Below are positions 1 to 64,000 of a stretch of DNA of 64,000 nucleotides, piece by piece (positions within the stretch are counted from its first letter, which is position 1; every line of letters starts with the position of its first letter). The DNA comes from an uncultured Chloroflexia bacterium (GTDB lineage: Bacteria; Chloroflexota; Chloroflexia; QHBQ01; JADMIH01). Both the position numbers and the translations under genes were made by a program. The DNA lies in assembly GCA_963797095.1 (NCBI GenBank), contig CAWCNY010000006.1:960001-1024000 (forward strand), given 5' to 3'. The notes under the pieces were generated by a model. That model made no database searches and had not been told where the DNA came from. It saw only the letters and a list, made by a program, of their open reading frames with translations.

Positions 1-1425
1 GCGTCGCTCCAATGGATACCCTTTTATGTGCTGTTTCTCTTGAAGACCCTGGATGGGCGAGAAGCCGAGAGCGATGATCAACAAGGAGCTAGACCTAATC
101 GGGTATTCGCTATACGAATACCTTCGGGACGGCTGAAGTATGCGATTGTTGCGGGCGCTTTGCTGGCGCTCAACGCTTACACTGAATGGACCTATGCCAT
201 CTTCATGGTGCTGCTCACCGGGTTATTAGTCGCTTGGAAGGTACTCGTGCCGTCGGAGCGTAGAGGTCTTTATGAACGCGGGACGAACCTGGCAGACGCG
301 GCAACCCTGGTTGCCGTGATAGGCGTGGTATTTCTCATCATAACCGCGCCTATTTTCTTCCCGACACTCGCTGAGGCAAGCCAGGGGTACGCCCAGCAGC
401 CTCCTGAGGAGACCCTTTTCTATTCCGCAGACCTGGTCAATGCCTTTCTCCCCTCGGAGTTGCACCCCTGGTGGGGTCCGGCCATCGCACAAGAGGTGCA
501 GAAGATTCCGCCCTACCTTCCCTTGAAGAACCCATCTGAGCGCGTGCTCTTTCTTGGCTACAGTGTGCTTGCGCTTGCGGCCTGGGGACTCTGGAGATTG
601 AGGCGAGACAGGAGGGTGCTTTTCTGGTCGATGACGGCCTTTATGGCTTGGGTTCTGAGTCTCGGTCCGGTGTTGCAGGTGCTGGGGAAGCGGCAGTTTA
701 CCGCCTTCGGTGTGGAAGTGCCGTTGCCTTATCTCTTGCTCTATAAACTGCCGCTGTTCAGCATCATGCGCACCCCTGCACGGCTCACGGTGCTGGTGAT
801 GCTGGCTCTTGCTATCCTGGTGGCTTTTTCCCTGGCGCCACTCCTGGCGAGCCGAAAGACAAGTGACAGAGATGACACCGCATCTGCCGAGGTTTTGACC
901 GCGCAATCTACGAAGTGGTGGCCTGTGGGAAGGCAAGCCGTGATCGCCCTGGCGGTGCCGGTCCTGATCCTCTTTGAGTTTATGCCCGTGTTTCCTATGG
1001 TACCTCCGGGCTGGAATGTGCCGATTTACACGAAGATAGCCTCCGAGCCGGGGAATTTCGCGCTTCTTGAGCTTCCTATAAGGCCGTTCAGCGATTATAT
1101 GGCCTACCAGACTGTACATGGCAAGCCTATCATCGGCGGGTACCTGTCGCGCCAGCCACCTTACCCGCTGCTTGACGAGAATGCGGCAGTCCACTATCTG
1201 CTCGATACCACGCCGCTTGACGACCCTGTGGCGTCGCAGGTGGTTGATGGCAAGGGCGTGCAGTCGTTACGTGAGCTTGGCGTCAAGTATGTGATAGTGC
1301 GGTGGTGGGCGTTCACGCCTGAGCAGAAGACGCTCATGCAAACCAAGCTCGATACCCTGATGGGGCGATCTCCTGATTCCTCCTATCCGGGGGATCAGGT
1401 GGATGCCTGGCAACTGTCGCCTTAG
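1..1425 (+). CDS. Polytopic membrane protein, GT-C/YfhO-like glycosyltransferase-type (5' partial; frame open from base 1)
   Basis: Many hydrophobic helices; family-like motifs YSADL..LP, LSLGP, RTPAR, Q..HGKP..GGY..R; no stop in frame from base 1. Confidence 0.6.
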   Translation, partial: ASLQWIPFYVLFLLKTLDGREAESDDQQGARPNRVFAIRIPSGRLKYAIVAGALLALNAYTEWTYAIFMVLLTGLLVAWKVLVPSERRGLYERGTNLADAATLVAVIGVVFLIITAPIFFPTLAEASQGYAQQPPEETLFYSADLVNAFLPSELHPWWGPAIAQEVQKIPPYLPLKNPSERVLFLGYSVLALAAWGLWRLRRDRRVLFWSMTAFMAWVLSLGPVLQVLGKRQFTAFGVEVPLPYLLLYKLPLFSIMRTPARLTVLVMLALAILVAFSLAPLLASRKTSDRDDTASAEVLTAQSTKWWPVGRQAVIALAVPVLILFEFMPVFPMVPPGWNVPIYTKIASEPGNFALLELPIRPFSDYMAYQTVHGKPIIGGYLSRQPPYPLLDENAAVHYLLDTTPLDDPVASQVVDGKGVQSLRELGVKYVIVRWWAFTPEQKTLMQTKLDTLMGRSPDSSYPGDQVDAWQLSP

Positions 1426-1486
1426 GAAAAGACCAGAGTGCACACACGGCACGCTCTGTATGGTCTAGCAGGTGCAGCCGGAAAAG

Positions 1487-4480
1487 TTATGGCACCACTG
1501 TTGGCATGGCTGAGGGATCGTCAGTTGCCGCAGGGGCCTCCTGCTGAGGCTGCGCAGGCTGGGACGTCGGTAGTTGTGGCTCGTTTTCAGCGGCGGGTGG
1601 CGGCGCGATTCTAGCGCCTGAGCCGGGAAGGTTGGCCTGGTACACTTTGCGGCCGATGGATAGGTAAACCTTGCTGTGCCCTTCATCCACTGCCAGCGCT
1701 GAGAAGTCTGTTAGTCCCGAGTCGGTAGGCGCTTTGTATATTGCGAGGGTCTGCCCTTCCTTATCGAGACGGGTTATGCTGTCGTCTGCGGACCTCAATA
1801 TGTAGATATTCTGTATATCGGTGTTGGTGACAATCTCAGTAGGTGGTCCTCCATCCGCCACATTCTTCGGGGTGAAGGTGCCGGTCATTTTGCCGCCTTG
1901 CATCACCAGAATATGGCCATCGCTGAGAGCCACATAGATCGCACCGTCGATAGCCATGGCGGTAGGCTCCTTCATCGCATCGGAGGTAGGTCCATCGGTT
2001 ATCCAGTCGATGGGAGGCTCGCTGTACTGCCCGGAAATGTATTTGGATATTTGACCTGGCTTGGACCCCAGCAGGTAGAGGTTGCCATCGTAGCTCCCCA
2101 TGCTGATCGACTTCTGTAGGCCATCCGCCCCGCCAAGCGGTTCCGCCAGCCAGGCCCCGGTGTCGGCGCTGAACACATAGGATACCAGGCTTTCATCGAG
2201 CACTACCGGGCTGCCCACTCGCGAAGTGATGGCCGCCGGTACTCCTACCTTCTGGCCTCCAATTGTGTCGCCCTCGCTGAGAACCACGGAGCATGATTTG
2301 GCGGCAACCTGGCACCTGTAGACCCAACTCTTTGCGCGATCCAGTATGTAAACGTTGTTGCCCTGTACGATAAGGTCGTCGCGATAGGTAGGGGCTGGAG
2401 ATTCGCCGGGATCGGTCGAAGTTGAATCCTGGGTTGCGGGTGCGCCGATCTCGGTAGTTGCCGGGACATCCAAGTTGTCTATGGCATCGAGATCGAACAG
2501 CAGCTTGAGCGAGGAGAGGCGGGTGACGCCCTGGGCGGTATCGAGGTCTGTACTCAATTGGCCCACCAGCCGCGTGGCTTCATCCGACTCAGGGTTGGCC
2601 GCGGCTGCTTCTTTGGCCTTGTCGAGCGCCAGTTGCAGCTTCTGTACGCGCTCGGTGTCGGTGAGGCCCTGCTGGTTGGCAGCGGTCTGTAGCTGCTGGG
2701 CTTGGGCAAGGAGGTTATTGGTGGCGGCCTGCTCGGCGCTGCCCCTCATGCTCAGTAGGGATACTACCAGTATGATGCCGACCAGTGCGAGAGCACCGAG
2801 GATCACCAGGCGCAGTGGAAGTAGCATCCTTTGGCCCGTGCGTTGGCGAGTGGCTCTGGGGGTGGTGCCCGCTCGTTGTGGGATGACCGCCGCCAGGGCC
2901 TGGCTGCCCCAGGCTGCTAGCTGCCGCCCCACCGCCGCGAAGTTGATGCCCTGCGCTTTTGTTCTGGCAGGTTGGATGGTGGGTGTCGGTTGTACGCTCT
3001 GATCGTCAAACGGCTCATCGTAGATGCCGGGGGAGTGCCCTTTGTAAGAGGGTGCGGAGAAGTCTTCCTGGTCTGGATCGTCCTGAACCTTCGGCTTGAA
3101 GATCACGCGATGGGTAGCGGCGTACCTGGGGACGTCAAGCGCGGGTGGCGAGTCCTCCCAGCCGTCGAATTGAAGCTCCTCATCCCCGGGTTCGGGCATG
3201 TTTTCGGGGGCGGATTCGGCACGGGCATGGAATGGCGGTATCTCCGGGGATTGTTGGATGAAAAGCTGGGTGGGCTGCCTGGACCACATTTCACCTTCAT
3301 CTTCGGGTTCCAGCAGCGGCTCAGGCTCTTCCCCGGCATCGTCCAGACCCTCCCATGAGGGCTTATGCGGCTCCGGTTGTGGCTGTGGCTGTGGCTCCCA
3401 CTCGGCAGGGGCGGCCTGCCGGGAGTCGGCTGCTTCGCCGGTCGGCTCGCTGTCGGGTTTGCGGCGGGCGAGCCAATCGCGTGGGCCGCGCAGGGCCTCG
3501 ATCAGGCCCGCACCGGGGGCGGGCTTCTCAGGTTCGTGGGGAGCCGCGCTTACGCCGCCCGCCTGGGCTACCTGCAAGCCTGCCTTGGGCGCTATGGATG
3601 TGATATAGTCGGTGTCAACTCCGGAGGATGTGGGAACACCCAGTGCGAGCACGCAGGCGTGGGCCTCGGCCAGCCCCTTTTCCTGCGCCAGGTCTACCAG
3701 GGTGGCTATGACGCTATCGGCATCGTAGGCGAAGGCTTGTTCGGCCCATTGGCGCTCTATGTGCCGGGCTAAGCCTGACGAAACTAGTACGATCCTGTCG
3801 CCCGGCTCGATGCGCCTATATATTAGGTCGGCTTCGACGCCGGGCCCGCTGCCGAGGGCGGGCGCGGGAACTACCACGTTGGAAAGGTCGGGCAGTTGGA
3901 GTTCTTCTTCTTCCTGGTCTTCCTCTTCCTCTGTTAGCACGCGTTTGAGGGTGACGACGGTGCGGCCTGGCGAGGGGAACCAACCCTCAGGCTCAGGGAG
4001 GGCGGATAGGAGGCCGTTGTGCAGGATGTACGCCTGAGTGGGGGCCATCTGGGATAGATAGACGCCTGTGCCGTCTGGCCTTATCAAGAGGGCGGTCATG
4101 CCGACCCTTACGCGCTTGGTTTTGGTGTTGGTTTGGACGGCTACATTTCCGCCCGGTGCGTTGTCGTCCGAGTCCGTTCCTGTCCAGCCGGAGCCGTACT
4201 GGAGGAGAGCGTTGTTGGCAGCGTCGAGGGCGTTGAGGAGGCTGCTTGTCAGGCCGAGCGAATGGTCGGAGAAGTAGCCTTCGACCACGGTGTGCTGGGC
4301 CAGCCTGCACGCATCGGCTCCCAGCGCGACGCTGCCCACAGGCTCGCTGATGAGGGCGAGCGTGCCGCGCTTTTGTAATACCTGGGCAATAGGGTGTACG
4401 CAGACCGAGTATGGGCTTGTGTCGATCTGCATTCCGCCGAAGACGGCGAACCGCCTGCAACTTAGTTCCATCCGGGTCAT
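1487..4480 (-). CDS. Single-pass membrane protein: degenerate PP2C/SpoIIE-like N-domain, acidic Pro-rich linker, TM helix, beta-propeller-like C-domain
   Basis: 997 aa ORF; PP2C-like segments (ALDAANNALL, RRIEPGDRIVLVSSGL); TM LVILGALALVGIILVVSLL; repeated NHL-like blades (GNNVYILD, YDGNLYLL, IDGAIYVA, NIYIL). Confidence 0.6.
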   Translation of the reverse strand: MTRMELSCRRFAVFGGMQIDTSPYSVCVHPIAQVLQKRGTLALISEPVGSVALGADACRLAQHTVVEGYFSDHSLGLTSSLLNALDAANNALLQYGSGWTGTDSDDNAPGGNVAVQTNTKTKRVRVGMTALLIRPDGTGVYLSQMAPTQAYILHNGLLSALPEPEGWFPSPGRTVVTLKRVLTEEEEDQEEEELQLPDLSNVVVPAPALGSGPGVEADLIYRRIEPGDRIVLVSSGLARHIERQWAEQAFAYDADSVIATLVDLAQEKGLAEAHACVLALGVPTSSGVDTDYITSIAPKAGLQVAQAGGVSAAPHEPEKPAPGAGLIEALRGPRDWLARRKPDSEPTGEAADSRQAAPAEWEPQPQPQPEPHKPSWEGLDDAGEEPEPLLEPEDEGEMWSRQPTQLFIQQSPEIPPFHARAESAPENMPEPGDEELQFDGWEDSPPALDVPRYAATHRVIFKPKVQDDPDQEDFSAPSYKGHSPGIYDEPFDDQSVQPTPTIQPARTKAQGINFAAVGRQLAAWGSQALAAVIPQRAGTTPRATRQRTGQRMLLPLRLVILGALALVGIILVVSLLSMRGSAEQAATNNLLAQAQQLQTAANQQGLTDTERVQKLQLALDKAKEAAAANPESDEATRLVGQLSTDLDTAQGVTRLSSLKLLFDLDAIDNLDVPATTEIGAPATQDSTSTDPGESPAPTYRDDLIVQGNNVYILDRAKSWVYRCQVAAKSCSVVLSEGDTIGGQKVGVPAAITSRVGSPVVLDESLVSYVFSADTGAWLAEPLGGADGLQKSISMGSYDGNLYLLGSKPGQISKYISGQYSEPPIDWITDGPTSDAMKEPTAMAIDGAIYVALSDGHILVMQGGKMTGTFTPKNVADGGPPTEIVTNTDIQNIYILRSADDSITRLDKEGQTLAIYKAPTDSGLTDFSALAVDEGHSKVYLSIGRKVYQANLPGSGARIAPPPAAENEPQLPTSQPAQPQQEAPAATDDPSAMPTVVP

Positions 4481-4521
4481 AGTGGTATCCCCCGCAAGAA
4501 TATCCGAAAAAACGTGCGAAA

Positions 4522-4530
4522 ATTATAGCA
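4522..4530 (-). promoter_or_regulatory. Extended -10 promoter (TGcTATAAT) for the 997-aa gene
   Basis: Plus strand attatagca reads TGCTATAAT on minus, about 40 bp upstream of the ATG at 4480. Confidence 0.55.
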
Positions 4531-4695
4531 GTCAGTGTGGGCTGATTTGTGGGTTATCCACAAGGCGCAGCCGGTAGCCCGTAGGCGGTGGTTTCTGGTT
4601 GTTATTGGCCTGGTTGGTGTTTGGGTGTGTACTTTGGTACTTGCTTTGATCCTTTTTGTGCGTTTTGTTGGTCATCTTGTTATTAGTAGATGGAT

Positions 4696-4768
4696 TTGCC
4701 CTCAATAACTAAATGACATTGGTTGGACAAAACGGGACAGGTTTTGGGGTGTACTTAAGGGTGATTTT
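4696..4768. repeat. Dispersed intergenic repeat, copy 1 (inverted copy at 21403-21475)
   Basis: 64/73 identity by hand alignment; 29-bp perfect core caaaacgggacaggttttggggtgtactt. Confidence 0.8.
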
Positions 4769-4836
4769 TTGCTGTGGACTTGGCTCTGTCGGATGAGTTA
4801 CACTATCTCAACACATTATGGGGAGGCTAGGCTTTT

Positions 4837-6210
4837 ATGTCTGCTGTAAACGACTACATCGATGCGCACCTGGATGAAACTTATGAGAGGCTGAAGCGCT
4901 GGTGCTCGCAGCCCAGCATCTCGACCGAGAATGTTGGGATCGAGGAGATGGCGAAACTGGCCGCTGAGGACCTGCGTCGGAGCGGCTTCGAGGTTGAGGT
5001 TTACCCTACCGAGGGGTATCCGGTGGTGCTTGCGCGCACGGGATCTTCGGGAGAGGGAGTGCCTACATTGCTCGTGTACAACCACTACGATGTGCAGCCT
5101 ACAGGCGAGCGGGCGGACTGGCAATCGGACCCTTTCAAGCCTGAGATACGCGACGGCAAGATGTATGGGAGGGGAGTTGCCGATACCAAGAGCAATGTGG
5201 TGTCACGGGTGGCCGCGCTGGACGCGATACGAGCCGTGCGCGGAGAACTGCCTGTACAGGTGGTGTGGGTGCTGGAGGGGGAGGAGGAGATCGGCAGTCC
5301 GCACCTTGATAAGTTTATCCTGGCGCACCGCGACGAATTGAAGGCTGATGGGTGTATCTGGGAATTCGGGGGGTACACATGGGATGGTGTGCCGAACGTC
5401 ACGTTGGGGTTAAAGGGTATGCTGTCAGTTGAACTGGTGGCGAGGGGGGCGAACCGCGATATACATTCGGGAAACGCGGCGTATGTGCCAAACCCGGTGT
5501 GGCGATTGGTGTGGGCATTGAATGCCATCAAGACGCCCGATGGAAAGATACATATCCCTGGTTTCTACGACCGGGTGAGCGTGCCTACCCCTGCACAAGA
5601 AGCACTCTTAGACCAGTTGCCTGACGAGTTGGATCGGGACCGGGTAAACTGGGGCCTGGACTCGTTCATCAATGGAATGACAGGCAAGGATTTGCTGCGT
5701 GCATCCAGTTTCGAGCCTACCGCCAACATATTGGGTATGGAGGCGGGCTATAACGGGCCGGGGACCAAGACGATATTGCCGCATGTGGCGCAGGCCAAGA
5801 TGGATATCAGGTTGGTACCGGACCAGGACCCGGAGGAGCTTTTCGAATCGCTGTGCGCTTTTCTGCGCGATAACGGTTTCACAGATATAGAGGTGCGGCA
5901 TATCAGCAATGAAGGCGATCTGCTGCCTGGGATCAGCGACCCAGAGTCACCGTTTGTGCAGACGGTGCTTCAGGCATTGCGCGAGGCTAACGGCAAAGAG
6001 CCGGTAATCACGCCGTCGTCGGGTGGATCTGGCCCAGTGGGTGTGTTCGTGCTGCCCCCGCCCCGTGGGCTTGGGTTGCAGATCGCGGCTATCGGTACGG
6101 GATACCCTGATACGCGCGCTCATGGCCCGAATGAGAATATTCGTCTTGAGGATTTTCGCGCGCACGTCCATACGTTTGCTCGGTTGGTGGAGTTGATGGG
6201 TGACGAGTGA
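4837..6210 (+). CDS. M20/M25/M40 family metallopeptidase (ArgE/DapE-like)
   Basis: Motifs YNHYDVQP, YGRGVADTK, EGEEEIGS, AHGPNENI. Confidence 0.9.
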   Translation: MSAVNDYIDAHLDETYERLKRWCSQPSISTENVGIEEMAKLAAEDLRRSGFEVEVYPTEGYPVVLARTGSSGEGVPTLLVYNHYDVQPTGERADWQSDPFKPEIRDGKMYGRGVADTKSNVVSRVAALDAIRAVRGELPVQVVWVLEGEEEIGSPHLDKFILAHRDELKADGCIWEFGGYTWDGVPNVTLGLKGMLSVELVARGANRDIHSGNAAYVPNPVWRLVWALNAIKTPDGKIHIPGFYDRVSVPTPAQEALLDQLPDELDRDRVNWGLDSFINGMTGKDLLRASSFEPTANILGMEAGYNGPGTKTILPHVAQAKMDIRLVPDQDPEELFESLCAFLRDNGFTDIEVRHISNEGDLLPGISDPESPFVQTVLQALREANGKEPVITPSSGGSGPVGVFVLPPPRGLGLQIAAIGTGYPDTRAHGPNENIRLEDFRAHVHTFARLVELMGDE

Positions 6211-6304
6211 CGAGTGACGAGTGACGAGTAGAACATGCAATAAGCAGTACGCAGTACGCAGTATGCAATAGTCACGTATCACATATCACCTATCACTCGT
6301 CACG
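6200..6304. repeat. Composite heptamer tandem repeat cassette: (GTGACGA)4, (GCAGTAY)3, (TCACNTA)n
   Basis: Read directly; supplies the stop codon of the M20 gene; the end tcactcgtcac is complementary to the start. Confidence 0.85.
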
Positions 6305-6324
6305 TTGGTTTTGACGGTTTTGCA

Positions 6325-7368
6325 ATGACCCCTGAAACTACTGTTGTTATTTTGAATTGGAACGGGGCACGGCTACTACCTGCGTGTCTTTCTGCTTTGG
6401 CGTTGCAGAGTTACAGGGATTTCCAGCTTGTGCTGGTGGATAACGGGTCTATCGATGGGTCGGAGCGGCTGCTGAGCGACCTTGAAGGGAGTAATCAACC
6501 TGAGTGGCTGGCGGGACCTTTGCCTTACCCGCCCCGTGTCATTCGTAACTCCGAGAATCTTGGGTTCGCGCAAGGGAACAACGTGGCTTTGCGTGAGGCG
6601 CGCACGCCTTATGTGGCATTGTTGAACAATGATGCTATCGCAGACGCCGGTTGGCTGTCGGAACTGGTGAGTGCCATTTGTGATTCGCCCCGTTGTGTGG
6701 GGATGGTTGCTTCGACCATGGTCTTCTCGCAACGGCCTGATGTGGTGGCGTCGGCGGGCATACGGATACACAGGGATGGAGTGGCTCTGGACCGGGCGAT
6801 GGGGATGGCGGTTGCCGATATAGAGGGGTGGGGTGTGCGTCCTGTGTTCGGGCCTAGTGCGGGCGCGGCTCTTTACCGCCGGAAATTGCTGGGGGATGCG
6901 GGCTTGTTTGACCCTCGATTCTTTAGCTACCTGGAAGATGCAGACCTTGCGTGGAGGGCGCGCAGCCGGGGTTGGCGGGCTGTGCACGCACCGAGGGCAC
7001 GCGTTTTGCACGAGTATTCGGCGACGGGCGGGCACAACTCGCCTTTCAAGACCAGCCTCATATCGCGCAACAGAGTGTGGCTTGTCTACAAGAATATGCC
7101 TGAGGTACTACTGAGCCGCTACTGGCGCTATATTCTCCGCTATGATTTGATGGCGGTGGCGGGTGGGTTGCTGAGTTGCAACCGGCACATCCTGCGCGGG
7201 AGGTTGAAGGCGCTCAGCCTGTTGCCTTCCCTGCGGAGCGACCGCTGGAAGAATATTACTTCGGCGCGTCTACATCCTGATGAGATTGATGCCCTGCTTT
7301 CCCCGCCTCTCAGCCCACGCGGGCACCTCCGGTACCGGCGACGGTTGGATGCTTTGGTAAGCTCCTAG
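6325..7368 (+). CDS. Glycosyltransferase family 2 (GT2, rhamnosyltransferase-like)
   Basis: VVILNWNG, VDNGSIDGS, NLGFAQGNN, LLNND, FFSYLEDADL motifs. Confidence 0.9.
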   Translation: MTPETTVVILNWNGARLLPACLSALALQSYRDFQLVLVDNGSIDGSERLLSDLEGSNQPEWLAGPLPYPPRVIRNSENLGFAQGNNVALREARTPYVALLNNDAIADAGWLSELVSAICDSPRCVGMVASTMVFSQRPDVVASAGIRIHRDGVALDRAMGMAVADIEGWGVRPVFGPSAGAALYRRKLLGDAGLFDPRFFSYLEDADLAWRARSRGWRAVHAPRARVLHEYSATGGHNSPFKTSLISRNRVWLVYKNMPEVLLSRYWRYILRYDLMAVAGGLLSCNRHILRGRLKALSLLPSLRSDRWKNITSARLHPDEIDALLSPPLSPRGHLRYRRRLDALVSS

Positions 7369-8709
7369 TACAGCTTGGCTCAAATGAAGATACAGTTATG
7401 CCACCAAAGCCTTGCCACGATACGAGCAGGCAAACGGCTTGGCCATCGTCCTGTTGTAGTACTCTATGAACTCCATCACTTTGCTTTCCAATTCCTCCAC
7501 TGAGGTGAAGCTCCCTCGCTTCAGCAGTTTACGCACCAATATGCTCAGCCATATCTCTATCTGGTTCAGCCATGAACTGTGCTTGGGGTGTAGTGAAATA
7601 CGATCTTGTGGGTGGGATCACTCAAGAACGCTGCTCGCGACAAGCAATTGTGCAGGATCCCGCTCTTGCCTTTCTCCCCCAGGTCGCTTTCCTCCAGCCC
7701 ACTTACCCTGGCTACCAGCCGTACCAGCGTCTCGGAGCGATGGGTGTCCAGGTTGTCCACCACAAAGTGCCATTTCCTAACATCAGGCTCCCTCTCCACA
7801 CTGCGCTGCACATGAGAGGCGAAGTCGGCTTCGGTACGTGTGGGTGCACAAGACGTGTGGGTCCACAAGACGTGTGGCCAATCCCCCCACTTGCCACGTC
7901 CAGGTTGATGATGAAAGAACGTGTGCCATGACGAATGTACTCGAACTCTCGCCTCTCCACTTTGCCAGGCACCATCGGCAGGGTGGGGTGCTTACGCTCC
8001 AGGGCTTGTACCCCAGTCATCTCGTCGCTACTCAATACCCGCTCTCCTCTCCTGCCCTGGTCAACTCCTGTGCCACACGGTAAAGCTCACACACCTCCTG
8101 TACCTTCTCGTCGAAGTTCTCCTCTCGCTCATAAGAGGGTGGGGTCAGCCAATAACGGCTCAGGTGTGGTTTGAGGTCCCCCTTTTGAGCAGGCGGGCTG
8201 CGTGGCGAGGTGATATCTGCTCTACAATGCCGCGCCTCTCTATCTCATCAGCGATCTCACGACTGCTCCATTGGCTGATAGGACGCCCACTCTGTGCAGG
8301 AGCTTCACATGCCAACGGCCAACGCCACGATTTGGCACACAGCCTCAGCACTGATGCGGGCAGGCGCACCAGGTCGGGGCACGTCAGTCAGGCGCTCTGG
8401 GGCGCTCAAGTCATCGGCTGAGACGGTTTGCAAGCCGAGCCAACGTTCCCGCCAAAGGCGGACCATCTTACGACTAATCCCTAGCTCTCGCACAATCTGG
8501 CCGTTGTTGAGGCCATCGGCAGCCAAAAGCACGATGTGGGCACGCAAGGCTAGCTGCTGTGGTGTAGAATGGCGGCGGAGCAGGCTAGCCACTTCCTCGC
8601 GTTCAATGTTGGTGAGTTCGATCATCGGTGGTTTTGGACCGCGCACTGGCTGTTACCTCCCTTGGTGTTGCACCTATTATACTGCATCTTCATTTGAGCC
8701 AAGCTGTAC
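7368..8709 (-). mobile_element. IS630-family insertion sequence (degenerate)
   Basis: Terminal inverted repeats GTACAGCTTGGCTCAAATGAAGAT(A/G)CAGT; TA duplication (7366-7367, 8710-8711) within CTAG; inserted in the GT2 stop codon. Confidence 0.92.
7396..8646 (-). pseudogene. IS630 transposase, fragmented
   Basis: HTH (RAHIVLLAADG..PRPGAP) plus DDE pieces ([32 protein letters not shown]); AAAAGGGGG slip site near 8178-8187; extra frameshifts from 7-bp and 17-bp duplications. Confidence 0.88.
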
Positions 8710-8712
8710 TAG

Positions 8713-8776
8713 TTCCTGGTTCCAAGTTCCCGGCTCCTGGTTCCAAGTTCCTGGCTCCTGGCTCCTGGCTCCTGGC
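8713..8776. repeat. Heptamer tandem repeat (TCCTGGC/TCCAAGT type)
   Basis: Read directly, immediately after the IS630 end. Confidence 0.8.
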
Positions 8777-8897
8777 CTGCAGGAGAGTGGTGTTTGGGAA
8801 TTGATCTGCCAGGCGGAGCATGCTTATCTCATGCAAGGGTTCGTGGGACAATTGTATGCTTCTCATATGGTTAATTGGTGAGTCTGGAATTGAAGAT

Positions 8898-8939
8898 GCA
8901 AATGCCGGGTCTGAGGTTCCGACCTGGCATTTTGCGTTT
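8898..8939 (+). terminator. Probable intrinsic terminator
   Basis: Stem aaatgccgggtc/gacctggcattt followed by a T-rich tail. Confidence 0.5.
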
Positions 8940-9150
8940 AATGGGCTGCCTTTAATGGCTAGAGAATGGTGGTGGGACAATCGGGCTAGTGCAGTCACCC
9001 CCTATGGGCTATAGAGCCTGCGCCTGGTGTCCGTTATAGTTGAATTGAAGCCGCCTGATGGCACGATGGTCGCGCCATTGGGGCCTTCACTTGCAATCGT
9101 AGTTTTGTAATTCAGTTCAAATTCTCTAAACAGATCGGAGGCACTGAGCC

Positions 9151-10110
9151 ATGAAATCACGCGGAGGTAAATTTCTGCTTTTGCTGGGAGCTGTGCTCGC
9201 CGCAATGGCATTCGTGGTTGTGTATGTAGTGATGTCGGGTAGGCTGTCGCTGGGCGCTAGCACTGATAACACCGCATCGGTTCCCACAGCCGTTCCCATG
9301 GTCACGTTGGCGGTGGTCAACCGAGATCTTCCGGCGTACACCATGCTGGATTCTACCAATGTAGCCACTATTGATGTGGAAGCCTCGACGGCCCCTTCGG
9401 GCACGACAACATCGCCCGCTACCGTGTACGGCAAAATGACGCTGATGCCACTTACAAAAGGCCAGCCCATACGCACCGACCAACTTACCGAAACCGGTTT
9501 CTCCAACATTCTGGAGAAGGGCGAACGGGCATTCTCACTGGCTGTGCCTGAGAAGAGCACTTTCGGCAATGCGGTTACGGAGAATGACCGTGTTGACCTG
9601 CTGTGGACCACGGTGATTGAGTACGACCAGGTGCAGCCGCCGGACGCTGATGGCAAGATCACCTACGAGAAGGCTTATTACACATCTACAAAGACCCTTC
9701 TGCAGAACATGCACGTTTTGCGTGTAATCACGCTGGCGCAGGATACCCTTGCCGGACAGACACAGCGCAGCACTTCCAGCTCCACAAGCGCCGATAATGC
9801 AGATGTGACAACAGGACCGGCTCCAAGCGCCGCGTCGATGTACGACGAGGATGCCCCGTATAAGAGCGTGCTGGTGCTGGGTGTAACCGACCAGCAAGCT
9901 GAAGTAATTGCTTACGCTCGTGAGAATGGCCTGATCGATCTAACACTGCGCTCGTCCGCACTTCAGAAAGACGAAACAGGCCAGGTGGTCAAAGACGAGC
10001 TTGGCAACGATGTACGCGGTGATAGCGAGGCGGAGAAGACTACCGGTGTCACACTCGATACGCTGATACAGCAGTATGGTGTGGTTCCGCCTGTAGTGCA
10101 GAACCCCTAA
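9151..10110 (+). CDS. cpaB: Flp pilus assembly protein CpaB/RcpC (SAF domain)
   Basis: N-terminal TM, SAF-like VVNRDLPAYT, GERAFSL, DRVDLL, TLLQNMHVL, G.I.LTLRS; first gene of a tad cluster. Confidence 0.85.
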   Translation: MKSRGGKFLLLLGAVLAAMAFVVVYVVMSGRLSLGASTDNTASVPTAVPMVTLAVVNRDLPAYTMLDSTNVATIDVEASTAPSGTTTSPATVYGKMTLMPLTKGQPIRTDQLTETGFSNILEKGERAFSLAVPEKSTFGNAVTENDRVDLLWTTVIEYDQVQPPDADGKITYEKAYYTSTKTLLQNMHVLRVITLAQDTLAGQTQRSTSSSTSADNADVTTGPAPSAASMYDEDAPYKSVLVLGVTDQQAEVIAYARENGLIDLTLRSSALQKDETGQVVKDELGNDVRGDSEAEKTTGVTLDTLIQQYGVVPPVVQNP

Positions 10111-10171
10111 AGAAAAAGAGTAGTTCAGAAGCAACACTAATTTAGCAGCAAAGTCGAGTCAGGAGAGGAAA

Positions 10172-11491
10172 ATGGACACCTCAGGAGCCAACAGCTCTAT
10201 GCCAAAGATCGGGGTCATGATAGTTGACGACATCGCCGATACACGAGAAAACCTGAGCAAGCTATTGATGTTCGAGCGGGACATCGAAGTGATCGGGACC
10301 GCAGGAAGCGGACCGGAAGCTATCGAGCTTTCGCGGAAACTTAACCCCGATGTCGTTCTCATGGACATAAACATGCCTGAGATGGATGGCATCAAGGCTG
10401 CCGAACTGCTGAGCACCGAAATGCCCGGCGTCGGGATCATCATGATGTCGGTGCAAGGCGAGCAGGACTATCTGCGCCGGGCTATGCTTGCAGGAGCGCG
10501 TGAGTTCCTTATCAAGCCTTTCTCCGGGGATGACCTGGTGCGCTCAATCAGGCACGTGTACAGGCTGGAGTCGAGCAAGAGGGCGATGGCCCACGCGGCA
10601 GCAGTGCCGATGATGGGTATGGGGTCGTCGAGCGGCAAAGGCGGGCCAGAAGAAGAGCACCAGGGCCGCATTATGGCGATAGTAAGCCCGAAGGGTGGCG
10701 TTGGCCGCACGACTCTGGCAGCGAACCTGGCTGTGGCTCTCAAGCTGTCAACCCAGAAGAAAGTGGCGCTGGTGGATGGCTCGCTGTACTTCGGTGATGT
10801 TGGGGTGTTGCTCAACCTCCTGTCCAATAAGACCATAGTTGATGCAGTCGAACATATTGACGAACTGGATGCCGACCTGCTGAACGATCTGATGGTAACG
10901 CACTCCTCCGGTGTGAAGGTGCTGCTCGCGCCTCCGCAGCCTGAGATGGCTGAACTGATTACTGCAGAACACATTCGACGCGTGCTGGTCGAGCTATCGA
11001 CACAGTACGATTACGTCGTGGTAGACACGTGGCCCTCCTTCGCGGACACAGTGCTGACGGCGATGGACCTGGCAGACGACATCCTGCTGGTGATGACGCT
11101 TGAAATGACAGCCATCAAGGATGTGAAGCTGTATCTGGAAGTGGTAGAGAAGCTCAACTACCCCTCTGAGAAGGTCAAACTGGTGTTGAATAGGGCGGGT
11201 AGCGCTGGTGGCATCAAGGTGGAGGCCGTGGAAGAGACGCTGCGGCAGAAGGTGCTGGTTGGTCTCAACAATGATGGTGTGGCGATGCTGATGGCGGTGA
11301 ACCAGGGCGTACCGCTGGTCATTTCAGCGCGCGAGCACCCGTTCTCCCGCGATATTTATCGCCTTGCGCGCCTGCTGACCGCTACTTCGGCGGAAGATGC
11401 CCAACTGGCGCAGGTAACGGCCAATGTACAGGCCCAGGAAGGCGCGATGCAGGGCAATCTACTCTCGAAATTGAAGGCGGCGTTCAGGTAA
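10172..11491 (+). CDS. cpaE: Pilus assembly protein CpaE/TadZ: receiver domain plus MinD/ParA-like ATPase
   Basis: Receiver IVDD, LMDINMPEMDG, LIKP; deviant Walker A SPKGGVGRTT; YDYVVVD. Confidence 0.85.
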   Translation: MDTSGANSSMPKIGVMIVDDIADTRENLSKLLMFERDIEVIGTAGSGPEAIELSRKLNPDVVLMDINMPEMDGIKAAELLSTEMPGVGIIMMSVQGEQDYLRRAMLAGAREFLIKPFSGDDLVRSIRHVYRLESSKRAMAHAAAVPMMGMGSSSGKGGPEEEHQGRIMAIVSPKGGVGRTTLAANLAVALKLSTQKKVALVDGSLYFGDVGVLLNLLSNKTIVDAVEHIDELDADLLNDLMVTHSSGVKVLLAPPQPEMAELITAEHIRRVLVELSTQYDYVVVDTWPSFADTVLTAMDLADDILLVMTLEMTAIKDVKLYLEVVEKLNYPSEKVKLVLNRAGSAGGIKVEAVEETLRQKVLVGLNNDGVAMLMAVNQGVPLVISAREHPFSRDIYRLARLLTATSAEDAQLAQVTANVQAQEGAMQGNLLSKLKAAFR

Positions 11492-11555
11492 TTTTGGGCT
11501 TGTGGGCGGCCATCGCAAGCCGTCCGGGGCCCAGGATATAGGATGAGGTAATACG

Positions 11556-13031
11556 ATGTCTTTACTCAAGCAAATCGGTTCGACCGATCCACTGCCAAAC
11601 AACGGCAACATGGGGCAGGGTGGCACAGGCCAGAATGCCAATTCCAGGCAGGGCGGGACCGGGGCAGCCCCCGGCACTTCGTCACCTTCGAGTGTGCTCC
11701 CTCGCGGCACAGGCCGTCTTGGTGGGCCGAATGAAGCTATGCGTCCAGGGATGGCTACCTCAGGCGAAAGCTTCCTGGAGCTTAAGAACCGGGTTCAGCA
11801 CAAACTGATCGCTGAACTTGATCCCAAGCTCGACCTGACGCGTACCGATGAAGTGCGCCGGCAGGTGGAAGAGATCTTCGGCGAGATACTCAACTCCGAA
11901 AATATCGTGCTGACACGTGTTGACCGCGCCAGGCTGTTCGAGGCGGTAGCGGCGGAAATCCTGGGCTTTGGGCCTATCGAGCCGCTGCTGAAAGACAACT
12001 CGATAAACGAGGTGATGGTAAACGGGCCGAAGCTGGTGTATATCGAGCGTCATGGCCGCCTTGAAAAGACAAACGTGATCTTCCAGAACGATGAGCATGT
12101 GATGCGCGTTATCGACAGGATCGTCGCTCCCCTTGGAAGGCGTATAGATGAAAGCTCGCCCTATGTAGATGCTCGTCTACCCGATGGCTCTCGCGTGAAC
12201 GCTATTATTCCTCCTCTGGCGATCAACGGGCCTACGATTACGATCCGCAAATTCTCCAAAGACCCGTTTACCTCTGAAGACCTTATTCGGTTCGGAACTT
12301 TTACGCCTGAGATGTCGACATTCTTGAAAGCCTGCGTGGAAGCCCGGTTGAATATTGTTGTGTCAGGTGGTACAGGCTCCGGTAAGACGACAACCCTCAA
12401 CGTGTTGTCGGCGTGGATACCGAATGACGAACGTATTATCACAGTGGAGAACGCAGCGGAGCTTCAGCTTCGGCAGGAGCACGTGATCACCCTTGAGTCG
12501 AGACCGGCGAACATAGAAGGGCGCGGCGAGGTAACGATCCGCGACCTGGTGATCAACTGCCTCCGAATGCGCCCCGACAGGATCGTAGTAGGCGAGTGCC
12601 GAGGCGGCGAAGCGCTGGATATGCTCCAGGCCATGAACACTGGACATGATGGATCTCTAACCACATTGCACGCCAATACCCCGCGTGATGCTTTGTCTCG
12701 TCTTGAGACGATGGTGCTAATGGCGGGTATGGAATTGCCTGTGAAGGCCATACGCGAGCAGATTGCCGCAGCAGTGGACTTGATAGTGCAGCAGTCGCGC
12801 TTCAAAGACGGGTCGCGTAAGATTTCAAACATAGCCGAAGTGCAAGGTATGGAAGGCGACGTTATCGTGATGCAGGATGTGTTCGTGTTTGAGCAGACCG
12901 GTATCGAAGGCGGGAAGATCGTAGGCCGCATGAAGCCTACGGGTATACGTCCCAAGTTCATCGAGAAGTTCGAGGCAGCGAATATCTACTTGCCGCCTAA
13001 CCTGTTTGGCTATAATGAGAGGTTCTTCTAG
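11556..13031 (+). CDS. cpaF: Flp pilus assembly ATPase CpaF/TadA
   Basis: GGTGSGKTT, LRMRPDRIVVGECRG, AMNTGHDGSLTTLHAN. Confidence 0.95.
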   Translation: MSLLKQIGSTDPLPNNGNMGQGGTGQNANSRQGGTGAAPGTSSPSSVLPRGTGRLGGPNEAMRPGMATSGESFLELKNRVQHKLIAELDPKLDLTRTDEVRRQVEEIFGEILNSENIVLTRVDRARLFEAVAAEILGFGPIEPLLKDNSINEVMVNGPKLVYIERHGRLEKTNVIFQNDEHVMRVIDRIVAPLGRRIDESSPYVDARLPDGSRVNAIIPPLAINGPTITIRKFSKDPFTSEDLIRFGTFTPEMSTFLKACVEARLNIVVSGGTGSGKTTTLNVLSAWIPNDERIITVENAAELQLRQEHVITLESRPANIEGRGEVTIRDLVINCLRMRPDRIVVGECRGGEALDMLQAMNTGHDGSLTTLHANTPRDALSRLETMVLMAGMELPVKAIREQIAAAVDLIVQQSRFKDGSRKISNIAEVQGMEGDVIVMQDVFVFEQTGIEGGKIVGRMKPTGIRPKFIEKFEAANIYLPPNLFGYNERFF

Positions 13032-13038
13032 TATCTGC

Positions 13039-13117
13039 GACAAAGGACGAAGGACGAAAGTGGACGAAAGTGGACTACAGGCGATGGACGACAGACGATT
13101 GTTGGATACTCGTCTTT
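13039..13117. repeat. GGACGAA-type heptamer repeat array in the cpaF-tadB spacer
   Basis: gacaaaggacgaaggacgaaagtggacgaaagtggac... read directly. Confidence 0.65.
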
Positions 13118-13150
13118 TGTGCTGCATCGTGACACAGTTGGGAGTTTAGC

Positions 13151-14158
13151 ATGGATCAGCTACTTTTACCGACCATAGTTGCCCTGGTTGTGCTAGGGGT
13201 GTTCTTCGGGATTGCACGCTTCAGCGGCGGCAACCCTAACATGAAGGGACGCCTGGAACGCTTTGCGGGTGACGGCCAGGCGGAAGAGAAAGAGAGAGAA
13301 AGAGAGAAAGAGGAAAAGAAGGACGAGAAGAAGCAGTTCAGCCTCGGTCTCGGCGAGACGCAACTTGCCGCAGTCGTGGACAAGGCTGTTTCGCAGCGCA
13401 CTTTCGGTAAGACCGTTCAGCGGCGACTGGCCCAGGCCGATCTAAAGCTGACCCTGTTTGAGTTCATGCTCACGAAGATCTTCTCGACGATCACAGGCAC
13501 GGCACTTGGCCTCTTTCTTGGGCGTGGCGGCGCAATATCGACGGTCGTCTTCGGCCTCGTAGGTATAAGTGTGGGTTTCTTCGCTCCTGATTGGTTTGTG
13601 AAGTTTCGCATATCGACGCGTCTCAAGGCGTTCAACAGTCAGCTAGGCGATACGCTCGGCCTCCTTGCCAATTCGCTTCGCTCAGGCTATTCGATGCTGC
13701 AATCGATGGAGCTGGTAGCTCGCGAGTCGCCCGACCCAATCGGGACTGAATTCAAGCGTGTGGTACGCGAGGTGGGGCTCGGACTCAGCCCGCAGGAGGC
13801 GTTGAATAATCTGTATCGCCGTCTTCCATCCGACGACCTTGATCTGATGATCACCGCCATCAACATCCAATACGAGGTGGGCGGTAACCTCGCGCAGATC
13901 CTTGATACCATATCGCATACGATCAGGGAGCGGGTGCGTATCAAAGGTGAAATCCAGGTGCTGACCGCCCAGGGACGCGTATCGGGCTACATTATCTCGG
14001 CTCTTCCCCCAGGAATCGCCATCATAGTGACGCTGATCAATCCCACGTACATGAACACGATGTGGGAATTCCCGTGGATAATAATGCCTATCTGTGGCGG
14101 CATACTCGTATTTGTCGGCTTTATGATAATCAGAAAGATAGTGAATATCGAGGTGTAA
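13151..14158 (+). CDS. tadB: Tight adherence protein TadB (T2SS F family)
   Basis: LANSLRSGYS, PIGTEF, EVGGNLAQIL, LTAQGR. Confidence 0.9.
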   Translation: MDQLLLPTIVALVVLGVFFGIARFSGGNPNMKGRLERFAGDGQAEEKEREREKEEKKDEKKQFSLGLGETQLAAVVDKAVSQRTFGKTVQRRLAQADLKLTLFEFMLTKIFSTITGTALGLFLGRGGAISTVVFGLVGISVGFFAPDWFVKFRISTRLKAFNSQLGDTLGLLANSLRSGYSMLQSMELVARESPDPIGTEFKRVVREVGLGLSPQEALNNLYRRLPSDDLDLMITAINIQYEVGGNLAQILDTISHTIRERVRIKGEIQVLTAQGRVSGYIISALPPGIAIIVTLINPTYMNTMWEFPWIIMPICGGILVFVGFMIIRKIVNIEV

Positions 14159-14161
14159 TGT

Positions 14162-15088
14162 ATGGACCAGGTTTTCCTCTATCTCGTACCGGCCGTGTTT
14201 GCCATGGCGATCCTCGGAGGCGTGTTGTGGATTACGCTGCCGAAGCGCAACACGGTGTCGATTGAAGCACGCCTTGCCAACTTCGCAGAGCGACCACGCA
14301 CACTTGAAGAACTCGAATTGGAGCAGCCGTTCACCGACCGGGTGATCAAGCCGATGGTCGCTGCGATTACACGCGCTCTGGGGAAGCTAACTCCGTCGCA
14401 GGGCATGGAGAAGGTGCGACAGCAACTGGTGCTGGCGGGCAACCCCTTTAACATGGGTACGTCAGAGTTCATGGGCGCACGCATAATGGCGCTGGTTATG
14501 CTTGGTGGAGCTACGTTTGCTCTCACTCTGATACTGGGCGCAACGCCGATGAATATGCTTCTCTTTGTAGGTGTTATGTCGCTGGTCGGATATCTGCTGC
14601 CGGTTTTCTGGCTCAGGGGACGGGTCAAGAAGCGCCAGAAGGTTATTCTCAAGACTTTGCCGGACGCTATCGATATGATGACGATCAGCGTGGAAGCAGG
14701 TCTCGCCTTCGACGGGGCTATGCAAAGGGTAGCAGAGAAGTGGGATAACGACCTTTCCCATGAGTTCCATAAGGCGCTGTCTGAGATGCGAGTGGGCAAG
14801 ACTAAGAGGGAGGCCCTGCACGAATTGGTACAGCGCACCGGTGTAGCCGACCTGAGCACCTTCGTAGCGTCGATTGTGCAGGCAGACCAACTGGGTGTGT
14901 CGATCTCGAAAGTGCTTCGCATCCAGAGCGAGCAGATGCGTATTCGCCGCCGCCAACGCGCCGAGGAGCAGGCCCACAAGGCCCCAATCCTGATGATGAT
15001 CCCTATGGTGTTCCTGATCTTCCCTGCGACCTACATCGTTATTCTCGGCCCGGCTGTTCCCAAGATTATGCTGGCTTTTGGGTCGTGA
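14162..15088 (+). CDS. tadC: Tight adherence protein TadC (T2SS F family)
   Basis: LPDAIDMMTISVEAGLAFD, QADQLGVSI, RRRQRAEEQAHKAP. Confidence 0.9.
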   Translation: MDQVFLYLVPAVFAMAILGGVLWITLPKRNTVSIEARLANFAERPRTLEELELEQPFTDRVIKPMVAAITRALGKLTPSQGMEKVRQQLVLAGNPFNMGTSEFMGARIMALVMLGGATFALTLILGATPMNMLLFVGVMSLVGYLLPVFWLRGRVKKRQKVILKTLPDAIDMMTISVEAGLAFDGAMQRVAEKWDNDLSHEFHKALSEMRVGKTKREALHELVQRTGVADLSTFVASIVQADQLGVSISKVLRIQSEQMRIRRRQRAEEQAHKAPILMMIPMVFLIFPATYIVILGPAVPKIMLAFGS

Positions 15089-15143
15089 CGATTGATGAGT
15101 GACGCGTAGCTGGTTGCTGGTTCCTGTGGGTAAATGCGGTTAG

Positions 15144-15176
15144 TTGTAAGGGCGGGTTTTGAACCCGCCCTTACAA
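15144..15176. repeat. REP-like palindrome / hairpin after tadC
   Basis: Perfect 15-bp arms ttgtaagggcgggtt/aacccgcccttacaa; related to the hairpin at 52193-52215; resembles GTAG-type REPs. Confidence 0.6.
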
Positions 15177-15224
15177 GAATCAGCCGAGCCAGGTCGGAAA
15201 ATAGTAGATAGAGGCTTTTCGGTA

Positions 15225-15566
15225 ATGACGATCTTAAATACGACTAGAGGTACTACACTTGCTACGGGCGCAAAGCGTGCCGCGAATTTCCTGGCACGTG
15301 GACGTGGCTTGATGATGGCTCCCCCATTGCCTGAGGGGGGCGGGCTTGTGATCGACCCTTGCAATTCGATCCATATGTTCTTTATGCGATATGCGCTCGA
15401 TGTGCTGTTTGTTGACAAGGATGGGGTGGTAGTGTTCATGTACGCGGGCATAAAGCCCTGGCGCGTGGGCCGTATCGTCAAGGGCGCAAAGCTGGCAGTT
15501 GAACTGCCTGTGGGTACCATCGCTTCCAGCCTGACCCAGGTAGGTGATAAGGTGAAAATGCAGTGA
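15225..15566 (+). CDS. DUF192 (UPF0127) family protein
   Basis: ANFLARGRGLM, NSIHMFFMRYALDVLF, AVELPVG; start moved to ATG 15225 behind GAGG. Confidence 0.85.
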   Translation: MTILNTTRGTTLATGAKRAANFLARGRGLMMAPPLPEGGGLVIDPCNSIHMFFMRYALDVLFVDKDGVVVFMYAGIKPWRVGRIVKGAKLAVELPVGTIASSLTQVGDKVKMQ

Positions 15567-15698
15567 GTTGGGCATGACGCTGGCTTGATGAGTAACGAGT
15601 AACGAGTAACGAGTGACCTTAAAGTGCAAGTTGAATATTCGGGTTCCTATGTCACGCAGTTGGCGACGTAACCTCCCCTCGTAGAGATACCAAAGGCT

Positions 15699-18572
15699 AT
15701 GGCACCCCTTAAGCGCGCACTCCGCTTCAGGCCCAATCTATTAACCACATTTTCAGTTGTCAGTTTTGTACTGATACTGGCCCTTGGCGTATTTCTCGCC
15801 GTAGGCATACAGCAGAAGGTTGAGGATAGCGCGATACACCAGCAGGCCCAGCACGCCGCAGACCTGATCAATCTCTATATTTCTCCTAAAGTGCAGCCTT
15901 ATGAGCTGACGCAGCCGTGGGATGTCGATTCTCCTGCGTTTAAGGAGCTGGACGACCTTATCCTGACGACAATGCTGCGCGACCATGTTGTGCGCGTAAA
16001 TTTGCTGAGCACAGAAGGGGTGGTTATTTATTCCGACCAGCCTCAACTCATAGGCGAAAAGGTCACACTGAATGAAGAGCAGTTGGAAGCCCTCGTAGGG
16101 GATCTCTTCGTGCATGTGATCAACCCGGATGCCAACGAGAGCGAGTTCGAAAAGGAACAAGCGGACCGTCTGCTCAAAATATACGTGCCATTCCGGGCGG
16201 CGGGCGAAACCGATCCTGAGGCTGTGTTTGAAGTTTATCTCGACCTTGACGCGGTAGATGCTCTGAATGAAGAAGTGAGCGCCTTCACATGGATGGCGAT
16301 GGGCGTTGGATTTGTCGTTCTCTATGCCTCGCTCTTTGCCCTGGTCTATCGAGCCTCGCGCACGTTGGCGCGCCAGAGCAGCGAGAACGCCCACCTATAT
16401 AAAGAAGCATCCCAGCGGCTGGCCGAGCGTATCGAAGTCGAACGCGATCTGAGGGATCGTGTGGAATTCGAACGATTGGTGATGGCGATCTCCACCAACT
16501 TCATTAACCTGGATACACATGAGCTTGATAACGGGGTGCGCCAGGCGCTACGCGCCGTGGGCACATACGTCGGTGCCGACCGTTGCTATGTGATGCGATT
16601 GGACACGGCAGAGTGGGCGACAATCACGCATGAATGGTGCGCACGCGGGGTAGTGCCGATGATAGGCACAACGCAAAAGTTGCTTGTGAGCGCGCTACCG
16701 TGGTCGAGTGCTCTTTTGAACGAAGGTGAGGCTGTGCATGTTCCTCAGGTTGCTCAGCTACCAGCAGAGGCACAGGCCGAGCGTGAGTTCTTCACCGCCA
16801 TGTCGAGCAAATCGGTGCTGCTGTTGCCGCTGGTATACAACAAGACACTTGTGGGCGCGCTAGGCATGGACAGGGTGCACCGGGCGGAAGCGTGGCCGGA
16901 GGAGAGCATCAGCCTGCTGAAGATTGTGGGCGAGATGCTGGTCAATGCGTTGGAAAGGCGGCGCGCTGAAGATGCAATTCGGGAGAGCGAGCAGCGCTTC
17001 CGGGCTGTGTTCGAGGGGGCGGCTTTCGCCATCGCCATAATGGATAGCACAGGGCGCATTGTGGAGAGCAACGAGCCTGTACAGGAACTGCTTGGATATT
17101 CGGGCGATGAACTGAAGAGGATGACCTTTGCGGATCTAACCCACCACGATGACATCGGGTTAAACATCAACGGTCGCCAGGAGCTATTCGAAGGCAAGCG
17201 CACCATGTACAGTATGGAGAAGCGCTATATTCGGAAGAACGGCGATATCGTATGGGTCAATTGCCTGGTGTCAGCTTTGAGAGATGCCAGGGGTGTGCCG
17301 CAACTGGCAATCGTCATGTTGCAGGATGTGACTGAGCGCAAACGCTCGCAGGCGGAGATCAAGAGGCAGATAGAGAGGCTTAACGCATTACGGACGATTG
17401 ACAACGCTATTACTTCCAGCTTCGACCTCACCCAGACACTGGATGTGGTGCTTGGGGAGGTAACTCGCCAGCTAAAGGTGGACGCGGCAAGCGTGTTGGT
17501 ATTGAACCAGCGTACCGGAAGCCTGGAATATACGGCAGGGCGCGGTTTTGGGGAGAGTACGGAGGCCGCCCGGACTTCCTGGCATTTGGGGCCTGGGGCG
17601 CGATATTTCATGGAGCTTGCCCGGCGAGCCGCAGTGGAGCGGAGGATGGTGCAGGTGCCCGACCTGAGTGATGCATCGCTGGTGGGTGGTCCGCTGTCGA
17701 TCAGGAGGGAGCCTGTGCTGTCGATTGAGGGCCAGGCAGGGATTGAGGACGATCTCGCGGATGCATATCTGGCCTATTTCGCGCTGCCACTTACGGCTAA
17801 GGGAAAGGTAGTGGGCGTGCTCGAAATTTACCACAGGGTGGCTCTCAAACCCACACCTGAGTGGCTGCATTTCCTGGAAACGCTGGCCGGTCAGACGGCT
17901 ATTGCCGTGGATAATGCGTTGTTGTTCCAGGACCTTCAGCGGTACAACCTCGAACTGTCGCTGGCGTATGATACGACGTTGGAGGGGTGGTCGCGGGCGT
18001 TGGACCTGCGCGATAAAGAGACCGAAGGGCACACCCAACGGGTGACCGAGATGACCATCAGATTGGCGCGCACGATGGGCATCGATGAAACAGGGTTGGT
18101 GCACATCCGCAGGGGAGCCCTCCTGCATGACATTGGCAAGATGGGTATACCTGATGCGATTCTGCTGAAGCCTGGCCCGCTGACCAAGGACGAATGGGAG
18201 ATCATGCGGTTGCACCCGAGCTATGCATATGAACTCCTCTCGCCAATTGCTTTTCTACACCCGGCCCTCGATATACCTTATGCGCACCACGAGAAGTGGG
18301 ATGGGTCGGGGTATCCACGCCGGTTACATGGGGAAGAGATACCGCTGGCAGCCCGAATATTTGCTATAGTGGACGTGTACGATGCCCTCAGATCGGATAG
18401 GCCCTATCGCTCTGCATGGCCTGAGGAGAAGGTGATCCAGCACCTCCGGTCGTTGGCGGGTACGCATTTTGACCCGTATGTAGTTGATGCTTTCCTCAAG
18501 ATGGACCGTTCATGGTACTGTCGCACTTCCACTTCACCGGAACTGGTGGCCGAGTATTTCGGCGTCAAGTAG
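15699..18572 (+). CDS. Membrane sensor with GAF-PAS-GAF domains and an HD-GYP phosphodiesterase domain
   Basis: Two TM helices; PAS/PAC (EKRYIRKNG..W); ALDLRDKETEGHTQRV, LLHDIGK, HHEKWDGSGYP. Confidence 0.92.
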   Translation: MAPLKRALRFRPNLLTTFSVVSFVLILALGVFLAVGIQQKVEDSAIHQQAQHAADLINLYISPKVQPYELTQPWDVDSPAFKELDDLILTTMLRDHVVRVNLLSTEGVVIYSDQPQLIGEKVTLNEEQLEALVGDLFVHVINPDANESEFEKEQADRLLKIYVPFRAAGETDPEAVFEVYLDLDAVDALNEEVSAFTWMAMGVGFVVLYASLFALVYRASRTLARQSSENAHLYKEASQRLAERIEVERDLRDRVEFERLVMAISTNFINLDTHELDNGVRQALRAVGTYVGADRCYVMRLDTAEWATITHEWCARGVVPMIGTTQKLLVSALPWSSALLNEGEAVHVPQVAQLPAEAQAEREFFTAMSSKSVLLLPLVYNKTLVGALGMDRVHRAEAWPEESISLLKIVGEMLVNALERRRAEDAIRESEQRFRAVFEGAAFAIAIMDSTGRIVESNEPVQELLGYSGDELKRMTFADLTHHDDIGLNINGRQELFEGKRTMYSMEKRYIRKNGDIVWVNCLVSALRDARGVPQLAIVMLQDVTERKRSQAEIKRQIERLNALRTIDNAITSSFDLTQTLDVVLGEVTRQLKVDAASVLVLNQRTGSLEYTAGRGFGESTEAARTSWHLGPGARYFMELARRAAVERRMVQVPDLSDASLVGGPLSIRREPVLSIEGQAGIEDDLADAYLAYFALPLTAKGKVVGVLEIYHRVALKPTPEWLHFLETLAGQTAIAVDNALLFQDLQRYNLELSLAYDTTLEGWSRALDLRDKETEGHTQRVTEMTIRLARTMGIDETGLVHIRRGALLHDIGKMGIPDAILLKPGPLTKDEWEIMRLHPSYAYELLSPIAFLHPALDIPYAHHEKWDGSGYPRRLHGEEIPLAARIFAIVDVYDALRSDRPYRSAWPEEKVIQHLRSLAGTHFDPYVVDAFLKMDRSWYCRTSTSPELVAEYFGVK

Positions 18573-18723
18573 CCGGTTGCAGGTTTGCCACTGAGATACA
18601 TTTCAAGCTTGAATAACGAGTCCGCGAGGGCGCAGCATGTCGCGCTTCAGGGGCCGTTTGTGGCTATCTGATCGACGCCTGAAATTATGATTATTGAGTG
18701 GCGAAGATGGCTGTTTTCCACAG

Positions 18724-18752
18724 TTGACAAACGGGTTGATTTGCTGTAGAAT
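18724..18752 (+). promoter_or_regulatory. Sigma70-type promoter of recA
   Basis: TTGACA (18724-18729), 17-bp spacer, TAGAAT (18747-18752). Confidence 0.8.
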
Positions 18753-18894
18753 TGAGCGGTAAAGTAGAACAAATGAGCGATATACATACGCGTTCAGCGT
18801 TTTGTGAGCGGCCTTGTTCTACGCACTTGTGACCCAGGTGATAGCGCTGAATTTGTGATATTATTGTGCATGAGAACTTCAGAGGAGAAATGAG

Positions 18895-19990
18895 ATGGTT
18901 CAAGACAAAGAACGCGACAAGGCCCTCGAAAACGCCATCGCTCAGATAGACCGCCAGTTCGGCAAAGGCTCCATCATGAGAATGGTGGAATATGGCAACA
19001 GGATGCAGGTGGAGTCGATCCCCACAGGCTCTATTGCTCTGGACATGGCGCTGGGCGGCGGGGGCGTGCCGCGTGGGCGCGTGGTCGAAATCTACGGGCC
19101 GGAGTCGTCGGGCAAGACCACCCTTTCCTATCATATTATGGCCGAGGCGCAAAAGATGGGCGGTGTGTCGGCTTATATAGATGCCGAGCACGCCTTCGAC
19201 CCTGAGTATGCGGCCAGGTGCGGGCTTAACCTCGACCAGTTGCTGATCTCGCAGCCTGACAACAGCGAGCAGGCGCTTGAGATCACGGAGACATTGGTGC
19301 GATCCGGGGCCATTGATGTGATCGTGATCGAACTCGGTGGCCGCCCTGGTGCCTCGCGCTGAGATCGAGGGCGAGATGGGCGACAGCCACGTCGGCTTGA
19401 TGGCCCGTTTGATGTCGCAGGCCCTACGCAAGCTTGTGGGCGCTGTCGCGAAATCGCGCTGCTGTCTGGTCTTTACCAACCAGATCCGCATGAAGATCGG
19501 CGTGATGTTCGGCAACCCTGAGACCACCACCGGCGGGCAGGCTCTGAAGTTCTACTCTTCGGTGCGTATGGAGATCCGCAGGGTGGAGTCGATCAAGCAG
19601 GGGCAGGAGGTGTCGGGGAACAGGGTGCGCGTGAAGGTAGTCAAGAACAAGGTCGCGCCGCCTTTCCGCAACGCCGAGTTCGACATCATGTTCAACGAGG
19701 GGATCAGCCGCATCGGGTCTATCGTCGACCTGGGCACCGAGATGGGCGTGCTCCGCAAGTCTGGCGCGTTCTATTCGTTCGGCGACCAGAGGCTGGGCCA
19801 GGGGCGCGAGAATGTGAAAGAGTTCCTCAAAGGGCACCCTGAGTTGACCGACGAGATCGAGTCGCAGATCAGGACCATCATGGCCGAGAAAGGCGCTGCC
19901 ACCATTTCGATGGGGGTCGTTGCTCCCGCTAAGAACGGCAAGAGCGCTCCCGCCGCCTCGGACGAGGATGAGGACGAAGAAGAGTTTTAG
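18895..19990 (+). pseudogene. recA: Recombinase RecA, split by a +1 frameshift near 19331 (possibly a sequence error)
   Basis: GPESSGKTT in ORF 18895-19362 and the C-half in ORF 19337-19990; atc gAac tcg gtg has one extra A in Walker B IVIDSVAAL. Confidence 0.95.
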
Positions 19991-19995
19991 TTAGG

Positions 19996-20061
19996 GACGA
20001 AAGACGAAGGGCGGAAGACGGAGGCGGTAATGGCCCGGTCTTCCGCCCTTCGTCTTTCGTC
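19996..20061. repeat. 24-bp perfect inverted repeat between recA and recX
   Basis: gacgaaagacgaagggcggaagac / gtcttccgcccttcgtctttcgtc, 18-nt loop. Confidence 0.85.
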
Positions 20062-20070
20062 GGTTAAGTC

Positions 20071-20802
20071 ATGAATGATGTGATTACGGCGCTTCAGGCC
20101 GACCCGATGGACACGGACAAGATACACGTGTTCATCGATGGACAGCACATGCTGGTGGTCTCGCTGGATGTGGCAGCGGGCGAGCGTCTGGCGGTGGGGC
20201 AGTCTTGCCCACCGGAGCGTTTGGAGAAGTTGCATGCGGCTGAAGAGGAGCAGCGTGTGTACGAGGCGGCCCTCAATTTCCTGTCGTACAGGCCGCGCTC
20301 GGGGCGCGAGGTAGAGATGCGCCTGCGCAAGAAGGGTTATACACCTGCGCAGATCGATAGTGCGCTGGTGCGACTTCGCAAGCAAGGGCTTGTGGACGAC
20401 CGTGAATTCAGCCGCTTCTGGATCAACAACCGTCAGACCTTTTCACCAAGGGGGCCGCGATTGTTGAGGTCGGAACTGCGGCAGAAGGGCGTACCTCAAG
20501 ACATAGTGGACGAGATGATGGCGGAATACCAGGGGGAGCAGGCCGAACGCGCCGAGGAAGCCGCCGAAGTGGCCGCCGAGTACGGGATAGCGGACGAGGA
20601 GCCTGCTCCTGGGTCGAACGTGGCGACCGCTCTCGCACTGGCCCGCAAGAGGATGCGATTGGTGTCCAACCTGGATCCCCTCACCCAAAAGCGCAGGCTG
20701 TCAGCGTTCCTGGCAAGGCGTGGGTACGGCTATGATACTATTGATGCGGTGTTGCGTCGGGTGCTAAATAATGATACTGGTGAGCCAGACGACGAATTGT
20801 AA
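20071..20802 (+). CDS. recX: Regulatory protein RecX
   Basis: ALNFLSYRPRS..E..LRKK, GLVDDREF, ELRQKGV, FLARRGY; directly after recA. Confidence 0.9.
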   Translation: MNDVITALQADPMDTDKIHVFIDGQHMLVVSLDVAAGERLAVGQSCPPERLEKLHAAEEEQRVYEAALNFLSYRPRSGREVEMRLRKKGYTPAQIDSALVRLRKQGLVDDREFSRFWINNRQTFSPRGPRLLRSELRQKGVPQDIVDEMMAEYQGEQAERAEEAAEVAAEYGIADEEPAPGSNVATALALARKRMRLVSNLDPLTQKRRLSAFLARRGYGYDTIDAVLRRVLNNDTGEPDDEL

Positions 20803-20861
20803 TTACGAAGCTTGAGGACAGTTCATTCGCCTGGGCGTCCTATGCTAGAATAGTCGCTAGA

Positions 20862-21401
20862 ATGGAAGAGGCCAACACCGACGAACTTGATCTCGGCCAC
20901 ATCGCAGGGCTGCAATTGACTGCATCCAACTCGGCGTTGGTCGGGTCGGGCATCCTGTGGATCGCGGTTGGCGCGTTCGCAGTGATAGTTTTGAGATTGT
21001 CGGTTATAGACGGCGTGGCGCTGGGGTTGTTTGCTGTCTTGCTACATTGGATAAGCGACATACTTCATCAGCTTGGGCATGCGCGTGCGGCCCGCCGCAC
21101 AGGCTACCCTATGGTGGGTGTGAGATTATGGTGGGTGCTGAGTAGCTCGATTTATCCTGCTGGTGAACCGCCACTGCCCGCGAATGTGCATATCAGGCGG
21201 GCGCTTGGCGGGCCGATCTTGAGCCTTGTGCTAACTATCATAAGCGCGATTTTGCTGGTGCTCTTCCCGAACAATTCAATATTCTGGTGGTTGGCGCTCT
21301 TTTTCACGCTCGACAACTTGCTTGTGTTCACTCTTGGCTCGCTCCTTCCGCTGAACTTTACAGATGGGGGCACTTTGCTTTATTGGCTCCGCAAGACATA
21401 G
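20862..21401 (+). CDS. Small membrane protein, M50/site-2-protease-like with degenerate HExxH
   Basis: HQLGH, ALGGP, LLPLNFTDGG; hydrophobic. Confidence 0.6.
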   Translation: MEEANTDELDLGHIAGLQLTASNSALVGSGILWIAVGAFAVIVLRLSVIDGVALGLFAVLLHWISDILHQLGHARAARRTGYPMVGVRLWWVLSSSIYPAGEPPLPANVHIRRALGGPILSLVLTIISAILLVLFPNNSIFWWLALFFTLDNLLVFTLGSLLPLNFTDGGTLLYWLRKT

Positions 21402-21402
21402 C

Positions 21403-21475
21403 AAAATCACCCGAAAGTACACCCCAAAACCTGTCCCGTTTTGCCTCACCAATGCCCTATAGTTAATGAGGGCAA
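21403..21475. repeat. Dispersed intergenic repeat, copy 2 (reverse complement of 4696-4768)
   Basis: 64/73 identity with copy 1. Confidence 0.8.
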
Positions 21476-21716
21476 GAATAACCATCTATTCATAGACCTA
21501 CCGGAATCGGGACCACTGCCTATACTAAAGTACGCACTCTTACGCAGTCTTACCGCCACGTATCAGTCACCCACAGTACAATACAATGGCCGCACTCATG
21601 CTCTTGCGACTTTGGTCGTTTTGCGGTGGAACCTATAGCTGATGTAGCACGTTCTACAGGGTGTATAATAATAGGTGGTGTGGCTTTTCCCCACACCTAA
21701 AAGGAGCTGATGACCT

Positions 21717-24668
21717 ATGTCTAGCAAACGTAAAATCGTGTTCGCAGCGGCGTCGCTGCTGACGCTTTTGCCCGCGGTGTCGGCGTTTGGTCCGAAGCAG
21801 GCCTCGGCGGCGGATTTCGCGGACGCAGCTTTCAAGCAGGTTTGGACTCGAACAGACAAACTGGTGGCCGACGGTACACTCAAGAGGAGTTTCTACTGGG
21901 GCCCAACGCCCGGCGAGTCGCTCATGGAGCCATACGCGCAGGGTGAGGGGGGTATGCGGCGCGTGCAGTATTTCGACAAGAGCCGCATGGAGATCAACGA
22001 CCCGAGCGCGGACCCCAATAACGCGTTCTATGTGACCAACGGTTTGCTTACGGTCGAATTGATCTCAGGCAAGATGCAGGTTGGTGATTCGGAGTACCAG
22101 GACCGTGAGCCTGCCGACATCCCGCTTGCCTCGGATAACGACGATACGAACGCGCCCACATATGCCTCGTTCACCAATCTCGCAAACTCGCCTCTAGGCG
22201 ACCACCCGGCAGAGGACCAGACCGGGAAGGTGGTCAATCAGTCGGTGAATAAGGCGGGCCAGGTGAAGACCAACTCGGCGTTTGAGAAGTACGCGGTCAA
22301 GTATGGGTTCTACAACGAGGAGACCCAGCACAACATCGCCGATAAGATATGGGATTTCCTGAACCTGAGCGGGCCGGTGATCGGGCCGGATGGCAAGCAG
22401 AGCACTGCGCGGCTGTCGGACCCCTGGTTCTACACCACTGGATACGCGATTTCGGAACCATATTGGGCCAATGTGAAGGTAGCGGGCAAGCAGACCGACG
22501 TGCTTATCCAGCTTTTCCAGCGCAGGGTTGTCACCTACCAGCCCGATGCGCCCGAAGGGTTCAAGGTGCAGATGGGCAACATCGGCGCTCACTATTACGA
22601 CTGGCGCTACAAGTCGGGCGGGCTTTCGATCCAGAGTTTTGCGCCCTATAACCTTGAGCCTTCCACCGTCATACCTGCGGTCCAGTCATACCAGACGGCT
22701 GCCGGGCTGAGCAACGTCACCAACGCGGGCGACTTCAACCTGACGGCAAGCGAGAAGGCGCTGATCGCGAAGAACAACTTCGCTGCTGCCTTCTCCACCG
22801 ACCAGGAGTACAAGCAGTTCTACCAGCTTTACGAAGATGGGAGATACAGTGAAAAACCTATTTTCGTAACGACCGACTCGATATTGCACGTGTACCACCT
22901 GATCTTCGATAAGCTCCTGAGAAGCACCGAGACCACCTATCTGATCCCCGACCTGAAGGAAATGACAGGTGGGCTGCTTGCGGCCACCCAGGCCCAATAC
23001 GACCAGTTGAAAGGGACGAAATCAGAGACTGCGGCCAAGCGCAACCTGGGTTTCCTATCCGTTGCGGCCAAGCTCCTCGATCCCAACTTTAGCGTGCCTG
23101 CGTCGGTAGCCGATATAGTCAACTCTGATGTGTCGAAGATCATGGCGCACGGCGGGATCGCACAATCCGATGTGATGGGCGTGGATGGCTCGGAGTATAT
23201 GGAAGACTTCAGCCAGTATGTGCCTCGCGGGCACTACACCCGCTCAGAGGACCTGATGCGCTACTTCCGCACCATGATGTGGTACGGGCGTATGACCTTC
23301 CGCCTGAAGAGCGCGGACGAGACGCGGTCGGCCCTGCTGATGACACAGGCCCTCCAGACCGCGAAGGCCGACGATACATCGGTAGCTGGGCTGTGGTCCG
23401 ATATCTACGAGCCTACCAGCTTCTTTGTTGGCGGCTCGGACGACTTAACCTACCAGGACTACGCGCCCGTGATGGCGCAGGTGTTCGGAGCTAGCGCCAA
23501 TGCCCAATCTCTGAACGATAATGCCAGGATTGCCCAGTTCCAGGAGCTAGGCAAGAACTTCGCGGCTCCCAAGATCAACTCGATGTTCGTGTACATCTAT
23601 GAGGACAAGGAGCAGGTGACGAAGGGCTTGCGCCTTATGGGCCAGCGCTTCACGCTCGATGAGTATGTGTTCGGGCAACTTATCTGGCGCGAGGTAGGCA
23701 CCATAGACGACCCAAGATGGCTCCCCAAGGGCCTCGATGTGCCCGCGGCCTTCGGGTCGGAGGAAGCCTACAACATCCTCGATGACATGGGCGAGACCAA
23801 GTACATGAGCTACACGTTGCAGCTTGATAAGGTGCAGAACCAGATAGCGTCTCTCTCCGACTCGCAGTGGACCGAGAACCTCTACTGGTCGTGGCTCTAT
23901 TCGTTCCGGCCTCTGTTGGAACCGAAGGCCACCGACAGTGGATACCCCAGCTTCATGACCAACAGCGCCTGGACCCGCAAGGATCTCAACACGATGCTGG
24001 GTAGCTGGACCGAGTTGAAGCACGACACGATCCTCTATGCCAAGCAGGTGATGGCGGAGATGGGCGGTGGGCCTCCCGAAGTCATCAAGGGCTACGTGGA
24101 GCCTGAGCCTAACTTCTATGCTAGGGTGGCTGCCCTGATCGGGATGACCCGTGATGGCCTCCTGTCACGCGGCCTGCTGGAAAAGACCGAGGACCAGTTT
24201 GCCGTGTCGGACTACAACACGCTCACCGAGTTGTACGACCTGGCGCTCGACCTGAAGCACATAAGCGAGAAGGAATTGAGCAACCAGCCGTTGACCAACG
24301 ACGAATACGACCTGATCCAGTACTACGGCGGCAAGCTTGAGCAGATCACGATCAACGCTTCCGACCCTGAGAACAGCGAGCCGGGCAACACCGACCTGAA
24401 TGACCAGGACGCGGCGGTAGTGGCCGACGTGGCGACAGGCGGCGAGGCTGGCGACCAGGCCCTTGAAGAAGGCACCGGGCGGATCATGGAGATCTACGTG
24501 GTAGTGCCGATCGAAGGGAAACTGGTGCTTACTCGCGGCGGCATCTACAGCCAGTATGAGTTCATCCAGCCGACCAGCAACCGCCTGACCGACGAGCAGT
24601 GGCGAGACAAACTGGACAGCGGGGATATTCCCTCGCTGGGCGACTGGAAGACCTACATCGCCAGATAG
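21717..24668 (+). CDS. Secreted protein: Chloroflexota-type N-terminal surface domain fused to a DUF3160-like domain
   Basis: Signal peptide; W.RTD..V..G...RS..WGP..YFDKSRMEI..NGLL; DUF3160-like FVTTDSILH, PRGHYT, SWTELKHDTILYAKQ, GYVEP. Confidence 0.75.
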   Translation: MSSKRKIVFAAASLLTLLPAVSAFGPKQASAADFADAAFKQVWTRTDKLVADGTLKRSFYWGPTPGESLMEPYAQGEGGMRRVQYFDKSRMEINDPSADPNNAFYVTNGLLTVELISGKMQVGDSEYQDREPADIPLASDNDDTNAPTYASFTNLANSPLGDHPAEDQTGKVVNQSVNKAGQVKTNSAFEKYAVKYGFYNEETQHNIADKIWDFLNLSGPVIGPDGKQSTARLSDPWFYTTGYAISEPYWANVKVAGKQTDVLIQLFQRRVVTYQPDAPEGFKVQMGNIGAHYYDWRYKSGGLSIQSFAPYNLEPSTVIPAVQSYQTAAGLSNVTNAGDFNLTASEKALIAKNNFAAAFSTDQEYKQFYQLYEDGRYSEKPIFVTTDSILHVYHLIFDKLLRSTETTYLIPDLKEMTGGLLAATQAQYDQLKGTKSETAAKRNLGFLSVAAKLLDPNFSVPASVADIVNSDVSKIMAHGGIAQSDVMGVDGSEYMEDFSQYVPRGHYTRSEDLMRYFRTMMWYGRMTFRLKSADETRSALLMTQALQTAKADDTSVAGLWSDIYEPTSFFVGGSDDLTYQDYAPVMAQVFGASANAQSLNDNARIAQFQELGKNFAAPKINSMFVYIYEDKEQVTKGLRLMGQRFTLDEYVFGQLIWREVGTIDDPRWLPKGLDVPAAFGSEEAYNILDDMGETKYMSYTLQLDKVQNQIASLSDSQWTENLYWSWLYSFRPLLEPKATDSGYPSFMTNSAWTRKDLNTMLGSWTELKHDTILYAKQVMAEMGGGPPEVIKGYVEPEPNFYARVAALIGMTRDGLLSRGLLEKTEDQFAVSDYNTLTELYDLALDLKHISEKELSNQPLTNDEYDLIQYYGGKLEQITINASDPENSEPGNTDLNDQDAAVVADVATGGEAGDQALEEGTGRIMEIYVVVPIEGKLVLTRGGIYSQYEFIQPTSNRLTDEQWRDKLDSGDIPSLGDWKTYIAR

Positions 24669-24704
24669 ACTGTGGGCTTGAGACAATAGTCGAAAAATAT
24701 CAAT

Positions 24705-24738
24705 GCTGGAAGGGACACACTTACGTGTCCCTTCCAGC
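24705..24738. terminator. Hairpin after the DUF3160 gene (terminator- or REP-like)
   Basis: 14-bp perfect arms gctggaagggacac/gtgtcccttccagc; no clear U-tract. Confidence 0.45.
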
Positions 24739-24759
24739 CCCACTCTGGAGTTAGCCGGT

Positions 24760-25350
24760 ATGCAAGCCCAGCCTGAGCGCAGCGTAGAGAACAACCTGCT
24801 TGTTTCGAGCGCGATGCCCGCCATCAAGGTCAAGATCGCAGGGGAGTTTAACCTCCTGGGCCGCCTTGACTTCATCCTGTACGGTGTGGCCGGTGTGGAG
24901 CTTTTCGTCTTTGTGGCGGCGTCCGATCATGCGGCCAACCGCTTCCTGATCGTGCAGTTCGAGAGATACCTCGACACTAACAGCCACACATACAGCTATC
25001 CTGTCACCCACCTGGTCACCATCGGCAGCAAGCAGTATGTGCACGATACCTTCGTCGTACCTACATCAGACGACCTGTCCAACCCTGAATCTGATGGCGC
25101 CCGCACGCTGAAGTTCATACGGGAGCAGGGCTACACCCTGTCGCAGGAAGTCGTTACCTCGCGCTTCGTGCATTTGTTGGACGAATCGCGCCGGAGCGAG
25201 CTACTCTTCTCCTACAATGAAAACCTCGGGAACCTGGGCTATAAGGCAGCCGACATCGCCGAAGATTTCCGGCCCAGGCCCGAATACTCGTCGCTGGCAG
25301 ATGATCAATTGCATAAGGCTTTGAGGGCGTTCGAGGTGATCGAAGATTGA
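24760..25350 (+). CDS. Hypothetical protein
   Basis: Protein-like ORF filling the interval; ATG 24760 has GGAG upstream (track start 24703 lies in a hairpin). Confidence 0.65.
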   Translation: MQAQPERSVENNLLVSSAMPAIKVKIAGEFNLLGRLDFILYGVAGVELFVFVAASDHAANRFLIVQFERYLDTNSHTYSYPVTHLVTIGSKQYVHDTFVVPTSDDLSNPESDGARTLKFIREQGYTLSQEVVTSRFVHLLDESRRSELLFSYNENLGNLGYKAADIAEDFRPRPEYSSLADDQLHKALRAFEVIED

Positions 25351-25456
25351 AATGACGCTAACGGATTGATGCACTTCTCTTTACCGGTTGTTTACCTGCT
25401 ACTACCTTCAGGTTTACCCAACATGAGTAAAATCCGAGTAGAGCCTGACTTGGTGA

Positions 25457-25582
25457 CAAGGCTGATGCAAGATCGGTATCGGACGCACCAGGTTTGGATG
25501 TGTCATTCTTCACTTCGTTCAGGATGACAAGGCGTAGATGGGCCGCGTTTTCTCGGCTTTATTTAACTTTGCATCCGCCCTG
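25457..25582. mobile_element. MITE copy 1 (126 bp, IS4-like CA...TG ends)
   Basis: Ends caaggctgatgcaa / ttgcatccgccctg; 12-bp flanking direct repeat ctgacttggtga (25445-25456, 25583-25594); second copy at 55319. Confidence 0.85.
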
Positions 25583-25602
25583 CTGACTTGGTGAAGTGGT
25601 GA

Positions 25603-25631
25603 TTGACTGGTAGAGTGGTGAATGCTATAAT
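25603..25631 (+). promoter_or_regulatory. Sigma70-type promoter of the gcv operon
   Basis: TTGACT, 17-bp spacer, TATAAT with extended TG. Confidence 0.75.
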
Positions 25632-25634
25632 CAC

Positions 25635-25809
25635 TATGCACGTGGGAGAGCCTCTCGTTTCAAAGCTGGAGCGCCGAAGGGGCAAGGCAGGATTGCCGAA
25701 ACTCTCAGGTAAATCGGACCGCGTGCATACAACCCTCTGGAGAGTTCCCTATGGAACGCCCACGGAGCAAAGCCGGAAACGGCTAATCTCACAGGCCTAA
25801 GGACAGAGG
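25635..25809 (+). ncRNA. Tandem glycine riboswitch
   Basis: Aptamer 1 GGAGAG..CGCCGAAGGGGCAA..ACTCTCAGG with P1 tatgcacgtgg/ccgcgtgcata; aptamer 2 CTCTGGAGAG..GGAGCAA..CTCACAGG..GGACAGAGG; upstream of gcvT. Confidence 0.92.
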
Positions 25810-25838
25810 AAGCTAAATGCTTCCAACTGTCTTTTTTT
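25802..25838 (+). terminator. Riboswitch expression-platform terminator
   Basis: gacag..ggaagc/gcttcc..ctgtc then T7; overlaps the aptamer-2 P1 3' strand, consistent with an ON switch. Confidence 0.75.
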
Positions 25839-25960
25839 GTTATGCGATCCAATCCACGAAGGCGTGGAGAAAGGTGGGCAGAGTGGACACAGATGCTACG
25901 AGGGCAAGTATGGTTGATATGAAAGCGCACGCCGATGAGCGGGCTGAACGGGAGCAGGTC

Positions 25961-27058
25961 ATGGAGCCGTTGCGTACGCCTCTATACGAGGAGCATGTCG
26001 CGCTTGGCGCGCGGATGGTGGAATTCGGGGGGTGGGTGATGCCCGTACAGTACACGAAAGGGATCATCGAAGAGCACAAGGCTGTGCGCTCGCACGTGGG
26101 CATTTTCGATACGTGCCACATGGGCGAGTTTGTGCTGGTAGGGCCGGACGCGGCTAGGCTGGCCAATATCGCGACGGTGAACAATGTAGCAGCTTTGGGC
26201 TTGGTGCAGGCGCAATACTCGTTCATGTGCAACAACGAAGGCGGTGTGATCGACGACTGCATCGTGTACAACTTTGGCGATCACACCTTCATATGCGTGA
26301 ACGCCGCACCCTTGCTGTCCGACTTCGCGTGGCTGGAGCAGTTGCGAGACGAACGCGGGTTGGACGTGGAACTTACTAACGAGTTGGATGAAACGGGCAA
26401 ATTGGACGTGCAGGGTCCGGGAGCTGCGGCGTTAGTCCAGAACTTCTGCGATGTGGACCTGTCGGGGCTTAAGTTCTTCTGGGCAACCAAAGGAACTGTG
26501 GCGGGTGTGCCCTGTCGCATATCACGAACGGGATACACAGGTGAAGATGGCTTCGAGCTTTTCTTCCCTATAGAAGAGACTGTGAAGCTGTGGCGGCTGT
26601 TCGTGGAGAACGGGACAGCGCCGTCCGGCCTGGGATGCCGCGATACGCTCAGGTTGGAAGCATCGCTGCCGCTTTCGGGGAGCGATGTCGCGCCTCCGGG
26701 CAATCGCAACCCCATCTGGGCGGGATTTGGCAAATTCGTCAAGCTCGACAAGGGTGTCGATTTCGTCGGGCGCGATGCTTTGCAGAAGGCAAAGGACGAT
26801 CCCGGAGGCGAGAGGTTGATCAACTTCCATGTTACCGGAAGGGGCGTGCCCCGCACCCATTGTGCCATCTCAAAGGATGGCGAAACGGTTGGCGAGGTAA
26901 GCAGCGGGTCGTATGGGCCCACCCTGGACAAGTTCATTGGCATGGGTTGGGTGCGGGCTGGATTGCACACGGCGGGCACAGAACTCGATGTGATTATCAG
27001 AGACAAGCCGGTCCCGATTGTAGCAGTAACGAGGCCAATGTATAAGAAGCCTTATTGA
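25961..27058 (+). CDS. gcvT: Glycine cleavage system aminomethyltransferase T (start uncertain; 25910 or 25919 also possible)
   Basis: RTPLY..H, FGGW.MP, SRTGYTGEDGFE, GLGCRDTLRLEA. Confidence 0.95.
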   Translation: MEPLRTPLYEEHVALGARMVEFGGWVMPVQYTKGIIEEHKAVRSHVGIFDTCHMGEFVLVGPDAARLANIATVNNVAALGLVQAQYSFMCNNEGGVIDDCIVYNFGDHTFICVNAAPLLSDFAWLEQLRDERGLDVELTNELDETGKLDVQGPGAAALVQNFCDVDLSGLKFFWATKGTVAGVPCRISRTGYTGEDGFELFFPIEETVKLWRLFVENGTAPSGLGCRDTLRLEASLPLSGSDVAPPGNRNPIWAGFGKFVKLDKGVDFVGRDALQKAKDDPGGERLINFHVTGRGVPRTHCAISKDGETVGEVSSGSYGPTLDKFIGMGWVRAGLHTAGTELDVIIRDKPVPIVAVTRPMYKKPY

Positions 27059-27119
27059 CGAGTAACGAGTAACTGACTAAGCAGTACGCAGTACGCAGTA
27101 TCACGTATCACCTATCACC
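27058..27119. repeat. Composite heptamer cassette between gcvT and gcvH
   Basis: gacgagtaacgagtaac..taagcagtacgcagtacgcagtatcacgtatcacctatcac; same order as 6200-6304. Confidence 0.8.
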
Positions 27120-27134
27120 AACAAGGAGATGTAG

Positions 27135-27521
27135 ATGGAAAACCCTCGCGATTATATGTATACAAACGAACACGAATGGGTGCAGATGGAGGGCAATATC
27201 GCTGTGGTGGGCATTACCAACTATGCGGCCACACAACTGGGTGACATGGTCTATATTGATATGCCCTCTGAGGGGGCTATGGTAAAGCAGGGCGAGTCGA
27301 TTGGGGCGCTAGAGAGTGTGAAGGCTGCCGCCGACTTCTACAGCCCCTTATCGGGTGAGGTGGTGGCGCGCAACGACCGGTTGCTGGACGAGCCGGGGCT
27401 GATGAACTCGGACACGTTTACAGAAGGTTGGTTCGTGCGGATCAAGCCCTCGGATATATCTGAACTTGATAACCTGATGGACGCCGATGCTTATGATGAG
27501 TTCGAAAAGTCGCAGGGCTAG
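27135..27521 (+). CDS. gcvH: Glycine cleavage system H protein
   Basis: HEWV, GITNYA..QLGD, lipoyl motif ESVKAA. Confidence 0.96.
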   Translation: MENPRDYMYTNEHEWVQMEGNIAVVGITNYAATQLGDMVYIDMPSEGAMVKQGESIGALESVKAAADFYSPLSGEVVARNDRLLDEPGLMNSDTFTEGWFVRIKPSDISELDNLMDADAYDEFEKSQG

Positions 27522-27535
27522 AAGAGGTACAAAAC

Positions 27536-28864
27536 ATGGTTTACACACCGAATACGGAGGCCCAGCGGCAGGAGATGCTGGCAGCCATCGGGCTGAAAAG
27601 CATTTCTGACCTATATAGCGAGGTGCCCGCCTCCGTAATTGATCCTGAGATAAGATTGCCTGCCCCGCTGAGCGAGCCGGAGCTGATGGCTGAGATGCGG
27701 CGGTTGTCGGAGCGGAACGCCGATGCGCTTCATCACCCCAACTTCCTGGGAGCAGGCTCTTACAACCACTTTTCCCCGAGTGCGGTATACCGTATCATGT
27801 CGCGTTCGGAGTTTTATACAGCCTACACGCCCTACCAGCCTGAGCTTAGCCAGGGCACATTGCAACAGATATATGAGTTCCAGACGTTGATATGCCAGTT
27901 GACCGGCATGGATGTGGCTAACGCGTCCATGTACGATGCCGGGTCAGCGTTGGGGGAAGCGGCGGTGATGGCGTGCACAATCACGCGGCGCAATAAGGTA
28001 TGGGTGTCGCCGCGGCTCAATCCGGAGCACAAGGCGGTGCTGCGTACCTTTGCTGATGGGCACAACATCGAGTTCATCGAGCAGGACGCGAATGTCACCG
28101 ACGCCTCGCAGATCGGGCGGGATGTGGCCTGCATTATCGTGCAGCAGCCGAACTTTATCGGTGAGGTCCGTGATTTTAGAGGATTGGCAGAGAAGGTGCA
28201 CCTGGCCGATGCGATCTTGATCGAGGTGTACGATCCAATCTCGTTGGGGTTGTTGAAAAGCCCCGGAGAGCTAGATGTGGACATAGCGATTGGCGAGGGG
28301 CAGGGCCTGGGCATCCCGATGTCGTTCGGTGGGCCGTATTGCGGGCTATTCGCCACCAAAGAGAAGTACGTGCGGCAGATGCCGGGCAGGCTGGCCGGTA
28401 TGACCAGGGATAAGGACGGCAAGCGTGGGTTTGTGCTGACGCTGCAAACGCGCGAGCAGCACATCAGGCGCGAGAAGGCCACGTCCAATATCTGCACGAA
28501 CGAGGCGCTGATGGCGGTTGCCGCTACGGCGTATCTTACGTGCATGGGGCCGCAAGGGTTGAAAAGGGTGGCGGAGATTTGCTACCAGAGGAGCCACTAC
28601 CTGGCGAACAAGCTCAAGCAATTGCCGGGATATAAGATGCTGAGTCGCGAGCCGTTTTTCAATGAGTTCGCGATACAGACGCCCATATCGCCAACCGAGA
28701 CCAACAAGCGGCTGGTGGAGCACGGGATCGTCGGCGGGCTCGATATAAGCGGATTTGTAGAAGTAGATGGCGCGCCCAACGCCTGGCTGCTGTGCGTGAC
28801 TGAGATGACTGCGCGCGAAGATATGGATAAGCTGGTGAGCGTGCTTGCAGAGATGAATGGTTAG
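27536..28864 (+). CDS. gcvPA: Glycine dehydrogenase (decarboxylating) subunit 1
   Basis: TAYTPYQPELSQG, ANASMYD, LQTREQHIRREKATSNICTN. Confidence 0.96.
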   Translation: MVYTPNTEAQRQEMLAAIGLKSISDLYSEVPASVIDPEIRLPAPLSEPELMAEMRRLSERNADALHHPNFLGAGSYNHFSPSAVYRIMSRSEFYTAYTPYQPELSQGTLQQIYEFQTLICQLTGMDVANASMYDAGSALGEAAVMACTITRRNKVWVSPRLNPEHKAVLRTFADGHNIEFIEQDANVTDASQIGRDVACIIVQQPNFIGEVRDFRGLAEKVHLADAILIEVYDPISLGLLKSPGELDVDIAIGEGQGLGIPMSFGGPYCGLFATKEKYVRQMPGRLAGMTRDKDGKRGFVLTLQTREQHIRREKATSNICTNEALMAVAATAYLTCMGPQGLKRVAEICYQRSHYLANKLKQLPGYKMLSREPFFNEFAIQTPISPTETNKRLVEHGIVGGLDISGFVEVDGAPNAWLLCVTEMTAREDMDKLVSVLAEMNG

Positions 28865-28941
28865 TTCGTACCGCGTATTGCATACCGCGAGTGAATGATG
28901 TCTATCCGGTACGAAATACGGAGTAAGCAGTAGGAGATATT

Positions 28942-30435
28942 ATGGCTACCGAACCACTAATATTTGAAATGAGCAGCCCTGGGCGGATTGGGTTTTCGCT
29001 GCCGGAGGTGGATATGGACGAGGCCCCGGCGCTCGACCCTTGGTTGTTGAGGGAGAATCTGGACCTGCCTGAGGTGTCGGAGGTGGATATGACACGGCAC
29101 TTCGTGCGGCTGAGCCAGAAGAACTATTCGATTGATACGGGGTTTTACCCACTTGGGTCGTGCACAATGAAGTACAACCCGAAGGTGCACGAGGACGTGG
29201 CGATCATGCCAGGCTTCGCGTACATACACCCTTACCAGCCGGTAGAGACGGTGCAAGGGGCGTTGCAGGTGCAGTACGAGTTGCAGGAGATGTTGCTTCA
29301 GATATCGGGTATGGACGCTATATCGTTGCAGCCTGCTGCCGGTGCGCAAGGTGAGTTCACGGGCATCCTGATGATCAGAGCTTATCACAGGTCGCGCGGA
29401 GATGATAACCGCGATCTTATCCTGGTGCCCGACTCGGCGCATGGCACTAACCCGGCCACTGCCGCGGCCGCGGGGTTCAAGATGGTATCGCTGAAGTCGG
29501 GGGCCGATGGGAATGTGGACCTAGATACGCTGGAGGCGAACCTCTCAGACCGGGTGGCCGGGATGATGCTGACGGTGCCGAGCACGCTGGGGTTGTTCGA
29601 GCCGAACATCCTGAAGATCAGCGAAATGGTGCACAAGGCTGGTGGGTTAACGTACGGCGACGGGGCGAATCTGAATGCGCTCGTGGGCCATATCCGCACC
29701 GGCGACCTGGGTTTCGATGTGATGCATATCAACCTGCACAAGACCTTCACTACACCACATGGCGGTGGTGGCCCTGGGAGCGGGCCGGTGGCGTGCAAAG
29801 AGTTGCTCGCGCCGTTCTTGCCGGGGCCTGTGGTTGTGAAGGAAGGAGACACGTTCACCTTCAAGCAGCCTGAGAAGTCGATTGGGCGAGTGAAGAATTT
29901 CTGGGGCAACTTCGGGATGCATGTGCGTGCCTACACTTACATCCGGCACCTGGGTTTGCGCGGGTTGAAGCGGGTGAGCGAGGATGCGATCCTGAATGCG
30001 AATTACATCAGGGCAAACCTGAAGGATGTTTATCACTTGCAGTATGACCGGGTGTGTATGCACGAGGTTGTACTGTCCAGCAAGAATATCAAGGCAGAGA
30101 CGGGATGCGCGACGATGGACGTGGCGAAGCGGCTGATCGACTATGGGATGCACCCGCCCACGGTCTATTTCCCGCTGATCGTGCCTGAAGCATTGATGAT
30201 CGAGCCTACCGAAACCGAATCGAAGGAGACGCTGGATCAGTTCATTGCTGCGATGAAGGCGATCGCGCAGGAGGCGCGAGAGGATCCGGAGATCTTGCAC
30301 AGTGCGCCGCACATCACCGAGGTGTCACGATTGGACGAAGTTGGGGCCGCGCGGGAGCCTAATCTCAGGTGGAAGCGGCCCGCTGAGGCTGCTCCACAGG
30401 CTGAACCTGAGGCAGTGGGAGCGGGGGCCAGCTAG
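28942..30435 (+). CDS. gcvPB: Glycine dehydrogenase (decarboxylating) subunit 2
   Basis: PLGSCTMKYNP, NLHKTFTTPHGGGGPG, MIEPTETESK. Confidence 0.96.
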   Translation: MATEPLIFEMSSPGRIGFSLPEVDMDEAPALDPWLLRENLDLPEVSEVDMTRHFVRLSQKNYSIDTGFYPLGSCTMKYNPKVHEDVAIMPGFAYIHPYQPVETVQGALQVQYELQEMLLQISGMDAISLQPAAGAQGEFTGILMIRAYHRSRGDDNRDLILVPDSAHGTNPATAAAAGFKMVSLKSGADGNVDLDTLEANLSDRVAGMMLTVPSTLGLFEPNILKISEMVHKAGGLTYGDGANLNALVGHIRTGDLGFDVMHINLHKTFTTPHGGGGPGSGPVACKELLAPFLPGPVVVKEGDTFTFKQPEKSIGRVKNFWGNFGMHVRAYTYIRHLGLRGLKRVSEDAILNANYIRANLKDVYHLQYDRVCMHEVVLSSKNIKAETGCATMDVAKRLIDYGMHPPTVYFPLIVPEALMIEPTETESKETLDQFIAAMKAIAQEAREDPEILHSAPHITEVSRLDEVGAAREPNLRWKRPAEAAPQAEPEAVGAGAS

Positions 30436-30449
30436 AATATGAAATAGAA

Positions 30450-30500
30450 AACTAAAAGTCAAGGTTGTGCGCTTTGGACACACAACCTTGACTTTTAGTT
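30450..30500. terminator. Bidirectional terminator between gcvPB and prs
   Basis: 20-bp arms aactaaaagtcaaggttgtg/cacaaccttgacttttagtt between convergent genes. Confidence 0.85.
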
Positions 30501-31472
30501 GTTGTCCAGCACACCCTGCTTACTGGCTTCGAAGAGAGCACCAACGGACGTGCCGGAATGTATGCGCCACATTGTCTCGGCGATCATCGGGGCCACGCTG
30601 AGGACGGTAAGGTTGGGGAGCATCTTTTCGGGTGGTAGGGGGATTGTGTCGGTGGTGACCAGTTCCACTATAGGAGCCTTACTCAGGCGCTCGATGGCGG
30701 AGCCGGAAAAGACCGGGTGAACGCAGGAGGCGTAGACAGCTTTCGCGCCGTGCTCAACTACCACCTTGATAGCCTGGGCCATCGAGCCTCCGGTATCTAT
30801 TTCGTCGTCCACCAGGATAACGGTCTTGCCCTGAACATCGCCTATGAGGTTGAGAACCTCGGTGCGGTCGGCGTTGCCCGTGCGGCGCTTTTCAACAATA
30901 GCAAGTGGAGCATCGATTAGCTCGGCGAAGTTGCGGGCGCGCTTGGCGTTGCCTATGTCGGTAGAGACGACCACGCGGTCTTCCAGGCGCTTGTTGCGGA
31001 AGTGCTCGGCCAAGAGGAACATGGCGGTTAGCTCATCGACAGGGATGTTAAAGAAGCCCTGTATTTGCCCGGCGTGCAGGTCGATGGTGAGGAGGCGGTC
31101 GGCCCCGGCGACGGTGATCATGTCGGCGACGAGACGGGCGGTGATAGGAACCCTGGGTTGGTCCTTTTTGTCGGTGCGACCGTAGGCGTAGTAAGGCACC
31201 ACGGCGGTGATGCGCCCGGCGGAGGCGCGCTTGGCGGCGTCGATGATGATCAGTAGCTCCATGATCGAGCGGTGGACCGGAGACGAGAAGGGCTGGATTA
31301 TGAAAACATCGTTTTCACGTACGCTTTCATCGATCTTGACGAAAATGTTCTCGTTGGAGAACTCGAACACCTGGATATTGCCCAGGCTCATCCTCAGGCG
31401 GCTGGCAACGGCCTCGGCCAACGTCGGATTGGCGTTGCCGCTGAATATGGTCATGTCCTCGAATTGTGGCAT
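30495..31472 (-). CDS. prs: Ribose-phosphate pyrophosphokinase
   Basis: VVPYYAYGRTDKK, DLHAGQIQGFF, VDDEIDTGGS; likely start MPQF at 31472. Confidence 0.95.
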   Translation of the reverse strand: MPQFEDMTIFSGNANPTLAEAVASRLRMSLGNIQVFEFSNENIFVKIDESVRENDVFIIQPFSSPVHRSIMELLIIIDAAKRASAGRITAVVPYYAYGRTDKKDQPRVPITARLVADMITVAGADRLLTIDLHAGQIQGFFNIPVDELTAMFLLAEHFRNKRLEDRVVVSTDIGNAKRARNFAELIDAPLAIVEKRRTGNADRTEVLNLIGDVQGKTVILVDDEIDTGGSMAQAIKVVVEHGAKAVYASCVHPVFSGSAIERLSKAPIVELVTTDTIPLPPEKMLPNLTVLSVAPMIAETMWRIHSGTSVGALFEASKQGVLDNN

Positions 31473-31525
31473 AGGTTTTTGCTGTAGACGAAAGACGGAC
31501 AACGATGGACGAAAGTAAACAGGGT

Positions 31526-32335
31526 CTATTCGTCGTTCTTTCTTTGTCCTTCGTCCTCTTCTGCTTTTTCGTTGATTAGCAGGGCTAGAGCGGTTTCGGC
31601 TGCTGCTTGTTCGGCCATTTGTTTGTTGGTGCCGGTGCCGTCGGCCAGGATACGGTCACCTGCCAGAACTTCTACTCTAAATTGTTTGGCGTGATCGGGG
31701 CCGGACGTTTCGACCATCCTGTACATAGGCGTTTGCTTAAGGTGGGCTTGGGCGAACTGCTGCAATTGCGTTTTGAAGTCGGCGCGCAACACCTCCTCAA
31801 TAAGTGCGACGGCATCATCGGATTCACCCAGAATAGTGTGCCAGACGGTGCGAGCTGCCTCCAGTCCACCATCCAGATAGACTGCGCCAAGGAGGGCTTC
31901 AATGGCGCGACCGAGGTTGGTGCCTCTCGTGCGACCTCCCGCCGCTTCTTCGCCCCGGCTCATATACAGATATTCGCCAAGTTCCAGAGGTTCTGCGATC
32001 TGAGCCAGGGTGGTAAGCCTCACCAGCGCACCACGCCAGGCGGTAAGCTGGCCTTCGGGTGTGTCGGGGTACGCGAGGAAGAGATCGCTTGAGACTATGA
32101 AACCGAGGATGGAATCGCCCAGGAACTCCATCCGCTCATTAGAGCTGCCTGGCAAGTCGGGGACAGCATGGAGGTAGGATTTGTGGACCATCGCATTGCG
32201 CAGATAGTCTTCCTGGGTGAAAGTGTAGCCGATCCTGTCCTGCAATTCCGCAGAAGGCCTGCGCGGCACGGCTCCCTCGGCCCGTGGCAGGGAAGGAGTC
32301 GCTACGCTGGATGTTTGCTCGTCGGGATCCATCAT
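31526..32335 (-). CDS. rnc: Ribonuclease III
   Basis: NERMEFLGDS signature, EALLGAVYLD, dsRBD DFKTQLQ..GPDH..AEQAAA. Confidence 0.95.
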   Translation of the reverse strand: MMDPDEQTSSVATPSLPRAEGAVPRRPSAELQDRIGYTFTQEDYLRNAMVHKSYLHAVPDLPGSSNERMEFLGDSILGFIVSSDLFLAYPDTPEGQLTAWRGALVRLTTLAQIAEPLELGEYLYMSRGEEAAGGRTRGTNLGRAIEALLGAVYLDGGLEAARTVWHTILGESDDAVALIEEVLRADFKTQLQQFAQAHLKQTPMYRMVETSGPDHAKQFRVEVLAGDRILADGTGTNKQMAEQAAAETALALLINEKAEEDEGQRKNDE

Positions 32336-32380
32336 TGTTATCGCTTACTGCGTGTTGAGTACTAACTCCGGTTAAACTGG

Positions 32381-32794
32381 TTAGTTGGCCTCAGCATCGA
32401 GGTCTACGCCTGCGCTCTGGGCGGCCAGCCTCAAGCGCTCCCAGTCGATCTCGAATGTGTAGCGGTAATGGTAATTGCCTATTTTCTGGCTTTGAGAAGT
32501 CGCCAGGTTGACGGTAACGAGGAAGCGGGCGAATGCGTCGGCGATGCCGTTGCCCATGGTGTCGGTATCGTCCACAGTAATTTTGCCGCCATTGTGTGCG
32601 GCGCGCCTTATGCCTTCTTCGAAGAAGGGCGCGAGGCGCGTAGCGTCCGCACGTTGGTCCTGGTTAATGCTGGCGATCTCCGTGCCGATGTCCTGCACAG
32701 CTGAGGCGGCAAGTTCCGCACCTCGACTTTCAACCTCCATTACAGGGTGGTCTACAATGTACATCAACAGCTTGCTCAATCCATTTGCCATCAA
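32381..32794 (-). CDS. Hypothetical protein
   Basis: ORF with GAGGAG ribosome site and upstream TATAAT; co-oriented with rnc. Confidence 0.7.
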   Translation of the reverse strand: MMANGLSKLLMYIVDHPVMEVESRGAELAASAVQDIGTEIASINQDQRADATRLAPFFEEGIRRAAHNGGKITVDDTDTMGNGIADAFARFLVTVNLATSQSQKIGNYHYRYTFEIDWERLRLAAQSAGVDLDAEAN

Positions 32795-32895
32795 TATGCT
32801 CCTCGTTGGGGTGTAAGCTAATTATACCACGGGCCCGGAGAAGCCCTTTTTGGGTGAGGCAGGATGTCCTTCTTCCGACCCGCAGCCTCCTGGTG

Positions 32896-32904
32896 TGATA
32901 TAAT
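32896..32904 (+). promoter_or_regulatory. Extended -10 promoter, probable leaderless transcript
   Basis: TGaTATAAT ending 6 nt before the ATG at 32911; no Shine-Dalgarno. Confidence 0.55.
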
Positions 32905-32910
32905 CATGCC

Positions 32911-33357
32911 ATGCGGAACAGGGCTGAACCGGTGGGAGTGTTGCAACTCCATTTGCCGCTGCCGCCTGGGGTCAACAACCAGTATGCGACAGTAAATGGG
33001 CGGCGGGTGTTGAGCGCGGAAGCACGGCGCTGGAAGAATGAGGTAGGAGAGCGCTTGCGCGATCTGCGTTTTTCCGGCACGGTGTCAGACGCTACGATAG
33101 ACACTTTGCGGTCGGGCTATCTGTCGCTATTTATCGACTTTTTCTTTCCTACGCCCATGAAGCGAGACCTTGACGGCGGGCTGAAGATCGCGCAGGATGC
33201 TATCTGCGAGAACCTGGGGATCAATGATAATAGGGTTGTTGATATCCACCTTGTGAAGCGGATCGACCCGCTGAGGCCGCGCATCGAGGTGCAGTTGGAA
33301 ACCATACCGGAAGATGAGTGGCAGTGGGATGAGGAGTACAGGTACATCCAGCAATGA
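32911..33357 (+). CDS. rusA: RusA-family crossover junction endodeoxyribonuclease
   Basis: LPLPPGVNN, KRDLDGGLK..QDA..INDNRV acidic motif. Confidence 0.8.
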   Translation: MRNRAEPVGVLQLHLPLPPGVNNQYATVNGRRVLSAEARRWKNEVGERLRDLRFSGTVSDATIDTLRSGYLSLFIDFFFPTPMKRDLDGGLKIAQDAICENLGINDNRVVDIHLVKRIDPLRPRIEVQLETIPEDEWQWDEEYRYIQQ

Positions 33358-34142
33358 GCGCAATTGCGACTATTGAGAGACCGAAACAAGGACAAAGGCA
33401 CGAGGTACACAAGGTCGTTGTAGACGGCGTTAGCGTGCGTTATATCGAGGCAGGGCAAGATATGCCGGGTTTGCCCGTTGTGCTTGTGCATGGGTTTCAG
33501 GCTGGGGCCGATCTCTGGTATCCATACACATTGCCCGCTTTCGCCGAGCGATTCCATGTATACGCGATTGACCTGCCGGGCTTCGGCGGCTCGGATGAGT
33601 TGAACGAGTATGGAGTGGAGGCTTACGGGCGGTTTGTGAACCGGTTCCTCGACAGCCTGGGCCTGGATGCGATTCAACTTGTGGGGCACTCGATGGGCGG
33701 TCAGGTGGTGGTGGCCGCAGCGGCCCAGGAGCCTGACCGCGCGGAGCGGTTGGTGTTGATAGGGAGCGCAGGCCTACCGAGACTAGGCCCGCACTGGGCG
33801 GCATCTGTGGTGATGCTGGCCGATCGGAGCACATTTGATGTTGGGCTGTACCCGCGCATCGTGAAGTTGATGTTCCAGTCGCGAGCCATACGTCCCTGCC
33901 TGAAGATGATACGCGAGGACTCGGTGTATCCCATGCTGTCGGAATTGACGATGCCGACCCTGGTGGTGTGGGGGTCGAGAGACCGCGTGGTGCCTTTGGA
34001 GCATGCAACCCTGTTCGCCAGGAATATACCGCATGCACGTATGGCGATCATGCGAGGCTGCGGACACAGACCGTTTTACCAGAAGCCGGAGTTGTTCAAT
34101 AAGATATTGTTCGGATTCTTGAGGAATGGGAGTGACGAGTGA
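33354..34142 (+). CDS. Alpha/beta fold hydrolase
   Basis: LVHG, DLPGFGGS, GHSMGG, WGSRD, GCGH. Confidence 0.9.
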   Translation: MSAIATIERPKQGQRHEVHKVVVDGVSVRYIEAGQDMPGLPVVLVHGFQAGADLWYPYTLPAFAERFHVYAIDLPGFGGSDELNEYGVEAYGRFVNRFLDSLGLDAIQLVGHSMGGQVVVAAAAQEPDRAERLVLIGSAGLPRLGPHWAASVVMLADRSTFDVGLYPRIVKLMFQSRAIRPCLKMIREDSVYPMLSELTMPTLVVWGSRDRVVPLEHATLFARNIPHARMAIMRGCGHRPFYQKPELFNKILFGFLRNGSDE

Positions 34143-34190
34143 GGAGTGGTCTTGAGTTGTATTTAGTTGGGAGTAAGGGGTGAGCGGGCT

Positions 34191-35789
34191 ATGATAACGC
34201 AGGTAGAGGAAGCTAAAGCTGAAAAGCGAGGTCCTGGGGCTGCCATAGTCAAAGGTGGCGTGGTGGTGCTGGATTTCGGGTCGCAATATACCCAGCTGAT
34301 TGCGCGGAGGGTTCGGGAACTGGGAGTTTATTCGGAATTGCTGACGCATGATGCTCCCATGTCCGAGATCGAGCGATTGGAGCCTGCCGCTTTCATTTTG
34401 TCGGGCGGACCTGCCAGTGTTTATGAGGAGGGCGCGCCGCAGTTGCCCGATTATGTGCTGGAGAGTGGGAAGCCCGTGCTGGGTATTTGCTACGGGATGC
34501 AACTGATCACGCGGGCGTTGGGTGGGCGTGTGGCCCCGGCGCAACACCGAGAGTATGGGCCTGCGACCATACGGCGGACGGGCGAGTCGCCGTTGTTTCA
34601 CAACCTGGAGTCGGATTTACAGGTTTGGATCAGCCACGGGGATAGGATCGAGGAGATGCCGGAGGGATTTGAGGCGCTGGCGTCCTCGCTTAATGCTCCC
34701 TGTGCGGCTATGGGCCTGGACAGAGTATTGGGGATACAATTCCACCCGGAGGTGGTGCATACTCCGCAGGGGAAGGATATACTGGCTAACTTCTTGTTCA
34801 ATATAGCGCATATCGAGCCGAACTGGACGGCCCATTCGTTCATCGAGACTGCTGTAGAGCAGATTCGTGCGCAAGTTGGCGACAAACATGTGTTGTGCGG
34901 GTTGAGCGGCGGGGTTGATTCCTCGGTGGCAGCGGCGCTCATATATAAGGCGATTGGGGATAGGCTGACCTGCCTGTTCGTGGATAACGGCCTATTGAGG
35001 TTGGGGGAAGCGGAGGAGGTTGTCGAGACATTTGGGCGCAACCTGCACATGAACCTGGTGGCGGTGGACGCTTCGGATCGCTTTTTGGAGGCGCTGAGCG
35101 GTGTGACGGACCCTGAGGAGAAGCGGAAGCGGATCGGAGCGACATTCATCCGGGTGTTCGAGTTGGAGACGCTCAAGCTGGAGAAGGCTGCGCATTACGA
35201 GTTTTTGGCTCAGGGCACACTGTATCCCGACGTGATCGAGAGCGCCACACCTGAAAGGCCCAACGCGGCGAGGATCAAGACACATCATAACGTGGGAGGA
35301 TTGCCTGCGGATTTGCAGTTCAAGCTTGTTGAGCCGTTGCGCTACCTGTTCAAAGATGAAGTGCGGCGGGTTGGCCTTGAGCTTGGTTTGCCTGAGGAGA
35401 TCGTTTGGAGGCAGCCGTTCCCGGGCCCCGGACTGGCGGTGCGCGTGCTGGGAGAGGTGACGCGCCCGCGCCTCGACACGCTCAGGGCGGCAGACGCGAT
35501 TGTGCGGGCCGAGTTGAAGGCGGCGGGGTTGGACAGGGTGATCTGGCAGGCATTTGCTGTGCTGCTGCCTGTACAGAGCGTGGGCGTGATGGGGGATTAC
35601 CGGACCTATGCGGATGTGGTGGCGGTGCGGGCGATCACTTCAACAGATGGCATGACGGCAGATTGGGCGCAGATACCTTACGAAGTGCTGGCGCGTATTT
35701 CGAGCCGGATCGTGAACGAAGTGCCGCACGTGAACCGGGTGGTGTACGATGTTACTTCGAAACCGCCCGCCACTATTGAGTGGGAGTGA
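34191..35789 (+). CDS. guaA: GMP synthase (glutamine-hydrolysing)
   Basis: [39 protein letters not shown]. Confidence 0.97.
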
Positions 35790-35804
35790 CTTCATACGCG
35801 AAAC

Positions 35805-37148
35805 GTGATACCTGGGGATGATAGACGAAAGACGATGGACGATGCGCGCTGGACGAAGGACATAAGCAGTACGCAGCATGCGGTAGTCACTCGTCAGTCG
35901 TCACTCGTCAAATATTACGCATCACGTATTCTCCATAGGATTGTGGCTAACGCCTGGCTATCTGCCGGGCTTATCTTTGTTTTTACTCGTGCAATCGCGC
36001 TTGAGGGGGCTTACAGCGGGGTAAGCGGGCTGATCGTGGCCGAGCCTGAGCGCAACAAGGGTTGGGTGGCCGAGCTTGCGCTAATGTGGGACGCGGCGCA
36101 CTATGCGGGGATCGCATCCGATTTCTACCAGTATGACCCCACCGCTTCGGGTGGAACCGATGTGGCGTTCGCACCTCTGTATCCTTTCTTAATGCGCGCC
36201 TTAGGAAGCGTCTTGCAATGGGTAACGTTTGGGTGGGATTGGGGACATCCAAAGTGGGGCGCGCTGATAGCTGCCGGGATAATTATCAGTAATGTGGCTT
36301 TCCTCTTCGCGCTGGGGTTGTTGATCAAACTGCTCGCTCCGCGATTGGGGAATATTGGGGCGGTACTGGTGGCCCTGGGGCTGGCCTCGCTGCCTACAGC
36401 CTTTTTCTTCTCGGCTCTTTATACAGAAGGTTTGTTCCTGTTGCTTGTGGTTGGCTCGTTTGCGCTGGCGCGCTCGGATTGGCGGTGGAAGTGGCTGTGT
36501 GTTGGGTTGGTGGGGATGATGGCGTCGCTCGATAGGTTTGCCGGCGCATTGCTGCTTGGTGTGATGGCGGTGGAGTATCTGGCGCAGAAGGGGTGGAAAC
36601 CGAAGCGGGTGCGGGCCGACGCGGCCTGGCTGCTGCTGATTCCGGTGGGGGTGGCGATATACGCGGCGTTCCTGTGGCTGAGGTTCGGCAGCCCGTTCGT
36701 GCTGAATGATAGTATGTTGAAGGGGTGGAACCACCAGGGATCGTTCTTTTTGGTAACATACTGGGAAAGCCTATCGCAACTGTGGATGAGTTTGACCGGC
36801 GCGTTTGCTGCCGGGCAAGATCCGGTGTTGTATTATGGGCAAGGGAGCAGGCTGTACTTGATCCTCGATCTTGCTTTACCGGTGGCGCTGCTGGTGGGTG
36901 CATGGGTGGGGCGCACCAAGTTGATGGCCTCGGAATGGACGTGGCTGGCGCTGGGGATTGTGTACCCACTCAGTACAAACATCACATTCTCGATGGCGAG
37001 GTATGTCTTGCCGCTTTGGCCTGGGTTGGTATGGCTCGGCATGGATAAGAAGGGTAGGCGTGTGGTCGCGGTAGTGTGGATCGCGGTGTCGCTGGCTCTG
37101 ATGGCATGGTGCAGCAGTGTCTATGGGAGCGCACGCTGGATAGGGTGA
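35805..37148 (+). CDS. Membrane mannosyltransferase-like (PIG-V/GT-C) protein; start uncertain
   Basis: [31 protein letters not shown]; the N-terminal ~45 codons consist of heptamer repeats. Confidence 0.8.
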
Positions 37149-37237
37149 GTGGATTTTGGGTTTTGGACTTCGGATTTAGTGGGCTGAAGGATAGTTCGGT
37201 TATAGGGTTTTGGGAGAGAGTAGAGAGGAGAAGGAAA

Positions 37238-38632
37238 ATGAGAGTGCTTGTGGTTGGGTCGGGGGCGCGGGAGCATGCCATCGTATGGAAGCTGGCTACC
37301 AGTTCTTTCGTGACGGATATATATTGCGCTCCTGGGAATGGCGGTACGACGCTGTTGGCGCGGAATATCGACCTACCTATCGAGACCGAGAGCCAGTGCG
37401 ACCAGTTGGCGGGTTGGGCGTTCAACAACAGCATTGACCTGGTGATCGTGGGTCCGGAGATACCGTTGAAGCATGGGATCGCCGACTCGCTGGCCCTGCT
37501 TGGCGTGCCGGTGTTCGGGCCTACGCAGGCAGCCTCTCGCCTGGAGTGGAGCAAAGTGTGGGCGCGCGAGTTCATGCACAGGCATAATATCCCGTCACCC
37601 AGATATAAAGTGGTGCATGGGATGGAGGCGGTGCTTGCGGAGTTAAGATCGCCGGAGCTTGGGTGGCCCCTTGTGATCAAAGCGGATGGGCTGGCGGCGG
37701 GCAAAGGAGCATTTGTTTGCCAGGACCCTATGGACGCGGAAGAAGATGTTACCAGGATGCGCGAGGCGGGGGTGCTGCCTCTTGTGAATGATGATGTGAC
37801 TGTGGTGCTCGAGGAGTATCTTGAAGGCACGGAAGTGAGCGCACTGGCATTTTGTGATGGAGAGCGCGTGGCGATGATGCCTCCCGCATGTGATTACAAA
37901 AGGTTGCAGGATGGCGACCTGGGACCGATGACAGGGGGGATGGGGGCTTATTCGCCCACAAAGGAGATAACGCTGGAAGCCTGGGAGGGCATCAAGCGGG
38001 AAGTGATCCAGCGCGCGGTGGACGGGATGCGGGCTGAAGGAATGCCTTACAGGGGCGTGTTGTACGCAGGATTGATGCTCACGAAAGATGGGCCGAAGGT
38101 CCTTGAGTTCAACTGTCGTTTGGGCGACCCGGAGGCTCAGGTGTTGTTGCCTTTGCTTCAGACGCCACTGGAAGATATCGCGATGGCGGTCGCGAAGGGA
38201 GACCTATCGCCGGTAGGGCAGATTAAGTGGAGTGGGGAGGCGGCGGTGGGCGTGGTGGTGGCATCTGAGAACTATCCCACGGGCAAATCGTCAGCGGTGC
38301 CTGTGACGGGCCTCGGCGACCTCGATGAAGGAGTGCTGGTGTTTCATGCTGGGACGAAAGCCCAGGGCAATATTTCACTTGTGCCTGACGAGCTAAGTCC
38401 CGGTAAGAGCCAGTCTATATTCAAGACACTGTTCGGGGGAGAGTTGCAGAACCTTAGTCTTACTACAGGGTCGTTTGAGATGCAACTGGACGCTGTGGGT
38501 GGCCGCCTGTTGACGGTGGTCGCGACAGCGCGCACGATATGGGAAGCACGCGAGAAAGTATACAGGAACCTGCCGAAGATCAAGATCGCCGGATCGCAGT
38601 ACAGGAAGGATATTGGGGAGCGAGAGGCTTAA
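37238..38632 (+). CDS. purD: Phosphoribosylamine--glycine ligase
   Basis: [44 protein letters not shown]. Confidence 0.95.
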
Positions 38633-38639
38633 GTGTGCT

Positions 38640-39176
38640 TTACGTCAGGCGATTTGCGTACATCAGGATGCCACAAATGGATTTGGCATCGCAGATTTCG
38701 CCCGACCAGATGGCGGCTATAGCTTCTTCGAGAGTGAGGCGCTCGACCTCGATGTTTTCGTCTTCATCGCCTGGTTTGCGGCTCTCCTCAAGATCTGTAA
38801 GCAGATAGCAGTGGAGGAATTCGGTGCAGAAGCCTGGGGCCGAGAAGAAGCCCCCCATGTGCTCGACCTTACGAGGCCTGTAGCCGGTTTCCTCCTGGGT
38901 TTCACGGACGGCACAGGTTTCAGGGTCTTCGCCTTGCTCGCGAGTGCCCGCCGGTATTTCGAGGAGGACATGCCCGGCGGCACGTCGGTACTGGCGCACG
39001 AGGACGAGCTTGCCCTCGTGGTCGACGACCACGAGGGCGACAGCGCCTGGATGGACGACTATCTCGCGGGCCTTCTCGTGGCCGTTGTGGATGAGGACTT
39101 TCTCTTTGATCACTTTGAAGAGGCGACCGTTGTAGATTGTTTCCTGTGATAGACCTACTTCCGGGTCGATTGCCAT
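38640..39176 (-). CDS. NUDIX hydrolase (ADP-ribose pyrophosphatase-like)
   Basis: REIVVHPGAV, RQYR, Nudix box EIPAGTREQGEDPETCAVRETQEETG. Confidence 0.9.
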   Translation of the reverse strand: MAIDPEVGLSQETIYNGRLFKVIKEKVLIHNGHEKAREIVVHPGAVALVVVDHEGKLVLVRQYRRAAGHVLLEIPAGTREQGEDPETCAVRETQEETGYRPRKVEHMGGFFSAPGFCTEFLHCYLLTDLEESRKPGDEDENIEVERLTLEEAIAAIWSGEICDAKSICGILMYANRLT

Positions 39177-39300
39177 CTTGTAACCCCCTGGTGGTGAAAA
39201 ATATGGGCATAGTGCTTGCTTTTAGTATTATACATGGCAGAAGGATGGAAGACGACGAGTGACGAGTGGCTTGCGAAGCGTATGCATAAAGAGGAGAGAG

Positions 39301-40017
39301 ATGGCACATCCACATAGCAGTGTTGAAGAGGCAATCAGGCCGCACGATGGGATGCTGGAGGATAAGCCTGTGCAGGTGGTGGGCAAGGCTTTTGAACGTG
39401 GTCCCGCTGAGGCTATGGCGGCGTTGCGTGAGCCGGGGTTGCGGTGTTGCAGGTGCGACTTGTGCGCCACGCGGACTCAGGTAGTATTTGGAGAAGGTTC
39501 GCCTCAGGCGCGGCTGATGATCATCGGCGAGGCACCGGGCGCGGACGAGGATAAGTCCGGGCACCCCTTCTGGGGTCGTGCCGGGCAGGTATTCAACTCG
39601 CTGCTGGCTGCTGCAGGGATTGCGCGCGAGAACGTATGGGTGACGAATACGGTGAAATGCAGGCCAACCAAAGGCGACGGGAGGAGGGTGTCGAACAGGC
39701 CGCCGCTCGCGCCGGAGATCAAGGCTTGTAACATCTGGCGCACTGGCGAGCTTGAGATTATCAAGCCGAGGATCATCTGCTGTTTGGGAGCGGTGGCGGC
39801 CAAGGCGATACTGGGCAGGGATGTGCGTATGACGATGGAACGCGGGCAATGGTTCCCTTATCCCGGCCCGGTGGAGGAGCTGGAGGGCAGCGAGGTGATC
39901 GTTACCTATCACCCCTCCTATATCATGCGGCAGGAGGGAGAGGCGTATGATAGGATCAGGGCGCAGTCGGACGCTGATTTCGCGGCGATTGCCAGCAAAC
40001 TGAAGGTACTATCTTAG
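39301..40017 (+). CDS. Uracil-DNA glycosylase family 4 (4Fe-4S)
   Basis: C..CDLC, GEAPG, PFWGRAG, TNTVKCRP, TYHPS. Confidence 0.9.
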   Translation: MAHPHSSVEEAIRPHDGMLEDKPVQVVGKAFERGPAEAMAALREPGLRCCRCDLCATRTQVVFGEGSPQARLMIIGEAPGADEDKSGHPFWGRAGQVFNSLLAAAGIARENVWVTNTVKCRPTKGDGRRVSNRPPLAPEIKACNIWRTGELEIIKPRIICCLGAVAAKAILGRDVRMTMERGQWFPYPGPVEELEGSEVIVTYHPSYIMRQEGEAYDRIRAQSDADFAAIASKLKVLS

Positions 40018-40037
40018 CAGTTTAGAGCCATTTACCG

Positions 40038-41564
40038 TCAATCGAGCACCAGATCGTGAGGGCCGCTTTCGCGCAGACCGGCAGGAGTGATGCGAACGAA
40101 GCGGGCATTTTGCCAAAGTTGATCGAGGTTGTGAGCATTGGAATAGCTCATGCCTGAGCGCAGCCCACCGACCAATTGGAAAAGGACTTCACGAGCAGGT
40201 CCGCGATAGGGGACCATAGCTTCCACGCCCTCGGCGACCACCTGGGATAGCCACTCGTCATCTTCCTGGCGGGTTATGTCCGTAAGCTCTTGTTCACGCT
40301 TCTTGCGGGCGACCGTGGCGCTGACAGAAGCCATACCCCGGAAGGTCTTGTAGCGCCCGCCTCGGCGAGTGACGATCTGACCAGGGCTTTCATCGGTGCC
40401 TGCGAGAAGAGAGCCTATCATGACGGTGGATGCACCTGCGGCGAGAGCTTTGGCGATGTCCCCGGAGGTCTTGATGCCACCATCAGCGATGAGCGGTACG
40501 CCGCGCTTATGGCAGACATCGGCGCATTCCATTACGGCTGTTAACTGAGGCACGCCCGCACCCGTGACGATGCGGGTGGTGCAGGCAGCGCCGGGACCGA
40601 CGCCAACTTTTACGGCGTCTACGCCCGCCTCAATGAGGTCGAGCGCGCCTTCGCGCGTGGCGACGTTGCCAGCGATTACATCTATGTTGGGCCAGCGCTC
40701 CTTTAGCCCCTGGACTACAGAGATGACAGCCTCAGAATGTCCATGGGCTACATCCACTACCAGCACGTCCGTGCCTGCGTCGAGAAGGGCCTCCGCGCGC
40801 TCCATTGCGTCATCCGTGACACCGATGGCCGCGCCCACCAGAAGATGACCGCGGCGGTCTTTGATGCCCTGGGGGTTATCTCCTGAGTGAGCGAGGTCGT
40901 AGGCGGTGATGAGACCAACGACACGACCATCTTCGACAAGAGGAAGCTTTTCGATCTTATGCCGCGCAAATAGCTCAGAAGCTTCTTCGAATGAGATATC
41001 GGCTGGAGCTGTGACAAGTTTCTGGCGAGGGGTCATTACGTCGCCTACGGCAAGGTCCGGATTACGGACGAAGCGCACATCGCGGGCCGAGAGAAGGCCG
41101 GCAAGCCTGCCTGCATCGTCGACCACTACAAGGCCCGAAACATCGCGTCGCTCCATCGCGGCACGGGCGCGTTCGACCGTCTCATCTGGGGAGATGGTAT
41201 AGGGTTGAGGGATTACGAAGGACTCGGCGCGTTTGACGCGGCGAACCTCGTCGGCCTGGGCCGCTATGGGGAGGAAGCGGTGGATAATGCCTATGCCACC
41301 CTGGCGGGCCATCTCGATTGCCATGGCGTGCTCCGTGACGGTGTCCATATTAGCGGAAACGATAGGGATGTTGAGGCGGACGTTGCATGAGAGGAGGGTG
41401 GTGGTGGATACATCACGCCGCGACTTCACGGTAGTGCGTTGAGGGACGAGGAGGACATCGTCATAACTGAGGCCGAGAGGGATGTCGGATTTTGGGCTTT
41501 GGATCTTGGATTTTGGATTATGTGAGTTGGTTTTGCGGTTATTGGTGTCGCGGGTGGTCGGCAT
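40038..41564 (-). CDS. guaB: IMP dehydrogenase with CBS pair
   Basis: [38 protein letters not shown]; ATG 41564 with AAGGAG and upstream TGcTATAAT (41593-41601). Confidence 0.95.
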
Positions 41565-41620
41565 TATAGGTGCTCCTTGGGTGTTCTGGTGAATTATAGC
41601 AGTTATGTAGGAGCATGGAC

Positions 41621-41642
41621 CATTCAAACAGTTGTTTGAATG
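41621..41642. promoter_or_regulatory. Perfect palindrome, candidate operator in the guaB divergent region
   Basis: CATTCAAACA-GT-TGTTTGAATG. Confidence 0.5.
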
Positions 41643-42977
41643 AGGTCTGTACCTTGAGGAAGCGTGTGTATCCCGGTAAGCTGAAGGCGCAAGCTGTATA
41701 ATTGGCCCGAAAACATACGGCTTTCAGAGAGTTCACACTGTGCAAAGTAACTCAACCTCGTTCTCAGGAGAACCGACGCCTTACTCCCGCGTCCATCTAG
41801 TGATCTTTGCCTGCATTCTGGTTGTCTATGCTATTACCATTAGCGTTTACAACCTGAGCATCCCGGTAGGCGAAGCACCTGATGAGGTGGCGCATATTGA
41901 GAATGTACAGGTGATCTTGCGTAGTGGCGAATTACCGACGATACCTCTCGATTCACCGCGTTATTCCTACGAAGCCGAACAGCCACCTTTGTACTATTTG
42001 TTTGAGGCTGGTTGGATCGGATTACTCTGGCCTGGTCTTGCCTTCCATGGGTCTGGTTGCCTTCCTCCCAGGATTCGGGTTTACTTCTGCTACAGTAAAT
42101 AATGATGCGCTTGCAGCTACCGGAGGTGCAGCGGTCGTGTTCATGTGTGTATATACTCCGGAAGGGTGTAAACAGCAGGGTGGCACTGTCGACAGGCATG
42201 GTATTGGGGCTGGGTCTGTTGGCAAAGCATTCTTTGTTGGTGCTGGCGCCCCTTGTGATGGCTCTGCCGTTTTTCCTACTTATGAGTAAGTGGCCGGAAA
42301 GACGCTCAAGAACAAGAGAAGCAATATTGATGTCGGCTATGGTGCTACTGGGGACGGTGGTTGTAGGGGTGTGGCCGTTTGCCAGTGATTTTGTTGAGTA
42401 TGGCGACCCATTTGCAAGCGCTGCAACGGCGGCAGTCAAGAATGAGATCGCTTCACCATTGCAAGGGAAGCCGGGGTTCTGGCTTTCACCGGGGTATTTC
42501 ATCGGGCTGTACAACTCGTTCTGGGGCACATTCGGCATTCGCAATATTGACCTACCGAATCTGCTTTACGCTGGATACTATGTGTTGTTCTTGTTATCGG
42601 TGATAAGTCTGGTGTTGAACCGTAAGAAGGTACTGCGACAGGAGCGCGGCACCATATGGGTCTGCCTGGCGGTGCTGCTGTTGGTGAATATAGGAGTAGG
42701 GTACCAGAATACCCAGTTTTGGGCCGTACAAGGCAGACTTCTGTTACCTGCGGCAGCCGCGTTAGCTTTACTCATTGGAAGGGGCTTCGTCTTGATAGGC
42801 GGGCGTATTCTACCTGAAGGCCGTTCTCGGTACTACGCGCTAGTACTAGTTTGTGGTGCGAAATGCGGTCGCAAGGCCCGGAGCAGCACGTGACACTGCC
42901 ATCAAGACTGATATTTCGCACCATCGTGTTTCTGGGTGTCGTAGGTTGGCACTTGGCACATCGCCACCTAATCTGGT

Positions 42978-44614
42978 TCACGCCGCTTGCTTCCTCACCG
43001 CTATCCCAGCCCTGGTCCTGGCTCCGACCCTGGCTCCAGCCCTGCGTTGTGCTGCCCGTGCTATCTGTGTATCAGCGATCTTCCCCAGGTTCGCTGTCAC
43101 AATACCCCACCCTACCCTTCGCCACATCCCCTCCTCCTCGTGATCCCGACCTGTCTCCAGCCCGTAATCCCTCTTCAGCACCCAAATCCGCCCTTCGATC
43201 CCCGCTCGGAACCGGAACCCGCATCTGAACCAGCGCTGATGTTCCAGTGCCTGTCTCTCCTTGCTCACTCGCCCAGTGTGTGGCAACACAATCCGCTTCA
43301 CCCCCAGTTGGCGTGCCAACGCCTCGTTCGCCCTCGAATAGGTGCCACGATCTCCAGCCAGCATGTCCGGTGGGTGCCCGAAACGCTCTTGATGTGTGGC
43401 TAAGCTTCTCGGCAGTTCCATCAGGTCCAAGCCCCCGCCCTCGTCCATCAATCGATACTCGCTGATGATCCCTCCCTCAACTTCCCCCAACCACACTTTG
43501 CGTCCGAATTCGGTTGGCTTGCCTGCCTTGTGACGCTGGATGACCTGGGTGTGCGGTTCAAACAGAGAGCGCAACTTCTCGCCACTTCGAACCGCTATTA
43601 AGGATAACCCTGATACGGCTTATGATAGTTCAAACAGAGAGAGCAACTTCTCGCCACTTCGAACAGGTTCGCCCTGCAGCACTCGGCGTCGAGCCTGCTC
43701 TATCGCCTGCCCACCAGAGGCAGAAAGTGCTCCAACTGCTCGATGATGCGCCTTACCTGCCCCTGCCGTGCCCGGGTTGCAGAGTGCTCGGTAAGCTTGG
43801 CCCTGGAGAAGGTGTCGGCGAGGGTGGCGAGAGCATCGTGCACTTGATTCGCCTGCTTGGCAGTGGCCTGGGCGATACCCAGCAGCCTGGCATAGGCTGC
43901 CTTGAGTTGCTCGGCAGCCTCTTCCCCTTTGCGGCGGGCCACCCGATGAAGTTGTTGAGCGATACGCCGGACCGAGCGGGTACGGCTGCGAAATGCCCCT
44001 TTCAGGCCGCCCTTCAGGATGGTCGTCCCTATGGTCGTCCCTTCTCCCACTTCTCCCAGCTTTTCTCCCAGCACGGTTTTGGCTTTGTGCAACAGCCGAC
44101 TGAGCACACGAACTCCATCACCAACAATGGCGCTGTCTGTTGGATAATGGATATTGGTCTGCACAACGGTGCTGTCCACGCGCAGTTTGCGCCCCCTAGT
44201 CACCTTGAGTTGAGTGGCCAACTCCACTACTCGATCGTTGACCCTGGCAAGAGTATCCGGACCGACAAGGTTGGCCCATCGGATGAGAGTGGTATCGTCG
44301 GGGACGGGCTGGAGATAGAGGCGGCAGAACTGGCGTAAGACCAGGCTATCCGAGACGAAGTGTTCGGTTTGTTCGTAGCTCCAATCGTACAGGCGGCGAA
44401 CGATGAGCATACGCAGGATCACCTCAACTGGGGTGGAGTGACGCCCCCTAACCAGGGTGTGAGGATAACGCTTAGCCAGGTCAGCCTTGACCTGCTCGAA
44501 GATCTCATCGTCTTTTAGCAACTGGTCCAACTCAGCTAGCTCCGGTTCCATCTCCAATTGCAACTTGGGCACCAGTTCAAAGAGGTTTACAGGGTCATAT
44601 CGTTCGATTATCAC
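42978..44614 (-). pseudogene. IS5/ISNCY-like DDE transposase, broken
   Basis: GRHSTP, VPDDTTL, RVDSTVV..NIHYPTD, SLFEPH, EFGRK, AGDRG, RAGIEGRI; frameshift near 43710 and a 72-bp insertion at 43556-43664. Confidence 0.88.
43556..43664. CRISPR. Minimal CRISPR-like unit (two 37-bp repeats, one 35-bp spacer) inside the transposase gene
   Basis: GTTCAAACAGAGAG(C/A)GCAACTTCTCGCCACTTCGAAC at 43556-43592 and 43628-43664; spacer cgctattaaggataaccctgatacggcttatgata; no cas genes in the window. Confidence 0.45.
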
Positions 44615-44985
44615 GTTATTGAGCCTCCGGTTGAGTTTTGGATCATGGGCAACTTAATCCTAACTCACCAAGGCTCATCTTGTCATTTCGCACCCCAAAC
44701 TAATACTAGGCGTGTTGCTGTGCGCGCTAATTGTAGCGGATTGGTATGCGCTGATCGTGTATGTGCTTCAAGTCTATTATGGCTGACGGGTATATTTGAG
44801 GCCCTGCCCAGCCCAACTGAAAGATTGAAAGGGTCGTTTTCTTTTATAATAGTCCCATGTTTGTCGTAGCCAGCAATAAAATGAAATAAGAACAGGTTAT
44901 TCGTTATCGGCACCAAACCTAGCGAAGCATAGCACCGGATGGCGAAACCCGCCGGCTATCCGGGTAGCGGAGAGGAGATACTACT

Positions 44986-47427
44986 GTGTTTGAGTTTGAT
45001 ACAGCTATTTCCAGCGTTGTGGAGGTACAGGGGGAACTGCAACCACGATCTTCTGGCGAGCCAATTGAGGGACCATTGTCGGCGGAGATGCTGGATAAGA
45101 TGCAAAGGTACTGGCAGGCAGCTAACTACCTGACAGTTGGACAGATCTATTTGCAGACAAACCCTCTTTTGAGGGAGCAATTGAAGCCTGAGCATATCAA
45201 GCCACGGTTGCTGGGTCACTGGGGTACTTCGCCGGGGCTTAGCTTCATCTATGTGCATCTGAACCGGCTGATCAACGAGCATGATGCTAATGTGATCTAC
45301 CTGGCGGGGCCGGGGCACGGAGGGCCTGCGATCGTCGCCAATGTGTACCTTGAGGGAACTTATTCGCAGATATATCAGGAGGTCACTCAGGACATGTCGG
45401 GGATGCGGCGGCTTTTCCGGCAATTCTCGACACCAGGTGGAATACCGAGCCATGTGAGCGTGACCACGCCCGGATCAATTCACGAGGGGGGTGAGCTTGG
45501 GTATGTGCTGGCACACGCATTCGGGGCGGCGTTCGACAACCCCGACCTGATAGTGGCGGCTGTAGTGGGAGATGGCGAGGCAGAGACCGGACCGTTGATG
45601 GCATCGTGGAGAGGGACTAGCTTCCTCAACCCGGCACGAGATGGGGCAGTGCTCCCGATCCTGCACCTGAACGGCTACAAGATCGGCGGGCCGACGGTAC
45701 TAGGGCGCGACTCGGACGAGGATGTGCGTGCTACGATCGAGGGGAACGGATATGATGTGTATTTCGTGGAAGGCGATGAACCTGCCAGGATGCACCAGCA
45801 GTTCGCCGCCACCCTGGAGACGTGCTATGCACGCATTCGTGCTATCCAGGAGGACGCGCGGAAGAACGGTGTAAGCGGGCGGCCACGGTGGCCTGCTATT
45901 GTGCTGCGAACACCAAAGGGTTGGACCGGGCCGGCGGTGGTAGGTGGAATGCCGATTGAAGGAACGTTCCGAGCGCATCAGGTGCCGTTGAGCGACGTTC
46001 GGGGAGAGCCAAAGCAATTGGAGCAACTGGAAGAGTGGATGCGCAGCTACCAGCCTGATGATGTGTTTGATGTGAACGGGAAACTGATAGCAGAACTGGG
46101 CGCGCTTGCGCCGCGCGGGCTGAGACGGATGGGGTCCAATCCACACGCCAATGGAGGGAAACTGCTGGTAACATTGCGAGTGCCTGACTTTCGCAAATAC
46201 GCCCTGGAGGTGGCAAAACCTGCGACCGAGTGTGCCGAGTTGACGAGGCAACTGGGGAAGTTGATGCGGGACATCTATGTACAAAACGCCCAGGATGCCA
46301 ACTTCCGTCTCTTCTGCCCGGACGAAACCAACTCTAACCGCCTTGGCAACGTATTCGAGATAGAGAATCGCTGCTTCGTGGGCGAAACGATCTCGATTGA
46401 CGATCATGTATCGCCCAATGGGCGGGTGATGGAGGTACTCAGCGAGCATCTTTGCGAAGGTTGGTTGGAGGGATACTTGCTTACCGGGCGGCACGGCCTG
46501 TTCGCTACTTATGAAGCATTCTCGATGGTGTCGGCTTCGATGACGGTGCAGCATACAAAGTGGATGCAGGAGGCAATTGAGCTACCGTGGCGGGAGTTGA
46601 TCGCGTCGTTGAATATCCTGTTGACTTCGACTTGCTGGCGGAACGACCACAACGGATTCAGCCATCAAGGGCCGGGGCTGATCGATGTGATGCTGTCGAA
46701 GCGGGGCACTGTAGCGCGCATCTACCTGCCGCCTGACGCGAATTGCCTGCTGTCGGTGGCAGATCATTGCTTCAGGAGTCGCAACTATGTGAACCTGATC
46801 GTGATCGACAAGCAGCCTCAGCTTCAGTGGCTCGACATGGACTCGGCTATAGAACACTGCGAGCGCGGGGCCTCGATATGGCATTGGGCGAGCAACGACA
46901 ATGGTGAGGAGCCGGATGTGGTGCTGGCGTGCGCGGGTGATATCGTGACTATGGAGATCGTGGCGGCGGCGTGGTGGCTGCGGAAGAACATACCGGAACT
47001 GAAGGTGCGGGTGGTGAACGTTGTGGACCTGATGACGCTCTTTCCGCCTGCCTTCCACCCGCATGGTATGAACGAAACTGACTTCGTGAATATGTTCACG
47101 GCGGATAAGGATGTAATCTTCGCTTTCCACGGGTACCAGCGGGCGATACACCAGATCATACATGGGCGGGCGAACCCGGAACGCTTCCATGTTCGCGGAT
47201 TCAACGAGCAAGGGACGACCACCACACCGTTCGATATGGTGGTGCTGAACAAGACAAGCCGGTATGACCTGGTGAACGATGTGGTGAATAACGTGCCCAA
47301 GATGCGGCAGCGCAGGCCGGAGATCAATGACATCTGCGACCAGTTGCTCGCCAGGGCAAAGGCGTATTCGCTTGAGCATCTTGAAGACCCGCCGGAGATC
47401 CGCGATTGGGTATGGACCGACGATTGA
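44986..47427 (+). CDS. xfp: Xylulose-5-phosphate/fructose-6-phosphate phosphoketolase
   Basis: [38 protein letters not shown]. Confidence 0.95.
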
Positions 47428-47454
47428 AAACCTGATTATCGGAGGGATTTTGTC

Positions 47455-47497
47455 AAATAAACAGAATGGGTGCCTCGCTACCCATTCTGTTTATTTT
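47455..47497 (+). terminator. Intrinsic terminator after xfp
   Basis: 17-bp arms aaataaacagaatgggt/acccattctgtttattt. Confidence 0.8.
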
Positions 47498-47514
47498 GCC
47501 GGTAAGCTCTCAGA

Positions 47515-49118
47515 TTAAGGGTGGGAGGGCTGGGAGAGGAGGGCCAAGCACTGGTCAAAGGGGTTGAGACCCTTAGCTCGCCAGGTGCCGAACAGGGTAG
47601 CCAACGTCATCCGGGTGGCTGATCCCTTGGGCGATTGACTACCACCCGATACCTTGCGCATCACCACCACAGGACGGATTGACCGTTCCGCCAGGTTGTT
47701 GTCAGAGGATAAGGTGGGCACTATCACGAACTGGAATAACTCCTCCTGGTGGCGCAGCAGTCTCTTGCACAAGGTGTGGCATGGGTGCTTGCTCTTTGGG
47801 GGCCGTTACCGTTCTTGCCCCCGCCCCCGCCCCCGCCCCCGCCCCCGCCCCTGCCCTGTGGCCCTTGTTTGCCCCCGCCCTGTGGCCCGAACTCCTTGGC
47901 ATCGGCATACTGCGCACCTAGCTTGGCAACCCCTTCCACCAACCGCCGGTACTCTCTTACACGCTGCTCCCACTTGTGTGGCTCTTTTGTGGCTTCGTCT
48001 GCAGTGGGAGGGCCAAGTTCGTGTTCTTCCAACAGCTTATGGGCATCATCGTACAGTGCTCGCACTCCCCTGGCCCATTCATGCACTTCCTCGTTAGTGG
48101 GGTTGGTAGGGTTGGTAGGGTTGGTAGGGTTGGTAGGGTTGGTAGGGTTGATGGGGTTGATGGGGTGCTCCTCTTTCAGCTTATGCAAATCACGGAGCAG
48201 ATGTGCCCAGCACCGCTGGTGCTCTCCTGGGAAGTCGTTGTAGCCACCGTAGAAGTCACTCGACATTACTTGACCCTTTTCCCCAAAGTTAGACCCCATT
48301 ATTCGTTTGGCTACCGCTCCCCCTCGGCTCTGGTCGTACTCGTACAATCGCTCTCCATCGGGCGTGAAGAAGCCCCAGATATAGCCGTTTTGTCCCCCTT
48401 CTCGCCAGGTGGTTTCGTCACCATGTACCACATGGCTATGGCTCCTTCGAACCCTCTTCTTTATGGAGGCAGCAGCCTCCTTCAGAGGTTCGGCTTGCAC
48501 CATTCGATGCAACAACTCCACAACCTCACCCGAAGAGATGGTCAACTTGTGTATGGTGTACAGGTACTCTTTTATGAGGAGGAGGGGCATCCTCAACGAT
48601 GTGCGCAGATGAGCTATGAGGGAGGCGATACGCACCCCCATTCTGCCTTGCCCAATCACCTGACCTGTAAGGTCGACAGTGGGGTAGTGCCACCTCCCAC
48701 AACGAGCACACCACCCCTTGAATAGCTGGTGCTCGGTGACTTGCACAGGAGGGGGTGGAGGGAGTTCTATCACCTGGCGTCTGGAGGCGAGTTGGTGCTG
48801 ACGAAGGGTGTAGCCACAATCGGGACACTGCTGCAGGTGGTGCTCAATTGTTGAGGTGGGCGATTGTTCACGGCGGCGGGCACCATTGTGCTCTTTAGCT
48901 CTGGGGCGTCTGGGAGGCTTTGGGGTGTTGTTCTTCTTGGGAGTGGAGGGCTTGACGAATGATGGGGCACCTGGCGAGCCAGAGCCAGAGGCTAGCTGTG
49001 TCTGCATCTGCTCCAACCTGGCTTCCAACTCGGCGATGCGCTCCAGAGCAAGGCGCAATTGCTCTTTGAGTTGTGCATTCTCTGCCCGCAGATGGGCTAG
49101 TTCTTCTTCCAGGTTCAT
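47515..49118 (-). pseudogene. IS66 transposase with one frameshift near 47790 and repeat expansions
   Basis: Leucine zipper, CPDCG..CARCG, HGDETTW, SDFYGGY, QRCWAHLLRD, DNNLAERSIR. Confidence 0.88.
48092..48166. repeat. 9-bp tandem repeat in the IS66 transposase (encodes NPI/NPT run)
   Basis: (gggttggta)5(gggttgatg)2. Confidence 0.9.
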
Positions 49119-49182
49119 ACTTCATAGAATACAGTGGAAATTGCTCCACCTCAAGTCTGACCGCATACTTTTGCCGGAAGCT

Positions 49183-49211
49183 TTGCCGTGCGTGGGTTGT
49201 AGTGATATAAT
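49183..49211 (+). promoter_or_regulatory. Promoter of the aconitase gene
   Basis: TTGCCG, 17-bp spacer, TATAAT with extended TG. Confidence 0.6.
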
Positions 49212-49277
49212 ATTAGTTGGAATCAAAAGAGCCCGCTCCAAAAAGAAGCGAAAGAGCCAGAAGAGGAGTTCCTTGCA

Positions 49278-52163
49278 ATGCCGCGAAATATTGTCCAGAA
49301 GATCTTCGCAGCGCACCTGGTGTCCGGCGAGATGAGGCCGGGACGCGAGGTCGCCATTCATATTGACCAGACTCTAACGCAGGATGCCACGGGTACGATG
49401 TCGTACCTGCAATTTGAGGCGATGGGCATCCCACGGGTGCGCACAGATGTATCGGTGTCATATGTTGACCACAACATGTTGCAGACCGGATTCGAGAACG
49501 CGGACGACCACCGCTTCTTGCAGTCTATCGCCTCCAAATATGGTATTTTCTTCTCGCGACCGGGTAACGGGATCTGTCACCAGGTACATCTTGAGAGGTT
49601 CGCGGTGCCTGGCAAGACCCTATTGGGATCGGATAGCCATACGCCTACCTGCGGTGGGCTGGGCATGATCGCGATTGGAGCGGGTGGTTTGGACGTGGCG
49701 GTAGCTATGGGCGGTGGGCCTTTCTATACAGCGATGCCCGAAGTTTGGTTGGTGAGGCTGATAGGCAAGCGGCAGCCGTGGGTAGCATCGAAGGACATCA
49801 TTTTCGAGTTGTTGAGAAGACTGACCGTGAAGGGCGGGGTTGGCAAGATCATTGAGTATGGTGGGCCGGGAGTGGCAGATTTGTCGGTGCCTGAGCGCGG
49901 AACGATCACCAACATGGGCGCGGAATTGGGAGCTACCACCTCGATATTTCCCTCCGATCACAGGACGAAGGAGTACATGGAGGCCCAGGGGCGAGGCAAG
50001 GATTGGACTGAATTAAAGGCTGATGATGACACCGAGTACGACGGCGTGATCGAGATCGTGCTGGATGACCTGGAGCCAATGATATCTCGCCCTCATAGCC
50101 CCGACAGTGTTGTGCCTGTGCGAGAAGTGGCAGGAACGCCGGTCACTCAGGTGCTGGTTGGCAGTTGTACGAATTCCTCGTTCGTGGATTTGCAGACTGT
50201 GGCTGGGGCGCTTAAGGGTAAGACGGTCAACCCCGGGCTTTCGTTCGGGGTGACGCCGGGGTCGCGCCAGGTGTTCACCATGATCGCGAGGTCAGGAGCG
50301 TTGGGCGACCTGATCGAGTCGGGGGCACGCATACTGGAGTCGGCCTGTGGGCCCTGTATTGGTATGGGGCAGGCTCCCGCGTCGGGAGCGGTGAGCGTAA
50401 GGTCGTTCAATCGCAACTTCGAGGGGCGGTCGGGAACGCCTAATGCACAGGTATTCCTGGCATCGCCTGAGACGTGTGCGGCGACCGCCCTGACGGGTGT
50501 GATCACCGATCCGAGGGCCCTCGGTGAAAAGATCGAGGTAGATATACCGGAGCACTTCCTGATTGAAGACAACATGATCGTGCCGCCTGCAGAGAAGCCG
50601 GACACGGTTGAGGTGCTGCGTGGACCGAACATCAAGCCGCTGCCGATCAATAAGACCCTCCCTGCCAACCTGGCCGGGCAGGTGCTACTGAAAGTGGGCG
50701 ACAACATCACGACCGATCATATCATGCCTGCGGGTGCGAAGATCCTGCCTCTGAGGTCGAACATACCGGCTATTTCCGAGTATGTGTTCGAGAAAGTTGA
50801 CCCGTCGTTCGCGACCAGGGCCAAGCAGCAAGGTGGTGGGTTCGTAGTAGGCGGTAGCAACTACGGCCAGGGCTCTAGCCGTGAGCACGCGGCGCTCGCG
50901 CCGATGTACCTGGGGGTGCGTGGCGTTATCACCAAGAGTTTTGCTCGTATCCACCGCGACAACCTGATCAACTTCGGCATAATTCCAATGACATTTGTGA
51001 ACCCTGACGACTACGACAAGATCAATGAGCGCGATGAATTGCTGGTGGAGGATGTGCGAGACGACCTGTTGGATGGCGATGAGTTCCTGACACTGATCAA
51101 CCTGAGCAAGGGACACAGCTATCAGGTGAAGCATGGACTGACGATGCGTCAGATCAACATCATACTGGCGGGCGGGCTGCTGAACTATATCAGGGAGCAT
51201 GGAGATGCGTCGAAGGTGGAGAGGGAGGCGACGGCGGCGGCTATAGGCTCGACGACGGCAATGCCTACCAGCACAACCAAGACCACTGACTCGCCTGGCG
51301 CGACACCGAGGCCGCTGTCGAGGGCTGAGATATTCGACCAGATGGTGGTGGAGAGGGCGGAAAAGGCGGTCGAAGAGCATGACAGGCTGGGACACGGATT
51401 GCACGAGAAGACAGATGCGCGCTTCGCTGAATTGATTGCTCCAAGCAAAGGGGCGATATGCCTCGATATAGCAACGGCCAGTGGCACGCTTGCACTTGCG
51501 CTCGCAGATAGGATCGGGCCGCAGGGACGCGTGGTAGCGATTGACCTGGCGCAGGGGATGCTAGACTACGCAGAGAGGAAAGCGCGTGCGCACAGGCTCA
51601 AGAACATCGAGTGGAAGCGGATGAACGCGCAGAACCTTGAGTTCGAGGATGACACGTTCGATGTGGTGGTTTGCAGTCTCGCGATCTTCTACTTCCCCGA
51701 TATTCCGGGCGCAATGCATGAGATGCTGCGGGTGCTGAAGCCGGGTGGGAAATTGGGGATCACTACAGCGGACCCGGAGACGGCGTTCTCGCCTTTGAGC
51801 CAGCCTTACATGGCGTCATTGAGGAAACTTGCGGAGGAGTTGAAGATCGACCAGCCTGCTTACTCAGATACATCGAATGAGACGCGAGAGAAGGCTGGGC
51901 TGGCGAAGCTGGTGAAGGAGGCCGGGTTCAAGGACGTGGAGGTTATCGAGGAAAGCATCCCCGTGCGGTTCACGTCGTTGGAGGATTGGTGGCAGTACGG
52001 TCGCGGGTCAACCTGGGGCGATCTGCTGCTGGACAGGTTATCACCGGACCAGAGGGTCGAATTCAGGAAGAAGCACGAGGACGAGATCAAGAAGCAGTTC
52101 GGCTCCGCAGGGATAAGGGCGGCTACGCCTATATTGTTTGCCCTGGGTAGGAAACCTGAGTAG
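49278..52163 (+). CDS. Aconitate hydratase (short ~640-aa type) fused to a class I SAM-dependent methyltransferase
   Basis: TQDATGT, GSDSHT, GSCTN, SACGPCIG, NRNFEGR, TTDHI, GQGSSREHAA, GGLLNY; then LDIATASG, AIDLA, FDVVVC, RVLKPGG. Confidence 0.9.
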   Translation: MPRNIVQKIFAAHLVSGEMRPGREVAIHIDQTLTQDATGTMSYLQFEAMGIPRVRTDVSVSYVDHNMLQTGFENADDHRFLQSIASKYGIFFSRPGNGICHQVHLERFAVPGKTLLGSDSHTPTCGGLGMIAIGAGGLDVAVAMGGGPFYTAMPEVWLVRLIGKRQPWVASKDIIFELLRRLTVKGGVGKIIEYGGPGVADLSVPERGTITNMGAELGATTSIFPSDHRTKEYMEAQGRGKDWTELKADDDTEYDGVIEIVLDDLEPMISRPHSPDSVVPVREVAGTPVTQVLVGSCTNSSFVDLQTVAGALKGKTVNPGLSFGVTPGSRQVFTMIARSGALGDLIESGARILESACGPCIGMGQAPASGAVSVRSFNRNFEGRSGTPNAQVFLASPETCAATALTGVITDPRALGEKIEVDIPEHFLIEDNMIVPPAEKPDTVEVLRGPNIKPLPINKTLPANLAGQVLLKVGDNITTDHIMPAGAKILPLRSNIPAISEYVFEKVDPSFATRAKQQGGGFVVGGSNYGQGSSREHAALAPMYLGVRGVITKSFARIHRDNLINFGIIPMTFVNPDDYDKINERDELLVEDVRDDLLDGDEFLTLINLSKGHSYQVKHGLTMRQINIILAGGLLNYIREHGDASKVEREATAAAIGSTTAMPTSTTKTTDSPGATPRPLSRAEIFDQMVVERAEKAVEEHDRLGHGLHEKTDARFAELIAPSKGAICLDIATASGTLALALADRIGPQGRVVAIDLAQGMLDYAERKARAHRLKNIEWKRMNAQNLEFEDDTFDVVVCSLAIFYFPDIPGAMHEMLRVLKPGGKLGITTADPETAFSPLSQPYMASLRKLAEELKIDQPAYSDTSNETREKAGLAKLVKEAGFKDVEVIEESIPVRFTSLEDWWQYGRGSTWGDLLLDRLSPDQRVEFRKKHEDEIKKQFGSAGIRAATPILFALGRKPE

Positions 52164-52190
52164 TGACGAGTGACGAGTGACGAGTGACGA
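52163..52190. repeat. (GTGACGA)4 heptamer array
   Basis: Starts at the aconitase-fusion stop codon. Confidence 0.9.
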
Positions 52191-52192
52191 GT

Positions 52193-52219
52193 GGGGCGGG
52201 GTTGAGACCCGCCCCTTTT
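52193..52219 (+). terminator. GC-rich hairpin terminator (REP-like)
   Basis: ggggcggg/cccgcccc followed by tttt. Confidence 0.7.
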
Positions 52220-52252
52220 CGATTCTTACCGGCTGGTGTTACTTCGTTCGGG

Positions 52253-53299
52253 CTATTGATCGTTGTTGGTCTGGCCGCCCATGAGGCCGCCGAGAAGACC
52301 GCCCAGGTCACCGAGGCCGCCCTGGGGGTTTTGCTGCGCGGAATTGGGCTGACTGCCACCCAGGAGGCCGCCGAGGAGACCACCTACCCAGTCCATTGAG
52401 CCGCCGCTCTGCTGGCCTCCGCTTTGAGATCCCATCAGGCCACCGAGCAGACCGCCAATGTCGACGTTGCCACCAGCGCCCTGTTGCTGATCGTCCAGTT
52501 GGGATTGGTTGCTGCCCATGAGGCCGCTCAGTAAGCCGCCGAGGTCCACGCTGCCACCGCTTTGTTGCTGGGATTGGGACTGAGACTGGCTACCTGTGAG
52601 ACCACCAAGGAGAGTGCCAAGGTCGCCCGCAAGACCGCCCTGGGGCTGAGTGGCGTAGTTGCTAGTATTATCGCCCTTGTTGAAGAGCATGGTGATCAGG
52701 CTGGGTGCGAGGGCTGTAATGATGCCGCCGATAACGTTGGTGGCTGAGGCCGCGCCGGGGTCGACCGTGCCCTGATTACCCGCAGTGCCCTGGGTGCCGG
52801 TGATGGCAGCCGAGAGGGATTGGAGGAGGCCGGCCTCGATCGGTTGGCCTGCCTTTTCGGCCTGGTTGAGGGCGTTGACGGCGGGGTGGATAGCATCGAG
52901 CATAGTGCCCTGGCCAGGCCTGGCCGGGTTGTTACTCTCGACGCCGCCGAGGAAAGATTGGAGGAACGGAAGAAGATTAGCGGAGGAGATAGACTGTTGT
53001 CCTTTGAAGTCGGCAGCGGCGTGTTCAAGGCCGTCGGCGTAGAAGGAGGCGGCTTTGCCTGTGCTTTGCTGGCGCATAGCCTGGGCGGCGGCCTGTAGTT
53101 GGACGCCCGCATCATTGCTGCCGGAGTTATGGGCAGCTTCAGCGGCGGCATTGAAGGCGGTGGCCATACGCTGGCCGTGTGTGCCCTTGTTGTCTACGCT
53201 GTTTAACTGATCCTGGGTTTGGGATAACTGCTGGGCGATTGAGGATAAGAGGGTTGGCACATCTACCTGACGTAGTTGGTCCATGTTTTGTCCGGCCAT
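52253..53299 (-). CDS. DAK2 (DhaL-like) domain protein with a Gly/Gln/Leu repeat tail
   Basis: ARPGQGTMLDA, VDPGAASA; repeated D(L/I)GGLLGGLMG units. Confidence 0.7.
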   Translation of the reverse strand: MAGQNMDQLRQVDVPTLLSSIAQQLSQTQDQLNSVDNKGTHGQRMATAFNAAAEAAHNSGSNDAGVQLQAAAQAMRQQSTGKAASFYADGLEHAAADFKGQQSISSANLLPFLQSFLGGVESNNPARPGQGTMLDAIHPAVNALNQAEKAGQPIEAGLLQSLSAAITGTQGTAGNQGTVDPGAASATNVIGGIITALAPSLITMLFNKGDNTSNYATQPQGGLAGDLGTLLGGLTGSQSQSQSQQQSGGSVDLGGLLSGLMGSNQSQLDDQQQGAGGNVDIGGLLGGLMGSQSGGQQSGGSMDWVGGLLGGLLGGSQPNSAQQNPQGGLGDLGGLLGGLMGGQTNNDQ

Positions 53300-53415
53300 T
53301 TGTGTCTCCTGAGTTTTATTCTTGGTACGCCAAGGTACGAAGTGGAACGAAGATCACGAAGGATTCTCTTATTATATAGGGTTTATTCCTGGTGATCTTC
53401 GTGGGCGAATATGGC

Positions 53416-55224
53416 CTAGACTTCCAGTTTGATGTGGAGGTCCTTGAGGGCGCGATCTGGGACCGGAGAAGGGGCGTCGGTCATGAGGTCGCGGGCCTGG
53501 GCTGTCTTTGGGAAGGCTATTACCTCGCGGATGTTGTTTTCGCCTGCCAGGAGCATCACTATGCGGTCGATGCCGGGAGCGATGCCGCCGTGGGGAGGCG
53601 CGCCGTACTCGAAGGCGTCGAGGAGATGGCCGAAGCGGGCCTGGGCGTCTTCGTCGGAGTAGCCCATTAGCTTGAAGACGGCTGCCTGCTGCTCTCGGTC
53701 GTGGATACGGATGGAGCCTGTGGATAGCTCGAAGCCGTTGCAAACCACGTCATAGGCGGCAGCACGCACGTTGGCCGGGTCGATGGTTAGAAGGTGTGCG
53801 TCTTCGGGCATAGGAGATGTGAATGGGTGGTGGACGGCGTCCCATCGTCCTTCGTCTTCGTTCCACTCGACCAGGGGTGGGTCAATCACCCAGGCGAAGG
53901 CGAGAACATCGTCATCGAGAAGGTTGAGCTTGCGGCCCATATCGGCGCGAAGCCTGCCCAGCACATCGCGGGTTGTGGTAATGGAGTCGGCGACGATCAG
54001 GAGGAGGTCGCCTGCCTTGGCACCGGTAGTGGCGACGATGGCGGAGGTCTCTTCGGGAGTGAGGAACTTGGCGGCAGGGGAGCGAACTTGCCACGATTTG
54101 TCCTCGGCCAGGGATTCGACCGCCATCCAGACGAGGCCTTTCGCGCCGTAGCGTTTGGCGGTCTCGGTGAGGTCATCCAGCTCACGGCGGGTCCAGTGGG
54201 CGGAGCCTGGGACGCGAATGGCGGCGACAAGGCCACCGGAGGAGATAGCGGAGTTGAAGACGGTAAAGGCTGAGTTGGCGACCGCCTCATTTAGCTCAGT
54301 GATCTCCATGCCGAAGCGGATGTCGGGCTTGTCGTTGCCGTATTTCGCCATCAATTCGGCGTAGGTAAGGCGCGGGAAAGGCAGGGTCTGGATGCGCTTG
54401 TCGGAGACGGCGGGGACCAACTCGATGAGGAGACCTTCGATAAGTTGGAGGATATCTTCGCGCTGGACGAAGCTCATTTCGAGGTCTAACTGAGTGAACT
54501 CAGGCTGGCGGTCGGCGCGTAGGTCTTCGTCGCGAAAGCAGCGAGCGATCTGGAAGTAGCGTCCCATACCTGCCACCATGAGCAGTTGCTTTAGCTGCTG
54601 GGGCGATTGTGGGAGGGCGTAGAACTCGCCTGCGTGGACGCGGGAGGGAACGAGGTAGTCGCGAGCGCCTTCGGGGGTGGACTTGATCAGGATGGGGGTC
54701 TCGATTTCGAGGAAGCCGCGGGCGTCGAGGTAGTCGCGGATGAACTTTATGACACGATGGCGTAGCTCAAGGTTGCGCTGCATACGTGGGCGGCGGAGGT
54801 CGAGGTAGCGATATTTGAGGCGGAGCATTTCGTCGGCGTCGGAGCCGCCCGCGATCTCGAAGGGCATGGGCTTGGCGCGGTTGAGGATTGTGACGTTATC
54901 GGCGGCGACCTCTATCTCGCCGGTGGCGAGGTTGGGGTTGACACGGTCGGCTCCCCGCTCATTGACAATACCTTCCACGCGAAGGACGTATTCGACGCGG
55001 GCTTCCTCAGCTATCTTGTGGGCAGTGGGGTTGACCTCGCGGTTGAAGACCACCTGTGTGAGGCCCCAGCGGTCGCGAATGTCGATGAAGATTAGAGCGC
55101 CCTGGTCGCGGCGACGGTGAACCCAGCCGTTAAGTTGGACGGCACGCCCCGCGTCGGCGGCTCGTAATTGGCCGCAGTTGATTTTGGTGTATTGCTGTGG
55201 TTCTGTCTCTGTTTGGGATTGCAT
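53416..55224 (-). CDS. aspS: Aspartate--tRNA ligase
   Basis: RLKYRYLDLRR, STPEGARDY, LPQSPQ, FRDEDLRADRQPEFTQ, PPHGGIAPG. Confidence 0.97.
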   Translation of the reverse strand: MQSQTETEPQQYTKINCGQLRAADAGRAVQLNGWVHRRRDQGALIFIDIRDRWGLTQVVFNREVNPTAHKIAEEARVEYVLRVEGIVNERGADRVNPNLATGEIEVAADNVTILNRAKPMPFEIAGGSDADEMLRLKYRYLDLRRPRMQRNLELRHRVIKFIRDYLDARGFLEIETPILIKSTPEGARDYLVPSRVHAGEFYALPQSPQQLKQLLMVAGMGRYFQIARCFRDEDLRADRQPEFTQLDLEMSFVQREDILQLIEGLLIELVPAVSDKRIQTLPFPRLTYAELMAKYGNDKPDIRFGMEITELNEAVANSAFTVFNSAISSGGLVAAIRVPGSAHWTRRELDDLTETAKRYGAKGLVWMAVESLAEDKSWQVRSPAAKFLTPEETSAIVATTGAKAGDLLLIVADSITTTRDVLGRLRADMGRKLNLLDDDVLAFAWVIDPPLVEWNEDEGRWDAVHHPFTSPMPEDAHLLTIDPANVRAAAYDVVCNGFELSTGSIRIHDREQQAAVFKLMGYSDEDAQARFGHLLDAFEYGAPPHGGIAPGIDRIVMLLAGENNIREVIAFPKTAQARDLMTDAPSPVPDRALKDLHIKLEV

Positions 55225-55318
55225 CTAAAAGAGGTTCCTCTCCCTGGATAGGTTTTGGGATGTTAGCTATGATCTTACCATAGGGGTGGGGGGATGTCCA
55301 GAAAGTGGGACGAAGGAC

Positions 55319-55445
55319 CAAGGCTGATGCAAAGTCGGTATCGGACACACCAGGTTTGATTATGTCATTCTTCACTTCGTTCAGAATGACAAGGCGTAGA
55401 TGGGCGGTGTTTCCCACCGCTTTATCTGACTTTGCATCAGCCGTG
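55319..55445. mobile_element. MITE copy 2 (127 bp)
   Basis: Ends caaggctgatgcaaagtc / gactttgcatcagccgtg; 10-bp flanking direct repeat gacgaaggac (55309-55318, 55446-55455). Confidence 0.85.
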
Positions 55446-55762
55446 GACGAAGGACGATGACTCCGACTTCACTCATTTCTGATGACTATTGATTTGTTAA
55501 TGTGCGGCCCCAACGCAAGCGAAACACCGATCTATTTCTGCATCCTTCTGCTATTGAGCATGGAGGCGAAAGAATTGCACTATAGAATATTAGCACAGAT
55601 GTTCCGCATTTGTAAACGGCCAAATGGGTAGTTCTTTTGACGAATTGCTTGTATTTCCAGTTCTTAGTTGCTCGTCGCATAGCCGGCAACTTTAGGCGGG
55701 TGAACCGATTGGTGTATGATGGTGTGTAGAGGGTATGACCTCGGAGAAGGAGATGTTTTCTT

Positions 55763-56077
55763 ATGCTCGCGTGGATCGTTTTGTTGGGGTTGATTGTGGT
55801 GGAGGTTGTTGCCCTCAGGTGGTGGCTGGCAGCTAACTATTACAAGGCATTCTTCAATGATTGGGCGCCATTTCTTTATAGCGCTTTGCTGGTAGTTGAC
55901 ATCGCTATTGCCTGGTTGGTCTCAACGCTTTATGAGCCAGGAGGAACGTCAGGTATGCAGTTGCTGCTGGTGATCGGTGGAGGCTTGACGGTTATTGTGC
56001 TGCTGGGTACGTTGTTCTTGCGATGGGTTGTGCGATTGGATATGACGGATATTTCGGATAGGGACAAGAAGCGGTAG
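55763..56077 (+). CDS. Small three-TM membrane protein, hypothetical
   Basis: AAGGAG ribosome site; three hydrophobic helices; terminator downstream. Confidence 0.75.
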   Translation: MLAWIVLLGLIVVEVVALRWWLAANYYKAFFNDWAPFLYSALLVVDIAIAWLVSTLYEPGGTSGMQLLLVIGGGLTVIVLLGTLFLRWVVRLDMTDISDRDKKR

Positions 56078-56127
56078 GGTTGGTAGTCAGTGGACGAGTG
56101 ACGAGTGACAAGTGCTTGTGTATTTAT

Positions 56128-56170
56128 TGAGGAAGGACGAAGGCCCAAGACCTTCGTCCTTCCTCATTTT
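56128..56170. terminator. Terminator hairpin between convergent genes
   Basis: 16-bp arms tgaggaaggacgaagg/ccttcgtccttcctca then tttt. Confidence 0.8.
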
Positions 56171-56189
56171 GTCCTTTGTCGTAATGTCG

Positions 56190-56756
56190 TCATCCCACAT
56201 TCATGATGTCGTCTACTGGGATTGCCCAGCCTGGGAGAGCAGGTTCGGCTTCTGCTAGATCGCCGGGTTTGTAAATCGTGGGGTTATTTGGGTCTGTGTA
56301 GCGGTAGACACGGACTTCTTTGGAGCGGAGTACATCTACGTCCCAAACGACTTGGGTGCCGGCTTCGAAGTAGTCGGCGCGTTCTTGAGCCATTTCACGT
56401 TCGGCCTGAGGACCATAATCACTTTCGCTGCGCGCCTCGATCGAGAATATGGGAGCACCTTCGAGAAAGCGCCCATCACCGTCGTAAGGACCGACATAGA
56501 ATGCGGCATCTGGGCTAAATGTACGCAATACTGGTCTTCTGCTGATGAAGCCTACGTTATCAGGAAATGCATAGCCGCGCCTGGTCTTGCGTTCATACTG
56601 ATCCAGACTAATATAGATCCGACCGCTGGAGCGACCCGGTCCTCCGCCTGTGGGTGGCATACTCACTAACTCTCCATTAACTATTTCGGCCTTACCGTTT
56701 TCAGGAACGCGGTAAAGGTCTTCGACTGTGGCCTCTCGTTTTGTGGGGGTAGACAT
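56190..56756 (-). CDS. Uma2/DUF820 family PD-(D/E)XK nuclease-like protein
   Basis: EIVNGEL..MPP, FSPDAAF, IEARSESD, YFEAG..VWDVD, LPGW. Confidence 0.88.
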   Translation of the reverse strand: MSTPTKREATVEDLYRVPENGKAEIVNGELVSMPPTGGGPGRSSGRIYISLDQYERKTRRGYAFPDNVGFISRRPVLRTFSPDAAFYVGPYDGDGRFLEGAPIFSIEARSESDYGPQAEREMAQERADYFEAGTQVVWDVDVLRSKEVRVYRYTDPNNPTIYKPGDLAEAEPALPGWAIPVDDIMNVG

Positions 56757-56868
56757 TTGGAGTACCTCGCTTCCATTGCCCGCTACCGTGCTAGTATAGT
56801 GCGAATTGTGGAGATGGACAGGGTGAAGTAGGGCGAACTACGAATGACGAAGCACAGCTGTTATGAGT

Positions 56869-56912
56869 TAAGCAGAAAAGACGAAGGCCAAAGCCTTCGT
56901 CTTTTCTGCTTA
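56869..56912. terminator. Terminator hairpin downstream of rpoC
   Basis: 20-bp perfect arms taagcagaaaagacgaaggc/gccttcgtcttttctgctta. Confidence 0.8.
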
Positions 56913-56934
56913 TTTTGTACGGCGGGTTAGCCTT

Positions 56935-61578
<4,644 letters not shown>

Positions 61579-61591
61579 TTCTTACTCCTTG

Positions 61592-61663
61592 GTAGTCGGT
61601 AGTCAGTAGTCGGTAGTCGGATCGGAAAAGGGTTCCGACTACCGACTACTGACTTCCGACTAC
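61592..61663. repeat. Inverted heptamer array (GGTAGTC)n forming a 30-bp stem between rpoB and rpoC
   Basis: Arms 61592-61621 and 61634-61663, one mismatch. Confidence 0.88.
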
Positions 61664-61670
61664 GATGTTC

Positions 61671-64000
<2,330 letters not shown>

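What the first reader, a model, noticed from the sequence alone, without database searches (positions are those of the whole stretch)
43556..43664. CRISPR-geometry repeat-spacer-repeat inside a transposase gene: candidate natural ectopic Cas1-Cas2 integration (neo-CRISPR)
Seen: 37 bp of ordinary transposase coding sequence (VRSGEKLLSLFE; minus strand GTTCGAAGTGGCGAGAAGTTGCTCTCTCTGTTTGAAC) is duplicated with 1 mismatch. The copies flank a 35-bp non-transposase insert of 40% GC (14/35) that brings in a stop codon. Removing one repeat plus the insert restores ...QGEPVRSGEKL.SLFEPHTQV. The unit starts GTT, ends TTGAAC and has self-complementary ends, like 36-37-bp CRISPR repeats. Established: Cas1-Cas2 inserts a fixed-length spacer and duplicates the target repeat, and off-target integration at repeat-like sites has been shown experimentally; IS target duplications are far shorter than 37 bp. 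Inference: a host CRISPR integrase hit a repeat-mimicking site, disabling the IS and creating a one-spacer array that could travel on a mobile element.
Basis: partly seen in the sequence, partly recalled or inferred. Interest (0 to 1): 0.85.

Follow-up and report, generated by a model that had tools for sequence, protein, structure and literature searches.

The report
Fossil CRISPR-style insertion in a transposon
A jumping gene in a soil bacterium carries a 72-base scar shaped exactly like one CRISPR spacer acquisition, probably a rare natural case of the CRISPR integrase hitting the wrong target, although this genome has no CRISPR system today.

Summary
Window 43556-43592 and 43628-43664 are 37-nt direct repeats with one mismatch. 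They flank a 35-nt insert of 40% GC that carries a stop codon, inside the transposase of a 1870-bp IS (42840-44709).

- A second IS copy, 99.8% identical, sits on another contig with the same scar.
- The transposase also has a 1-nt frameshift.
- The genome (93% complete) has no cas1, no cas2, no other cas homolog and no arrays.

Evidence for Cas1-Cas2:
- All six arrays found beside cas1 in related genomes have 37-nt repeats, with spacers of 33-43 nt.
- The termini of the duplicated 37-mer match those repeats' termini better than 99.98% of genome 37-mers do.
- The homologous site is uninterrupted in 114 of 114 related IS loci, in G003 and in one soil contig. None of the 115 assembled sites has repeat-like ends.
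- No other isolated duplication with unrelated filler exists in the genome.

Evidence against: no leader resemblance, no protospacer found, a single event, and no integrase present.

Verdict: a fossil off-target Cas1-Cas2 integration, made in a cas-bearing ancestor or earlier host and then carried by the IS (confidence about 0.62). It is a new natural member of a kind known from experiment.

The parts
42840..44709 (-). Insertion sequence, 1870 bp, IS5-like (DUF772 plus weak DDE_Tnp_1 transposase). A second copy lies at G000:C2:121534-123402.
   Evidence: 26-nt terminal inverted repeats (I1). The second copy is 99.84% identical over 1869 nt with unrelated flanks.
42840..42865 (.). Terminal inverted repeat, the arm at the 3' end of the transposase strand
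   Evidence: I1: 92% complementary to 44684-44709.
44684..44709 (.). Terminal inverted repeat, the arm at the 5' end of the transposase strand
   Evidence: I1.
43700..44614 (-). N-terminal transposase fragment (304 aa, DUF772), ended by a stop after a 1-nt deletion
   Evidence: ORF. PF05598, E 3.5e-13. One search shows the frame change. One search shows a 1-nt gap relative to G003.
43705..43712 (-). Approximate position of the 1-nt deletion (frameshift) in the transposase
   Evidence: Alignment A1. The X4 contig has one extra base after 43711.
43628..43664 (-). 37-nt repeat copy A, upstream on the coding strand. It keeps the ancestral CTC (Leu) codon.
   Evidence: D1. Searches show that relatives read EKLLSLFE.
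43593..43627 (.). 35-nt spacer-like insert, 40% GC, source unknown. It brings in a TAA stop at 43620-43622 (minus strand).
   Evidence: No match elsewhere.
43556..43592 (-). 37-nt repeat copy B, downstream on the coding strand. It carries one substitution (CGC, Arg).
   Evidence: D1..
42978..43574 (-). C-terminal transposase fragment (198-aa ORF, the catalytic half)
   Evidence: ORF. It is 77% identical to the best metagenome relative. The homologous part of the intact G003 protein gives a weak DDE_Tnp_1 hit.

Best explanation
The 72-nt scar is the product of one off-target spacer integration by a Cas1-Cas2 integrase of the type I-B-like kind found in this organism's relatives. Inferred mechanism: the integrase made its two staggered strand-transfer attacks at the two borders of a 37-bp stretch of transposase coding sequence whose ends mimic repeat ends (GTT...AAC). 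It joined a 35-nt prespacer there, and gap repair duplicated the 37 bp. That gives repeat-spacer-repeat with a 72-nt period. This happened in an ancestor or earlier host that had the system. One repeat copy then picked up a substitution, and at an unknown point the transposase lost one base. After the integration and the substitution, the IS was copied to a second locus. The present genome has no adaptation genes, so the structure is an inert one-spacer fossil, not a working array. Shown: the anatomy, the empty sites, the match of dimensions and termini to the clade's arrays, the absence of cas genes, and the second copy. Inferred: the enzyme, the order of some events, and where the event took place.
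For: (1) Exact geometry: 37-nt duplication plus 35-nt unrelated insert.
(2) Fourteen regions around cas1 genes of genomes in the same order were fetched. Arrays were found in 6, and all 6 have 37-nt repeats with periods of 71-76 nt. One of the six is the only congener with cas1 (G005), whose locus is type I-B-like: Cas8b1, Cas7, Cas5b, Cas3, Cas1, Cas2, Cas4. The 121 spacers measured in 4 of these arrays are 33-43 nt long, and 15 of them are 35 nt.
(3) Scored on the first and last 7 nt against a matrix of the six repeats, the duplicated 37-mer is reached by only 4.5e-5 (plus orientation) or 2.3e-4 (minus orientation) of 12.04 million genome 37-mers. GTT-N31-AAC occurs at a frequency of 1.7e-4.
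(4) The homologous site is single-copy in 114 of 114 related IS loci, in G003 and in a roughly 94%-identical soil contig that skips exactly 43556-43627.
(5) None of the 115 homologous sites (the 114 loci plus G003) has GTT...AAC ends. Their best end score is 1.89 and the median is -9.77, against 9.53/6.14 here. The only lineage hit is the one whose site mimics a repeat.
(6) The insert has no source in the genome (best 13 nt), and it matches neither flank (identity 0.17 and 0.17). This rules out tandem duplication and local template switching.
(7) No other isolated duplication with unrelated filler exists in the 6.0-Mb genome.
(8) The phenomenon has precedent: off-target integration creating new arrays in E. 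coli (Nivala et al. 2018, known to me only through citing passages).
Against: - The genome has no Cas1 and no Cas2, and no homolog of any ORF that NCBIfam named as cas in G005. It also has no arrays or orphan clade-type repeats. It is 93% complete.
- Only 1 of 25 congeners has cas1.
- The flanks do not resemble the clade's leaders: 18th to 56th percentile of genome positions, in both orientations. They lack the ...GAGGG leader end.
- Whole-length identity to real repeats is only 13-17 of 37, and the whole-length matrix score is in the top 0.3-1.8%.
- No protospacer was found: 0 in viral contigs (25), 0 in metagenome contigs (28), best phage E-value 0.4 (26), nothing in plasmids (27), 0 of 400 other phylum genomes at 3 mismatches or fewer (51).
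- The insert's 40% GC lies in the low tail of real spacers: 0-6% of spacers per array are at or below 40%.
- There is one event and one spacer.
- The finding was picked from a very large scan because it looked CRISPR-like, so the end motif is partly a selection effect.
- I chose the 7+7 window after having seen the sequences.
- A defective IS in two copies needs a transposase supplied in trans, and none is present now.
Confidence: 0.62

Rival explanations
1. The scar is a footprint of another mobile element or integrase unrelated to CRISPR. An element that makes a long (37-bp) target duplication inserted here, and was later almost entirely deleted, leaving 35 bp of its ends between the duplicated target.
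For: The structure is formally a target-site duplication around foreign, low-GC DNA. The genome lacks Cas1-Cas2. Some IS families are reported to make long, variable duplications (recalled, not checked here).
Against: It needs two rare events. No element in the genome has termini matching the 35-mer (best 13-nt internal match). It would not predict that the duplication equals the clade's repeat length, that the remnant falls in the spacer range, or that the ends match repeat termini.
Confidence: 0.2
2. The scar is a repair or replication accident. A break or stalled fork in the transposase gene was repaired with a 37-nt duplication and 35 nt of untemplated or distantly templated filler, for example by end joining or template switching. 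The CRISPR-like sizes are coincidence.
For: No integrase is present. No leader resemblance. No protospacer. The scan that produced the finding looked at very many windows, so coincidences are expected.
Against: No template for the filler exists in the genome. No other event of this class occurs in 6.0 Mb. The exact 37, the in-range 35 and the rare GTT...AAC termini (1.7e-4; end score reached by 4.5e-5 to 2.3e-4 of 37-mers) would all have to be chance. The site is the only one of 116 homologs with such termini.
Confidence: 0.13
3. It is an assembly or sequencing artefact.
For: No independent contig spans the 43592/43593 junction. X1 may be the sample the genome came from.
Against: The same structure is assembled at two loci with different flanks. 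A 100%-identical metagenome contig crosses the other junction. The mismatch between the repeat copies is the same in both IS copies.
Confidence: 0.03

Closest known systems
Neo-CRISPR loci from off-target Cas1-Cas2 integration in E. coli type I-E (Nivala, Shipman & Church 2018, Nat Microbiol 3:310). The paper was not held, so I know it only through citing passages.
   Same: A spacer-length insert sits between two copies of a repeat-length genomic segment, outside any array.
   Different: Here the event is natural, not driven by overproduced integrase. The dimensions are 37/35, matching type I-B-like arrays, whereas I recall (not checked here) shorter repeats and spacers for the type I-E system. 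It sits in a transposase gene and was then copied with the IS. The genome no longer has the integrase. Per, natural evidence in that paper was called 'circumstantial' and limited to two other species.
Canonical type I-B-like CRISPR arrays of relatives (G005, G030, G035, G036, G029; G026 is unpublished)
   Same: 37-nt repeat, 33-43-nt spacers, repeat termini of the form (G/C)TT...GAAAC.
   Different: One spacer only. No leader. No adjacent cas genes. The interior of the repeat is unrelated (13-17 of 37 identical). The repeat is protein-coding sequence.
Target-site duplications of transposable elements, including casposons (about 14-15 bp) and IS families with long duplications (both recalled, not checked here)
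   Same: A direct duplication of the target flanks inserted DNA, and implies staggered cuts.
   Different: The insert is only 35 nt and has no terminal inverted repeats or gene. The 37-bp stagger equals the clade's CRISPR repeat length.

Membership tests
Off-target Cas1-Cas2 integration product (neo-CRISPR) | Exact duplication of a repeat-length target flanking a spacer-length insert unrelated to the flanks | tested here: met
   37 + 35 nt. Insert identity to either flank is 0.17. The insert has no other genomic copy.
Off-target Cas1-Cas2 integration product (neo-CRISPR) | Dimensions equal those of a cognate CRISPR system | tested here: met
   6 of 6 arrays beside cas1 in the order have 37-nt repeats. 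Spacers are 33-43 nt, and 15 of 121 are 35 nt. The cognate system is in relatives, not in this genome.
Off-target Cas1-Cas2 integration product (neo-CRISPR) | Cas1-Cas2 present in the same genome | tested here: not met
   0 matches to PF01867 and PF09827, with positive controls. No tblastn hit for the cas ORFs of G005. Genome 93% complete.
Off-target Cas1-Cas2 integration product (neo-CRISPR) | Target site resembles the repeat at the attacked borders | tested here: met
   End score reached by 4.5e-5 to 2.3e-4 of genome 37-mers. 0 of 115 homologous sites score as high.
Off-target Cas1-Cas2 integration product (neo-CRISPR) | Unoccupied (empty) allele exists | tested here: met
   114 of 114 related loci, G003, and the X4 contig that skips exactly 72 nt.
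Off-target Cas1-Cas2 integration product (neo-CRISPR) | Insert traceable to a protospacer in foreign DNA with a PAM | tested here: not met
   No match (best E 0.4), 27, 28 or 51. The databases are incomplete for soil phages.
Functional CRISPR array | Leader with promoter and integration signals upstream of the first repeat | tested here: not met
   Leader matrix score at the 18th to 56th percentile of genome positions in either orientation.
Functional CRISPR array | Transcription and Cas6 processing into crRNA | not testable with these tools
   No RNA run was listed. No cas genes are present in the genome.
IS5-like DDE insertion sequence | Terminal inverted repeats and short target duplication | tested here: met
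   26-nt inverted repeats, 92% complementary. Flanking CTAG/CTAG at C6 and GTAG/CTAG at C2, read by eye.
IS5-like DDE insertion sequence | Intact DDE transposase | tested here: not met
   Frameshift plus in-frame stop. The intact 479-aa homolog has DUF772 (E 4.4e-12) and DDE_Tnp_1 at 20.9 bits, below the 23-bit cut-off.

The most novel reading that the evidence does not exclude
Insertion sequences can carry Cas1-Cas2-made one-spacer proto-arrays between loci and genomes, so mobile elements could seed new CRISPR arrays. Alternatively, the adaptation machinery can directly knock out a transposase gene by inserting into it, which would be a defence effect that needs no interference. Here the scar was created in an IS and then copied to a second locus, which shows the first step (transport) but not any later use.
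Probability: 0.1. Interest if true: 0.85.

Novelty: new member of a known kind. Interest (0 to 1): 0.58.

Why it matters
Off-target spacer integration has been shown with overproduced integrase in E. coli. According to a citing preprint, natural evidence was only circumstantial. This case offers a natural example with unusually good controls:
- many empty sites;
- a cognate array geometry known from relatives;
- a target whose repeat-like ends are unique among 116 homologs.

It gives a concrete substrate for testing what a type I-B-like integrase needs to recognise, namely the ends without a leader. It also bears on how new arrays arise and on the cost of CRISPR adaptation to the genome. And it shows that such a scar can ride on a mobile element into a genome without CRISPR.

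Tried and rejected
- Tandem duplication or local template switching: rejected. The insert matches neither flank (0.17/0.17) nor anything else in the genome.
- Own-genome CRISPR-Cas: none found. My k-mer array finder gave 7 candidates, all tandem or coding repeats. Cas1 and Cas2 searches found nothing. tblastn with 65 ORFs of the G005 and G030 loci gave hits for one weak edge ORF and for 5 ORFs lying beyond the G030 array, none of them named cas. No orphan clade repeats turned up at E<=0.1.
- Leader resemblance: I noticed a shared GCCTCT about 55 nt upstream, but the formal matrix test was unremarkable. Dropped.
- RNA fold of the 37-mer: a terminal helix with z = -1.67, and 16 of 200 shuffles fold as well. 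Not informative.
- Rfam: nothing at the site.
- Protospacer searches: all negative.
- No RNA holder was listed among sequencing runs, so expression was not assessed.
- Parts of the IS had no contig cover in X1-X4, including the 43592/43593 junction. No conclusion drawn from that.
- Two short 3-copy repeats in the cas1 regions are not clearly arrays and were left out of the '6 of 6' count: a 12-nt repeat in L041 and a 26-nt repeat with period 72 in L043. Seven of the 14 regions (L038, L039, L040, L042, L044, L045, L046) gave no repeat candidate at all in the stretch fetched, and most of these are short contigs. The cas1 fragment at G035:C3 was not fetched.
- Supplements of papers were not consulted.
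- Unpublished genomes: the nucleotide alignment of the empty site and the intact 479-aa ORF rest on G003, and one of the six arrays rests on G026. Without them, the empty site still rests on 114 public loci and X4, and the repeat length on 5 of 5 public arrays.

Full report
**What is there**

Window 43556-43592 and 43628-43664 are 37-nt direct repeats that differ at one base. They are separated by a 35-nt insert with 14/35 G+C. The bases just outside the copies differ, so the sizes are exact.

The structure lies on the minus-strand transposase gene of a 1870-bp insertion sequence, 42840-44709, which is bounded by 26-nt inverted repeats. The N-terminal ORF (43700-44614) carries DUF772. An intact 479-aa homolog from a congener has DUF772 plus a sub-threshold DDE_Tnp_1 hit.

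The 72 extra bases are in frame but contain a TAA. Independently, the gene has lost one base near 43705-43712, which shifts the frame. A soil contig of a close relative has the extra base there.

**Context in the genome**

The window is G000:C6:960001-1024000, in a 6.02-Mb assembly of 8 contigs with 58% GC, estimated 93% complete.

A second IS copy at C2:121534-123402 is 99.84% identical over 1869 nt. It has the same repeat-insert-repeat, including the same mismatch, and its flanks are unrelated. Each copy sits between short CTAG-like duplications, which I read by eye. So the scar predates the last copying of the element. No intact copy of this IS exists in the assembly.

The genome has no Cas1 or Cas2 (the same searches ring in 7 and 6 of 14 control genomes). 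It has no homolog of the cas ORFs of a congener, no array-like repeats and no orphan repeats of the clade's type.

**Empty sites**

- In G003 (an unpublished congener) a roughly 72%-identical IS has an intact transposase and a single copy of the site. The alignment shows exactly 72 extra bases in the window.
- A soil-metagenome contig about 94% identical (X4) joins 43555 directly to 43628.
- Of 114 related loci fetched from public metagenomes (80) and genomes (34), 114 have the uninterrupted motif ...EKLLSLFEPHTQVI....
- Relatives read Leu where copy B reads Arg, so copy A keeps the ancestral base.

**Does it match a real CRISPR system?**

Cas1 occurs in 10 of the 39 other genomes of the order: 1 of 25 congeners, 4 of 9 in a second family and 5 of 5 in a third. 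I fetched 14 regions around these genes. Six held arrays, and all six have 37-nt repeats with periods of 71-76 nt.

The congener G005 has a type I-B-like gene set beside its array. In four of the arrays, 121 spacers measure 33-43 nt, and 15 of them are 35 nt. Spacer GC averages 0.57-0.59, and 0-6% of spacers per array are at or below 0.40.

The 37 + 35 scar therefore has the dimensions of one acquisition by this kind of system, although the insert's GC is in the low tail.

**Is the target repeat-like?**

Over its whole length it is only weakly so: 13-17 of 37 identities, and a matrix score in the top 0.3-1.8%.

At the ends, where the integrase attacks, the resemblance is strong. With a matrix from the six repeats and only the first and last 7 positions, just 4.5e-5 (plus orientation) or 2.3e-4 (minus) of 12.04 million genome 37-mers score as well. 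GTT-N31-AAC has a frequency of 1.7e-4.

Among the homologous 37-mers of 115 related IS copies, none has GTT...AAC ends. The best end score is 1.89 and the median is -9.77, against 9.53/6.14 here.

Two caveats apply.

**What does not fit**

- The flanks do not resemble the clade's leaders in either orientation (18th to 56th percentile).
- No protospacer was found in IMG/VR, GenBank phages (best E 0.4), plasmids, JGI metagenome contigs or 400 other genomes of the phylum at up to 3 mismatches. The insert also does not match any of the 121 clade spacers.
- The integrase is absent from the genome.
- There is only one spacer and one event.

**Rivals**

- Simple tandem duplication and local template switching are excluded, because the insert matches neither flank nor any other genomic sequence.
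- A footprint of an unknown element with a 37-bp target duplication, or a repair accident with filler DNA, cannot be excluded. Neither predicts the exact repeat length, the in-range spacer length, the rare termini or the uniqueness of the site among homologs. The genome holds no other event of this class.
- An artefact is unlikely. The structure is assembled at two loci, and one junction is crossed by a 100%-identical metagenome contig. The other junction lacks independent support.

**Most likely history (inferred)**

1. In an ancestor or earlier host with a type I-B-like system, Cas1-Cas2 integrated a 35-nt prespacer at a repeat-mimicking 37-bp site in the transposase gene, without help from a leader.
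2. One repeat copy then mutated. The 1-nt deletion also arose, at an unknown point.
3. The element was copied to a second locus, presumably by a transposase supplied in trans.
4. The CRISPR system was lost, or was never present in this host.

I put this at about 0.62.

**Comparison with what is known**

Off-target integration that creates new arrays was shown in E. coli with overproduced Cas1-Cas2 (Nivala et al. 2018). I could not read that paper. I rely on passages in a preprint (10.1101/148544), which says natural evidence was circumstantial in two other species, and on passages in PMC6698737, PMC7054753 and PMC11788318. Two full-text searches listed no paper describing such a scar inside an insertion sequence. 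I read only the listings and the passages named, so this is not proof that none exists.

The finding is best filed as a new natural member of a known kind.

Noticed in passing
window 43705-43712: A 1-nt deletion shifts the transposase frame independently of the 72-nt insert. It is shared by both IS copies. A close relative in a soil contig has the extra base. A doubly defective IS in two near-identical copies implies mobilisation in trans or gene conversion.
   Followed up: partly
window 25633-25731: Glycine riboswitch aptamer (RF00504, 60.8 bits), the only Rfam match in the window.
   Followed up: no
G000 C1:517081, C2:176759, C4:618973: A dispersed minisatellite built from a CTTGCAAGCTCTCCTCT-like unit recurs at several loci on different contigs.
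   Followed up: no
L043 3808-3968 (G037:C375): Three copies of a 26-nt repeat with a 72-nt period lie just upstream of a cas1 gene. This may be a degenerate array or a leader feature.
   Followed up: no
L035, L036, L037, L041, L025 (leaders): The leaders of five arrays share a CCTCTCGCAA motif about 50-60 nt upstream of the first repeat, and they end in GAGGG or GGGGG. The congener G005's leader has neither. These could be integration signals of this type I-B-like group.
   Followed up: partly
window 44986-47427 and 40038-41627: The IS sits between a phosphoketolase gene (XFP domains, E 4e-165) and, further off, an IMP dehydrogenase gene. The two ORFs next to its left end (41740-42893) have no Pfam match.
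   Followed up: partly
L047-L160: This IS family, with its conserved EKLLSLFEPHTQVI motif, is widespread in soil. By record title it occurs in Chloroflexota, Actinomycetes, Planctomycetota (several copies in one Isosphaeraceae genome) and Acidobacteriota.
   Followed up: no

Follow-up and report, generated by a model that had tools for sequence, protein, structure and literature searches.

An aconitase fused to a class I SAM-dependent methyltransferase domain in one genus of uncultured soil Chloroflexia

The fusion gene and its aconitase module

The window, a stretch of 64,000 nucleotides from an uncultured Chloroflexia bacterium, carries on its forward (+) strand one open reading frame of 961 amino acids (49278..52163) with no internal stop. 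A sigma-70-like promoter candidate with TG (49183..49211, +; TTGCCG, 17 nt, TATAAT) agrees with the consensus at 10 of 12 positions, by pattern match alone. A Shine-Dalgarno-like GAGGAG (49263..49268, +), read from the sequence, lies 9 nt ahead of the ATG. Residues 1-641 (49278..51200, +) are an aconitase module with domains 1-3 and the swivel domain 4, as delimited by NF005558. They continue into a Thr/Ala/Pro-rich tether of residues 642-681 (51201..51320, +), which is predicted to be disordered (pLDDT <50) and stands out by its conservation. Pfam, a structure model and fold matches assign residues 682-961 (51321..52160, +) to a class I SAM-dependent methyltransferase (MT) domain. The sequence-only reading had described just this order: an aconitase that runs without a stop through such a linker into a methyltransferase of about 280 amino acids. 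The stop codon is TAG (52161-52163, +). The heptamer AGTGACG, present in 4.6 copies (52162-52193), precedes an intrinsic-terminator-like hairpin with 8 G-C pairs and a T-rich tail (52193..52225, +). The neighbours in the window are a broken IS66 transposase, a phosphoketolase, a DAK2-domain protein and AspRS; a functional link to the fusion was seen in none of them.

The module is a complete PRK07229-type aconitase. Pfam searches with the whole protein yielded Aconitase (4.1e-109) and Aconitase_C (9.5e-22), and the module exceeds the equivalog cut-off of the aconitate hydratase model NF005558 (989.1 bits, cut-off 612) and the cut-off of TIGR01342 (945.9 bits, cut-off 719.15). The three Fe-S cysteines expected from the sequence are C297 (50166-50168, +), C357 (50346-50348, +) and C360 (50355-50357, +); they are invariant in an alignment of 64 fused and unfused aconitases. 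The same invariance holds for the GSDSHT and GQGSSREHA motifs (D119-S120-H121 and S533-R535), which, going by mitochondrial aconitase, we take to be active-site motifs. The terminal GGLLNYIRE ends at base 51197, as had been read. Unfused aconitases of 640-644 amino acids from many phyla share 69-73% identity with the module. They keep the same cluster ligands and motifs; unlike the fusion, these PRK07229/TIGR01342-type enzymes end a few residues past GGLLNY and have no tether. Judged from its sequence, the aconitase half is an unremarkable [4Fe-4S] enzyme of the mitochondrial or PRK07229 type.

The genome contains two aconitase-type frames: the fusion gene and a frame of 437 amino acids, taken to be LeuC. 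No AcnA-type frame was seen in any genome of the fused genus; such frames occur in all 14 sister-family genomes of the order. By these searches the fusion is the only aconitase of the organism and of the genus, and the sister families use AcnA.

Distribution and conservation of the fusion

In the genus, 21 of the 25 further genomes show an uninterrupted frame over the junction (22/26 including the present genome, G000). Three of the 21 (G013, G031 and G133) are unpublished; the count without them is 18/22. In the four remaining genomes, the gene was cut by a contig end before the junction (three) or no aconitase was found (one, 77% complete). A frame closed at the junction was absent among the 26 genomes. 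In addition, about 40 metagenomic protein clusters, nearly all of about 960 amino acids, contain both domain sets, with 58-82% identity in their MT part. Contigs from a public soil run, possibly the source sample itself, cover 51079-51489 and thus the proposed read check of 51190-51360 with 0 differences; two other runs, X2 and X3, yielded no contig over the stretch. In the tree, the fused MT domains form one clade (11/11 tips, support 1.0, stem length 0.83).

Public annotation hides this architecture. The JGI name of the full protein is 'aconitate hydratase', and in several related MAGs NCBI often annotates the MT part as its own CDS of 272-287 amino acids. A JGI cluster of 336-aa proteins (P0041) has its N-terminus within the final helix of the aconitase; none of the 26 genus genomes represents its species (best identity 76%). 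Such entries would fit two genes joined by a lost stop codon, a frameshift or a chimeric assembly, but the contig behind one 273-aa NCBI call (G025) holds an uninterrupted frame of 987 amino acids, the tether peptide is conserved in its own right, the run contigs are identical over the junction and, since the same open frame recurs throughout the genus and in the metagenomic clusters with no counter-example, an artefact has a negligible probability. The methionine used as start of the NCBI call also speaks against two genes. An internal start at M689 was considered as a conserved feature and rejected, as 11 of 29 fused proteins have L, K or R in its place.

From 45 pairs of 10 CDS with saturated dS, the dN/dS ratio is 0.05 in the aconitase, 0.12 in the MT core and 0.19 both in the C-terminal part of the MT and in residues 641-700, which span the tether and the first MT helix. 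Purifying selection acts on all parts of the fusion. It is a genuine gene fusion of single origin, one predicted monocistronic open reading frame, restricted to one uncultured soil Chloroflexia genus, and very probably a real bifunctional protein with a functional MT. No description of a fusion of aconitase and MT was found in the literature searched, in line with the first impression of an undescribed architecture. Aconitase, Aconitase_C and class I MT constitute a new domain architecture assembled from known enzyme families.

The tether is not a simple floppy spacer, because its conservation exceeds that of every part of the MT. Among 29 fused proteins its mean pairwise identity is 0.74, versus 0.48-0.68 for the MT parts; 16 of its 40 columns are invariant and K668 is nearly so. 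A cause at the nucleotide level, such as an embedded signal or a frameshift site, was considered and rejected: dS was not clearly depressed (median 1.37 for residues 641-700 versus 1.8 elsewhere) and no slippery heptamer was seen.

The full-length AlphaFold2 model is poor because the alignment is shallow (29 near-identical sequences). With a mean pLDDT of 56.8, and below 50 in the aconitase part, it is silent on domain packing. Complex prediction lent weak support to a docking of the domains, with a score of 0.55 against 0.15 for the best control. Of 80 solved complexes 58 passed this mark, as did 2 of 110 mismatched pairs; with a score of 0.60 or less just 7 of the solved complexes passed it, and both of the passing mismatches fell in that range. 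The runs agreed in at least 44% of contacts, with a partner pLDDT of at least 77. As the second chain started at residue 632, it still included some 10 terminal residues of the aconitase fold, which by docking back could in themselves have inflated the score.

The methyltransferase domain and its origin

The best Pfam match of the MT domain is Ubie_methyltran (3.9e-27, residues 705-888, 95.5 bits, cut-off 20.1). Methyltransf_25 (82.9 bits, cut-off 27), Methyltransf_11 (76.7 bits, cut-off 21.2) and Methyltransf_31 also exceed their cut-offs. No NCBIfam model reaches its own cut-off against the domain. Motif I occurs as the variant LDIATASG noted earlier (residues 729-736, 51462-51485). D730 and D756 do not vary in any of 99 fused and free-standing sequences, while G750, D795, R818, G824 and W905 are conserved to at least 90%. 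The MT thus keeps the SAM-binding residues of its family. Together with the dN/dS of 0.12-0.19, the conserved motifs suggest that the domain is catalytically active on a small molecule, a substrate of its own that is probably anionic.

The model of the MT domain alone is good (pLDDT 88.3, pTM 0.83), with the strand order expected for a seven-stranded Rossmann-like fold that includes a motif I loop and an acidic residue ending strand 2. The predicted layout comprises N-terminal helices, the seven-stranded core and two helical lid insertions. It matches many solved methyltransferases at Z 20-25. The closest are OxaG, RoqN, GtmA and TmtA (Z 25.1-25.5 over 256-265 residues, lids included); the modelled fold is shared with LahSB as well (Z 22.3). 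The fold is common to carboxylate methyltransferases, a point counted for the explanation preferred below. Sequence searches of the PDB were topped by the uncharacterised BH2331 and YcgJ (E ~3e-11, Rossmann core only) and included the cypemycin N-terminal methyltransferase (E 2.1e-05). The ESM Atlas returned nothing beyond generic clusters of 'class I SAM-dependent methyltransferase'.

Free-standing relatives are abundant: 41023 matches at E<=1e-3 with 30-39% identity, and about 40 paralogous UbiE-like MT matches in this genome. The free-standing UbiE-like enzymes of about 275 amino acids align with the whole fused MT, lids included, at this identity, and an LDVATGTG-type motif I and a WW motif are common to both. 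By sequence, the MT was recruited from this widespread family. The fused clade differs by its long stem, by invariant residues of its own and by an insertion with P860 and Y862. H706, K711, Y805, Y844, Y862, R870, R909 and W913, among others, are invariant in the fused clade; the clade-specific ones occur in at most 10% of 88 free-standing relatives. A family arginine, present in 66% of the free-standing sequences, aligns with G914 of the fusion, which has R909 five residues earlier. Secondary-structure position and general knowledge of class I methyltransferases place the clade-specific residues in putative pocket-forming elements. According to the model, own invariant residues arose after recruitment in four such elements: the helices at the N-terminus, the loop that follows strand 4 and the two lids, of which one comes after strand 5 and the other separates strands 6 and 7.

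Genomic context of the family was uninformative. Two free-standing paralogues have ParAB, a histidine phosphatase, a glyoxalase and an HxlR regulator as neighbours. Other fusions of the family (P0077, P0102 and P0103), of the MT-MT or CMD-MT type, offered no clue to the substrate.

As first read, the domain is more UbiE-like than Tam-like; by sequence it is assigned outside the Tam family. With the Tam model NF002463 the genome yields 18 matches at E<=1e-3, of which the fused locus is not one, and neither NF002463 nor NF010703 is among the best 25 of 67 families that match the fused MT. A separate Tam-like gene of 253 amino acids (G000:C7) scores 201 bits with NF002463 (cut-off 297) and 184 bits with NF010703. 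A Tam-like gene turned up in 8 of the 26 fused-genus genomes versus 11 of 14 sister-family genomes; these genomes are related and incomplete, and the counts are not independent.

The substrate of the methyltransferase and comparison with known systems

The most likely single reading, which we hold tentatively, is that the MT methylates an anionic metabolite related to aconitase, for example trans-aconitate. It would act on a tricarboxylate that arises at, or inhibits, the aconitase: trans-aconitate or a related acid of the aconitate/citrate type. The compound would be neutralised at its site of formation, in a Tam/Tmt1-like action outside that family. In PMC8871043, trans-aconitate is described as an inhibitor of aconitase, and methyl-esterification as relieving this inhibition. 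A more specific version is possible and somewhat more speculative: the MT, which the conserved tether would hold against the sole aconitase, may methylate trans-aconitate, cis-aconitate or a related tricarboxylate that leaves or blocks the active site, as damage control or as a route to methyl-aconitate, on a UbiE-like scaffold independent of Tam/Tmt1.

Of the three roles suggested by the sequence-only reading, each of which stays hypothetical, tethered damage control has four points in its favour and three against it. It fits the sole aconitase, the conserved tether, the arginine, histidine and tyrosine residues specific to the clade in the pocket elements, and the lower count of Tam-like genes in the fused genus. 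Against it stand the thiol and hydroxyl methyltransferases of natural-product pathways that head the fold matches, the Tam-like gene of the genome itself, which would make a Tam role of the fused domain partly redundant, and the loci of unfused aconitases. At 80 metagenomic loci where relatives of this aconitase stand unfused, 68 of them with 1 kb or more of downstream sequence, no MT lies next to the aconitase, so a functional link has no outside association behind it. Weak MT-like ORFs lie more than 2 kb away at two of these loci, and no unfused aconitase frame extends more than 25 amino acids past the match.

A substrate unrelated to aconitase is almost as likely, and itself a doubtful reading. 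The MT may act on a lipid, a xenobiotic, a thiol or a secondary metabolite, with the fusion a historical accident of co-expression. The absence of an adjacent MT at the unfused loci and the Tam-like gene already present fit this explanation too, as do the huge free-standing family with its uninformative contexts and the top fold matches at Z 25, which are natural-product methyltransferases for thiols or hydroxyls. With some 40 UbiE-like paralogues in the genome, a chance fusion partner was at hand. An accident accounts less well for a fusion kept on the only aconitase throughout a genus with saturated synonymous sites, for a tether conserved beyond the MT itself and for the docking score, weak as its support is.

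The conserved disordered tether, including K668, would also suit an MT that modifies the tether or the aconitase itself, or a domain that senses SAM/SAH and couples its binding to aconitase activity. The docking score and the peptide-modifying enzymes among the matches (LahSB and the cypemycin methyltransferase) point in the same direction. This is unlikely: the strong conservation of lids and pocket is that of a substrate-binding enzyme and not of a SAM sensor alone, the close fold matches are all small-molecule methyltransferases, and SLAIFYFPD after strand 4 contains no motif of the usual lysine- or N-methyltransferase type. It is highly improbable that the MT is the menaquinone/ubiquinone C-methyltransferase (MenG/UbiE) of the organism joined to aconitase. 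UbiE-family models are its top Pfam and NCBIfam matches, but its scores are far under the cut-offs (NF001244, 96.3 versus 216; TIGR01934, 94.1 versus 158.35), and it is not MenG because the true MenG/UbiE sits elsewhere in the genome (G000:C6:870087-870749; 220.7 bits, cut-off 158.35).

Both halves of the protein belong to well-known enzyme families; their combination on the sole aconitase of a whole genus did not appear in the literature searched. If the MT acts on an acid linked to aconitase, a repair or derivatising enzyme would here be physically attached to an enzyme of core metabolism, a rare arrangement, and aconitate methylation would have a second, convergent origin. If it does not, the fusion still opens a clean and testable way into one branch of the very large family of UbiE-like methyltransferases of ~275 aa, and poses as well the question of why a tether predicted to be disordered is so conserved.

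The best structural matches, the thiol methyltransferases GtmA and TmtA and the enzymes OxaG and RoqN, share merely 18-19% identity with the fused MT and belong to fungal natural-product pathways; nothing here points to their substrates. With Tam/Tmt1 the fusion would share the proposed logic, the methylation of an aconitase inhibitor (PMC8871043). The fold match to Tam 2p35 (Z 21.0, rmsd 2.9, 236/240 residues) ranks 25th among many class I methyltransferases of similar Z. The fused MT lacks membership of the Tam family at the sequence level, and the genome has its separate Tam-like gene. A further parallel is the pantaphos cluster. PMC7858074 has HvrF, a Tam-like methyltransferase, encoded beside HvrDE, a dehydratase of the aconitase family; the fold of the fused MT matches HvrF with pantaphos at Z 21.3 (rmsd 2.8, 239/247 residues). 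Both cases may couple a methyltransferase for an unsaturated acid genetically to an enzyme of the aconitase superfamily. By that account, HvrF and HvrDE are separate genes of a secondary-metabolite cluster with a Tam-like methyltransferase, whereas here a UbiE-like methyltransferase is covalently fused to a housekeeping aconitase.

Fusion gene and its surroundings

A single open reading frame without internal stops (49278..52163, + strand) encodes 961 amino acids, comprising an aconitase (residues 1-641), a tether (642-681) and a methyltransferase domain (682-961). Pfam domains on the protein are Aconitase, Aconitase_C, Ubie_methyltran (residues 705-888) and Methyltransf_25/31/11. Residues 1-641 score 989 bits against NF005558, the NCBIfam equivalog for aconitate hydratase (cut-off 612). 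The sequence-only reading had correctly recognised the Fe-S cluster cysteines (C297, C357 and C360, all present), the aconitase end GGLLNYIRE at base 51197 and the motif I LDIATASG at residues 729-736.

By sequence reading, a Shine-Dalgarno-like GAGGAG precedes the ATG by 9 nt. A promoter-like site was found by pattern match at 49183-49211 (+). Perfect copies of the heptamer AGTGACG (x4.6, 52162-52193) begin within the TAG stop codon and reach a strong terminator-like hairpin (52193-52215). Both flanking genes are on the opposite strand, so the predicted transcription unit looks monocistronic. An IS66-family transposase gene (DDE_Tnp_IS66 and zf-IS66; 47515-49118, -) lies directly upstream of the promoter region. 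It contains in-frame repeats, a 9-nt unit (x6.7) giving PTN repeats and GCCCCC (x6.7) giving a Gly run, and is apparently broken close to the C-terminus; an 85-aa ORF in another frame (47515..47772) looks like a leftover piece. This element lies between the fusion gene and a phosphoketolase (XFP_N, XFP, XFP_C; 44986-47427, +) two genes upstream. A DAK2-domain protein (52253-53299, -) has a long Gly/Gln/Ser-rich low-complexity tail, and a homologue adjoins the fusion gene in two or more relatives (loci L024 and L022).

Distribution of the fusion and its aconitase

The fusion is genuine and old, arose once, is limited to one genus and is under selection. Of the 25 other genus members, 21 have one open frame across the junction (18 of 22 without the unpublished G013, G031 and G133), which upholds the fusion claimed from the sequence alone. 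Genomes G066, G078 and G145 are not counter-examples, as a contig end cuts the aconitase before the junction; nor is G148 (77% complete), in which no aconitase was found. A search with the methyltransferase part among proteins of 528-1682 aa yielded 40 clusters, nearly all of about 960 aa with both domain sets and with 58-82% identity in this part. Across the class (301 genomes), only the window's own genus gave strong matches (E below 1e-90) to the domain. Contigs of a public soil run agree with 51079-51489 without differences or indels, which adds little, since the run may be the window's own source sample. In one relative (G124:C73; L014 / L024), the fused ORF extends about 40 residues past the usual C-terminus, with an open frame of 1024 aa.

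Public annotation obscures the architecture. JGI names the whole fused protein 'aconitate hydratase'. NCBI often annotates the methyltransferase part of related MAGs as a separate CDS of 272-287 aa with differing internal starts (proteins P0304, P0307, P0309-P0312); a contig matching genome G025 has such a separate call, yet its 987-aa frame runs unbroken through all of the aconitase. A JGI cluster of 315-336-aa proteins (P0041, P0206 and P0205) comes from contigs of 21-27 kb, and two of them begin at the same point within the last aconitase helix (VNIIMEGGLLN...). Truncation at contig edges could account for them, as could a naturally split or frameshifted gene.

The aconitase module itself is unremarkable, with 69-73% identity to unfused enzymes of 640-644 aa from many phyla. 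Unfused PRK07229-type aconitases end a few residues past GGLLNY, whereas the fused one continues. The window's genome (93% complete) has only the fusion and a 437-aa frame, taken to be LeuC, as aconitase-superfamily genes. Within the order, every one of the 14 genomes from two sister families has AcnA-type frames (about 930-970 aa); none was seen in the fused genus in this comparison. As the only aconitase of this genome in a genus that showed no AcnA-type frame, the fused protein is, by gene content, the genus-wide housekeeping aconitase. Two genus genomes carry a second, unfused PRK07229-type paralogue with 54-55% identity beside the fused one (G006:C18:78090-80015 and G062:C44:58286-60214; frames of 686 and 703 aa).

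Tether and methyltransferase domain

The tether (consensus GDASxxEREATAAAHGSTTAMPTxTTKTTDxPGxKPRPLS) is predicted to be disordered. It is the most conserved part of everything beyond the aconitase, with a mean pairwise identity of 0.74 and 16 of 40 columns invariant, compared with 0.48-0.68 for methyltransferase segments. Synonymous change shows no clear drop in the tether, so the constraint acts on the peptide. dN/dS is 0.12-0.19 in methyltransferase and tether regions versus 0.05 in the aconitase, with dS saturated. Docking of residues 1-631 with 632-961 found weak support: the predicted complex scored 0.55 (best control 0.15), in a range up to 0.60 in which only 7 of 80 solved complexes passed and both passing mismatches scored. 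Of the 80 solved complexes, 58 attained the mark itself, as did 2 of the 110 mismatched pairs. Agreement between runs covered at least 44% of contacts, with a partner pLDDT of at least 77; as a caveat, the second chain included ~10 terminal residues of the aconitase fold, and these alone might dock back.

A profile-free search run exhaustively over 1.84 billion representatives returned 41023 hits to the methyltransferase domain at E<=1e-3. Fusion fragments aside, the best matches are free-standing, about 260-297 aa long and 30-39% identical; JGI labels these proteins 'UbiE', and they align across the entire domain including the C-terminal half. When 11 fused and 88 free-standing sequences are aligned, both groups share the SAM-site positions: D730 and D756 never vary, and conservation is 90% or more at G750, D795, R818, G824 and W905. 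All fused domains fall into a single, fully supported clade on a long stem. Four elements contain the residues that are invariant in this clade and rare in free-standing relatives. The N-terminal helices carry G705-H706-G707-L708, E710, K711 and D713; Y805 is in the loop that follows strand 4; one lid, which follows strand 5, has A831, D832, Y844, P860, Y862, T869 and R870, and a second lid, connecting strands 6 and 7, has G908-R909-G910 and T912-W913-G914. These four elements build the substrate pocket of class I methyltransferases. Together with the dN/dS values, this pattern is read as that of an active enzyme with a substrate site remodelled after fusion.

The 99-sequence alignment gave a confident model of the domain (pLDDT 88.3, pTM 0.83). 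Its fold matches include OxaG, RoqN, GtmA and TmtA (Z 25.1-25.5, rmsd 3.6-4.1, 256-265 aligned residues), LahSB (Z 22.3, rmsd 5.1, 256 residues), HvrF with pantaphos (Z 21.3, rmsd 2.8, 239 of 247 residues) and Agrobacterium Tam (2p35; Z 21.0, rmsd 2.9, 236 of 240 residues); juvenile-hormone acid methyltransferase was among the Foldseek matches. Given these matches, the modelled fold fits a lid-bearing small-molecule methyltransferase and does not name the substrate. Most probably, the methyltransferase half works as a small-molecule enzyme with its own specificity.

MenG/UbiE identity was rejected (96 and 94 bits, cut-offs 216 and 158); the true MenG/UbiE is encoded elsewhere (G000:C6:870087-870749, 220.7 bits). 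Nor does the domain belong to the Tam family by sequence: the Tam model NF002463 matches 18 places in the genome, and the fused locus is not among them. The sequence-only reading had found the domain more UbiE-like than Tam-like.

Possible functional link to aconitase

Little independent evidence connects the methyltransferase functionally to the aconitase. A survey of unfused relatives of this aconitase (59-72% identity) covered 80 metagenomic loci, 68 of which extend 1 kb or more downstream. None of the 80 has a methyltransferase gene beside the aconitase or an aconitase frame running past its usual end; weak methyltransferase-like ORFs lie more than 2 kb away in two. Neighbourhoods of two free-standing methyltransferase paralogues were uninformative on function.

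The best single guess, a tentative one, is that the fused domain would serve the aconitase, with trans-aconitate or a related acid as the compound that it methylates. The search with NF002463 also turned up a free-standing Tam-like gene (253 aa; G000:C7:181121-181828, locus L036:1501-2259), which directly follows mnmA. Its scores (201 bits for NF002463, 184 for NF010703) are under the cut-offs of 297 and 320 and far exceed those for any other family. Such a gene turned up in 8 of 26 fused-genus versus 11 of 14 sister-family genomes (8 of 23 versus 10 of 13 without the unpublished G013, G031, G133 and G097), and in 4 of the 10 fused-genus genomes that are at least 90% complete. The rarity in the fused genus is suggestive and would fit partial functional overlap with the fused domain, but the genomes compared are related and incomplete, and both genes occur together in eight of them, including the window's own. 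Action on a substrate unrelated to aconitase is only slightly less likely than the best guess. A regulatory or self-modifying role is less likely still.

A full-text literature search turned up no account of an aconitase fused to a methyltransferase. For methylation in the service of the aconitase, two papers offer precedents for the logic and no evidence on the fused protein itself. Trans-aconitate inhibits aconitase, and methyl-esterification of the TMT1 type lifts the inhibition (PMC8871043). The Tam homologue HvrF is proposed to deal with trans-isomer side products; its separate gene lies beside that of the aconitase-family dehydratase HvrDE (PMC7858074), whereas here both activities would reside in one fused protein.
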